A DNA stretch of 64,000 nucleotides from Catajapyx aquilonaris (lineage: Eukaryota). The position numbers were made by a program, and so were the translations under genes. The notes beneath the pieces were generated by a model, which was not told where the DNA came from, did not search any database, and saw only the letters and a list, made by a program, of their open reading frames with translations. Each line of letters starts with the position of its first letter. Position 1 is the stretch's first letter. Positions 1 through 64,000 of the stretch are shown here, in pieces. The stretch is taken from NCBI GenBank assembly GCA_000934665.2, contig KZ537982.1, positions 1 to 64,000 on the forward strand, given 5' to 3'.

Positions 1-758
1 TTAGTATGTTTACCTCCTAACTAGTCCAAACAAATCCCTGAGGTCAATTCTTGCCGTCCCGTCATTTCCGTCTACACCCCCTTCATTGCCTGGACTACCA
101 GTTTCTTTGGCTGGCATTGCTGTTCCATATTAGCAGGTGTATTCTGGAAACCGAGAGTGGAAGCACAGCAGATAAAGTCGGTAGGTGGCAGGAAGAGCTG
201 GGAAAGTGTGTGTGGTATGGTGATCGTGGCAGGAGGAAAAAGGGTTTCTGACCGCTACACCCAGGCAATAAGAGAGCTGGTTCCAGTAAAAAATTATTTA
301 ATGTTGCATCAACAGTGAACAGATCATACATCATAAGATTGTAAAACTTGCCTGTTGTGCAATTCATTTAGGTCCTAGCAAAGGATTTTCAAGCAGACAG
401 TCTGTCTGTAATAACATGAAAACCAAAGTCCAGCAAATATTTTTGCAGAATGGCACACTCCACTATAGGCATTTCACTTTAGCATAATCTCAGTTTATAC
501 TGTACCACAAATCACAAAAAATAGATTACCGGTGTAATCAATTTTGGCATGTAATCAGGTGTAATAATTACTGGTAATCACAATAAATAATCAGGTGTGT
601 CCTTGAACCTGGAATTGTTAACCACATAGTATATGCGGTCATCCAGAATCTTGGTATTCCTTGTCGGCATACTGGCTCTATAAATACTGGCTGTCAGAAA
701 TGCTGAACTTCTTTGGTACCTTCTGGTTTCACACAAGGTTCCTTATCACTTGTACCAT

Positions 759-1671
759 TTAGACTTCCTTGGTTTTGGCATTTAAACGCCTCTTCTTCCT
801 GAGATTATCCAATTCTTCCGTCACTAAGGACATTAATTCATCAGCGGAGATTTCACCTTTCCTCTTCTGATGGCCATTTGTAGCAGTTCTCACTTCCAAT
901 AGTACCTTTTCTTTAATCTTCTTCATATCTTGCACAGTCAGGTCATAATTTTTACGCTCCTCATCATTGTCTGATTTTATCTCGTGCATTAGCGACCTCT
1001 GGAAATATTTTAAAAAATACACAAGTTTTCTTTACACTGCAGAAAATAATGATGTCGTACCTTGAATTTGAGCACTGGTTGAAGATACTGTAGTATCCAG
1101 TCTGTGTCCAGATAGGTTGCTTTCACCCATGGAAGGTGCCTTGCGAAAGAGCGTATTATGCCCTCCATCCGCTCCCGATGCTGTTTAATGGCTTTTAATG
1201 GTCTGACTCGCACATGAATTTGATCCAGAAAAGTTTTCATTTTCACATCTCGCCTTTCATGCCAACTACAGAAGGCAAGGTATGTAGAGGCTGTTGCCGC
1301 AGTGGGCAATGACACATCATACGGCATCAGATCAGACGAAAATATGTGGACATAAATGTGCAGAAGCTGTGCGCTGCGCTGGACAATAGCATCGCGCTCC
1401 TCTTCCTTCCCATCCCACAACTCCAGGACGTCCCGGGCACGAGATATCAACATATTCCCCACCTGCATTGCTTCAGCCACAACCACATCCTTGGTGGAGA
1501 TTAAAATTAGTAACAAAGTCATCACATTGTCTTATGATGCCACTTGTGTGGTTATACCTTCTCCGACGGTGTGCTTTCCAACTCGTTGTCAGCTGCAGCC
1601 TCCACCACACCTCCTCCGCTTCCAGAGGGCAGCTCTGCCCCTGTGTCCGCTCCTACCAACTCTTCTGACAT
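759..1671 (-). CDS. BRF2-like (TFIIIB 50 kDa subunit) C-terminal cyclin-fold protein, apparently N-terminally truncated; 3 exons, about 260 aa
   Basis: Exons 1671-1558, 1489-1061 and 998-759 join in phase 0 across 68- and 62-nt GT-AG introns. The product (..TASTYLAFCSW..IRSFARHLPWVKATYLDTDWILQYLQPVLKFKRSLM..EISADELMSLV) aligns by eye with my recollection of the BRF2 second cyclin repeat (AATFLAWQSL..LRMAEQLAWLRVLRLD..HRQSLV) and its C-terminal ISDSEI block. Additional upstream exons are possible. Confidence 0.55.
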
Positions 1672-4503
1672 CGTGCTTCGGAGGACTACGTACAACAAAG
1701 GACAAAAGGACAAACAACCAAGGAAACAACCAAAGACAACGTCTGGACAACGTTGTCTCCTCTGATGACGATAGAAATAATCTGGTAGCGATACAGTCAC
1801 CCATACTGTATTCATCGTAAACTGTATCCATCTAACCTTCGAATGAAATGTCAAATATTTATGCTCTGGCGTACAGTACACCTCAGTTGAGATGGTATAG
1901 GCTCTGTACAGTGCAAACTTCTTTAGCCTTTGCCTTTTGCCATCCCCTGCAGCATTTTCAGTAAATTCGTCTGGAGAGTGTCGAGCTTGGATGTCAAAAC
2001 AACCTCCGTGTGCTTAGTTAGTAAGAGAGGCTGCGCAAATTCGATGACCTCGGGCAACAGCTCATTAGGTATGCATGTCTTTGAGGATATACGGTCACTT
2101 TAGGGGTAATATGCGAGTCTCGCTTCGTCGGCATGACTGTGTACAAGAAGCAGACGTTTACGGCATACGGTTGTGCAGGGTGGGGCATTGCCCGATGTTT
2201 AAAAAAAGTAGGAAAAGGGGGAAAACAGTTATGGATTGTTTGTTTCGGCATCCTGTTGAATTGTTGCGGTTTATTATTTTGGAAACTGGTCGTTGAGAAT
2301 ATTAGCTACACATAGAAATCAATGCTGGTGTTGCAAATATTGAAATGATTTTCGCTTCTGATGGAGCAGAATGGGTTGCTCCAACAATGGAATTTGACAA
2401 ATAAGAATTAATTCCACCATGAATGCTGCTATGAGCCTATACCACGTGTCGGTATTACTCTTCATTTTCCTTTATGAAACTCGCGCTGTCATTCTCATTA
2501 TGTCAAGCGGTCGAAAATAAACTGCATCCAATACATGCTTTACTGTAGCCTACATTGCAGCCTATTACGTTTGCGAGAGCAGCGTATATAATATTGAGAC
2601 ATTTTAAGGTCGATTTTCCCAGTAAACAAATCATTAGAGAATGATTAAGTACATGCAGCATATTCGGACAACATCGAGCGACCAATTCCATGCAACTTAT
2701 AGGCTACATCATGTTTGATGACTGATGATTCCACCACTCTGAGTTATAACAGGTTATAAGCATATGCAAATGCGGAGAATTCTGAGGCAACAAAAATAGA
2801 CTGCAGTATGCTGCAGCATTATGTAAGTGTAGGTGATGAATCTACAGTATTGAAATGTTGATGCTACGTAAATATTGCAAACAGTTTCTCCCCACTCGAA
2901 TACTCTTAAGGGCAGGGTGTGCTGCTATATCTACAGCATAATGACATAGGTATTTTAAAATCTTAAACTATGTATATGAGTCCTAACTTGCTTGTTGACA
3001 TTGATGAGACAATATTACTCACTTCAAGCATCTCTCCTGAACGCAATATAAAGCACTTCACCACAGTAAAAGCATTCCTTCACATAATCAGTTTCAGGGT
3101 GTTGTTTAATTACATTTAATAAAATAATACTGTACGTACTACCAACATTTTAAGGTACAACGGAAACTGTTTTAGACAAAACATTCTCCAGGCACTCGGA
3201 CCATAATGTATAATATCGCACTGTATAACTTACAGTTATTTACGCATTGTATGTACAGTGTACCATTTTGTTCCCATCACTGCCCACTCGTCCAATATCC
3301 CACACCTTTTTTGCTCGAACCGACACCTCATATAGCGTGGGGTTTCTGGAAATCCCCATGCGGCCATAGATCATGGGTGTCCGTATTATTAACTCAACGG
3401 AATCGAAGGATCCCCCCCCCCCCNCCCCCCCTAATCTCAGTTTGAAAATGTTCGGCCAAAGTATATTAGGAGCATGCCTTCTGATATTCCAACGTGTACT
3501 ATACCTTACAATATTTTTGTCCCGTGCGGTGCCAATTGGTTTCGCGGTATACAGTTTGACCTGATCCTGATGAAACATAGCACTTATCGGAAATCGTCAG
3601 CTGCTTGTGCTGAAACAGATGTTTCATTTTCCAACTATACATAAGACTCTCGTATATCCGTGCGAGGCAAACATTTGCACCTCAGCTCTCACCAGAACTT
3701 CTTGTGGATCGGGATGGATGGCTCCTACAGGTGCAGGATCGAATAGAAATCATTATTTTAGAGAATGAAAATGGTCACGCGCCCCATTCAAATGACAGCC
3801 TGTAAAAGCATCCATTATATCATTATTCAGGTGTAGGGCACCAAATTTTCCGCCATTAATCATTTTTGATGCTTGCATTGTACTGACACTACTAAACGTG
3901 TGACGGTGAAACGTTTTTTAAAAGGCTATCCTAATGATCAGCATGCTCCCGTTGCCATGACGCCACGTGGATTATATCGCTATCTGCAACATATTCAGAC
4001 GATGGAACAAATCTGCAAATCCTAAGGGAAGAACCGACGTGCACTCTCATTTGCATATAAACATTACCCTAGACCCCCATGTTGCATAATGTAAGCGATA
4101 TCCGTACTGTTACAATACACCCTGTGCATACAGTATCCCCAAGATCAATGTCAATGACGCAACCATCGCAATGAAACCATTGTGACTACGCCATCAATTA
4201 TACAGGGTGTCTCGTAATTATACAATGTAAGGACATTATTGGAGTTCGTCCTATAGCAATTAATCGCTTTAATTCCGGAACACCATGCAAGTTGTAGAAA
4301 CAGTTTGAAATGCCGCACCGTGGTTTTACCTTTGTCCATCAGCAGATTCACTGACATCACCACCACCAACAGCGGTTGACAGAACCGCCTCCCTTCCTCC
4401 CAACCCCCTCCTTTCCAATCGATTCCTCCTTGCAATCGCATGTGCCAAGAACATATCAGTGAGCCCGCGAGGCTCGACCTGTTCGGACGCTCTTCTCTTC
4501 AGC

Positions 4504-7500
4504 ATGTCCCAAGAGCAGTGGTCCCCGGGCGGCCCCAGGGCTCGACGGCCCCGGCATCTGTCCTCCCCATGTCGGACCCCTTCATCACCTCAAGCATCAC
4601 CTTCCCCTACCCCGCCACATTCGCCATTACCTTCGCCCCTGCATTCGCCCCTACCTTCGCCCCTGGCCTCACCCAGCCGGCATAAGGGTGGTCACCTGGC
4701 CTTCCTCGCCTCCAGGAGGGGCAGTCGGGAACCATCCGAAGATGCGGAGGACTCCAGTTTCGCCAGGCTCAGGCAAAGGCGGAGGTCCAATTTCCTGGAG
4801 TTACCAGGTACGCTTTTTAGATACACGAGACTCTTGGAAATCTAATATCTGGCGAATTAAATTCACTTTTACCTTGCTAGAGTGCTGATTGAGCCACTTT
4901 GTGCTAAATAGTGAATGTTTGTTAATTAGTAGTGATTGGTACTGCATGAAAGTCAAGAGGGAAGGCATGTATTTGGAGCATCATATGAGATGACACCGCA
5001 ATTATGCATTATTTAACATGGGTATGTATGACAATGCATTAACTCACTTTAATACTCTCTACATGCAAATTAATTAACGGAGCCTTGTTTTACATGCGGC
5101 GTCACATGTCAGTTGGTTGAGGGTCAGTTTTTATTTCATGTCACTGCTAATAAACTAATATTAAGCATATTTTACAACAAAATTGCTGATGCGAAAATGA
5201 TGTTAAAGTTACTATGTGTAGGCCTACTGTATGTTTTGTGGCTTTTTGCAGTGTTACAGGGAGGCCCCCTGAGCACACTTTAATGCTCATGTTCGATCCG
5301 TTGTCGGGTAACTTGCTTTAACAAGCATAAAGTTATGGGAATTGCTTTCGCTGAGAAGATTAGATAATACAGCACTTATAAACTTCAAATTAAAAAACTG
5401 TCAGTCCCGCACTAAAATTATGACTTAAAATTCTGTACGTCACTTATCGACTTCTTTTAGCTTTTCGTTACCTGAGGCCGTTTCAGGTACTGTAGTGATT
5501 TTTGGCACCCATGCTACCGTAGCTATTTTGGCTTATAAATATTATCACATTTTGTATGCATCAAAGTGTTCAAGATGAGCAACGACAGCACCCGGAAATA
5601 CTCTAATTACAAAGTGGAACCCAACAAAATATTCCTTAACCAAGAGTCACTTACACCTGGCCAAACAACTCATCAACACAACGCCTCCTCCAGTAATTAG
5701 TCGCATTTTCACCGTCTCCCGCCTGAATAAAACGAATCTTAGCTGGCAACTCCAATCAAAAGTCGTCCTGACAACAATTACATTAGCCAAGCCGAGGTTT
5801 ATTCGTTCGCATGCGACGCAAACTAGACCTTGGACAATCAGATGCTGCGAGCGCCTTCTTATCCTTAATGATGATGATGGGAATGAGACTTCTTCGGAGG
5901 AAAGGAGTAATCACTTAAGGGACGCTGTTTTTTTTTCTTCCAAAAAAGGAATTTTCGTCTCCAATCGTTCCTCCTTTGAGTCGGAGCTTAGGGCTAGTCA
6001 GGCCAATCTATCAGCTCCCGCTTTTTATTATTTAAGGTAAGCCTACAATCCTTTTCCGGGAGATATAAACAGAGAGATTGTCCTTTTGTAGAGTTGGAGG
6101 GAAGATGCGGAGATTGATTGTTGGAAAAATATGACTGAAAGAAAGCGTCGTTTATCTTTAACCTTTTACGTTATGGAAATAATTTAAATAATGAAATAAT
6201 ATTATAATATAATATAATAAGGAAATAATGTGCTTTTAATATGTGTCAGTTACATAAAAATTATTTATAGTAATGTGGAAGCATTTTGAGTGTTTCAGGT
6301 CTGGACAGGTTATGATTTTTTAAAATGTTGAGTTAAAATTAGATTGAAATTGCAAATTAGGTTGGTAAAAATCAACATAAAACCACGCCGGAGTATGTGT
6401 TCTAAATTACGTGGTGTTGCTGCAACCAGCATCGAAGATGCCATAAGCAATAAAACATGATATTGCTAATAGGTATTGGCACAACAATGGCGTCCTTGGT
6501 CTGAAGGTGACTAATGGTAACTTAGCTCTAAAATAAATTGGCCGCAAAATTGGAAGTCTCCGGATGAGTAGCTTTTAAGGCTACTTCGCGTGAGTTCAGG
6601 TAATGGTAGGAAATGGGTCCTATAGGGACATAATAAAAGAGAACCGCAATTTTAATAGACACTTTTTTGTCAAGTGTCATCTCTCACACCTAACAGCCTT
6701 CCGTCTCTATATTTTTTTATGAAGGTAGTAAATTTCTGATGGGTCCTTCTGTGTTTGCCTTATACGCCAAATGATCGAGCAAGGTTAACCCTTGGTCGAT
6801 ATTTTTGATACACAACAGTTTCATTATCGGCTGTAATCACGCCTTTTGTACAGGTCCGGAGTTAAATAAACAGTTGCTGGTTATTTGGATGCGGAGCTCA
6901 TGGAATTACTGCTGTGCTTAATGAATTTAAAAACCTCGTGTTGCAAAAACCCGTGTAAAGTTCGCCGCATATCCGGAGGATATTATTCCTGGGAGTGCAA
7001 TCCGACAGACCGCAGCTACTCCATGATGGCAGGGGCTTTAGACTCACATGCTATGTACGTGCACGCTAGTTCATCATGTCAGCTCTTCAAGTTTCGCTGA
7101 TTAACCAACCCCGAAGCGGTGATTTCTTACTCGGCTAGAATAGCGTTTTTGATGATAATAAGGCCGCAGCGGTCGTTAAACAAACAGAGCACAAAATATT
7201 GGGGAATTGCACAAAAATGTTGATTTTGGGCATATGCATCAAGCTAGGATGAATGTAGCCACTTTCGGCCACTTTATCCTGGTCTTGAAGCAACCATTCG
7301 CACAGGCCCCACGGTGTGTATGTGTGAAGTGTTGCTTCAAGACCAGGATGAAGTGATCGAAATTAATTGAGACCGATAGTACGCACCTATGCCACGACAT
7401 AACAAGCAGTATATCGTTATGTATGTTTGGCCATGCGGATTACACGTTCGCGTAACGACCCGAAGTTTGATGCCTGAGGATTTCCGGGCTGTCGAATCAT

Positions 7501-10500
7501 CACGGATCGTTGAGCGAATCATCAAGGTGGAATATTCACCTGATCTTGCTTTAAAAAAAAATCAGGAACCAGTACCGGCAACTAGTTCAGCTTTTATTGT
7601 TGACATGAATGCCTTGTGTGACATTTATTAGTATTACCGCTAAATACGTTTCGAGCTTAATTAAACCGTCGGTCAGAATTCTCCGATTTTCCTGATGTAC
7701 GTTCACATGATTTAGCGTCAGTTGACGGTTATACTTTTCCGGGCAACAGGCCATCAATTGCCAACTTAGTTACGGGGTCGTTTAAAAAAAAGTGACATAA
7801 TCTGCTGATATTCAATTATCAGCAAATTAGCAGCCTGCATGTTGCGTGCAAATTGAGGGAAGGATGGTGTGAATATGTCAGCAGGGTTATGTGACAGACA
7901 TAGAATGATGCATCGTCTGCATGGTGGTGCACTGTACAGTTCAGGAGAGGGGTATAGGTGAATAAATTATGGATTGTTTGTCCCCAGCCACTCGTTAGGA
8001 AGTAACAATCAGGGTCGCAATCACTTGTCGCTAAACTGATTTCTGGAGTAAGGAATCCATAACTTCTCCTTGAGCGAACCTTACATGGAAACCGTGCCAA
8101 ATTTTCTGAAAATTGCAAAGTTGGCAGTGATACGACTTGGAATAAAAACATCTCTCTGCTCTTCCAAATGCGACAACATCAGCCAAAAATGTGAAGCCAG
8201 TCCTGTAATGCTACTTGAGAGGAAACTGCAGCATATATACGGTATGTGTTGTGTGTTGCTACCATATGCCATAAGATAAGGCATGTATTTTCTGAACTCA
8301 CACTGATGGGTATGACCTCTTGATCATGCTAGACTATTTTATATCTCTCCAACTGCAGCAACATTATTTTTATTATATCACAGGGATTTCAGGGCCACTC
8401 TGAGGGATTGGTTCCAAGTTTGTCTGAGTCGCAGAAGAATCATTGCTAGGCTTTTCATAGTCTGAATTGATACCCCTGAACATTTAGGGGTATAACGTGA
8501 AAAATCCTTCAGAAAGTCAGTCGTTTTTACTATATGTAAAGCACGATACAACTGGCTCAAGAAAATGTGGTGTATATGTGTCTAACCACATCCAACATTT
8601 ATTTCGACACAACATCCGATATGTCACTTTCTTCGATACGCCATCTGAACTTTCCCCACTATAATTTCAGGCAGCAGGAAGGAAAACAGAAAAAAGTCAA
8701 CATTGTGGTCCTGTATCTCGTTGATTGATCAGATCCCTACCACCGCTGTGTGTATTTTTCTACCTTTTCCCCCTCCCATCCCCACCCACACCTCTTTTTC
8801 TGCCTGTCCAACGCATACAACTTGACAATACTGCATCCAAGGTGACTATACAGATCAAGTGATTAGTAAGGCGCGACTCTTCCATTAGCTTGGTGACTAA
8901 TCTTCCTCAAGAGGTATCCAAGGTAATGGATAAGTCCCCAATCTTTTCTATTGTGACCATACCACCTGCTTCCGATCTCAAAATATCTGGAGCGAGGAAA
9001 AAAAAAAAACAATTCTAACATAAAAACCCAATATAGGCGCTTACAAAATATTGACTTGTACAGAAAACCAATTGCTATGTCGTCAAAAGGTCAAGTTTTG
9101 GCTGACCTTTTCCTATATGCTGGAGCTTTTTTTTCGGCCAAGAGGAAGAGAGGTTTTTAAGAAAATACGGTTCCCCGTGGTGAAAAGTTGAGTTTGAGGG
9201 AGGCAGGCAGTCATTTGAGGGGGCTTGGGTCGCCCCTTGTTCCAATTTAGGAAACTTCGGGCTTTGTTCCTTTGTTGGCAGGCGTCCCTGGTGCTTTGGA
9301 GGAGAAAAAGATTGGGTTGCCTGTACTTTAAGGATATTACTGCCGCATCTACATAAACCACTTTATTAGGCTGGGGGTCTCTTCATAATCATAATTGAGT
9401 TGGTGGACATAAACTACATTTCGTTCTTATCAAGAGAGAAATAAAAGGGTTGGATAAATTTGGCATGCAAATGTCATGATCATGCTTCCTGTTGCAGTTT
9501 CCTGTGATAGAAACTGCTACAGCACAGCTTTAAAGCGGTCAATCGATTGTTAATGATTCCGGAACGGGGATGGTGTACAGTGCCTTGCAAGTTATCTCTC
9601 GTCATCTACTTTCATCCTGAAAAAGCATCTTTTTTGGCTGAACAAAATCGCGGCATGTGGACAGCACAAAGGGTCGCTTTGAATGAAGCGTGGCTATGAA
9701 AAATGATAGTTTTCTTTCAACATTTGGCCATACCGCACTATAGTGTTCTCACTGGTTTATCTATTACGCAACAGTGATATTTTTCACCTACTTCTCGCCT
9801 TTCCTTACGCGTATAAATCATGTAGTTTGACTCCGCAATTATAGTAGAAGGTTTTGGGCAGAATATATAGCACAATTCATTTGAAGGATATTGCGGAAGG
9901 ATTCTGAAAAGCGAGTCGACCCCACTTTCGGAAAACCATCGATCCTCGAAGGATTTACAGTTATTGAAGCAAAGACACTTAAAAAGGCTTGGTGTATCCC
10001 GAGAAAAACCTTACAGAAAATATCGACTTCAGTCCGATAAATTACGGTCCCAACTTGCACCTTTTGGAAGAAAAAAACCGTTCCTTTTGAAAACTTAAAT
10101 TGCCTTATCCCAACGGATTTTAAGATGGTGGCAATCACAGTCTATTCTTATTCGTTTAAGTTTCAAATAGTGTGTCAAATGAGGGCAGAATTATTTGAAA
10201 AAAAATGAATTCCCAATGAAGGATTGATCAGCCGAGTTTAAATAGCTAATATTATTCATACTTTTATTTTTAACAAACTCTCTGTTTTATGTCTCACAGA
10301 TTTGTATTCGCCCCCTGGTCTCGTCTCCAAAGCTGCTGGATCAATTTAGTCAAAACGTTCTAATTCCAACGGACATTCCATACAATGCACCTAATTAAGC
10401 ACAAATTACGATAACAATGCGACACAGATTGTCAAAATTAGCCCTCATATAGAGTGATCAACAGAAGCTTTTGGGGGTCCTCCCATCTCCCATATTATCA

Positions 10501-13500
10501 CCTGATCCCGACCTCATTTCATGCACAGCGTGTAATGTAGTAATCCAACGCAAATTTCCCTCGGGTTTAAGTATGTGCAGGCACATGTTTGAATACCAGA
10601 CACAGTTTCCTTCGTAGTTACGTCGAGGTAGCAAGCTGAGTGATTTCATTTCCAGTTAAGTGGATAAAGCCATAATATGAACTGAGTACTTCCGTTTTTT
10701 TCCCCCACACCGAACCAGCATCCCTAGGGTAGAATTGTAATGGCGACAATGCATATAGAGTTAGAAAAAAAAATCTCAACATATATACCGTGGCCTTGTA
10801 ATCGAAACATATAACACTAGGGTGAGTACCAGGAAAAGAGCATGGGATTTGAAACTTGTGTTTTCGCTTCCCATTTTTTTGTGTGCGATGTTGCGCCGAG
10901 CTAAAAGCACTTCGGGGGGGGGGGGGGGGNGGGGGAATGTATAATTACAAAAACAGGGCACCCATTTTTCATTGCTGCGTTGCATGGATTACACGCAGAA
11001 CAAAGTCAAGCATTGTAATATAATTGCTACCGGGGAAATGTTATGCGTGTGTCAGTATGTTGCATTCTAATGTTGGAGGTGAACAAGGTTATAATTATTC
11101 GCCTCAAAATATCAAAATAAGTGAGAAATATATCTGCATATAAGTTTATGCCAATTTATGCACCGAAGCAGGTTGGTGTAGGGGTTAAGGAGCCAGACTG
11201 CTAATCGGGAGGTCCTGGGATCAAATCCCCGGGCCGGCAACTCTGACCGTGGTTTTCTGTGGTTTCCCACGGTCCCTCCAGGAAAATTCCGGAGTTGTTT
11301 CCGTAATTAACAGGCCACAGCCGCTTCCTTCCTTCCCTATCCCTTCCCAAAAAGCGAAGCAAAAAGTAAAAAGACAAGAGTTCCTGACAAAAAAAAAAAA
11401 AATTGGGATGAACTCCCCCCCTAAGAGAGCCAATGGCTCTATCACGGGGTAAAATTATTATTATTATGCCAATTTATGCAAAACTAATGACTAATTGGAG
11501 GCCCAATATGAAAATTATCATATGGAATGTAATAATGACCCGCATCGACAACGCAGTGTTTCAATATAAAAATTTCATCATGGCACGTCATGGTATATTA
11601 ATTTTTCAACAAAGACATGCTGTACAGGGCTGAATAACAGAATATCCCCACATCATCCTCGCAGTAGTAGAGCTCTGTTTGTGCTTCCAGACCACAATAA
11701 CTTTAATCCTGGCTTGTAGCACGTGACGGCATCTTTGACAAAAGTGGCATCAAGTCCGGGTCCAAACGAGTCCAAATGGAATCCACGGATCGTTACAAAG
11801 GAACCAACAAAAAAAATCCGGAAGAGAATCTTGGCTCTTCGTATATAGACTAAAAAAGGGCGTCGCACTGACGCCCGGTCATCCTTTTTTGTTCATCTTC
11901 AGGCTCTTCTTACATTATTATTTTCTTCAGCAGCAAAAGTCAAGCTGTGCGGGATGGCAATTTGAGGAGTAATCAGTGCATATCCGTGTCGCCCCTTTAA
12001 AACGGTTACAGAGATTATGCGGCTTGATTGGTTTCCAGAGTGCCAATCTGGAAGGTTAATAGCTCGCAAATAAATGCATAAAAGCAGGAGAAGATGAATA
12101 TTGAAAGTCCGCATTAGCATTGCTATCTGGCTGGGAAGGCTCCAGAAAGCTTGGGACGTATAATTAGACGTTTTTGTTAACAATGTTGGTTAATTGTTGG
12201 GAGCAAATGTTCCGGGATTTTAGATTTTAGTGAGCAAACTTGTGGGAACAAACCAGCCTATTCGGTATGTTTAATTGAGCACAGAAAGTTCCGGAACTGT
12301 TCATTTTAAAAGTTTAAGCTTATCGTATTTCATTTTAATGACATTAATGATGTATTCCGGATAAAGTTGGGCTAGGGCATTATACTAGCACAAAAGTGCG
12401 TTTGAAGTTCATACATACAGTATGTTGGAGTGTATCGAGCGCTTTATTTTCCTTTGACTCCGCACTTGTTGCCTCAGGGATAGTAAAAGGAGGCGGAGAT
12501 ATCCATTAAGGCGGTGGTACTTGTTTCAACCCCACTGTGGGTGGTTCAGGTTACGTACAGACAAAAGCTAGAATCAATAGTCATTTGGGATGCCCACCAG
12601 CACTATTTTCCAAGTGAGACACAAGTCGCAGTTTCACTTCATATTCACCACATCATTCCAGGGGAGAATAATCCTTATATAACATAAGTTGAAAATTATG
12701 GTGTAATGGAAGTGACTAAAATTCACTTCTGAAATTAGTCTGAAAATGTCACCCTTAGAAGTGAAGAGCATTTATCAATTTTTGCTCGGGAAAATGCATT
12801 CCACAGAAGAAGGCGTTTCTTGTGAAGTAATGCAGAAAGAGACCGATTTCTCCTTTCCTTTTCTGACAACCAGCAAGGTAGTCAAAAGAATTTTGGAAGT
12901 CTCGTCTCGGTTGCTGGAGCGGGGAAAATTTAATTCGCTTTTCGATGTCGCTGGCTGCTCTTTTTTTTTTGGGGGGGGGGGGTTATAATGATTAATGCCA
13001 GAAATGTGTTCCTTGCTTTTTCAATTGCATTTCTGCTTCTGGTAGAAAAATATGAGTGTGTTGCTAAAGTCGGTTGCTTCGTATGGTTATAGTTATTGCT
13101 ATATTCCGATCACTAGTGGAAATAATACCATAGCTTTCTAAGAGGGTAAGAATATAATTTTATTCACGGATGTAAAACTTCGCAATGATTAAATTAAATG
13201 TAAATAAGTCGCTATGTTTACAGTAGACAAGATAGAAAAAACGTACCGTACCTAATAAAATGATAATATTTGAATAAGACAATGTGAACTATTTTCCACT
13301 TGCAGCTATATGAATGGTAATTTATTATGCAGGATACCCTGAGGCATAGATGAAATTTCTCGATACGAAAAATTACCAACCTACGCTAATTTAAAATATG
13401 GAAAGTGGATCACGACCGGTAGAGAACACATTTTACAAATTAGCATAATATGTTAATGACTCTATTGCACTTTGCCACTATGAATTACGCAACCCCTTCA

Positions 13501-16500
13501 AAACAATGTAATTATTTGTTATTATATAACACTTTATTGTCATGCAATCGGTATGGTGGTACAGAACTAGGACACAGCAGTCAATATATGAGATCCTAAG
13601 CTCAATAACCGGGTCGGTAAGATTTCAGGGGTTCTCTCCGTATTCCTATGGATTTTCTTGGGATTAACTTCTTTTATTATTTTCAATAATCCCTTTAAAA
13701 ACACCGCTCCATCTCATGCTCCTAATGGTCATTCACACAGCACACAATTCTCATGATCGGATAATCATTACCGATTGACTCAACTATTACCAACCATGAA
13801 CATAGATCAGTACATGACCTATCCCAACCTTTCAACCTTCTTTTAATGGCCCTTCCTCCAATAAACTTGGCGTCAGGCAATATCGTCCAATTAGCCACTC
13901 CTCCAAGGCAGTATCAAGTTGGCGTAACAATAACACCTCTCAACGACACGCTTCTTCGCACAACTTCAACCTGTAACAAAAGTCTAACCAGACGAAACTA
14001 TTATTATTGTTACGCGACACCCTAACGAATTCAGTTGCAAATGTTTGAGTTTCCTCCCTCTTTTTTGTTTTGTTTCTGAAGAAACTTTTTAATGAGATCA
14101 GTGCTATCGATTGGTTGAAAGATCCCTGTTTCGGATTCCAGGAAAGAACTGCTATAGTCTATAGACACCAGTCTATCCGATGGTTCATTTGCATTCGTAA
14201 CTTGCTCCTGGACAAGTGTGGTTCTGAATACTAATTGATGATGGAATCTGGATGGGTAGAGGAACTATACTATTACACGCCCCCTAAGCCCTCCAAGGAT
14301 ATAAGGATCGCATTATCGCCCACGATTTCCTCTGTACGTTTTTTTTCTGTACGAAAGTAACATTTATATTTCCCCCACNCCCCCCCCCGGATATTTTCGG
14401 TTCTGCACAGCGTGAAATTGATTCCTACGCATGGCTACTGCTATTGTGTTGAAAAAACAGGTATTATCAGCCACCGTGTACTGGCATACATGTCTCATGT
14501 TATTTTTTTAAAGTTATGCATCCCTGCATCTAAATTATTATTGATTGCTCATGACGGTGTGAATAATTACATGCATTTATCAGCATTCAGTAATGACCGT
14601 ACAGCGTCAACAACTCCTTTTTTTTCTTTCCATAGAGGTGCACTGTATGGCATATAGTCAGGGTCGTATGGGCGTGCAACATATGGCATTTGGGCCCTAG
14701 GCAGTCCGGATATCGGTATGGAGTTTCCCTATTTTCTGACGGAACTAGATCTTCCTCAGAGGCCAGACCCCCAACAGGCTCCTAAAGCAAACCAACTAGT
14801 GTGTGTGGGAGTGGAAAATGTCGGAAGCTGGGGCAAAAAGCCAATGAGGAATCGTATCTAGAATGAACGAATGCACTAAATATATGCCATCAAAGAGAGT
14901 ATTACGCATAAGTTATGTCTACAAAGGTCTGTAAAGCAATATGATAAAAAGCTGATTATATACAGTAGAATGTTAAATAATTAGTGAAAACTTCAATTTA
15001 TTTTAATTATGCAGCCATGTGTTACGGTGATAAAAAAGTGATAAACAAAATTTGGAAATAAGTCAGAACACATTGCAAGGTTGTACTGAACAGAAACACT
15101 GTACTACAACTTCTATGTGTGAACTCTAAAACTAATAGTCTGGCGTCGCTCTATCATCATGGTGCATGAGACACACTAACAAATTCAGTACTGTAAGAAA
15201 TGTTGCACACTCTAACATGTAATCAGTGTAGATAAGTGATTAAATTAGTCTGCAGTACTATACAGTATAGTCTGCCTGGAGTTATTATTGCGTCGTGAGT
15301 TGAACACTGTAAAACTGGAGAAACTATTGAGAGAGACATTACTGTAAGACACAGCATTGCATCAGTCAAGGTTAAGAAATAATGAGATAATTCGCTTAAC
15401 TACGTTATAAAAATCGATATGGTGTAGGATAACTGTATGGGTGGAAAACTACAGTTACTCTTTTTTAATATGCCATATTTCCTCATTTAAACTTTTTTCA
15501 CTCTTTGACTCGATTACGCCGTTAGCCTAACGGTAGGCTACTTTCTTACAGGGAGCAAAACTTTAGTACATTATTCAACATCCATTAAGGTAACATAATT
15601 TTTTGCACCTTCATAACTTGCGAAGTTTACTTTAGTAGGGATTAATTATCATGCGTTGGTTCCCAGCTTCTTCCTTCATATATGCGACCTTGTAACATGA
15701 ACGACGCCATTTTAATAGAGTAGATGTTCCTATTGCTTTACAGTATAAACACATATAATTATGTTACCACGATAAATGCAAGGTAGCGGAAAACACTAAT
15801 CTAATACTGAATAATTCGCAAACACACCATACCGAGAATAAAGTTCCGGTCTGACAGGCACCTGTACGAGATTCATTGTGTATTCCGCACGGAAGTGGAC
15901 CATATGTTATTTTAATGGAAACGGAAACACGATTTCTCCCACTGTATGTGACGGTCATGTCTGTTCCTGGTACCTATATGAAGCCGCTCGAGAGCAAACA
16001 TGAGTAATTGTTGTCACGCAGTGAGGAACAGCTCTAATTACGCTACAGGCAATGGTTTAAAAATATTTTCAGGTCGTACAGGGAGAGTGTACTTTAAAAA
16101 TCTATGTTAATGTAATTACATGTCACTATAGGATACCCCGCTTGGTTTTTATTACGGACCAGTTTTAATTACGCAACGGATTTGCGGTCAGTCAGCAATC
16201 CGGCCGCAAAGAATTTTTTAGAACAGGGTGTTCCAAATGAATTGTCCTTATTATGTAGTTACGTATGCACTCAGTTATTTACTGCTCATTTTTATCATAA
16301 TTATATTAATTTTTGCTTTTTTTTGGGAGGGAAGCTCCAATTCCAGGTAAGATTGTCTATTCCCCCAATTGGGTTGCTGGGGGTATACAACCTTCTAACT
16401 TCCTAATTTGAACAGTGGGACTTGGACAGCTCACCACCCTGTAGATCCAATTAATTCGTCCATCCATGAGTCTAAAAGGCTTTATACGCAACAGGTTCGC

Positions 16501-19500
16501 TAGGAAAATCCGCGATTTTGCGACAAACCTTGCATACACAAAATGGCAAAGCGCCTGGCTGGGTTTGGCTGAAAACGACCCTTTTGCCACAATTTGAACC
16601 AAAACTGCCGACAGCAAAGTAGAAGCTTCTAATTAGGCCTACATCCCCCCCTCCACCATCCCACCTTTCTCCCTGGAGAGATTCAAACTCACGGATTTAA
16701 TCAGCTCTAACAGGCTATTATTCCCTCTCTACCCCCCCTTCTCAAATGAATGTGTGATTCTCCAGTGGTGGAAAACCCAGGCTTACTAATAGCTGAATTA
16801 CCTCAGTCTCTAAGCGAATCTCTACTTTTAAACTTGAGCCTCGCAGTATACCCGAACCGCATTCACAATTCGGCAGTAAACCAACCTCACGCGAATTTCT
16901 TCCATTCTTTTTACGAGGCGACCCGAATCCTTCAGAAGCCCTTTGTGAGTCTATGTAAATGTCGAGGCCTAGGCCCCAGGCTTTTTTTTAATCAAGTGCT
17001 TTTGACGGGCGTTGTACCTGCATCTCCGTGGAAAATCTAGAAGCATGAGCGACATTCGTTTTTGTCAACATAGTCGATGGAATAATCCAAGAGTGTCACT
17101 CACTCTGGCCTCGGCAAAACTTGTCCGTGACATGATCGAAAGTGTTAGGGGAAGTCAAGTGTACTCAGGAGGTGCAGGGGACTTGCATTATGGAATTAGA
17201 GGCTTGGAGTAGCTTCAAGGCGGAGTCATACGTAATTTGATGGTAATTTTAGGGGTGGAGGGTAATGTTGTAATTAGGAGCTGTCATGGTCTGCGTGTGA
17301 TCGGTGTAATAATAAGGAGCCAATTATGAAGCTGGGCGACATTTTTGTGGCCTTCGATTGAAAATGTCGCGTTTACTAGACAGTAATGTCCTCTCCAAAA
17401 ATGATTACATATTTGACTTTCCATTTTTGCAATGCTCAGATGATTTCATCATTTTTGACAAAATTCCTTATTACTGTACAATAAGGTAAGTGCATGGAAG
17501 TGTGCTATACAGTTCCAGTTATAGCAGAGTACTTTTTAACATTAAAAAAATATTGCGGCCCACTTGGGTGAGGCTATATTTATTCTGAGCCCTTCTTCCT
17601 GCAGGAATTCTCGGGTAATATTTCCATCGAAATGCATGTTGGATTAATTTGCCACCCACCACCGAACCTGTACGGTACCTGAGAATTACATTTTGCATGA
17701 TTTATGCTGCCTACGTGAAGAATTAGGCCTACATGCAGATTTTTAATCAGATTGAAATTTAGTTTTTTCAGGAAATTCGGTCGATTTCGATATGAGTTTG
17801 GCTGAAAATGAGCATACATTTCCACACTTTCTACTTCTCATTCGGTGATTGGACAAAAAAACGACCAGGACACGAGTTTAATTTGCAAAAAGTAATATAC
17901 CGTACTATGCTGCTATATAAAAACCACCATGACTCATAACTGAATTTTAATAGTCTGCCAATGTTTCATTAAAAAGGTCATTGCTACCATAAAACAAATT
18001 CGTTTTGTATACCCTTACCCCAGCAGGCTCATGCCGTAGGGTACTTCGTTGCGCAAGGTTGTTCAATGTATTATGGATCCAGAATCAACTACGAACAAAA
18101 ACACACCGTGTGAAAATGGCTGTAGGCGTCTCTCCATGTTCTGTACCATCGAAAAGCACAGCATCTTTAAGTGAGGGAAACCCTAGTCACTTCATCGAAA
18201 ATCGATATTCAGCAGACCTATTATCCAGTAGGCAAGAATCCACCCCTTTTGCCATTCTGACAATAACACAAAGGACAAGGTGTGGGTTCCCTTCGTCAAA
18301 ATAATGAGGCTGCCTCAACTATTGCACAGTTATATTCAAAGATCATAGTCTACCTAGAAATGGCTTATCCCGACGCATTCATCCATGGGAAAAATGATTA
18401 TTTTTTATATTATGTTCAGGTGAGGGAAAACTGATAGATTACTCACTCCAGTCGCGCACGCGCACTCCAGCCGCGCTGGAGTGCGCGTGCGCGACTGGAA
18501 TGAATAATCCATCGAGTTTACAGCGTTCCACTTTCTCAATGAATACTACTTCGTAAGTTAACTTGGCCGAATGTAATACACTGACGAAGCAAGTAATCAA
18601 AATAAAACCATTCTCTTTGACAGAAGAGATTACTGCTGACTGACTCCTTCCCAGTCGGCCTATCAGTGATTTTAGGTGCTCAAGGGTTATAGCCGGCAAT
18701 AAAAGAAGCCTTCATCATGAAGTCGTCTCTTTCCTTCCATTTCCGTGTTCTCTCAACCCCTGCCTGCAATATTACGATAGAGTCTGCACGACAGGCACGC
18801 GACCTTCACCTTCATATATATACAATGTAACCAGAGATTACCTGCAGCACTCTATACACACTTGGTTATCAGGTTTCAAAGGAGCAACATTGTTATCCTT
18901 AACGTCAGAGGCATACAAAGTATGCATGCTCTGTAAACTGCTTTTGAGTTTCAAAAGCCTGCGTACCATGTTTGGGTAAAACCTGGCTGCATATTTTAAG
19001 ACAGTTGACTCTAGAAATCTGAACGCTGAGGACAAACATGGATGACATTTTACTAGAAAGCACTCTCATTCTCAGGTCTATAGGGATAGGAAATCCTGAT
19101 TAATTGAATTGGAGAGTCTGATCACAAGTGGAATTCTTTCCAATTTGAGGCCAAGCCAAGTCTACAGGTCCAGAAATCTCATCGACTCACTAATTAGGGG
19201 GCAAGAGTTGGGGAGCTTATCTCTCTACGGACAATCTCGTTAGGAGTGAATCCTCCTTTTCTTGTGGGGGGTATCGGCAGGAACCCACTGTGGCGAGGAG
19301 TTGGGGTTGTAGAGGATGGATGAAATCGTGTCAGGTAACACCCAAAGAGCGTTTTGTGAACTTTGACGAGTCCCAGGAGAAGGATTTCTAAGTAAGGCTC
19401 CATCAGACTGCTGTTAGGTAACATGTATTGGGTTCATTAAATTATGTAACAGTATATCCTTACACTGAAATATTAACCGCAACATCGTAATGAGATTGTG

Positions 19501-22500
19501 GACGGAATTTTTTTTTGTTAAAATCAGCCGTGCCCTACATTCTGTAGTGGAAAAAAGGTCAAATGAGCTTCGTTTTCCCGGGAGATAAGGTTGAAAGTGA
19601 ATTTCTGGGACGCGAAAACGGCACGTGGCATCCTATACACTTAATTCTACATTCTGTAAACACCTTGGGATATTACAGACAGGTCTACAACCCCATTATA
19701 ATACAGTAGATATGTGCCTGTCGGTATTAATTTGAGGTGATGGGCGGGTTTCATTTCTTTGGAAGAGTATACCCGTGAAAGGGTAAAGGACCAAGTTGTT
19801 TACAGCTTCTAGCTGTCGTCAGCATGCTTCTCGAATGGTTCTGCTCCAAATTCGAATCGTCAAAAACATCTCGCAAATTATGGGTGCTCCAGGAGCACTG
19901 GAATGTGAAGAGCCTATACAGACCCTATTTCGAACAGTAAATGCCAAAATAAAGCACCAGATCTATAGCACTATAAATTGCGAACTCTTGAGACGACTGT
20001 ACGCTCAATAGTTCTAACACACCAATGGAGCATTTAGAATATAATAATCCTATCATTCCTTAGATGGAATTAGGAATCGGGATGTAAATGCAACAGTTAG
20101 TATAGATTAAAGGTACAGCCCAGTACATGTTTTGTTCCGATGTTCCCGATGAGTAGCCCGCAATTGTACAGTATACCGTTGTCTTTGCAGCGCTTTACAC
20201 ACGAAAGGGAAATACCACGGTTTCGCACACTTGGGTAAATTCAGTATAATTAGAAGGATTTGCATTAGGGAAAACCCCAGCGTTTACCAGTGAATTTCTC
20301 GGTTTTGCGAATTTATGCCATTCGGTTTTGTGGCAGCCAAGCGAATCGCTTTATGTGGATGAGAATTGTTGATGCCCGTCTCACAAGCCGAAACAACGGC
20401 TGCTGCGGAGACTTCCTAATATGTGTGCATTTGCTGCACATTTCAATATCCAGACTGTTTCAAAGACGCCTAAATTCTCTAGAGCTATTGTTATTGCTTG
20501 GAATTAAAATGTAATCCTAATGTAGAACTGTTGATATAGATGAAACTCGAGTGAAACGTGGATATAGGGCGGTAACAAAAACATCATTAAATATTACTGT
20601 GTGGACAATTCATAATTAGAGAGGTAATGATTTATTAATGAGCATGAAAAGGTGACTGCTACCACATAATTTTATCATCAGGAAAGCCCTGTTTTAAAAT
20701 CAATTTAAAAGTATTTGAAATGTTCATATTTTTTATAGATAAGGTTTATACTGTATATTGTCAAGGCAGTAGGAGGAGTCACTGTTAAAAGGTAATTGTG
20801 AAGAGAACAGAAAAATAAAGAAGTGAGGAATTATTGTAATTTTTGTGGTTCACGTTCCTTTCCTTGAAAATCGTGCTGAAGTAAAATTATTCATGTCATT
20901 ACTGACCTCGGATTAACTTTATAAGGATCAATGTTTCTGTTACCAACCTAATTCGGACTAAAGACTTTTGTAACATTTTCTAATAATCGATTGAGTCAGT
21001 TATACCATGCCTCTTATTTTACCAGTTGCCGCAAGGTAGGCACAGAAATTGGAATCTCTCCTTCAAAACTAACTTTTTCGATATGAACAACTACTCTGCT
21101 TCCCAGCAGCTCAATTAAAGTTCAGAGTTAGTAAGTTTATAAAATATCTACCAGATTATAAACCAAATATGGTTTTTCTGCCGATTTTAATTATTTTTCT
21201 CGCGTACATATTCCTATTTTGATTTATAACTCATACCGGTTATTATCTATAGTAACCTACTTTTCTCAAGTACTAACGTTACTTTCTTTTGTCGTCGATC
21301 GCCCTCTTTGATCTCACCTAATATTAACCAACTCTAGGACTGATGCGAATTAACCCGTAACAAGGACTTTCGAAGAGTCAATTATTTTCGCTTAATAAGA
21401 AAGCTCTGCAGCACAGTCGCCTTATTATAGACATAATGATCTCAAACAAGGTAACTGTCCTTTGATTTGATTATTGTCGCCGTCGTTGATCACCCCTGCT
21501 GTGGAAACTTTTGTCCAAGGATTCACGTGTAACAAGAAACCTAACAAAGGCTCAAATTACATCTCTCCAGCTACTGAGTCAATCCTGATGATCTATTAAA
21601 AATAACAAGATGGAATCAAACAATATCGCCGTCAATATCCCATCTTGACACTATCTGATCATGATTGTTATAACAAGCACTTGCGTCACACATTCGCTAA
21701 GTCACATCGACGCCCACACCAAACCTTCAGGCTCCATTTCTGCATAAAAAATGTTTTCCACCAAAAAACTTTTTCAACAAAAGTTTGCCCCGCATCAAAA
21801 ATCCTATCAGGCAGCCTTTATCTAATGGAAATTCAGCTACCCTCTGTGAATCTGGATGTCGCAGCACGTTTAAAAATTGGCACGCATGCGCACCATCTCG
21901 GCCATCATGAGTATATTACATTGTGGCGAGTAATAGAAGTTGAGGGGGGAACAGAAGAAAAAGGAAAAAAAGGCGGAAGATGCTTTTAGGAGTTACGTGA
22001 CCTGAAGTGGAGAAAGGTACCTTCACCCCTCCTCACGTTTCAGCCTCGAGAAAAACACGTAAAAGAAAATGTATATTTCTACCCTGTTGGGTAATAAATT
22101 CTTGGAAGCATCTTGCCTTCTTTTTCATATTTGCCTTTAAAAAATGCGCGATAGTTTTCACGTTCCCATGTTCAAATCCATGTGTTCCACCTGTTGCGCT
22201 TGACTCGAATATTCAAACCGGCTGGTACTGTATATTGTTGGAGAAAATGCTGATTGTAATAAGCTGGCTAAATTGAACCGGTTTAAGATTTATCTTCAGG
22301 GACCACCGGTGACCTCGTAATTTGCAGGCAGGCAGAGGTGATTTTGATAGAGCGGTCTCGTCTGTCATCGCTTCAGGGCGACAATAAATTTATCGTCCAG
22401 ATTGTTTGGCTGGCGGACCAAGCTTCGGCACAAAGCGATCCATCCGCATGATAAATATTTGAACCTACATCAATCATTGACCTAGATATATATAACGAGG

Positions 22501-25500
22501 CGATAATGCTAATTCTATGGGTTTGTTCCCTTCACGGAAATCATCATCAAATCCAGCAGGCTCTCTCTGGAAGCGTTTTCGGTTGGGGAAAAGGACAATA
22601 CACAAGTGAAGGTGGGCAAATACGCGGTAATCAGTGGAAACGTCGAAGTAGATAGCTTGTGTACCCAACCTGAATTAATACTCGACTCATGTGATCAAAT
22701 AGCAGCGACTGTATTGTATCAACATCCAAAATTGCTTTCTTTGAGTTCAGCAGCAAACAACTGTAAACATCGCACAAAAGCCTATTCCGCTTGTTCATAT
22801 CATTCAAATATTTGCTATTTCCAATAATAATAACAATAATAAATTTTAATAATAATAATAATTCGTTGTATGACCGAGGCTTGGCGCCCATTATGCGCCT
22901 GCGCAATGGGAAGGCATCGCCTCTGGTGGATGGGAGGAGGAACTTCAACCAGCTTCAATGATATGATTTTTTTCCGATTCTAATTGAAAATATCACTTCA
23001 GCATATAGAGATTGAAATAGCTTTTGAACTCACCGTACCAAAGAGTGGTATATTATGCTATCCTTTAAGTTTGGCCTGCCTGAGGGAGAATAGCTAGCAG
23101 GAGACTCGTTTACTAATTCTGCAAAAACGTAACCAACTCCCTTCCGATAGAAGCACCGCTTTTCACTCGGGCTAATCAAAGGCTGCACACTCTTCCTTTT
23201 TTCCCCTTATAGTTCCCATCCGGATTATGGCGTGACGGTTATGATTAATGTAGAGCCAAGTAATCCTCTCTTTTTTGACGTCTACACCGCAAGAGCCAGA
23301 TGCAAACTTTACCAAGGAAAAAAATTTGCAGGGAGGTTTTATCACCTTAACGATCGCCACTTTGTCATTATTAGGATCTGGCATTTCCCCTACTTTTTTA
23401 TACAGGCTTTTCATTACCATAGCCGTAATTAATAGTGCAGGGATTTTGATGTCAATTTCAGGCCCTGGCATCGAACGGGTTAAGTCCTGTTCAGGTTAGC
23501 CCCTGAATTTAAGGGGTGGTTCACCATAAGTGACAGAAGACAATGCCCATTGAGCAGAAGGTGTCATGGTGTGACAGTCATTCACCAGAGAATGATTTAT
23601 CAGTTTGACACTCCAGACAAGAACTGGTCAGGAAAATTGACATCGCATGTTTTTTTATGTGGGCAAGCACACGACACAGCCAGAGTGCAAAAATTGTGAT
23701 AAATGAGTGGACCTAAGCGAAGTGCAATCAATTTACATTGTTCGACCTCCATTACTACAATGAAAAGAGGCCAAAAGACCGAGACGATGATTACGTCGTG
23801 CATTCTATCAAACAATTGGCACACATGAAATAGGGCCATTAGCGTAATTTCATAATATTATGAAAAATCTGCATTATTGATTTGGGCGTTACCATTTCTG
23901 GCCACAATGCATAAGATTTATATTTATTCACCGTGATTGATAGTTTGACCTTGGTGTAACATGACAACCTGTTTGTGTACACACCAACATGTGGACAGTT
24001 TTCTCTCGTTTCCTGCTCCAGCATCTGTGTCCAGGGTAAAGGCCAAAGGGGCTTGTCCCGGGGTGTTCCACCCTCTCAAATGAGGGACACCAACTCTCTC
24101 ACGTACACAACGGAGCTCAACCACAGGATCAATCACATGCAATCAAGCGTTTGTTACAATCCTCATTTGAAATTTTGGAGGCGCCCGAGATTGCTGGCTC
24201 GGTCACTCATCCAGCGAATCACTATTTGCATTTGGATTCGCTCATTTCCTACACTCGCTTCCAAAGGGGATATGTCAATTCGAGAGGGGGTGGGAGGTGG
24301 AAAAAAACCCGGATAAAAATGGTGTGTAGAGTGGGTCTGGCATTGCAGACAGGAAGCAATGGGATCAGCGATCGGTTTCTTCCGTGAACGAGGTGGTATT
24401 GGATCACTGGTTGATACTGTGACGACACATATACGACATGGTGTGTGCATAACTACAGCCATGTTGAGCCTACTAGTCTTAGTAAAAAAAAAGGTGTGGT
24501 TAAAGTCATAAAAAAAAGATGGTATCTAAAGGACCTCCTTTTCTCCTGCAGTTCCAGATCATGCCAGACCCAGGATATCTAGCCTCCCAGCCGAAGCGTA
24601 CAATCCCAGAGACGACATATATCGCCTTCGAAGCTTCAGCATCACCGCCAAAGGCGTCGTCAATTGCGGCGACGCCATCGTTCCTCGCAGGTCAAGGTCC
24701 AACACCAGTGTGGCTTCCTCAGCTAGCAGGTAATTTTCAGCAATCCATTTGGTGCAATATCTTGGAAATGTTCATCCTGGCTTGTATGCAGCAGCACCCT
24801 TGTATCATACATGGCATAACGGAAAGGGGCAAAACGACGCGAATTTGTGATACGGTACCGTAGTAATTAATAATGCATTTTGTAATATGTAAATAAATAA
24901 TGACATCAATAATAGCACGGGCTGATTAGAGCACTGATAGCTTTGAGCGGTATGAGGATTTCCATTAGTAAACCAAATAGCAACCATGTTCGATAGTATT
25001 TAAATACGACATTACCATGCAATGAGTAGATCTTGTGTTACTACAGAGGTTTCTCGAGGGTTTCACGCTTCATGTCATGTCATGTAATGCGTAGTCTGTC
25101 ACTGTATTAAATTCAGTTTCCTGTGGTATTACTTAATTAATGCTACCGCATATGGAGCAAATTATACTGTTTCGTGGAGTGTATACTTGCCTATTCGCTT
25201 CGAGGTATAGTGGCTCTTCCGTTTCGTAATTTCATTGTAGCTTTTATCTGCCTATATTAACAGAATAATTGCTTTTGCTAGTGAAAAACAGGAAACTGTG
25301 GAGTCAACGGCCTGTGAAAAATTTCGTTCCTTAAATACACAACAATTCAGTAAAAGCTCATTGACCTGACAAATCCAATGTTGATAAAGCTAAAATAACT
25401 AATTACTGATATTATTATTTCTTAAAAGTAACTCCTGCTTTGGTTGCTACAGTCACAAAAATTGCATAATGAAAAGGAGCTATTCAAAAAATTAGTTCAT

Positions 25501-28500
25501 AAGTTAACTACATAGCATTGCACAATTTAATATCACCGAGCAGTATTAATTAGGCATAATACCAAAAGTACTTTTTGTCCCAAAGTTGCCTCAATACGCC
25601 ATATGATCATTATACAGTAACGAGACAATCACATTGAGCCAGATACAACAAAGGCCAATTCATTTTGAACCGAACAAGTCCGCGTTTGAAGGTCAATGTG
25701 GAACTAATTAGCGAAGCCTATTCTATATTGAATGGGTACTACCCTTGTCCCATGTAATGAGGAAAATCCGCTGGCGCATTAAATATTTAGCTCATGAGAG
25801 CAGGCTGCAGATTTCAAAACAGAACCATTGAAATATGGGGGCCTTTTGGGAGCAAAATTTCGTGCACTTTTTTTCTACGTGCCGTTATTTGTTATGGAAC
25901 ACCAGGCAATATACGGGTTTTTTTTCGGACTTTGAGAAAAGCCAGGCTAAAAATTATCCGCTTTTCTCACTATCTAATTTACGAGGAAACAGGTCAACCT
26001 CGCTACAAGTGCACGCTTCAAAAGCCACATTGAAATGCGGCGGCACGTTCACAGGCCGATTTTTTTTCCAAGTCGGATGATGTGAAAAACCGAAAAAACC
26101 TTACACAACAACAGTGGTTATGTATACTACAGTGTGTTCCAATTAATTTCCTCAGTATTGTTAATTGCGCTAAGCTATGTCCTGAATTGGGCTGGGAGGG
26201 ACGTCCACAAATTCTAGTCCCACCTTTGACCTCTTCCTTTGCATTTTCGGGAGCCAACAACCCTCTCAAGAGATGATTACCATACTTCTGGCTGACGCGG
26301 TGCTTATGCGCTATTTCAAGTCCTAACCGAGCCGAGTTCCGCGGATTTCATATTCTGTTTATGAGAGCGGCACAATGGGCCCTCCAAGCGGCAAATCGGT
26401 GTCCGTGGCCACGGACGAGCTGTGCTAACAATGCGCAATGTCCATGTTTTATGTAAGTTATCTCATTATACTTGAGGATGGTCGAAGATTAAGCTGGTAG
26501 ATGTAATCTAATGAGTCCATTGTCCATGATTGAGCGTTGTACGTGGGCGTTACTGGTCCAATGGTTGTAACAGGGGCGTATGTAATACATGTGCCCCGTT
26601 TTTGGCAGAAATCGGCATTGTGACGACCCCGGGGCCGCCCCGGGGCCAACCTGCGATCAGAGTCCCAGACTTACTCGACTCTGGATCCTAACTCCACTCT
26701 CCCCTGGCCAAAGCTAGGGAAGCATTGCGCATGCCCGTCCTCCCGTCACATGACCGGTAGGGGGCGGGTTCTCACAACATTCCAAATGAGCAACAGTCAT
26801 ATTGGATGAGCTGTCCGCACATGTTTACTCTATAGATTTGCATACGCCCCATTTCAAAGCTTCAGTTCAAGCCCGTCTAACTTAGCAAACAGAACCAAGC
26901 CCATATAATCCACTACATATTCCAGGGTATGTTGCGCAATATCGACCTTAAACACTGTAGGCCTAACCATGTCTGAAACCGGTCGCTCTTCCACAGGATT
27001 TATCCTTTCAAAGGAAAGTCTTTGAAAAGGAGGAATAATGCGCTGAATAGGCTCCATCTTCTTCTAGGACTACAGCAGGGAGTCCTCTTCGCATCATCCT
27101 GTTCACCTGAATTTTTAGGAGAAAAAAAAGCACAATATTCATCTTCTACGACGCAAAAATTTCTAAGTTCTAAACAAAAGAAGATTGCGATCTGGTTTCC
27201 TTCATAAGGTTTTTCGACATCATGGATATATTCCTATAGAATTTTTACTCAAGTTTTCGTATATGCTCTCAGGAGAAATCACGTGACTAATTTGGAGGAC
27301 TGTGATGTGAAATATTTCAGATTGCTTTTCAAGACTTGGGGTGAGGATGAAAGGCGTCCTAATTAAGAATAACTGGATATCCTGGAGGGAAGTAAGTTTT
27401 AGGAAGGCGAAGTTTGGGGAGAACCTTTTATACATGTTTCTTGAGTAAAGGGCACGTTAAAAATAAGCATGTCGGAATTTTTTTTCGGTGTTCAGAAAAT
27501 GTTCCCTAAGTGCCAAGTTTGCACTCGAGGCGAATTGTAGTTTGTCGTGTATCTGTGACGCACTTTAGAGCAATCGGAAGTTGTAGCGTGCAAATGTTTG
27601 TTTTCTGCTTCTAGGTTAAGACGCATTTTACTGATGTATCTACGTCGTTTGCTTTATAGGCGGACATCGTCCTCTTGTCTTTTTTAAAAGGAAAGGGTAC
27701 ATGCTTTTCTTGAAGAGTCCGAGATGATGGCAAACTAATGAAATTGCTCTCCCGGGAGATTTTCCGCCCCCTTCACCCCCCTTCTACCAATCTCTTCATG
27801 AGGTCGTCCTATAGATTATGCCTTAAAACAGGGGCTTATAATAGCAGCCATGGGGCCCATAACTTTAAGAAAATCTATACATCGACAAGTATTATTGTTT
27901 TCAATGCTACAAATTATCGGACGAAACCATTAGCCATACCCGCTAATAACAACCTTACATAAAGCACTTTGATGCGCCTGAATATACGCCATTTAAGTTT
28001 GGGTCTGTGATTAATTACTGCTCACTAATCTTGCAGCCAAAGTTGTTCCCAAGAGGAACGGGAGTGAAATTAATGGCCTTCAAAGTAAAACTAGAGAGAT
28101 TCAATACTTGCTACAGTGTTGGTGCAGCATAATGTCAGACATTAAGTTGTGATGGTCTGTGTTTCAGGTACAGCAAGGAAAGTTGCGCTGGAGACCGATC
28201 CCCTTTCGAGGGATCGTGTTGCGGCTCCAGCGCTGTTTCATCCGAGTCCGGAGGTGACGTCACAACGTTTCGAGTGGCTATGTTGGGAGCTCCTGGAGTT
28301 GGAAAGACGGCCCTGGTGTCACAGTTCATGACTTCAGAGTACATGAATACCTATGACGTCTCTCTAGGTACCACTCCCATATTTGTTCTACTCTATAACA
28401 GTATTCAAGTTCAAATTTTTTACATATTTTTATAATTTTTTTTTTGTAATATCGCCTTCAGACTAATGATTCTCGCTACTAAGGTGTGCTACATCACATG

Positions 28501-31500
28501 ATGAGAGATGTAGCGGAGTTGGAACAATATTTCTCGTCCGTTGAGGGTTTCTCGACAGCTGAAAGTTTTCACGCCCACTACCACGTCGATACCAGGGGTT
28601 TCAGCTCATTACGGGGGTTTCCTGGCTAACTGCATTAAAACTTCAGGCCCGGAATGGTCAATAAATTAAAGCAAATATAGCACCGTTAGATATCAAGTTT
28701 ACTATGTGAAAATGTCATATCACCTACAAATCATGCACTGATTATTTCCTTAATTTAATATGTGCTCAGGTGCTAATTAAGGTCCACTTCAACATCCACA
28801 GTAGTGTTTAAAAAAAGGGTCCAATATCCTGACTCTATCTGTAGAGAGCCCTTAGCTTAATCCACTCCCTAGCTTTTCTGGGGTACTTGAGCATGAAACC
28901 GGGCTTAGACGGCGAGAATCCCTCACCGGCCAGGAAATCTTGCGTCCAAGTTTACGACCAAAAAGTAGGGCCTCCCTAGTGGGTCCAAAAGTCTGTTGTT
29001 TATCACAATCTCGAAGTAAAGTGGACCATCACGTGCCATACCACACGCGAGCGGAAGTCGCCGAGCAATGACTTTGTCTGCCTTGTAATGTTATTCTGCT
29101 CTTGATGACTCCCCTTTTCCCTTGGGGAGAACTTCCTGGATACCATAAATATCCAGGGTAAAATGGAGGTTTATTTCCACGTGGCCATAGATAAGCCTTC
29201 TAATGGTTTCCTTAGTTGGTAATAACAGCAAGGTGCCAGGATCAGTTTTATCTGCCAGCTGAGTTACGACTGTTATATGAATAAATTGCGTACATGTAAC
29301 AAAAGTTAGAAATTTTAAGGCTCGGTCAGTGGATACAAACAAAGGTGAGAGAGAGAGAGTGGCTTTAAAAGCGCAATTCATTATTCAAAAAGTGGTGTAA
29401 ATCAATAGCGAACTGTGGTGCATAGCGTGAAGGGCAAGAGGAAAGTGCAGATTTAAATTTTTTTCCCCTCATTTTCAGATGATGAGTTTGGCGAAAAAAT
29501 GGTTGCAGTCCTGTTAGACGGGGAGGAATCCGAGCTCATATTTGTGGACCATCCCTGTCATGAAATGGCCGTAAGTAATCATTTAAAATTTAAACGAACT
29601 AGTAAATGGTACCATTCAAAAATAAAGTGTTACAACTGTGGTGCCAAATTCCCCCAAATTCAAAATTGAATTGAATATAAAAGTATGCAAAAATATTTTG
29701 GCATATTCCCAACCAGTAAGGCTGGAAATGTCACAACGTGTCACAAGATGCCCATAAAATGCGAATTTATATACGAGAAGAACTGTTGGACACAGGATAA
29801 TAGCTGGAGGCACATCAATACCAGACCGTTGAGTGCACTCTCATGTACAGCACTGTACGTCAGAAGCTATATGTGCTCGTATGTGACAAAATGAAACGGA
29901 AGTTTTTGGCGGGTACTTTATTTAACAAGTTCATGTGATGCACTTACCCTGTCGATTTTGAGCAAAAACTGAAGTTATAAACACTGTGGCTAATACGGTT
30001 AAAGCAGAAATTGTGGCTATTATGCACAGGTATATATTAATTTTCATTACATAACTGAGGTAATAATTATGCACTTTGCATTTTTTAGCAAACGTACAGT
30101 GGTCGGTGGAAACTATTTCACTGACAGTAAGGGCTTGTCAATTTTGTGATTTTCGTGTTTTGTGTTCTCCTCTCTGTAATGTACTATCAATCTTGATAAT
30201 GCCAGTAGAGTACTCGCTTTTTCCCTGTCACATACCATCAACACTAAAGCCTCCAGTGTCTGGCTTTAAAAACATAAAAGCAAAACCAGTCAATATTTGT
30301 ACACTATGATCCATCACATCCAACTACTACGAATATTATCACAAATTCAGCCTCACTCCTGCTTTTCTAGGCTAGATGAAATCTGAGTTGCAAATCAACC
30401 GTGCTTATCTTACAACCCTCATTTTCAACCTCATTCAGTCAGCCCGAAACTGTACGCCCGTTTTAAGTCTAGTGAGACCCTATGCATCAAGCTGGAGCAA
30501 TTAAAGCTGGCAAATTCGTTCACCCATCCTCCAGTTGAGTAAGCAGGGAAATGGAGGCCTTTGTCTGAGTAGAGGACCTAAATTGCTGGAAGGGGGATCA
30601 ATAGACTCAAACCCATCTTTCACTCTCAGAGGGTATTCATTCTGATGGCGAATTCCACTTAGGAGGAAATATGGCCACGTTATCTGTAACCAGACCAAGC
30701 CCCTGTCATGGCCTTTCCCACACTTGAAGGATGATGGGAGCGTTTGTGGAGATGCTTGGATTTCATGTGTACATTCACTTGGATGTTCGTAGGTGGAGAA
30801 CTGCTTGGCCACATATGAACCACATGCCTGCGTGGTCATCTACTCGGTCACTGATCGATCAAGCTTCAGGTTCGCGGAAGAGACCCTCAGCTACCTATGG
30901 CGCCAAAATATGACCCGGGAGAAGTCGGTCATCTTGGTCGGAAATAAGGCTGATCTTGCAAGGGCGAGGATTATCTCCACGCAAGGTTAGTAGCTTATTT
31001 GTCGCAATGAAATCTGTCGCAGGCTGCTGGGACACTGTTAATTCCGATAAGTTGATGAATAGAGCTCTCCGCCCACTTAGCAACATCTGTTGGAGGCAGG
31101 TTTCACTGACAAGCGAACCATTCGTATTAACTGCATACGTGCCAAACAGTGCCCGAAGCACGTAGACGTCAACGAAACGTGTAGTGATATTTTTCGTACT
31201 AAAAATGTATATGTTTTTAACCTTCGGACCTGGAGCAGTGGATTTTAAAGAAATGACAGCTGGCATTTGAAAGCAGCCCATTCGCATGTTCATGTGTCAT
31301 TTACATACGTATGGTTGCACTGCAGACTGTCGGTCTGCATATTTTATTGCCAATAATATGCCATTCCAAGAAAACAATTTGGAGGCAGGGTAGCCTGTCA
31401 AAATGATATCCAATCAGAAAATATTCTGCTCACTTTGTCAGTATAAAGTCAGTTCTCTTCTGAGCTAAAATAATGCCACTCCTGTACAACATTTTGTAAG

Positions 31501-32174
31501 CTATTTTGTATCTCCTACTCCATACTGTGAGTAGTGCGCATGCTGTGCTTTACTACATCAAAGGGACCTGTTTGCATTGTCAACTGTTTTAATAGCAGGA
31601 GCTGTGCTCTCTCCCAGCCTCAGTAAACTCATATCATAAATAAATACGACAAAAGCTACACTGTTTCATCAGCCAAGAGAACTCTAATACAGTGCACCGG
31701 ACATACTTCAAAAGATGAAGCGCTATAAGTCATATTTAAGCTGCACATAGTGCATATGCCAATATACAGTAGAATGTATTTAAAAAAAAATAATTGTTGA
31801 GTACTGATGACATTATTGCAATCCTCTTCCGACTTTCTTTGACAGAAGGCAAATCCCTGGCTACCTCCCACGATTGCAAGTTCATCGAGACCTCGAGTGG
31901 TCTTCAGCACAACGTGGACGAACTTCTGGTCGGTGTGGTGAAACAAATCCGGTTGAGACTTGGCAACAACCGGCGGCAACACCGACGTAAGAACGCCAAA
32001 TGCGGTGCCAGAGACCGGTCCTCTCCATCGCCGTCGCCAGGGGGAAGCTCTCGACACCGACGAAGCGCATCTGCGAGGGCCATTGCGACCCTGGGCCACG
32101 CCAGGGAAGTCCTTGGAAAGCTGTGTCTGGCTGCAGGGAAGGCACGCTCCTGTGAAAACCTGCACGTCCTCTGA
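4504..32174 (+). CDS. RGK-family (Rem/Rad/Gem/Kir) small GTPase; 6 exons, about 431 aa
   Basis: Exons 4504-4807, 24552-24729, 28168-28367, 29479-29570, 30793-30985 and 31846-32174 are all GT-AG and phase-compatible (1296 nt). Motifs: P-loop GAPGVGKT, ILVGNKADL (G4), FIETSSGL (G5), the RGK-type N-terminal block YRLRSFSITAKGVVNCGD, and the RGK C-terminus ARSCENLHVL* with no CAAX. Confidence 0.93.
4618..4666 (+). repeat. Coding 12-bp tandem repeat (HSPL/PSPL) in RGK exon 1
   Basis: cattcgccatta-ccttcgcccctg-cattcgccccta-ccttcgcccctg. Confidence 0.7.
7262..7382. mobile_element. Degenerate copy of the palindromic Tc1/mariner-type MITE seen at 36074-36202
   Basis: Shares ggccactttatcctggtcttgaagcaacc and ttgcttcaagaccaggat with the 36.1-kb copy and folds back on itself. 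Confidence 0.75.
11163..11463 (+). mobile_element. tRNA-derived SINE family A, full length with (ATT)n tail and 17-bp TSD
   Basis: A-box tggtgtagggg, anticodon-like arm gactgctaatc, B-box-like ggatcaaatcc. TSD ttatgccaatttatgca at 11146-11162 and 11464-11480. Three more copies occur in the window. Confidence 0.92.
18439..18507. repeat. GC-rich inverted repeat (25-bp perfect stem, 3-nt loop)
   Basis: tccagtcgcgcacgcgcactccagc (18447-18471) is the exact reverse complement of gctggagtgcgcgtgcgcgactgga (18475-18499). Confidence 0.9.
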
Positions 32175-33459
32175 TACGTTTATGTCACTGTACATTCTCC
32201 TGTATATCTCGTCTGCCCCTCGTTCCCTGAGGGTGGAATAATAACTGACTGAAATGTCTGCTCTTCCAAGCACATCTTTCCACTGCCAACCCGCCAAGAC
32301 CCACGAGGGAATACACATGGAGGCCGTTTTCCTTCAAGATTAGTCTGGGGAAGGTGCAACGACCAGAAGTAATTGTCAAGATGGCCACGAAACTTTTTCG
32401 CGTGGGGCAATAAGCGAAGAGTGTTGGGTTGCATCATGCCAGGATGAAACAAAGCGGCAGGTTGATATTTTTAGCAGATCTGATAGGATCTACGCACATT
32501 TGTGGCACAATCCTTACTTATTTGAAAAAGCAGGAATTTCGGCACGTGCAACCGAAATTTCACGTGGCATTTCACGTTTCAGCTGCTCCTGCAAAATCGC
32601 GTCAGAAGCCATGACAACGACCTCAATAACACTATCAAATCTTTTTTTTTCCCCGCTTTCTCCGTCTTGCAACGTCAAAATTAGCCTACTTATTACCATA
32701 GTAACGAAACGATAAGACGCGTTTTAAATTTTCTATTTGTACTTTCTACACCCTGTTGAACCTGAGCAGTGTCTGTAAATCCTTTAATTCCAGAAAAGAG
32801 CCTCTGTTAAGGTCACATCGCCACAGCATTATGCATACAGCGAGGAAAAGGGCGTAAACCTTAACAAGCCCTACTGAGGTCAGCACATCCCGAAATCCCA
32901 TTATGCTTTCAAGATTCAAGCAACAACCCGAAAAATCCTCAGAATAACCCGAAGCACTGTAGCGTTTAGTTGTTTCAATCGATCAGTCACTCTTTTATCA
33001 ACGTCGTCAGAACCTGCAGTAATGAGGTGTCGGACGGGGCAAAAAAAATCTTTCCAATCCAAAAAGTTTCTTCTACAACATACATATAGGAGAAAGTTTC
33101 TGATTGATTGCCCAGACAGAGATAGAAAAAACGAAGCGCCCTTCCGGTGAGGGCCTTCCGGTTTGCGAGGAATCCAATAGTAGGCAGCCACGTTCACAAT
33201 TTCCTCGTGACCTGGCAGCATGGAAGAAGAGAATTATTCAACGTCGGCCTGGATTCCGCGGTCGGAGGTAAGTCAGGTGCTATTGGTGCTAAAGTCACGA
33301 GGTTAGTTCAACTGCAAGGGAATTAATTGGAGCTGACACTTTCCACTATACACTATATAGGGAGATTGCATGATGAAATTGATGATGGCTAAGGGAGCAG
33401 TCGGCCTACAAGTGTCGTGAGGCTGAGACTATAAATAATGCCCTTCTGTATACTATGTA

Positions 33460-33916
33460 CAGTTGAATCCTGATAGACTATAACATACTTCAAGGGAGTG
33501 CGGAAAAAGCCTGTTATAGCCATGCCACCACTTTTGCAACAAATACACTAAGTTCTCTGCTTTCTATGTGCCTATAAATCACCCTGCTGCATACTACTGT
33601 TTAATGAAACTATCCACAAAAATGCAATATTACACATAGCTCACCCGTAAATAATGTAGGACCAAAAAATTCCGACGTTTTCTATTGCCGTCTAGTTGCC
33701 AAATATACCAGAAAAATAATGGTTTTGATATTGAAAGCAACATATTTTCTCACCTAGGGGCCAAGAAATGTCTATTACAGCCGAGGTGGTGATAAACGAG
33801 ACTTATATCAATAGTAAAAAGACAGGGCCTTATGGGAGTATGTCGGGACCGGCCTTACGAGTCTGTTATAACCGAAATTCTGCCATAGCCTAGGCTGTTA
33901 CATCTGGATTCAACTG
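33460..33916. mobile_element. pogo/Tigger-like MITE
   Basis: TA|cagttgaatcc...ggattcaactg|TA terminal inverted repeats, with internal subterminal gttata repeats. Confidence 0.75.
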
Positions 33917-34007
33917 TATACACTCATAGGGTGTTTCACTAGGTAGTTCCCCCTAAAGAACCAACTACGTAACATATATTATTTTTTCTTCCTATTGATG
34001 AGGATAA

Positions 34008-34245
34008 TACAGGGTGTCGACAATGAACCTCCCTAGTTTCAACTTGCTACCATTACACAAGTTACTGGACCATGGTGTCGAAATTGTACACATGCGAAGG
34101 AATACTTATCAAGATTATGTAAAAAAAAAAATCAGTAGCCTTCCACGTGTGCTCCTTTAGTAGCAATCACTATTTTAAGCCGATAATCTCCGCCCTCTGA
34201 GGTTCTCTCCGTCATGTCAGGGGTGATGCACGATATGTCATTATT
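34008..34245 (-). mobile_element. Mariner-like transposon end fragment
   Basis: TA|cagggtgt terminus typical of mariner TIRs. The minus strand near 34200-34235 reads SCITPDMTERT, similar to the C-terminal ITPDM motif of mariner transposases. Confidence 0.45.
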
Positions 34246-36073
34246 TGGGCTAGGTAGAATGCGAAGAAAAATAAAGTTTTTTTTTTTTGTACTAGTGAAA
34301 CAATGCATCATGCGTTTCCGAATTTACTTACATCCGTATAAGTGGTAATTTTGCGGACGATCGCTCCTGTGAACCCGTACAGTCCATACGGTTGTAAACT
34401 CCATTTAATGGGCTTTCCAACGACCCATACAATTAAGTGGTACCGGTTTCATTCAATGGCTGCACAGGTGAGGAAGCAGGAGCTAATGATGATGTCTAGT
34501 TATTTGTTGCCAAGGACACACAAGTATAAATTGTCGGTATCTGCACGGAACCCATATAGGCAATAGTGGTCCCGCAACCGGCCCACCTAGGTGTGTATCC
34601 GCTGAAGATAGGGCTGTATCCGCAAGGAAGGAAGGTTAGGTTAGGGCCGGGGACCACTGGAGTTTGCCAATATGCACACAGAACGGTATTTAAGGTAACT
34701 TATAGGTAAAGATGTCGAGGCAATACAGTAATGCACCAGAAACACTCTGTGCCGTTTGCACTGCACTCGAACAGTACATCTCGAGTTTCCGACAAGAAAT
34801 TCAGCTAGATTCTGGTATTTCCATATAAGCAGATGGAATCCCCAAAGGACGTTTTAAAATAAAAGTTTCCAACTCACAGAATTTGGTGGAGGGCGGAAGA
34901 ATGTTTATCGGTGCATTACCCTCAGTCAAGTTCCCCCGTTCACTTTTGTGGAGCCGCGGTATAGGAATGCAAAGTGGGCTACTTCCCTATCATTTCCCTG
35001 AGCCGCCTACGTTCGGACAATAAAAAAGCGGTTCACGGATCTCGCAATGTTCTTTGCAGTTTGCAGTTTCTCTCTGTCGGATGATCCTTTGGGCGGGACA
35101 TTCTCAAGTTCTCCTTCGCGACATATTGAATGCAGACTTGACGGATGCTCACATTTTGAACGACCCTGCTGCTGGGAGCTTCGCACGTGGAGGATTGTGG
35201 AGATGTGAAGGACAGAGCAACCAGTACACTTTCTCGGAAGATGGCACAATATTTTAAAATACACATGTGGTCCAATATAGCAATGTTCCAGCCTCCAGGT
35301 CATGCCAATAGGGGCTGTGATCGAGTTTGGCTGATGCTGTGAAGGGCAGTAACTCCAGGTCATGCTCCAGGTACTCATTATTTTGAGGGAACACTAGCTT
35401 TTAGAACTCGCTGTTTTAATTGTAATTGCCATCATTATACATGAAGATGTGCGCCGTGCCCCAAAGGGCTAACTTTAGGGGTCACCCTGACTCCCAAAAT
35501 GGGTTCAAAATTCCCTAAAGAAATATGGCATGTGACAGTAATATGTCAACATGTAGGTGCATTTCAAAATTGCTCCCTGTGGAGTGGATGCATAAAATTT
35601 AAAAAACTATTCAACAATGCTGGTGCAAGAGTACAGTCGACACTCTACACTGTCTACAGTATACCTGACCTGCCAACCACACTTGCCAGTCAAAAGTAAG
35701 ATGTGCACCGAGCTCAAGCAGCATATTTCTTGTCTCAGTGTCCTTGTTCAGCTATTGAAAGCATTTAAGTAGGAAGTAATTACCATACATGATCGCATAC
35801 ATTTAACTACCTTAACATAGCCAAATAAAAGCCAAGGTTATGAAACGAATATTCACCTCTGGCATGCCCAAATGGTAAACAGATGTGATCCCCAATGGTG
35901 TACGTGTCCTAGTCTCTCAAATGTGCCAAACATAGCAGGTTTCTCCATCCTGATTCCCACCTTTCGAAAAGTTCCTATGATCAACTGGCAGATCCAAAGA
36001 ACTAGGACTAGAGCAACTTGAGAGCAATGGACAAAGCTTTGGTCCTCAGACATCTGAGACATGCAATGTACTG

Positions 36074-36202
36074 TACCATCAGGTTCAAATACTTTTGGCC
36101 ACTTTATCCTGGTCTTGAAGCAACCCTTCACACACAGGGTCTGTGCGAAGGGTTGCTTCAAGACCAGGATAATGTGGCCAAAAGTATTTGAACCCGATGG
36201 TA
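36074..36202. mobile_element. Palindromic Tc1/mariner-type MITE (about 130 bp hairpin)
   Basis: taccatcaggttcaaatacttttggccac...gtggccaaaagtatttgaacccgatggta, with arms of about 55 bp and TA ends. A second copy lies at 7262-7382. Confidence 0.85.
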
Positions 36203-36999
36203 CTACAGTACTGTACATTACGTAGCTATATGGTATGTTTCCACTTCAGGAGTACTGTACAATGTATACATGGACTCAAATGGGGTCAGGATTCTAGGTT
36301 ACTTGAATTTTACCAGGCCAAGAATCAGACACCCAAGTTTTTAAAAGCCTGAGTAATGACACCTTGACCTACAAAATGGACCCCTGTGGATCCCCTCACA
36401 TACTGTATCTTGAAGCTGTCTTCTATTAATGGCAATCGTCAGGATTTATTTTTATTTTTTGCTTTCACCAACAACCATGCTGTAATTTTTGATGGCAACT
36501 TCACAAGCTTGCACTTGTGAATCACAACTACATAAATGCGATGGTATTTAATTTTTCTTTATTTACCTGGTCGCATATATCACCCGAAGAACTCACTCTT
36601 TTTTTTTGTGCTTACTACAACCAGCATCAACCTTTAGCCTCCATATATATACAGACAATGTTACAATCCCTTACGCACCTCTCATTCTACAAAATAAAAG
36701 AAAAACATTCAGGAAAAGACACTTTTCAACTTGTGACCAACCAGCGATGCGTCAATCACTCAGTTTATTTTGTCCGCATTTCCATCAACCCATTTTTTGT
36801 GCTCCTCCACATACAAAACAACTGTGATCTGGACGCACTCCCTCACTTTCATGTCCATGACGTGAAAACAAATCAACACAACAGAGAAAATACTGTCACA
36901 CCCACCAACACAAGCGCCCTGTAAGAAGCGGCAACAGGAAATACTAGAAACGGTGGACATCTCATAATTTTTACCCTCCCCTATACCACACTATCCACA

Positions 37000-39900
37000 T
37001 CACTCCCATAAGTCTTTTTCTGCTTCATCGGGTTCAAGCTGCTGGAGCAGGTGGTCAATATTGGGGGTGGGCTGCTGATTGGACTTCAGTGAGTAAAGGA
37101 CCAGATTGTTGCTCCCACCTCCACCTCCTTCACTGGTGGATGGCTCATCTGGAAGCCACAGCTTCTCTGGGACATTCACATCCCACTTGGTCCCTTTTGG
37201 ACAATAAGTTATTATTTATATTTACTACAGCTTGAACATGTGCTTGGGAAAATGTACAGTACTGCACTAACCTGCTCTCTGATAAAAGAGTATGTAAGCA
37301 TTACTGTACTCATCCTCCTGTGGAGGTTGAGGATGGACTACGTCATCATTGAAGCTGTGCCATTCTGAAGAAACTGGGTGCTTTGCATATGATGTGTAGT
37401 GACCAGCAGATGCACCTGAAGGGCATTAATAACATGCAGGGTATTATTGAATATGCATTAATAACAATTCTCTCTGCATTTGTGAAGACACATGGAGTAG
37501 TGTAAAAAGGCCACCTATAACTTACATTATTGCACAAAAATAAGTAACAAACATGCATCTGATCTACTTTCCAGTTTTTGATATTTTGGAATGAGAATAA
37601 AAGACTGGCGAATACCCTCAACATTCACACTAAAATCTTCCAACTAATACAGTCCCACCATGACCCAGAGTACTTTTACCAAACCCTTCAGACAGGCCTG
37701 TGGAACTCTGGGTTCCAGAAGAATATCAGTCGACAATTGCGGCTCTAGAGCAATAGAGTATCAGTATCTATTTCACGCTTACACTTCTACAGTCAGTTAC
37801 TCTTGCTCAGCATTTCCAATCATGTTTCAACTTACTGCAGTCAACGGAAGGAAAAGTAACACTTACCTCCATAGTGACAGACACAGGCGTAGAGGTCATA
37901 CTCTGGAGCAGAGACTGGGGAGGTGGGCCCAGACAGGAAGGAAGAAACATCTAGTCCAGAGACAGGGAAGACGAGCTTGTTGTCCAGCTTGGTGGAAAAG
38001 CACTCGTGGAACACAAACCGCTTGAGGTAGACAATGAGGAAGTCGGGATAGCGCCACACAGTCAGGGTCTTGGTAGCACACTGGTTGCGCTCACACATGG
38101 GGCAGTACCAGGGATTGTGCTCATCCAGAGTCTCACTCTCACTGAAAGCTCCCAGGCAGTCATAGATGGTCAGAGGACCATTTGGCCTCAACTGGGACAT
38201 TGACTCATCATGATCTACCCCATTGGCCTCCTCCCAGTTCAACTTGGCCATCTCCTTGAAGCGCATGGCTAGTGTGTCCCCTGGCTGAAGCACCACCTGT
38301 CCAACGGCGGGGACAGCACAGCCCCTGCAATGGCTGGTGTACATGCAGCGGGAGCAGTGCAATCCCTGACCATCCACTAGTAGGACATCGTAAGATTCCA
38401 TATGTGGGAGACGCTCTCTGAGGACCTGGTGAAAAGTGACTGCAGGCAGCTGGGATGGCAGACACAGAAGGGACGGGTGGCCAAACAGCTTCATCCCTTT
38501 CTGGTTGTTGTTCCCATCACCCTCGGTGTCCAGGCGGAAAACCACACTCACATGCAAAGTTCTGTAAGCAAATGGTACGACATTGCGACTGATAATACAA
38601 AAAACTAGTATCTCATCCCTCATGTACTAGGGACATGAGTAGTACTAGGCGATATATCTAGTTACATGTATGCTAATGATCTCACAACTAACCTGATCTG
38701 TGGCTCTACATGCTTGAGCCTATCCAGCTTGACAAAGTCTTCCTTGGCTCTGACAACCTGGCCACACATGGGGCACTGAAGCCTGTCACCCCCACTCCCA
38801 CTGCTCCCACCAGCTGTGCTACTGCCACCCCCACCGCTGTAATGCTTGCAGGAGATGTCAATGCAGTTCTCGCAAAGCAGACAGCTGCACTGCACATGCC
38901 GCAGTAAGTCTGAGTCGGCCATCTCTTCCAAGCAGATTGCGCAGCTCTTCCACCCATCACTCCTTTCATCCGCTGCTGGGACTCCCGCCGAGTCAGGCAG
39001 TGGGGCCCCCACAGGACCAAGGGGAATGGGTCCTCCATCAAGATCCATGGGAGCGAGATCAATTGTATCAGTGCTAGACGACACCTCACATCCTCTAGGT
39101 GCTTGTAACGGAATAGGAAGTGCCAGAGGAAGAGGTGGGGGCAAGGGAGGGCATGAAACTTCAGATGCATTGGGCGAAATTTCTCCTGAGCTGCTACTAC
39201 TGCTGGGTGGAGGGGGTCTCACTTCAAATGCGTATATGGTCCGGTGTGTATCATTCACATGGCGCAAAGACAGGTTCTCATTCTGCAAACAAAGTGTAAG
39301 GTACCATAAATCTAGTTTAATGCTTTTTCTTCATTATGCTTTTTGCTTAAATTATTCATACATGATGCAGGGGAGTAACTGGGTATAGTGGAGGAAAGTA
39401 ATTTTAAGTGACTATAAATTCTGAATGCAACAGACTGAAGTTATTGTAGTAATAATGGTTACATTAATACAGTTAAGCTGTGCACAAACTTACAAAGAGG
39501 CAATATTGGCATCAACAGTTGCTATGTTCACTTTTGAGAGGGATCATATCAATTTCTGGCAACTCATAACTTCCTCCTGCTCGCATGTGTATTTAAGATG
39601 GTTTGGTCGAACACGGAGAGGGCATCTGCAGCAAATCAGGTGCTTTCTACCAATAGGCCATCAAGAGTGATTCCACTCCACTGCTTAGTTTGTGCCAAGG
39701 TTACTGTTTGTTTGCAACAGGCCACAGGAAAATAACGCATATGAAAAAAAAACACAGCAGAAACATGTGCCTTACCAGTGCCTTTGCAATGTGGTTATCC
39801 AGCACCTCTGTGATGACAACGTGACTCCCTTCCCCAATTCCAACCATAGCTGCAATCCTCTCCTGCACTTTTCTTACTCTGTCTTCTCGGTTCATTGTCA

Positions 39901-42616
39901 GCAGGTATCGAACAGGGTGCCTATGACTTGCTGGCACAAATGTTACACCTGCCAAAAACACAGAATTTCAAATACGTGTATTAGTTCTTCAGCCCAAACA
40001 GACTAAATCCATGATGAATGCCGTAACAAATACTCACATAGCTGCCGCTCCATGGCGCGTGGAAGAGGGACAGACAGGTACATGAAGGGCTCATAGGTGA
40101 CAGATACATGTCGGCAAGCAGAGCAGACGACAGTGCTCTTGAACTGTCCCTGGAAAGTCTCCACTACAATGCTCTTGTTGAGTGCCACATGCTCTGCCCA
40201 GTGCCTGTCGGCCTCCACCTTCTCCTTCAGTGCCGCTGCATCCTCTTCTGTGAACATCACTCCTTCACCACCAACTGCACCCCCTTCCCCCTCACTGCCC
40301 ATCAGACGAGCCCTCTTATTGTTGCACCCTCTTTCAGCCTCAGCCACTGCAACCAAATTAGTGTCCTTGATCCGTTTTGTGCCAGATGCCTCCACCTTCC
40401 CCGATGATTCTTCCTCTGGTACAAAGCCAAATGCACCCAGGTTGAGGTTTTCAACAGCGTCTCTAGGTCGTGCCACTTCCAAGCGAGGAAACTTTTCTGA
40501 GTCAAACACCAATTCGTTGTTTGCTGGCTGTTCCTGTCCAGGGGAAGCCAGCACATTCACATTGGATGTCTTTGCATCTTTGAAAATGTCTTCAAGCCCC
40601 TTGATTGCTGGTGGGTTACTGGAAGAAGCACTGCTCCCAAGAGCAGCCAGGAGCTCGTTCTTCTCCAGTCCCACTGATGGAGGTGGAGGACTCTTGTCAA
40701 GATCTGAGTCATCTCCCAGCATCATCAAGGTGGAAGCTGGCTCACAGGAGGAAGAGGTACGCATGTCCTCTGGGATGGGGTGCATGCGGTATGGAGCATT
40801 GCTACCAGACGCATGTGAGTCTGAGCTACTGTGTGGAGACGATGCTTGGCTGGACCTAGAGAACAGTAGTGAGTGTATGTCAATGACAAATCTGTTGACT
40901 ATGTATAACTGATTATTCACAAGAGAGTCCTTATTAAAAAACACCAGACATGGTTTTGCAGAAGAAGAAAGCGCCTACTGCAATTCAGTGTCTACTCTGG
41001 TTCATTTGGCCTGTAACTCACCTTGAGCTCTCTGAGAGCGTGGCAACTTGCACGGTCCCAGAAACCATCTTCTCTCCTTCATCCTTCTCATCCTCCTCAT
41101 CCTCATCCACTAGAGGAGGAAGACCCTCGTCACCATTTTCTCCTCCACCCCCCATATCCCCTTCACTGCTGCAGCATCCTCCCGTCTCTTTCTTCCCTCC
41201 TGCAGCATTCAGCTGCTCATGTAATGTGTCAAGCAATAGTGCTATGAACTCCTGGCAATCATGCTGCCGGTAGTCCTTGAACTGTGGGTGAATGGCCCCC
41301 AGCACTCGTTTGAACTCATTTGGCTGCAGCACCCCAAAGTGGCCTGACCACACACGACGCAACAGAAGAGCAAACTGGGTGGTCAGATTCTCTGTGGCTT
41401 CCTCCAGCTCAGGGGGAAGAGGACGATCAAGGAAGTATTCTGCTAGGGAGGGCGTGCTCAACAAACACTGAAGGCCTGCAGCCATGAAGCACGTGTTGCC
41501 TAGATTGCGTATGCCTAGAAAGAAGAATGCCAAGTTGTACATACTTATGTCAAGAATTGACAGGTATTTTGGCATAATTTACGCTAACATTAATAATTAC
41601 CCTGCTAGGGGATTCTGATAACAGAAGAACAATGGAGGCCCCTAAGAAAAGCCATGCAAACACACATAGGACTTGTTAAATACATTGAAAAATCCTCTGC
41701 CTTATCCAGGGATCAAACTCGGTACCCAGAAGTAGCACAATCATGTCCAAAATCACTACGCCACTGAGCCATCCTTCCATAATTGATGGCATTAATGTAA
41801 CGGGTGTAAGATATGATAAATGATGGGGTGACCATGAGTGCGGTGTAATGCCACAAGGTTAGACAGCTCCCTTTCACATCCATATAAATCCAGTGATGGC
41901 ATGCAGTGATGTTTCATAAACAAGCCTATGGAGGCAATGTACATACCGCACACGCCAGGTTTGATGGCAAGTGGGTCCTTCGTCATGAGCTCTCCAGCTT
42001 CATGAACAGGACTGTTGAAAGGGGCTGAATCCCCTCCTCCAACCACCAACTGACTCTCCAGGCAGGGCATCTCATCATAGACTCCTCCATCTGAGTGAGC
42101 CAATGGCAAAGGATATTCCAACATGGGCGGAGAGTGGAAAGACATCTCCTGGTCATTGTCTGCCCCCACACCAGTCCATGTGTTGGCCACTCCCATTTCT
42201 CCCTCTGATTCCAAATCCTCTGGGGCAGACCTGTCTGCAGCCTGGACCTCCAAGCTTGGAGGACCCCCCTCCCCTTCCCCTTCCTCTTCCTCGTCCAAGT
42301 CCTCTGCCTGGGTCTCGATGCTAGGGGGACCTTGGTCCTCTGCCTCCAATGCAGGGGGAGAGCCACTGGGCGAGTTGAAAGATGCAAGGGAGTATGAAGC
42401 CACCAAAATGGGAGGACCTGCGTAGAGGTAATACAAAATTAGTGAAAAGTCAGGTTATACCTTGATTTCATATAAAGTTTTAGTGTAATAATTTTATCCT
42501 GCAAGCAAGAAACTATACTCACCAAGGAGAAATGAATGTGAACCCTCAATATCGTCACTTTCTTGCTCGTCAGTAGAGGACCCAAGTTGGGAAGGCAAAG
42601 TCTCGTCACTATCCAT
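37000..42616 (-). CDS. Ubiquitin carboxyl-terminal hydrolase (USP/peptidase C19, USP4/15/19/32-like split domain) with internal RING-like finger; 9 exons, about 1223 aa
   Basis: Exons 42616-42523, 42417-41947, 41514-41022, 40855-40038, 39948-39776, 39282-38693, 38561-37867, 37415-37272 and 37193-37000 are all GT-AG and in phase (3672 nt). Motifs: Cys box GIRNLGNTCFMAAGLQCL, QHDCQEF, FQGQFKSTVVC..YLSVPLP, WYCPMC..LKRF, YDLYACVCHYGG, His box GHYTSY, WHSFNDD, AYILFY. Confidence 0.95.
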
Positions 42617-42769
42617 TAAAGCCACTCTGGATCTGAAAGAAAAGAATCCTCTTACTGTGTGTCTGGCTTTTAGAAAGAGGTCAAAAAACAACGGTATACA
42701 TGACACATATATCAGGGAACAGTGCTATGTAATAGGACATCTGAATATGCTAATCATACAAAGGTATTA

Positions 42770-42989
42770 AGGTGCATTCACATATCCGCGATTCCGTGCC
42801 CAGCGACCGATTCTGTGCCCCGTCGATCCACGACGCGGTGCCCCCAGCGACGGAGTTCCCGTCCGGTAGATGCTGTCACAATGTCGTGCCCCAAAGAGCT
42901 CTGCTACCGGGCCTCCAGCAGCTGGTCGACACCATGGCCGCGATGTCGCTCGGGCACGGAGTCGCAGTCGCCGATATGTGAATGCACCT
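42770..42989. mobile_element. PIF/Harbinger-type MITE with TTA TSD
   Basis: tta|aggtgcattcacatatc...gatatgtgaatgcacct|tta. The inner arms gcgattccgtgcccagcgac and gtcgctcgggcacggagtcgc also pair. It is a GC-rich insert in an AT-rich intron. Confidence 0.85.
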
Positions 42990-43146
42990 TTATGCATCAC
43001 GCAGTTCCATTTTCAGGATTCATGAGAACAATGCACCCACCCTAGCTTGATTTTTGCTCTAATGGACATATGTAACTTGTTAATGATTTCAGTTTAAATA
43101 CTAGGCCTACACTTTTGCAGCATAACACTTCTCCGCAATTCAGGGC

Positions 43147-43427
43147 TTATCAGTGGGGCTTAATGTTGGCCTATTTCTGCTGCTAAGGCTAAACACTGGC
43201 GCCAGGGGGTGGTCCTCCTCCTGGAAATTTGGCCACTGTGGGGATCTTTAATGTGCACTCGCGCAATGTCACAAGCACACGGGACCGACGGCTTTACTTC
43301 CCCTCCGAAGGAAGGCACACACTCAGTTTTCTACCACCCGGAGAAAAGTCACCGACCTCGGCCAGGTTCGAACCCACAACTTTGGGTCTAGAAGCGAGCG
43401 TGCTAACCACCAGACCACCAGCGCCAG
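43147..43427 (-). mobile_element. tRNA-derived SINE family B with Deu/Nin-like core and 14-bp TSD
   Basis: On the minus strand, A-box tggtctggtgg and B-box ggttcgaacc. Core gggatctttaatgtgca..cacacggg..ggctttacttcccctccgaagga. TSD ccgcaattcagggc at 43133-43146 and 43428-43441. Confidence 0.85.
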
Positions 43428-44033
43428 CCGCAATTCAGGGCGGCAACTACATGGCCCGAGTAATAACTGCAGTGAAGAAAGGTATGCTTACACTCACTCT
43501 GCTTCATTCCTGTCATCTAAAATCAGCAGTATTTGTCGTGACATTACGCATGCCCTGTCATCTTGGCCTCAAAGCCCTCTCTCAGTAACTATTCCCTGGA
43601 GCTGCAGTTTGTTTTAATACGTATGCTGTTGAGTACAACTAGGCCATTATTTTTTGAAAACCTACTTTTTTGCAAACTTACTTGAAAGAAAAATTGACAA
43701 CTTTTGTGGTTCCTAGAATATCACGTAATTTCTCCACCAAAGCTAAAACATTGTTTTCACAGCTGCACTGCTGCAGCAGATTGCATCCCTAAAAAAGGGG
43801 TGAATGTATTTTTAAAGATTGAATTACGCAACACATTTGTGGTTAAATTCTGATGGCATTTGTCAGAAATGCCGGCAAGTCAATGTACTGTGGTGGAAGA
43901 AGCAAGAATGCTTGCAATTTCCTTCTAGCGATCATGAGTACAACACTGCTACGGTTTCCCAGCTCCGGAAATCCAAAAGGCATAACACAAGCGAAAACAT
44001 ATTGCTGCGTTCAGGGTGCGGCCTGATGTTAGG

Positions 44034-44105
44034 TACAGGGTGACCATCATGTCCCATTCTGTAGGATGAAACAACTATAGATTGGGACTTGATGGTCACC
44101 CTGTA
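44034..44105. mobile_element. 72-bp mini-MITE with 16-bp TIR
   Basis: tacagggtgaccatca...tgatggtcaccctgta. Confidence 0.7.
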
Positions 44106-44237
44106 TGTTTACCCTGTATGCATCCATGACTGCTCTAGTTACCTCCCATCACCACATGCAACTTTAAAAATGCACATGTTTTGTACTTTATTATTGATAT
44201 TAAGGAGGTTGGCCCAGTATTGCCTTTCAACCTCCAA

Positions 44238-44415
44238 GGATAGGGAAGGAAGGAAGCGGCTGTGGCCTATTATACGGAAGCAACCCCGGAATTATCCTAG
44301 AAAGACCGTGGAAAACCACAGAAAACCACGGTCAGGGTTGCCGGCCCCGGGATTCGAACCCAGGACCTCCTGATTAGCAGTCGGACGCCCTATCCACTAT
44401 GCCAACCTGCTTCGG
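44238..44415 (-). mobile_element. SINE family A, partial copy (5' part)
   Basis: Reverse complement of 11163-11340 (gatagggaaggaaggaagcggctgtggcct...aacctgcttcgg); the tail is missing. Confidence 0.88.
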
Positions 44416-45144
44416 TTACCTGTTTTGTACTGGAGCACCAAACTTAAGTACCATAACCACAACAATACATGCCTTCAGTCGCAATCAAAATTTTACTCTT
44501 GCCAGAATTCCCTATTTGTAGGTGACTCAATTACTGAGCACAAAGTTGTGGCTAATGCTGTAATGTTCTTTGATAAGTAGTTCCAAACAAGGCATGTTCC
44601 TGGTGCCCATTTATCACACCCCACAATGAAAGTTTTCAGTCACATGCAATCAACGCGAATAATACCAGCCCTCCTCTACCAAACTGAAAACACATTCTCA
44701 AACAGCTACCACCCTAATCTACTTTACTCCTCCACTTGCCTGCTCACAATCATATCAGTATAAAAAACTGTATCGAGTGGATCACTGTGTTCTGCACAAA
44801 TATTCGATAATCTATACATATCCACTATACTGGACAATACTTCACTGAAAAATTTTTTACGAGGTAACACAAGTCTTTTCCAGTTTACATATTATGCTTT
44901 CAGAATGTGGCATCCACAGCCACATTTTTGCTCACCATGACATCCATTTTTTGCCCCACTTCCAGGTCAGTAAATTTGTGAAACTGCCTCCAATGAAGTA
45001 TTAATTTTTCCATATTGCTCACTGAAGGGCTTTTTTTGACAATTTCTGCACTACACAGGTTCATCTGCTCTATCAGCCAAAAATTCATGGGAAATCCTCT
45101 TTTGCTGCCAAGACTGCAATGTTTTCCTGCAGTAGGCAAGTTTC

Positions 45145-45146
<2 letters not shown>

Positions 45147-45205
<59 letters not shown>

Positions 45206-45481
45206 TCTTACCCCGTTATCAGCCTTTTTCGGCTCATTAGGGGGCATTTTTGTTTTGGCTGGAACTCTTGCTTACATGTTTACTTTTTGCTTTTTGGGAT
45301 AGGATAGGGAAGGAAGGAGGCGGCTGTGGCCTTTTTAATTAGGAAGCAACCCCAGAATTCTCCTGGAGGGACCGTGGGAAACCACAGAAAACCACGGTTA
45401 GAGTTGCCGGCCCCGGGGCTCGAACCCAGGACCTCCCGATTAGCAGACGGACCCTATAGCCACTCCACCTAACTGCTTCGG
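45147..45481 (-). mobile_element. SINE family A, full length with long (AAT)n tail and 15-bp TSD
   Basis: Homologous to the 11163 copy. TSD caagtttctataata at 45137-45151 and 45483-45497. Confidence 0.92.
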
Positions 45482-46859
45482 TCAAGTTTCTATAATATCC
45501 AGGGTCTGCTAAAGGCACCAACAATACGACACTCATTGGTCACCTTAACTTTACCTGTGCATGTGCCCAGACCTGGCGTCACACCAGTATCTCATCCTTA
45601 AAATTATGATTCACTAACAATGTTGATTCATGTCCTGAAATGTTGTTATTGTTTCAATTTGGCAAGAAGTGCGCTATAATATCACTACAAATGATGATTT
45701 CACTGTTTGGAACTGGTAATTTGTGTTTATGAATCAGGAACTAAAATCACATGTCACAAGGAATTAGGAGCCAGGTCATTATCTCTAACAGTCAAATGAA
45801 ACATGAAATGCTCTCTACCCTGCCATGTTCCCAGCTACCCTGCACGCTTATCTTATGCCTTCAGGGGAAGCACTGTTTATTGCCACACTAAAGATGTGTG
45901 GTTCTGAAGGCTCAGCATATGATGGGGAGTACATATCTCATTACAGTTGAAAAAGCCTTACTTAATTGACCTTTAAAAAACCGTTTTACAAAGTCAAAAA
46001 AAAGAGCAGAGCAATGGAAATGAGATCATTCATCCAGGTAAATATTTCATTTCATTACATGAAATATTTACATAGATGAATGATTCATATATAATATTAA
46101 TTAAAAACGCATTAAAAATGGTACAGCAAAGTTATGGACCACAACACGATAAATACCAGCATGAAAAGAACATCAGCTTATAGTACATCTCTCTGATATT
46201 GGACAAATATAATGTGTACGTCTTTTTTTTAAGATTGTGAACAAAACTTACTGCCAAAGTGTACAATGGGAGCAAACCAGAGGCACACAACAGTAATCCA
46301 TCCTGTGAAAATGTATCCATCACAACAAAAATTGAAAATTTCAACTTCACATTGTCACGTTTCTATGGAATTGTCGCAAGAGGAGACTAATCCATCAACT
46401 TCCCCCATCTCCCTGCTAGATATCATCAACTCAAGCAGAGGCAAATCCCAAGTCCACTGACACTTGTCTATTACAATAGTTTTTTTTGTTGCAGCAGCAG
46501 ATGTTCAATACATGTCTGTTATATATTATAGAAATATGTTCAGTTTGGTCGTTTTTAGCAGCATGGACAGTGTCCAACTCATTACGTTACTTATACAATA
46601 AATATGGAATTGAGTAGGGAAAGCTGGGAGTGAGAGGGGACACTGTGTTAACAATATTCAAGCAGAAGATCCTCAGCATTAGCATATTGTAGTGCTCTGC
46701 ATTCACTGCATCAACGAGCCATTAGGTCTCATCCCATCCAGTGAAGTCACTACACTATTCCTTAAACTCCATAGATGACCTCAGGATCACCCTGTGCACG
46801 TAAAACTTCATTGCGCCTACTATTGTAAGGCTCAGAACCACTGCCTATCGCTTAGGCCG

Positions 46860-47140
46860 CGCAACTCCCTCCCCCTATGCGTGAGCTTAGCTGCGCACAG
46901 ACTTGGGGCTGCTGTCCCTCCACAGAGCACTACTTCAGGCCTCGTTTAGGTGGCTGGCTCTGGAAATTACTAAACTGACCCAGCTGGATTGGAAAGGATG
47001 GTTTAGGTTGGTGCAGAAAAGTGTCCTCCCTAAAGTAGTGTTCTGTGGACCGACGCCAGCGTCAAATAGAACATTCTACCGTGGGGGGGGAGCACAACTA
47101 AGCTCATGGCCTTCACTGTATGGCTAGGTAGGGAGTTGCG
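46860..47140. mobile_element. Degenerate TIR element (MITE-like)
   Basis: cgcaactccct...tgagcttagctgcgc at the left pairs with gcacaactaagctca...agggagttgcg at the right. Confidence 0.5.
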
Positions 47141-48160
47141 GGGGGCTGCTCAGAACAGTACTACAAACTACAGGCTCTATACACCAAGAATGCAGCACAA
47201 ATTTGGTCATTACCATGGTAACTTATTTCGACTCTACCATTCTACAAAGCCACATCTGCACATTCTGATAAGGTCGTTTGGGCCATACAACTCGAATGAA
47301 ACACCTGATCACTACATGCATATGCAGCGTTTTTCAGCAGGCCTACTGAATTCTTTTTATGTTGTAACCAGACACCAGGAATTTATCTAACGAGAGATAA
47401 AAGGATCCTGCACTCTTGGAAGCAGATGGCGACCAGGTTGGATGGGTGGAGAAATCTCTCTACCATCCCGCCAACCTGGTAAGAGCAGGGTTTCTCACCT
47501 TTTCACTCTTAGGGAACCCTTGAAATCATTCATGAAGTCTCAGGGTACCCCTACATAAAAATTGAGGCGAGCAGAGGAAGAACAGCATATCCCAACCTGA
47601 GTTCATTTCGAGAAAAGTAGCTTTCTGTGTTTCGCTTGATCATGCAGCTAAAGCTATGGACAAATTTTACAAGTGGAATATGCGAGCTTTGACATGCCCC
47701 AATTCATTTGGTACTTCAGTACATGAAAGGTAGATGGAAGGAGAGTACAACAGCACTAAAATCTCAAAATTGGAGCTCGGTTTGGATATGCCGTTCTTCC
47801 TCTGAGAGCCTCAATTATTATACATCACTTAATGACTCAAAAATGCATTTATGTATAATTAGCCTTTTATCACTATTTCTTGCAGAACCCCTGGCAATTG
47901 TTCGTGGAACCCTGTGGTCGAGCATAGAACTCTGCGTTTTCCACATCCACACGAGCAATATCCATGTACGATCATATCCGGGAACTCTGTACATGGCAGA
48001 CGGAAGCCTAAGTACAGATTAGTTTTGCTAACATTGTTGGATCCTATCAGCCAGGACGCGCCAGGACGGTACTTCCCTGGCTTCTGGTTCCAACAGTACG
48101 GAACAACGGCCAAACTTCCACCGGAATCCCAACGCAGATCCCCAGTAGTTGCGTACTCAC

Positions 48161-48690
48161 ACAAGCTCATGATTACGGCAGGGGCCTTTTTCCACAGGGG
48201 GAGTGAGCAGACCGAGTGAACCATATGATCCAAGCAGCCTACAAAAGCACAGCAGCATGAACCACAAAAGAGAGAAGTTCTGTTCCTTCCTTCCCTTTCC
48301 CCCTCCTCCTCCTCCCCTCCACTCTCTCTCCCTCTTCCCTCCCCACTCCAAAAAAAGAAGGAAGATTCCGTCTCCATAGTCTTCTCTCTTCCCCCGCCCG
48401 CCATCCCGAAACTAACCATCCGGCAGGTGCAGCTTTCCAGCCTTTTTTCCTCCTGGGGTTCCTCACCACTCCATAGCTCAACGTCCCGAGGGAGGGAATC
48501 CGATGCAGATTGCAGAAGCGAAAAACTCGGCACAGGGAAGGGACCCACAGCTAAAAGAGCAGCCAGCGGCGTCCAACGTTCCGGTTTCGGACACTCAAGG
48601 CGCCGGCGCTGGGCGGTCACACAGCATCTCTTTTGATGGAAGCGCGCGCATGTCCATGGCAGCGGCCATCTTGGAGCTCCTGGCCAATCA
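48161..48690 (-). other. Putative 5'-UTR exons of the USP gene (about 48690-48417 and 48238-48161)
   Basis: Donors gttagt at 48416 and gtgagt at 48160, acceptor ttttgtag at 48239. A matching acceptor precedes the USP ATG exon at 42632. The region lies just downstream of a CpG-rich promoter-like segment. Confidence 0.5.
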
Positions 48691-48830
48691 CCGACTGGGG
48701 TTTGCGTCACGTGACGGGATCGAGCACCGGTTCTTTGGTGGAGAGGGGGGGGAGGCTTGGAGGTGGGGATGAGGATGGGGCAAGTCGGTGGGGGATTTCA
48801 GGCGGAGGCGGCGTGACATGGTTGATGATG
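48640..48830 (-). promoter_or_regulatory. CpG-rich promoter with CLEAR/E-box palindrome, CCAAT and YY1-like motifs
   Basis: gtcacgtgac at 48706-48715, ccaatca at about 48684, and CAAGATGGCCGC on the minus strand at 48662-48673. Confidence 0.55.
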
Positions 48831-49246
48831 GGAAAGTAGAGGGAGATTTCAACTTGCATCGTGGGAATCTATTGCATAAAAAAAGGGAGAGTTGGCGCAG
48901 GTGGAATCCTAATTATCTGCAACACGATCTGCAAATTGAGTGTCTTTATTTCATGTGCATATCTTTGGTATCATGAATATCACTCTCATTCTTTCGCCCA
49001 AAACACTGCAGTTCAGCTTCAATGATTTATCATTGTTTAAACATTAAAATAATATCTGGCGATAGGGTTAGCAATGTGGTTTTAGTGCTTCGGGGGCTTT
49101 TTGGGTTACGTGTTTAAATGTTGCAGGGTGTACACCAGAGAGCATAAAGTTGTAGGCGGCAGGCCCTCACCTTCGGTAGGGTGCTCTGCCAATCTCAGCT
49201 TTTATTGAATCGAATATCATCATCATCAACATCATCATCACGACAT

Positions 49247-49522
49247 AATAATAATAATAATAATTCATACCCCGTTATCAGCCATCGGCTCTTTAGGGGG
49301 GAAGTTTGTTTTGCCTGGAACTCATTGCTTTCATTTTACTGTGCTCTTTGGGATAGGATAGGGACGGAAGGAAGCGGCTGTGGCCTATTAATTACGGAAG
49401 CAACTCCAGAATTTTCCTGGAAGGACCGTGGGAAACCACAGGAAACCACGGTCAGAGTTGCCGGCCCCGGGACCTCCCGATTAGCAGTCGGACGCCTTAT
49501 CCACCATGCCAACCTGCTTCGG
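49247..49522 (-). mobile_element. SINE family A, near full length with 14-bp TSD
   Basis: Homologous to the 11163 copy with a small deletion in the B-box. TSD catcatcacgacat at 49233-49246 and 49525-49538. Confidence 0.9.
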
Positions 49523-49795
49523 TACATCATCACGACATTTCCCTATGAGGGGTAGTCAGCGATGAAGAGAGAAGCAAGCTAACAACATATGAACTAATAA
49601 TTAAAACTCGTAAAAATAAACCTAAAAACAACCCGCAACTATCATCGCAACTGTTGAACTGTATCGAATATACTGATTATTAATACACGAACACACGCCT
49701 GAAGCAGCTAACTCGGTCCACAAAGAGTCAATTAATTTGAGTCGGATAAAGGAAGGTCAGAGAAGGCCCGCAACGTCTCTAACTTTATGCTTGCA

Positions 49796-49921
49796 GGTGT
49801 ACATGGCTGGACATACAGAAATTTTCCAGCATGAGCGGCACAAGAGGAGATTGCAACTTGCGCTGCTCATGCTGGAGAATTTCCAAGGGATTGCTATTAT
49901 GTCCAGCCATGCATGTGCACC
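49796..49921. repeat. Imperfect foldback (MITE-like hairpin)
   Basis: catggctggacata pairs with tatgtccagccatg, and gaaattttccagcatgagcggcacaag pairs with cttgcgctgctcatgctggagaatttc. Confidence 0.7.
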
Positions 49922-49979
49922 CCAGTAGGGTAACTGAACACTATATGGTGATGGCTTAGTATTATGCTTAGTGGTTTTT

Positions 49980-50273
49980 ATCCCCCGTCACCTCTGCTTG
50001 GTCAGGTCTTTTTCCACTTTTCACCGGATATGTCCAGGCAGATTCGCATTCACTCCTCTGCCCAGGGCCAAGAGAAAAGGTCTGGTATTTAAGAGGGTCT
50101 GAAAAGACTAAAAAACTATAACATCGTCCTCCTGGGAATATACCCTCCCCCAACGCCTGCACTGGACCAGGGCGTTGCAGAAGAACAATGGATGTATTGT
50201 ATGTATACGATTAAATAAAGGTCCGTGTAAGGAGGACAGCACTACCCATTATTATTGTTATTATTATTATATT
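49980..50273 (+). mobile_element. SINE family C, older copy with ATT tail
   Basis: Matches the reverse complement of 59940-60230 (ccccgtcacctctgcttgg..gcccagggcc..gagaaaaggtctggtatt..agcactaccca) and ends in attattattgttattatt. Confidence 0.8.
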
Positions 50274-50727
50274 ACTATAGTGGTTGTTATCAGATTTCTC
50301 ATGTTTTTTATTATGCTGGACTGTTCAGCTTGAGGGAGGCAAGGAGGCAAGGAGGCTTGAGGGAGGTAACATTCGCACCAATGGATGGAAGAGTGCTGGA
50401 TTCAATCCCAACCTTGGACTTTCCCCACTTCATCTTGTACAGAGTTGGGTCATCTCGGGCTTCGTCTTGGGTGGAATCTCCAGTAGACTAATGCACCCCG
50501 AGGAACTCACAAAATGACCATAGATCAGACATTGCACTTGCACCTCCCCTCCCAGTCACCCTGCTTGCAGACACTGGCACTTTGCAAAAAAGTTCCATGT
50601 ATACTGCGGCACAATAAAGGTTTGTGCTACATACCTCGCAAACTGTTGTGCACTGATAAAGTTTTTGCACCATAAGATTGATGACATGTGTTTCAGTTTG
50701 CTGACTTCAGAAACATTGCATCAAGAC

Positions 50728-53692
50728 TTATCCTTCAGCAGAAAAGGGTATTGTTGTAGTCGCCTGCTGCATTACCTTAACGTAAATTACTGGGTCATCC
50801 TCAGCATTATTGCTATCTTCTGCACTCATAAAACAGTTTCCTGTACTAACAGATGTGTCATATTGATCAGGTGTGTCTTTCATTGGATTTTTGACCTCAT
50901 TTTGCTTGTGCTGGTCGTGAAATCTCATCAGGTGCACCTACAAACAACAAATAAGCACAATTAGAATTTTATGATAAGTAAAATTTAACTCACTGACATA
51001 CATTAAGTGTAGTGGAAGAGGAGAATTTTCTAGGGCATTTTGGGCATTTGACATAATTTTCTTGCCTGGCGTGGGTCAGCATGTGAGATTTCAAATAATG
51101 TGGCAGAGCAAATGATTTCTTGCACTTCTTGCAGGTGTAATCTTTTGTACCTGTTGGTATAAAACATGTAAAGAAAATCACGGTGTGAAGTGTCCACCAT
51201 TCAGACAAAAACATATGAGAATAGATTCATCTAAGCCTCTAAGGTATCCTACATGGGAGATTCACCATTTCAATATGAAATTCACTCAATATTCACTTGA
51301 TTGTTCAACCTCTCACTGTTATGCAAAGAAACTGGAATAAAACCTGACTTATAGGACTGACCTGAGTGAAGTTTCATATGCATTTGGAGTTTCTGCTTGT
51401 CCAAAAAATCTTTTCCACATGTTTCACATTTAAACCGCTCTCGAATGGCTTTATCTTCATGTACTCTCATGTGCTTGTTCTTCAAGTGGTCCAATCGTGC
51501 AAATGATTTACCGCAAGCAGGGCATACATGTCTGACAAGAAAGAGCAATGATTCAAGGGTCACTTACATACTGCATGCATTACAACACTCACTTCTTAAC
51601 TCCAGTATGAATGGTCATGTGCCTGTTCAGGTCTCTCAGTCGCACAAATTCTTTTGAGCAGGTCCCACACTTGTGTGGCTTTTCGCCAGTGTGCACTGTC
51701 ATGTGATCCGTGACATCTTTAGGGTAACGAAAAGCCTTCCCACACACCTCACACTGCAGTGGTCTCTCGCCTGTGTGAGTCATCATGTGCTGTCTCATGT
51801 TGTGCCTCTCAAGGAATGCTTTCCCACACACCTCACACTTGTGGCGTTTCTCTCCATGAACTCGGCAATGGCGCTCTAACTGATTCAAGTCATTGAATTC
51901 TTTCTTGCATTCCTTGCATGATACCTTCTGCTCCCATGAACTGGTCAGTTTAGTAACAGGTTGGATTAAAGATTCATTTTCTCGTTCAGGAGCCGATTCA
52001 TCCTGACAAATTTGTAGGTTAGCGTCGCTATCATCGGCAGAGTCAAACATGGTACTCAAGCCACCTTCATCTCTTACATCTAGAGACGATTCTAGTTCAA
52101 ACCTGCATCCAGCTGTGTCTGAATGTGATTCCATTAGAGACTGATCTCCATGAGGAGGATCAACAGTACCCACTGAATCCATTTCCATCCCAGAGAGAGA
52201 TGAAAATTCATCCGAAATGTTGATTGCGGCAGTACCAGGCATCAATTCAGGTTGCACTGCCCCATCTGAGAAGGTAAGTAGAGACTCTAAATTAATGTCT
52301 CTTTGTGCTGGGATTGAATCAGTGATAGTGACAGTTGGTGGCTGAGATGAAGAAGCAGCAGCAGATGAAGAGAGAATATTTCCCACTGCATCATCTAAAG
52401 TTCCATCAGGGGGCATGCTAAGGAGGTCAACTGCATTCTGAAGTGATTCTGAATCCATGCCAAGGTTGAGCATTGTCATCGAATTCATAGCACTAGACTT
52501 CTGTTGGGACGATTGCAGCTCTTCCAGAAGGCCAGAAACTGGCAGGAGTGACTCCAGTGTCTCGTGCATTGCATACTGGTGTACTTTAAGATCTTTCTTA
52601 TTGCAGCATCTGAAGTTGCACACTTTACACTCCAAAGTGACTTGCATCTGGAGGTGTAGAGTGTATGACAGCTGATCTGCCATCTCCATATTACAATGTC
52701 TGCACATGAACTGTGGCTTGGGCAGGACTGGTCGCTCGATCCTTTTGGCAGATTTTGTTCTCTGGTTTCCAGTTGCTTTAACAGTCTCTATCATCTGACG
52801 TTTGCCAGGTACCTGTGCCATGAAGTTGCTGACAGTATCCAACTTTCCAACTTCATCTTCCACAATTGCCTGAAGATTCCATGAGAGCGGAGAGTTCTCA
52901 GGCAGTTCACTAAGAGGTGGAATCACGTACACTTCATTGTTAGACTTCTTGTCATGGACCTGAATCACAGGCATCTCCATGCCATGCTTCTGCTTTAGGT
53001 GGCGCCTGAGGTCTTGGTGATGCCCATACCTGACTCCACAAACGCCGCAAATAAATCGTCTGAAGTCATGGTGTACCCTGAGGAGGTGTCTTATCAGGTT
53101 GCTTGTGACTGTGAAGGCAGTGTTGCAGACAGGGCACATCTGAGAAGATGAAGGGCTCTTGCTGTGGACATTTTGCTCATGCCTTGACAAAGCCTAGAAA
53201 TAAAAAAAAAGTGTTAACCACAGGTTTTTTCCCTTCTCCTCTGTCCTGTCCCATAAGCATAGAACAATGAGAAGTGAATCAGATTCATCTAGAACTGATG
53301 AAATAACTTGATGATAAAACTCACCTGCTTCCTTTTGAAAGTGACTCCACATTTCATGCACATGAATGGTCTTTCTCCAGTATGGGTCCTGATGTGAACT
53401 GCCATGGATGACTCGTTGGGGAACAGTAATTGACAGTGTGTGCACTTGAATCTCTTCCTAACCTTTTCTGGCTGGTGAAGTCTCATGTGGGACTTCACGT
53501 GAGATGCTGAATTGAGAGGCTTCCTACAGGTTGGGAGAGGGCACACATATTCCTTCTCGTGACTGGACATGTGGCTCTGAAGAAGGCGTTGGCCAGGAAA
53601 TACTTGACTGCACTTGTCACATGTCCATTGCTGGACGTTGCCTCCTGTGTGTACCAGAAGATGCCTGAAATAAAGTACTTAATTACTCTAGA

Positions 53693-53758
<66 letters not shown>

Positions 53759-56700
53759 TCTAGACATATTTAACCACTTAGCTTGCAGCTTCTGTTTTAT
53801 CACTTGACTTCTCTGACCACTTTTAAATTCTATGATGAAATACCAGTACTAAATATTAACTGTATTACTCTACTTACATATCTCTGTTCTTTTTTACTTT
53901 GAACTTCTGCAAGCAAATGTTGCAGCTGTAGGGCCTAGCAACCATCTCAGTCTCATGTGCCTTCTCCATGTGGCTGGCTTTGTGCCATGTCTGTGAAAAA
54001 GTCTTTCCGCAGATGTCACAGCCAATTACATCACTAAGATGCGTCTCAACGTGCTTGACAAATTCTATCTCTGAACCCATTACTTGCCGACAACTCCTAC
54101 ACTTGAGACTGCTCTTTGCCACGTGCTCATCCCTGTGACCAGTTTCAGCTCGTCTCAGGTGAATTTTGAAGTGCCTCTTTACGAGATCCAAAGATTTCAA
54201 ACGCTTACGACATATTGGGCATGCCCTTCTAGAGGGCACAGCAGGCGCTTCATCCCCTGACCCATCATGGTTGTCAGAAAGCACATCTTCTCTCTTAGAA
54301 TTTGTGGTAACAGCTGTGCACATGTGACTCAAACATTGAATCAAGGTGTCATCCCCACTACCAAGCATTAGGTACGAAAATAACAGCCTGTCCAACTCCG
54401 CTTCTCTCTTGTCTTCTGCTGATATCGCAACTATCAGCCTCTCCTTGTCACTCTTGTTGTGGTCTTTCAAGTGCAGCCACATTGTCAGATCTGTGTCAAA
54501 ACTCACTTGGCAGTTTGGAACCAAACAAGAACTGCTGAAATGCCTCTGTTGGTGAGATGCCATTACAGAATGGGTGCAGAATCTGGCCCCACATGTTTCG
54601 CATTGATGTGGCTTCTCTTCCATCAGGTGTGACTCTTGATGGTCCAGGAGGGCAATTTCCGTGAGGCAGAGGGCATTGCAGGTATGGCATGCAAAGGTTT
54701 TCTTGTGATTACTCAAGTGGCCCTGCAGATCAGCTTGACTACCAAACTCAGCGTAGCAGAGCTGGCATGTTAACTCAAGGTAGAGGATATTGTGGAAGAC
54801 AGCCAAGTGGTCCTTCAGAGTGTCTTGGAATACAAACAACTTGCTGCAGACCATACACTGCAATAAAAAAGTCACAGATCATAACAATATCCCCATAACA
54901 AGATCTTGTTGTCATTGTCTTTCATCAGTACACTCGAAATCACATAAGTGTGAACCTTTTTGGATATCCATACGCCCGAGGGGTTGGTGAGCTGTTGCGC
55001 CACAAAATTAGTCCCCGGTATCTATGGCTTTCTTGAAGAAACAGTGCTGGTACATGTAATTTGAATGCATACTTATCATGGGCAGCAGCTACACAAACTG
55101 CACATTTTGTTGTGAAGAGCGGTAGGGTACTACGTTCAGGTGGTTCACCAACCCCTCGGGAGTATGCATATCGAAAAAGGTTCACTCTTATGTGAATCGG
55201 AGAGTAAGTTGGTTCCACGTCTTACAACTCTTATAATTGCAATTTCTCTGAGGGTTGAAGTAGCAGCAAGATTGTCACTCACATGCAAGTGAGCAAAATT
55301 TTGAAACATTTGACAATGCTGAAAAATCCTTTACCACGACACAAAAGAAGTGCATCAGCCTCTAAGAACATGTATATTAGTGAACTATTAACAATGAGTT
55401 ACAGTAAAACTTCTATAAGTCGAATCTCCATGGGACCAGGAAAAAACTTTGAGTTATAGATGATTCGAGCTAGAGAAGTTTGGATTTTTAAAAGCACAGA
55501 ACTCTATAAGGAAGCCTACCTTTATATCCAGAGAAGAAAGGTGTTCAAAACTTAAAAATAACTGTCACTATCACAATTACAATGTTCCTTGTTGTTTTGT
55601 TGTAAAAAAATCTCCGTTATGGACATTTCCCTACTCTTAGATTCAAGGATTCAATTGTCACAATCGAGTCAAACACTTCTTTCGGTACGTCTGGTAGACG
55701 GAGATCAGGAAATTGAGCCTTTCTGTACATGTGACCTACCCTCGACCCTTCGGCTGGGAAATGAGAAAATTTTCCGTACTTCGCCAACATGAACTTCGAC
55801 TTAGGGAGGAGACTGAAAATGCATTGAAATCCCGTCGTAAGGCCCTGCCTGCACTTCGAGTTATAAATATTCGAGTTAGGGAAGTTTATTTCCTATTATT
55901 TTACATTGTGACCAACCAAGCTCCTAATTTTCACCGACTTATAGAGAACTTCGACTTAGGGAAGTTCGACTTATGGAAGTTTTACTGTATTAGTGAACTA
56001 TTAATAATTAGTTAATGTTACTGAAAAAAAGAGGCTACAGTACGACACGGCAATCTGATGTCATCATTTCTTACAGCGTTCATTTTTTGTTGACATTGTT
56101 TACTCATACTGTTGAGTGAGGGTATTTCCATGAAAACCTTGATGATGTCAGATCGTCGTATCGTTTTATGCACTGTAGGTATACCTAGATAGAAAAATAT
56201 TTTAACATGCTGTCTACATACCCTTTCCCTATTCAAAAACTTCCCATGCTCCATGGCAACATGCTTCTGCAGCTGCACAGTCGAGAGAAAAATGATTCCA
56301 CAGTCAGTGCATTTGAGGTTGTCCAGATCTGCAACCCTGGACTCAATCAGGCTCAGAGTGGTGGACAGCATAGAATCCTCACTTGACTTGCGCCATTCAC
56401 TCCTCCAATAGATCGAGGTGGGAGGTACCCGAAGTCCCTTCCCAGCTTCACCCTTTGGCTTGATGATATCCACGTGAACTGTCTTTTCTGTGGACACACT
56501 GTCAAAGGCCAGTGCTTCCACTGCCTCATGCAGCGAGATCTCTTCTTTGTCTGCATGTAACGACCCCAATTCCAGATCATCCAGTATGAGACCCTCGTCC
56601 TGGATACTCCCTGGAATCTGCAACACCACGTCCGCCAAGCTGAACTGGACACGTGCAGATTCCAACACTGAATTCTCACTGCTGGTCAGGACCTGGTCAC

Positions 56701-56851
56701 GTATCATAACCTCTTCTTCCTGAGGCGGTGCTGACACGTCATCCAGGAGGTCTGACGGAAGATCCGCCAGGGCAAGCATGTCATTGTCCTTGGCTGAGAA
56801 TGACGTGCATGGCTCCTGCCACACGAAATACTCATCTTCCTTCCCGTCCAT
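50728..56851 (-). CDS. Multi-C2H2 zinc-finger protein (about 26 fingers, acidic N-terminus); 8 exons, about 1371 aa
   Basis: Exons 56851-56222, 55318-55283 (36-nt microexon, less certain), 54857-53878, 53664-53325, 53193-51593, 51531-51362, 51150-51002 and 50937-50728 are phase-compatible (4116 nt). Repeated CxxC..HxxxH motifs with HTGERP/HTGEKP linkers, and several fingers are completed only across the splice junctions. Confidence 0.92.
53682..53767 (+). repeat. (ATT)n microsatellite flanked by a 14-bp direct repeat (probable tail-only retroposon insertion)
   Basis: attactctagacat at 53682-53695 and 53754-53767 brackets a pure ATT tract. Confidence 0.8.
55402..55987. mobile_element. pogo/Tigger-like MITE
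   Basis: TA|cagtaaaacttctataagtcgaa...ttcgacttatggaagttttactg|TA, with many internal ttcgactta/ttcgagtta repeats. Confidence 0.88.
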
Positions 56852-57221
56852 TGCAGACCACTGCTCTAATCTGCAAAATGCAACATTTATTCAATACTGT
56901 TCATTACCAGGTCATATTATGCAATGGATTACATGCACAGCCCTGCACGCAATGTTTTGCTTCCTGATGTTGTACCTATGCTTAGTTTAGTGTTCCTTCT
57001 CTTGCCGAAAAATCAGTATGCAGGAGGATAACCTCAAAATTAAAATCGCAAGGGCAGGAAACACATGAGAATAATTTTGGCCCGAAGCCAACTGCCACTC
57101 TGCCAGTGAGAGTGCGCCGTCGCCGCTCGAATTCACACTCTTTCCTACGCCGCCGCATGCGAAAAATACAGCAGAGTGTGCCGTCGCCACCGGAAAACCA
57201 TCAAAGTTGCTCAATGCTCAC

Positions 57222-57423
57222 TTTCTCCATTACATTAAAAATATTAAAACCGCAATTTGGCATTTAGGTTTGGAAAAAGTAGTGTTAAAATTGACGTGTT
57301 TTCATGCTGTTAAAATGTGTCCCGCAATCATCTGGTACTCCTGCGATACATAAAATACGGTAACTGACAAAAATACGGTGATGATGTCGGACTGCTGACT
57401 AGGGTCGGGGGAACAATCCCAGA
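57222..57423. promoter_or_regulatory. Putative compact bidirectional promoter between the C2H2 gene and the UBZ gene
   Basis: A minus-strand donor (gtgagc at 57221) and a plus-strand donor (ATGA|gtaagt at 57428) face away from each other about 200 bp apart, with CpG-rich flanks. Confidence 0.55.
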
Positions 57424-58762
57424 ATGAGTAAGTCTGAAGCGGTCTTATCCAGGGGAAAATGAAGTCACGGGCACGCTGGTCATGTGGGCCATTGCACAAC
57501 ACGGATATAATTGGCATATATTGGTGACAAACAGCCAAGCAAACCACAGTGTGTCCTTGTATGTTGATTTAATAGAGGCCTGAAGTGGATAATAATGTAA
57601 GAGGCGGCTGGAGTACATTTTGTCTATAATATTTATTGAAATAACTGTGCAGGCTGATGCAACCCATCACCATGCATTTGTAAGTAACGTAAGGGTAACG
57701 TACAAAAATATACCAGAACATGCGTTAAATATAATCCGATTACTCATTTGAGTGCTGTTTGGCAGGCGTAGCAAGAATAGGCTCAGGAGCTGGTTAACTT
57801 GATGAGAATTTTCATTTATACCTTGCAGTACCAGCATCACAGTCGGGATTGGAAGAGCCGGATGGAAGCACAATGTCTGGGATACATGTGAGTGTTGTCA
57901 ACTGTTGCGTACAGATCTGTTACTTATGCATGCTTTGTGTTTGCAGGTAACTGATGATGCGAGTGAAATAGACAGTGATATGATGCTGGAAATCAAGAGG
58001 CAGAAACAAGTCTTCCAGGACATGAAGCATCTCCTGCTTGCCCAGCAAATGGAATTGAAGAAGAACGTGCAGTGTCTCACTGTGCTGTCTCAGAAAGGTG
58101 TGTGTCTATAAGTTCGGATTTTTGTCACTTTTGTTGCTATTGTGGCTTGCATTGTAACGACAAGTAATTTGAAATTTCAACAATCATGTATACGCAATGG
58201 CAACATTGCTGATGAACAATTTTTATCATGGTGTTCACTTTACGTTTGATGTAAAAATGTGCTAATAAAACTATATTTCCCTGCAGGAATGCAGTTTCCA
58301 ATTGACAGGCCAAATGCTGCTGCAGCTGTGAACAGGAGTGAAGAAAGGAAGGATAGCTTTCATTCTGTTCACCTCGAAGATGAGTTTGAGGCTCTACGTG
58401 TGTGGGGAACGCCTCGGCCTTCAATCCAGGAACGCAGCTCTGGCAGCTTAACTGACCAGGAAGCTTCCAGAAGTAGTGCCACACTCAAACCCTTGGCCAC
58501 TGGAGTGTGGGCCAGTGTGCAGCTGGATCGGTCCAAGCCCTCCAACCAAGGTGCCAACAACCCCACGCATGTGCTTCCACCCAATGAGAGTATATCTCCA
58601 CCTGAAGATGTGGGGCCAGGAGAGGACAAAATTTGCCCAGTCTGTGGAGCCATGTTTTATCGACCCTGCCCATTTGAGGCATACGAGAATCACGTTATCA
58701 GTCATTTTGATGATGAGGAGTCCATCCTAAGTCAATTTGAAGTTGTTACGCAAAATCTTTAG
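57424..58762 (+). CDS. Small coiled-coil plus C-terminal UBZ1-type zinc-finger protein (Spindle-F/TAX1BP1/TANK-like C-terminus); 4 exons, about 229 aa
   Basis: Exons 57424-57427, 57829-57887, 57947-58097 and 58287-58762 are in phase (690 nt). Heptad-like EIKRQKQVFQDMKHLLLAQQMELKKNV and finger CPVCGAMFYRPCPFEAYENHVISHF. Confidence 0.8.
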
Positions 58763-59871
58763 TGCTGCTGAAGTTGAGGAAGAAATTTGTTTACAGCAAT
58801 ATTTGGCTGTTTGTTTCAGTACAAAGTTGAAGCACATTCACTGAATATATATTTTTGGTTGCGTTCCAAGAATGGCACATTCTAGATTGTTGGAACAAGC
58901 TGAAATGTGACATTGTAGATGGCTTGTATTCTTTTAGCTGCGGAGGTCTCATATGAGCCCAGAAATTTTCTTTTATTGTTAGTGACAGTATATGAAATCA
59001 TATAATACTGTATTCTTATTTTATTTATATTTTCTTCAACCACTGAGGCTTGAGGTAACCTGAGTGGTAACTTTTTTAAATAGGTGATGTAAAATAAAGG
59101 GCGGAAGCACCACGCACTGATCACATTGAAGTGTACCTGTGTTTTGAGATTTTTGGCACTTGCCAGCTGCTTTAATAGTGTGACTAGAATTATTCCTGCA
59201 ATAGGATGGATACTAGGCTGATCAAGTGCCAAATGTATTGTCAGCTCCTATTGTATTATAGAAATTTAACTGCATGTCCCCTGCATTCCACCTATGCCCC
59301 CCTGCAAGTGGAAGATTTGTGATGCCTTAGTTCTGCTGTTCCCTTCATGTGGCCAGTCTCTGCAATCCTTCTAATTTCTAATGGATCTCTCAGTACGTCC
59401 TCTTTCCCGAGTGGTTGACAAGACTTGAAACCTGAAGTGTATGAGTCAAGTATGTGCTAGTATTTCAATAGTCTTTGAAAGTACCTGCTTAATAGGAAGC
59501 AGCTTACTGACTAAAAATGGTCAACCACAACCAACATTATAATCATTCAATTAGCATTTCAAAGGGAAGTGTCAATTTACTGTAATACTTCACGATCAGC
59601 GGCATGGAAATTGTGTGACCAGGCAACAAGTAGAGTGCCTGTAGACTTGGGAGAAATGCATGCTGTACATAAATTCCCTCTACACCACTAGCACTCCAAT
59701 TGCACAGTACTCTACAAGTCTACATAATGTCTGTGACATGGACTGTAATTTCCAAACTCTAAATTTCAATAGTGAGTGCTAATTGTAAGGTATTGTGATA
59801 GTGACTCTTGCCATTAGTGTTAACAATAGTCCTGGATGCTCCCTGGTCATACACATCTCAAAAGAGGTAGG

Positions 59872-59873
<2 letters not shown>

Positions 59874-59946
<73 letters not shown>

Positions 59947-60302
59947 AATCGTGGGTAGTGCTTTCACCCAGTCGGGTATATCACACAGACTTTATTGACC
60001 TTGATATACGATGTACATTACCTTTATACAAAACTGCTGGGTCTGCAGGCGTGTGGGGAAGGGGCAGTTCCCAAGGGAGGGCACTCTTAATTAGTTTCTA
60101 GTCATTTCTGACCCTCTTCAATACCAGACCTTTTCTCCTGGCCCTGGGCAGATAAGGGAGTGCAAGCCTGCCTGGACATGTCGGGTGAAAAGCGGAAAAG
60201 ACCCAACCAAGCAGAGGTGACGGGGAAGGGATCTGAACCCCCAGACCTCCCGCTTGGCTGGCCAGTAGCATAGCCACTGCCACTAGACCACCAGGCCCCC
60301 CC
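59874..60302 (-). mobile_element. SINE family C, full length with long (AAT)n tail
   Basis: The minus-strand head has A-box tggtctagtgg and B-box-like ggttcagatcc. Imperfect TSD caaaa(g/c)aggtag at 59859-59870 and 60303-60314. A sister copy lies at 49980. Confidence 0.85.
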
Positions 60303-60621
60303 CAAAACAGGTAGTGTACTGTATTTCTCAGAAATGTTAGCAATTTTCCTGCATTACCAATGTTCACTTGTCTGTGAAAATCAACTTAAAGGTTTTTGAC
60401 AGCATCCTTGATGCTTTCCTAAAATGTGACCAATGATGAGTGTCCTTTACCTGATCCCAAAGTAAATTCGAAACATTTTTTCTGTACATCAACCAAGAAT
60501 TATTCACAAGTGACAACAAGTAAATACTATTGACTTTCATATGGAGTCTCAATGGAATTTCAGCCTCCTTCCACCAAGCTTGCAATTTCAGCATCAGACT
60601 AAACAATTATTGGTATAGCTG

Positions 60622-60962
60622 CTTTTTGTTTTGTTTTTAAATTTATTTATTTACGTTAAGACCTTAGGCCCTTTTAGGGGGGTGGAACACCACCATTGAT
60701 TCAATTATTATTTGTGGGTTTATCTTCATTCACCATACAGGGATATAGGGTAAGGGTGGGGATTTTTGGGGAGGGAACATTGGTGCACGTGCAGTGTCGG
60801 TAAACGGGTCATGTGCTGTTCCCCAGGAGGTTAGGTTGCCAGACACCTCCAAGGCGTGGGTCAGAGACCCTCCTGACGCTGGTGAAAGGGAATTCCCAAG
60901 CCTGGGACCTTTCACTCGGCCAGCCGAGACGTTGCCATCTCGGCCACCACACCTTCCCCACA
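60622..60962 (-). mobile_element. SINE family D (tRNA-like head, AAAT/A-rich tail)
   Basis: Minus-strand head ggtggccgagatggcaacgtctcggc..ggtcccagg, tail aataaataaat..aaaacaaaacaaaaa, near-perfect TSD attggtata(g/a)ctg. Only one copy is in the window. Confidence 0.6.
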
Positions 60963-61718
60963 ATTGGTATAACTGTGAATTAACATGCTTCCCTTTGGGC
61001 AATTTTATTCTTGCTCCATACATGGTGTAGGCAAGTGAAGTGAGGACTAGCCATTCTATCACAAAGCTCAGTCTGACACTCTTACATAAAAGTGGCCACA
61101 TGATACAGTAAAACAACTGAACGTAACAGTATCAGTGTTTGCTGTTTGGCACACCCAAAGCCTCATGTGATGGTATGACATAAATAACCTTGCATTGTGC
61201 CAGTGTAACAGGAGTTTATTGGTAAAGCCACCAGTACATCTCATATGTACAAAATCTACACACCTCAGTCTTCACTTACGCAGAATCCATGCAATCTTGT
61301 TGGTGACTAGACAGTTGTCACATACCACATTGACAGGGAGAAGGGACAGTTTATTACGACAGTATGTACAATCAATTCATAGTTTCTGTCTTGCTCTTGT
61401 ATCAGAGATTGTAAATATGATGATTGTAAATATCTTTATATGCAAAATATCCATGTTATGGCATAATTACTTGAAATTTTAAGAGCCAAATATAATATTG
61501 TACACATCCTGTTTGTGACATTGTGACTAATACAAGTACTCAAGATCACCTTCTCTACTAAGTCAGCTAAAAAAAAGTAAAGGTGTAAACACATATCTAT
61601 AAAAAAAGAGAATAAATCGATCAAAAGATCACAGCTTTCTAATCATACACACACACTCACATGCATGCTCATGTATCCTTCTAATCAACTTGGCCTATCG
61701 ATTCCTGTTAATACCAAT

Positions 61719-63422
61719 TCAGGCACATGCCACACCCAATCCAACCCCGGCTGCAAAAGCTGCTAGAAAGATGTGGATCTCCTGGATCTGAAAAGGTTCC
61801 TCTCCATACACAAAAACCTGGTACCAACGCTTCGCCTTCTTTTCACCTTTCTTCAGTGCCTTCTCAGCTTTCTCCAGCTTCCTATCCACATAGTTTGAAG
61901 TCTGAAATAACAAGAGGTTTCACAAGTCAAAAATTAAATCATGCACAATAACCTCTAGCAGTCTAGCTCATCTTGCAATATGTCCTGTATTATATCCACT
62001 AACACTACTCATGTGCCTAGCCTGCGAGAGGTGACGTGCTATTTCAATTTTTCAAGCCTCTAAGAATTTGAGAACGAAAATAGCGACCGCAAATATGACA
62101 AATATGAGGAGAAGGAAACAATTTTCAGTTTTATGCATTCTGGCCAATTAAAAATAAGAATAATAAAAAAACACTGTCTATGCAACCTAGATTGTTTTCA
62201 CTCATGTTTTTACTCTTGCCATATTTTAAAGTTCTGGCATGTCATTCTTTGCATCACCAACCACTTTGAGGAGCACATGGATAAAGGGTGTGATGCAGTG
62301 GCAAATTACAAGGATATATGAATATTTAACCTCATGTGGACTGTGTGAAGGCATCTTCAGACACAGATCACTGCCATCGAATTATAACTTTTGACAAATT
62401 AATTCAGTTATTTATAATTGCAGAGGTTGCTGACTCCACCTCTGAAATGCCAGACAGCCCTGAAAATAATTAAAGTGACAGTGGATTAATGACGTTTCCT
62501 TCTCCTATTGAAACCAAGAGGCATTCACCATTGCGCATGATCAAATAGATGGCAATAACGTAAGATTTGTCTCTGACTTACAGCTCAAACTATTATTATC
62601 TAATCCTAACCTAGTAGCATACCCACCTGTTTGGTATAACTGCTGGCCAGTTCAAGACTTGCTAATAAAACATGCAACTTACCTCATAATGGTGGCAATG
62701 GGGAAAGATTATAGGGCAGGGTAGGGAAGACTAGGAGGAAGCCAGGCCAAGCAGGAATCCACCAATAAAGCCCACACTCAGGTAATTGTTGTCTTGGGTG
62801 AAGCGTTTGGCCTGGAAAAACAAAATTAGGTAAAACTAGGTGGGGTGCAGTAGTGTATAGTATGAGTATGGGCTTTACGGCGCCAAATATGCTTGTGACG
62901 CAGGCTTCCGGGGAAAAATCACATGCCTACTTTTCCAAAACTACAAAATTAAAAAGGTGGCTGACGTGCACACAAACCCGCCATACCTTGTCAATCCACG
63001 TTGGCGCCTCAACCCCGACCTCGTCTTGTATCTTATTGGTGACCTTCTCCACATCCCCATATACCTTGTTCCAGTTGATCTTGATGTATCCTTTGTGGTT
63101 TGCAACCTGCAGCAGGATGAGTCCACCTCCCAGAGCCGTTGCAGCCACCTTGCCCACCTTCATAGACAAATATCCGGTGCACCTGCAATACAAAACCAAT
63201 GAAAATGGAACCTACTAAATAGAGATTTTCACAGAAAACAAGCCTTTCCTACCATCCTGAGACACCTCCCAAAGCTAGTTGCTTGGTAGCAGATGTCTTT
63301 CCAACATCGCCAAGGGCCCTTTCGATCCACGTCTTTGAGTCTTTGGCCATTCCCCTGATGTCCAATACTTCAACTTTGTCACCATCAGCTGTTGCGGCTG
63401 ACTTCTTGTCAACCTTGGCCAT
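61719..63422 (-). CDS. FUNDC1: FUN14 domain-containing protein 1, isoform with distal last exon (about 182 aa)
   Basis: Exons 63422-63253, 63182-62987 and 61901-61719 are in phase. FUN14 signature [48 protein letters not shown]. Confidence 0.88.
62731..62811 (-). CDS. FUNDC1: FUNDC1 alternative proximal last exon (canonical C-terminus; isoform about 148 aa)
   Basis: Acceptor tttttccag, phase 0. Encodes AKRFTQDNNYLSVGFIGGFLLGLASS*, matching the canonical FUNDC1 end GFVGGFLLGLAS. Confidence 0.9.
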   Translation of the reverse strand, partial: AKRFTQDNNYLSVGFIGGFLLGLASS

Positions 63423-63641
63423 AATGTGGTTTCAAGATAGCTCTTTCACTGAGGGAAGATATGAAGTGATTCATTGCTTGACTACACACTGGCATGGGCT
63501 TGGTAAATTATGCAACACTAAAAGGCAGCTGCATGAGGCACCTTAAAAAATATTCATGATATGACATCATACAAATGGTGGACCCACGTTTTGGTCTACA
63601 TCTAGAGCTCTGAGCACCCCCCTTGAACTAGTTTCAGTAAT

Positions 63642-63750
63642 ATGTTGCAAATGCAGTTCAGGGCAATTGAGTGAATCCTGTACATTCAAGAGGACATGCC
63701 TTTAAATGCACAGGATTCACTCAATTGGCCTGAACTACAATTGCACACAT
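63642..63750. repeat. Foldback inverted repeat upstream of the FUNDC1 ATG exon
   Basis: gttcagggcaattgagtgaatcctgtacatt pairs with aatgcacaggattcactcaattggcctgaac (about 31-bp stem, 2 mismatches). Confidence 0.8.
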
Positions 63751-64000
63751 TTGACTATGGCGTTTGTTTAGTCATGGCACACTGATTTCATACAGGGTAA
63801 TTCGACAAGAAACACTGCTTGAGAATTCAGCTCCCCAATTTGCTAGTAAGCAGAAAACGTTATCTGATGCTGATCCGGTCAGTTTTCCCAGCAATTACTG
63901 TAATTATTGTTGGAACTACGGCCTATTTCTTCCCTTACGCTCATGGTGCATTATTTCGTACGTGTATTTTTAGCCACTTTCACATGCTGTCACATGCTTC

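What the first reader, a model, noticed from the sequence alone, without database searches (positions are those of the whole stretch)
38693..39282. RING-like finger embedded inside a USP deubiquitinase catalytic domain
Seen: between the Cys-box and His-box halves, after a ubiquitin-like-looking segment, exon 6 encodes CAICLEEMADSDLLRHVQCSCLLCENC..(Gly/Ser loop)..LQCPMC. That has the RING hallmarks C-x-I-C-L-E-E and a terminal CPxC. A second Cys cluster (CSRCMYTSHCRGC, similar to that of USP32) follows. The catalytic Cys, His and Asp motifs are intact. Known: USP19 carries a MYND finger in the comparable insertion, and RING domains recruit E2s. I do not recall a characterised USP with a RING here. 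Inference: a possible single-chain ubiquitin-editing enzyme with DUB plus E3 activity, conceptually like A20, or a RING used for dimerisation or substrate binding.
Basis: partly seen in the sequence, partly recalled or inferred. Interest (0 to 1): 0.75.

Follow-up and report, generated by a model that had tools for sequence, protein, structure and literature searches.

The report
RING finger inside a deubiquitinase gene
One exon of an animal ubiquitin-removing enzyme (USP) gene encodes a real RING-type zinc finger, the module that ubiquitin-adding enzymes use, and this unstudied combination is conserved from sponges to insects and sea urchins.

Summary
The minus-strand exon 38693-39282 has clean splice signals. 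It encodes the last strand of a ubiquitin-like domain, a Pro/Ser-rich linker and a Cys/His finger (core 38764-38943). The finger lies between the Cys box and the His box of an intact USP gene.

The finger is a RING:
- Its spacing is C-x2-C-x14-C-x-C-x2-C-x2-C-x29-C-x2-C.
- A family profile matches solved RING ligases (TRIM32 E 4.6e-7, RNF4, RNF13).
- AlphaFold2 gives pLDDT above 90 on the core.
- All 50 listed structural neighbours are RING, U-box or SP-RING domains.

Relatives with the same insert occur in hemimetabolous insects, a spider, molluscs, a nemertean, a sea urchin and sponges. All are unnamed or called "USP4/15-like". Eight literature searches found no description.

In 104 of 176 relatives the canonical fourth ligand is absent, while a His three residues before ligand 3 is universal. 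The Ile, Leu and Pro positions that contact an E2 are conserved. The activating "linchpin" residue is not; the window has Gly.

RING identity is about 0.9 likely. E2 docking, meaning coupled ligase and deubiquitinase action, is about 0.45 and untested. A non-catalytic binding or regulatory role is about 0.37.

The parts
38693..39282 (-). The exon in question (590 nt, phase 0 start, ends with 2 bases of a codon). It encodes the last strand of UBL-A, a Pro/Ser-rich linker, the RING finger and a short conserved tail (DFVKLD...).
   Evidence: Splice signals and translation. tblastn of three relatives covers 39288-38680.
38764..38943 (-). RING core, first to last zinc-ligand Cys. In P0001 numbering: C114, C117, (H129), C132, C134, C137, C140, C170, C173.
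   Evidence: Motif coordinates. AF2 pLDDT is above 90 on this core except the loop. RING matches.
38785..38838 (-). Gly/Ser-rich loop between the central helix and the last Cys pair. It is about 16 residues longer than in most relatives.
   Evidence: Low pLDDT (blocks 51 and 67). Compare with relatives.
39220..39282 (-). End of ubiquitin-like domain A (NENLSLRHVNDTHRTIYAFEV).
   Evidence: Aligns to ...LRYVNDxNRxIYAFE of relatives. The equivalent region of some relatives matches Pfam USP7_C2 weakly, below cut-off.
39776..39946 (-). Preceding exon, the main part of ubiquitin-like domain A (VTFVPAS...HIAKAL). The 5' boundary is approximate.
   Evidence: tblastn HSPs at 39946-39758. Donor GTAAGG after 39776.
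37865..38561 (-). Following exon: ubiquitin-like domain B with an embedded Cys knuckle, then the second half (D2) of the USP core. The 3' boundary is approximate.
   Evidence: tblastn. AF2 mean pLDDT 83.6 with a beta-beta-alpha-beta...beta-beta pattern in residues 1-101. Foldseek matches residues beyond about 110 to USP4/11/15/8/2 cores.
38318..38356 (-). Second Cys cluster CSRCMYTSHCRGC (C-x2-C-x5-C-x2-C).
   Evidence: Coordinates. C69, S70, R71, C72, C78, G80 and C81 are each present in 90% or more of the 61 rows of alignment A2.
41483..41506 (-). Cys box NLGNTCFM with the catalytic Cys.
   Evidence: Pfam UCH E 1.2e-25 on this exon ORF.
40102..40125 (-). First CxxC pair of the Fingers zinc ribbon (CSACRHVS), upstream of the insertion.
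   Evidence: Pfam UCH on this ORF is below cut-off (E 0.0012, 19.0 bits against 23.9).
38093..38110 (-). Second CxxC pair of the Fingers zinc ribbon (WYCPMC), downstream of the insertion.
   Evidence: W151, C153 and C156 are invariant in A2.
37342..37404 (-). His box GHYTSY and the FNDD Asp motif.
   Evidence: Pfam UCH E 4e-09 on this exon ORF.

Best explanation
Shown: the exon encodes a genuine RING-type cross-brace zinc finger. It sits on a roughly 90-residue flexible linker inside the insertion that splits the catalytic domain of a USP4/11/15-like deubiquitinase. The insertion lies between the two CxxC pairs of the Fingers zinc ribbon and holds a ubiquitin-like domain on each side of the RING. 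The gene belongs to an old, unnamed animal USP family found in sponges, a sea urchin, a nemertean, molluscs, a spider and hemimetabolous insects. Inferred mechanism: the RING keeps the hydrophobic Ile/Leu/Pro surface that RING ligases use to dock a ubiquitin-loaded E2. The protein would then couple ubiquitin attachment and removal in one chain. That could mean chain editing, chain trimming, or self-protection from autoubiquitination. Because the usual activating residue after the last Cys is not conserved, any ligase activity is likely weak on its own or dependent on other elements. In most relatives the canonical fourth zinc ligand is missing. The universally conserved His three residues before ligand 3 probably takes its place (inferred). 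Separate odds: RING identity about 0.9; E2 docking or E3 function about 0.45. The confidence given here is for the whole statement, mechanism included.
For: The window's spacing C-x2-C-x14-C-x-C-x2-C-x2-C-x29-C-x2-C fits the RING rule. A profile of 18 family fragments matches solved RING ligases over the whole finger: TRIM32 E 4.6e-7, RNF4 single domain 6.7e-6, RNF13 9.1e-6. All 60 rows shown are RING-bearing proteins by their molecule names and my recall. The window sequence alone gives RNF13 0.0098 and ZNRF1 0.012. AF2 with 88 rows gives a mean pLDDT of 76.5, with blocks 11-40 at 91-93, 41-50 at 83 and 71-80 at 92. Foldseek's best rows are TRIM25, TRAF6, RING1B/PCGF5 and TRIM21 at probability 0.97-0.98. 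In an all-against-48,161-chain search, all 50 rows shown are RING, U-box or SP-RING domains, with Z 4.7-6.8. Of 47 relatives scanned, 22 hit Pfam RING models at E<=1e-3, several over the full model, and 2 pass the curated cut-off. Two named relatives carry precomputed Pfam RING hits. Language-model neighbours are RING clusters at 0.93. Conservation: 176 of 179 keep the ligand pattern and 80 of 82 complete fingers end in CPxC. In the 88-row alignment, Ile after C1 is 83/88 (the rest Val), Leu after C2 is 84/88 and Glu is 85/88. The USP context is intact. The closest solved cores are USP15 (7.2e-72), USP4 and USP11.
Against: The window's own Pfam RING scores are below the curated cut-offs (zf-RING_UBOX 20.6 against 25.2). 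No Foldseek row reaches E<=0.001. All Z values are below 8, a range the tool warns can reflect a common small arrangement. The residue after the last Cys, the linchpin in many active RINGs (role recalled), is R in only 16 of 82, with G 13, S 12, N 10 and L 10. The window has G. The canonical fourth ligand is absent in 104 of 176 relatives. The rows of alignment A1 were preselected by a regex that requires the ligands, so its invariant columns are partly circular. One search is the less biased count. Ile and Pro could also be conserved for folding alone.
Confidence: 0.45

Rival explanations
1. The RING is real but non-catalytic. It would be a zinc-stabilised protein-interaction or regulatory module, comparable in role to the MYND finger of USP19 or the UBL insert of USP4 (both recalled). 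It would recruit substrates or partners, or dock back on the USP core to tune deubiquitinase activity.
For: No conserved linchpin residue. The canonical ligand 4 is lost in 104 of 176 relatives. The RING sits between two ubiquitin-like domains inside a DUB insertion where other USPs carry regulatory modules (recalled for USP4/USP19). Strongly conserved surface motifs such as W-x-S-C, CLEE and K-H-Y could equally mark an intramolecular or partner interface.
Against: The positions that contact an E2 in active RINGs (Ile after C1, Leu after C2, Pro after C7) are kept across sponges to insects. The best sequence matches are active ligases: RNF4, TRIM32, RNF13. As I recall, known non-ligase RINGs usually act as partners of an active RING.
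Confidence: 0.37
2. The RING mainly serves to dimerise the deubiquitinase, as RINGs do in RNF4 and TRIM proteins.
For: The best profile matches include dimeric RINGs, RNF4 and TRIM32 (their dimeric state is recalled). The model has short helices and strands flanking the core, at residues 77-91.
Against: Nothing positive was obtained. The conserved flank [DE]-F-[VI]-P-L is short and unlike TRIM four-helix flanks (inference).
Confidence: 0.1
3. It is a related cross-brace finger of another class (PHD-like or RINGv-like). The zinc set would be C,C / H,C / C,C / C,C, using the upstream His, and it would bind something other than an E2.
For: The universally conserved set has the spacing [H]-x2-[C]-x4-[C]-x2-[C]. 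That resembles PHD spacing between ligands 3 and 6 (PHD rule recalled). Slx1's RING, whose C4HC3 ligand type I recall, is among the top structural rows (Z 6.7).
Against: No PHD protein appears among the 60 profile matches shown or the 50 structural rows shown. Pfam hits are all RING-family models. The C4HC3 signature is absent.
Confidence: 0.05
4. It is a chance Cys-rich stretch or an annotation artefact, for example a retained intron or a mis-joined exon.
For: No RNA run holding this locus was available to confirm splicing.
Against: The frame is open with canonical splice sites and a consistent phase. The same insert sits at the same place in 16, 38 and 7 database proteins from many phyla. 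24 of the 25 hits of 700 aa or more that were scanned carry the USP domain.
Confidence: 0.02

Closest known systems
USP4 / USP11 / USP15 deubiquitinases
   Same: They are the closest solved catalytic cores (USP15 E 7.2e-72, USP4 2.3e-67, USP11 6.8e-66 with relative P0030; Foldseek). As I recall, their catalytic domain is likewise split between the two CxxC pairs of the Fingers by an insertion that contains a ubiquitin-like domain.
   Different: No DUSP domain was detected by Pfam in the window's N-terminal ORF or in the 24 USP-bearing relatives scanned. The insertion carries a RING plus a second ubiquitin-like domain with a CxxC-x5-CxxC knuckle. The family is a separate lineage with no vertebrate among the named hits.
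USP19 (MYND finger in the catalytic-domain insertion)
   Same: A USP with a zinc finger placed inside the catalytic-domain insertion. This is recalled; only a search listing mentioning MYND was seen.
   Different: The finger here matches RING models, not MYND. No Pfam zf-MYND hit was reported. MYND is a peptide-binding module, whereas RING is the E2-docking fold.
RING E3 ligases RNF4, TRIM32, RNF13
   Same: They share the fold and the overall ligand spacing. Ile after C1, Leu or Met after C2 and Pro after C7 are conserved. The N-terminal half, CAICLEE...L, reads like a RING-H2 ligase such as RNF13.
   Different: Ligand 4 is Cys in the window and absent in most relatives, with an invariant upstream His instead. 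There is no conserved linchpin Arg. The finger is embedded in a deubiquitinase rather than in a ligase scaffold.
A20 / TNFAIP3 ubiquitin-editing enzyme
   Same: It may work alike, with a deubiquitinase and a ligase element in one polypeptide. This is an analogy; A20's properties are recalled, and only review listings were seen.
   Different: There is no homology. A20 is an OTU protease with A20-type zinc fingers, while this is a USP with a RING. Ligase activity is untested here.

Membership tests
RING finger (cross-brace zinc finger) | Eight Cys/His ligands spaced C-x2-C-x(9-39)-C-x(1-3)-[HC]-x(2-3)-C-x2-C-x(4-48)-C-x2-C (rule recalled) | tested here: met
   The window has C-x2-C-x14-C-x-C-x2-C-x2-C-x29-C-x2-C. 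In 104 of 176 relatives the fourth position is not Cys or His.
RING finger (cross-brace zinc finger) | Score above Pfam's curated cut-off for a RING model | tested here: not met
   Window: zf-RING_UBOX 20.6 bits against 25.2, and zf-RING_2 15.8 against 27.3. Relatives P0044 (28.8 against 27.3) and P0045 (27.7 against 25.2) do pass. P0039 and P0042 carry precomputed RING hits.
RING finger (cross-brace zinc finger) | Significant profile similarity to solved RING domains over the whole finger | tested here: met
   Profile A3 against PDB: TRIM32 E 4.6e-7, RNF4 6.7e-6, RNF13 9.1e-6, aligned from C1 to C8.
RING finger (cross-brace zinc finger) | RING/U-box fold | tested here: met
   The AF2 core has pLDDT above 90. 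Foldseek's top rows are RING E3s at probability up to 0.98, but with E>=0.057. All 50 VIA rows are RING, U-box or SP-RING, Z 4.7-6.8. This is a prediction, not a solved structure.
RING finger (cross-brace zinc finger) | Binds two zinc ions | not testable with these tools
Needs metal analysis.
RING E3 ubiquitin ligase (functional class) | Conserved hydrophobic E2-contact residues (Ile/Val after C1, Leu/Met after C2, Pro after C7) | tested here: met
   I 83/88 (V 5), L 84/88 (M 4), P 88/88 in A1. CPxC in 80 of 82 fingers in the less biased count.
RING E3 ubiquitin ligase (functional class) | Linchpin Arg/Lys/Asn after the last zinc ligand | tested here: not met
   The window has Gly. In the family: R 16, N 10, H 2 of 82, the rest G, S, L, Q, T and others. 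As I recall, not all active RINGs have this residue.
RING E3 ubiquitin ligase (functional class) | E2 binding and ubiquitin transfer | not testable with these tools
USP deubiquitinase (peptidase C19) | Cys box, His box and Asp/Asn motif present, with a Pfam UCH match | tested here: met
   NLGNTCFM, GHYTSY and FNDD are present. UCH E 1.2e-25, 1.3e-13 and 4e-09 on exon ORFs.
USP4/11/15 subfamily | N-terminal DUSP domain | tested here: not met
   No Pfam DUSP hit on the window ORF 41792-42454 at E<=1, nor on the 24 USP-bearing relatives at E<=1e-3. The window's first exon was not identified, so an N-terminal part is unseen.
USP4/11/15 subfamily | Closest catalytic-core similarity, with a UBL inside the Fingers insertion | tested here: met
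   One search gives the core similarity. The UBL-like segments rest on the secondary-structure pattern and weak USP7_C2 hits. They were not confirmed by a separate fold search.
PHD finger | C4-H-C3 ligand signature | tested here: not met
   Ligand 5 is Cys in all 176. There is no PHD Pfam hit.
MYND finger (as in USP19) | Pfam zf-MYND match / C6HC pattern | tested here: not met
   No zf-MYND hit at E<=1 on the exon.

The most novel reading that the evidence does not exclude
This would be an ancestral animal ubiquitin-editing enzyme: a USP whose built-in RING recruits an E2, so one chain both writes and erases ubiquitin. It would use a non-canonical zinc set in which an upstream His replaces the classical fourth ligand. 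It is kept from sponges to insects and echinoderms, and no vertebrate, holometabolous insect or nematode appeared among the named hits, which would fit its having gone unstudied.
Probability: 0.35. Interest if true: 0.8.

Novelty: new variant of a known kind. Interest (0 to 1): 0.62.

Why it matters
Ligase-deubiquitinase pairs are a recurring theme in ubiquitin signalling, but they are nearly always separate proteins. A20 is the textbook single-chain exception, and it uses unrelated domains. A USP with a conserved, correctly folded RING would be a natural experiment in cis-coupled writing and erasing of ubiquitin. It can be tested with standard assays on any member. The shift of one zinc ligand to an upstream His would also add a variant to the RING ligand repertoire. 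If the RING proves non-catalytic, it is still a new regulatory insertion type for USP catalytic domains. The family is also a clear case of an old animal gene that none of the named hits places in a vertebrate, a fly or a nematode.

Tried and rejected
- **RING self-association.** Complex prediction with 2 copies plus 4 Zn gave "no answer" (score 0.00, 0.00), and the alignment was not used. This is no evidence either way.
- **RNA support for the exon.** The look-up of sequencing runs listed no RNA holder, only one DNA holder, X1.
- **Own genome.** Not held, so no E2 or ubiquitin gene of this organism could be fetched and no RING-E2 docking was run.
- **NCBIfam.** No hit on 4 proteins.
- **Earlier scan notes.** None found.
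- **Single-sequence PDB search.** The top row was a CLPX-like chaperone (E 0.006), aligned to the Gly/Ser loop and last CxxC. I rejected it as a low-complexity match.
- **Fold of UBL-B.** The Foldseek search with the 232-residue model was dominated by the USP D2 half. The beta-grasp call rests on the secondary-structure pattern only.
- **Literature.** Eight searches and passages of PMC11354881 and PMC5381560 gave nothing on a USP with a RING. Subscription journals and InterPro/UniProt architecture tables were not searchable.
- **Neighbouring genes.** A Ras-like exon and a C2H2 zinc-finger gene gave no functional link.
- **Loop as intron.** I considered that the Gly/Ser loop might hide an intron and rejected it. 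The frame stays open, and RING loop 2 tolerates 4-48 residues (recalled).
Full report
**What is in the sequence.**

The finding lies in a minus-strand, multi-exon animal gene. Exon 38693-39282 is preceded by a polypyrimidine tract and AG (TTTGTTTGCAG), and followed by GTTAGT. It joins in phase 0 to the previous exon, which ends ...HIAKAL at 39776 before GTAAGG. Its last two bases plus the first base of the next exon (start 38561, after TTACAG) make an Arg. The protein therefore reads ...EPQI-R-TLHVSVVFRLDTEGDG, which parallels relatives' ...KPTIRLLNVPVVFRLDTDGDG.

The exon's 196 residues (P0001) comprise:
- the end of a ubiquitin-like domain (NENLSLRHVNDTHRTIYAFEV);
- about 90 Pro/Ser-rich residues;
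- the finger, WKS-C-AI-C-LEEMADSDLLR-H-VQ-C-S-C-LL-C-EN-C-IDISCKHY-(Gly/Ser loop)-LQ-C-PM-C.

tblastn with three relatives lays out the rest of the gene: the Cys-box exon (about 41575-41186), a long exon (40608-40036), UBL-A (39946-39758), the RING exon, a large exon (38563-37865) and the His-box exon (37416-37234). Catalytic motifs are intact: NLGNTCFM at 41483-41506, GHYTSY at 37387-37404 and FNDD at 37342-37353. Pfam UCH matches four exon ORFs. The second cluster CSRCMYTSHCRGC is at 38318-38356.

**Is it a RING?**

*Sequence.* The window's spacing fits the RING rule, with Cys at the fourth ligand position. Alone, the exon scores below Pfam's curated cut-offs (zf-RING_UBOX E 4.7e-4, 20.6 bits against 25.2). 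Against PDB sequences it gives only marginal matches (RNF13 E 0.0098, ZNRF1 0.012).

A profile built from the window segment plus 17 short family fragments (A3) matches solved RING ligases across the whole finger. The values are TRIM32 E 4.6e-7, RNF4 6.7e-6 (4.1e-10 for a tandem construct) and RNF13 9.1e-6. By their molecule names and my recall, all 60 rows shown are RING-bearing proteins.

Of 47 relatives scanned with Pfam, 22 hit RING models at E<=1e-3, many over positions 2-43 of 44. Two exceed the curated cut-off. The Lineus and Diadema proteins carry precomputed Pfam RING hits. Language-model features place the segment next to RING clusters (0.93).

*Predicted fold.* AlphaFold2 with an 88-row alignment gives mean pLDDT 76.5 and pTM 0.62. 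The blocks for residues 11-40 score 91-93, 41-50 scores 83 and 71-80 scores 92; the Gly/Ser loop is low. The model shows the expected short strands and a central helix after the C-x2-C pair.

Foldseek finds no row at E<=0.001. Its best rows are nonetheless RING ligases (TRIM25, TRAF6, RING1B/PCGF5, TRIM21, RNF12, RAD18) at probability 0.9-0.98. An exhaustive comparison with 48,161 chains gives 39 chains at Z>=5 and none at Z>=8. All 50 rows shown are RING, U-box or SP-RING domains, for example Prp19 at 6.8, Slx1 at 6.7 and RNF4 at 6.0.

The tool warns that Z below 8 can reflect a common small arrangement. The fold evidence is therefore corroborative rather than decisive on its own. Together with the profile E-values, I put RING identity at about 0.9.

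**Relatives and conservation.**

- A word-index search with the exon found 16 longer proteins, all USPs.
- A search with the RING region of the Schistocerca protein found 38.
- An exhaustive HMMER search of 1.84 billion representatives found 147 at E<=1e-3. Of the 25 hits of 700 aa or more that I scanned, 24 carry the USP domain. Many shorter hits are truncated gene models that run into introns.

Named sources are Orthoptera, Blattodea, Phasmatodea, Odonata, Hemiptera, Thysanoptera, a louse, a spider, two molluscs, the nemertean Lineus, the sea urchin Diadema and, from a third search, the sponge Ephydatia. None has a functional name.

No vertebrate, holometabolous insect or nematode appears among the named hits. 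The window's own species is unknown. Its RING segment is most like polyneopteran and odonate proteins (56-63% identity).

In a count that requires only the N-terminal C-x2-C-[LMQ]-[EDH] motif, 176 of 179 sequences keep H-x(1-4)-C-x(3-6)-C-x2-C. Two of the three misses are regex artefacts and one is a mis-spliced model. Of 82 complete fingers, 80 end in CPxC.

**An unusual ligand set.**

The canonical fourth ligand (His in RNF4; Cys in the window, insects and the spider) is absent in 104 of 176 relatives. These read C-G-G, C-G-A, C-A-G or C-T-A in molluscs, the nemertean, the urchin and sponges. A His three residues before ligand 3 is present in all 176 (H-x2-C in 165).

A second His at the end of the central helix (K-H-Y) is present in 78 of 88 rows, but it is missing in some lineages. 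I infer that the upstream His completes the second zinc site in most of the family. Arthropod-type sequences such as the window's have either gained the canonical Cys or keep both.

**Context within the USP.**

The closest solved catalytic cores are USP15, USP4 and USP11 (E 7.2e-72 to 6.8e-66). The insertion lies between the two CxxC pairs of the Fingers zinc ribbon (CSACRHVS at 40102-40125 and WYCPMC at 38093-38110). As I recall, this is the site where USP4/11/15 carry a UBL and USP19 a MYND finger.

Here the insertion reads UBL-A, linker, RING, UBL-B. The exon after the RING folds with mean pLDDT 83.6. Its first 101 residues have a beta-beta-alpha-beta...beta-beta pattern interrupted by the nearly invariant CSRC-x5-C-x-GC knuckle. 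The fold search with that model was dominated by the USP half, so the beta-grasp assignment rests on the pattern alone. No DUSP domain was detected.

**How it most likely works.**

*Shown:* an intact USP carries an inserted, flexibly tethered RING whose zinc ligands and several surface positions have been kept across animal phyla.

*Inferred:* as I recall from RNF4 and Cbl complexes, active RINGs dock the E2 with the residue after C1 (Ile), the residue after C2 (Leu or Met) and the Pro after C7. Here these are I 83/88, L 84/88 and P 88/88. The CAICLEE stretch reads like RING-H2 ligases such as RNF13. This favours E2 docking, and hence a coupled ligase/deubiquitinase that could edit or trim chains or protect itself from autoubiquitination.

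*Against:* the residue after the last Cys, which in many RINGs primes E2~Ub, is not conserved (R 16, G 13, S 12, N 10, L 10 of 82). It is Gly in the window. No E2 could be tested.

I put E2 docking at about 0.45, a non-catalytic binding or regulatory role at about 0.37, dimerisation as the main role at about 0.1, and another finger class or an artefact at less than 0.1 together.

**Novelty.**

Eight full-text searches and passages of two evolutionary papers (PMC11354881; PMC5381560) gave no description of a USP with a RING insert. The second of these papers is organised around human DUBs and so would not list a family lacking a human member.

Both domains are well known, and some database entries already carry automatic RING hits. 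This is therefore a new variant of a known kind (an undescribed USP architecture and family), not a new kind of system.

**Limits.**

- No expression data were found.
- Most hits have no taxon names.
- No model coordinates were available.
- The window's Pfam RING score is below cut-off.
- The rows of alignment A1 were preselected for the ligand pattern.
- The likeness of the second Cys cluster to USP32 and the 1223-aa gene model were not checked.

Noticed in passing
window 38318-38356 (-), within exon 37865-38561: A CSRC-x5-C-x-GC knuckle (four Cys) is embedded in what looks like a second ubiquitin-like domain after the RING. C69, S70, R71, C72, C78, G80 and C81 are each present in 90% or more of 61 relatives, and pLDDT is high. 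It may be a third zinc site in the insertion.
   Followed up: partly
window about 40036-40608 (-): The long, otherwise variable region between the Cys box and the Fingers holds short conserved motifs shared across phyla: K-T-x-N-x-N-V-L, D-S-E-K-F and K-R-x-K...E-K-N in the consensus. They look like linear binding or localisation motifs.
   Followed up: no
window 38785-38838 (-): The window's RING loop 2 carries a Gly/Ser-rich insertion of about 16 residues (GGGGSSTAGGSSGSGG) that is absent from nearly all relatives. It caused a spurious top PDB match to a CLPX-like protein.
   Followed up: partly
proteins P0046-P0184: Many database relatives are truncated gene models. They read through an intron just after C-x2-C-L-E (ending ...CLEV...) or, in the sponge-like group, just after C-P-V. 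Intron positions inside the RING therefore differ between lineages, and the window has no intron there.
   Followed up: no
proteins P0124 and P0155 (P0124): Two very long proteins (2435 and 3186 aa) matched the first half of the RING at E 6e-6 and 1e-4, each in five stretches. P0124 carries repeated DUF5575, ZSWIM-type RNaseH-like and FAR1 domains and no USP domain. P0155 was not scanned.
   Followed up: no
window 51285-56890 (-): Several long ORFs hold C2H2 zinc fingers (for example 51592-53193, zf-C2H2 E 1.1e-22). This looks like a neighbouring multi-finger gene (101 of 140 ORFs of 85 aa or more were scanned).
   Followed up: no
window 28133-28432 (+): An ORF gives a weak Ras-family match to the start of the GTPase model (E 9e-05). 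It is probably one exon of a small-GTPase gene.
   Followed up: no
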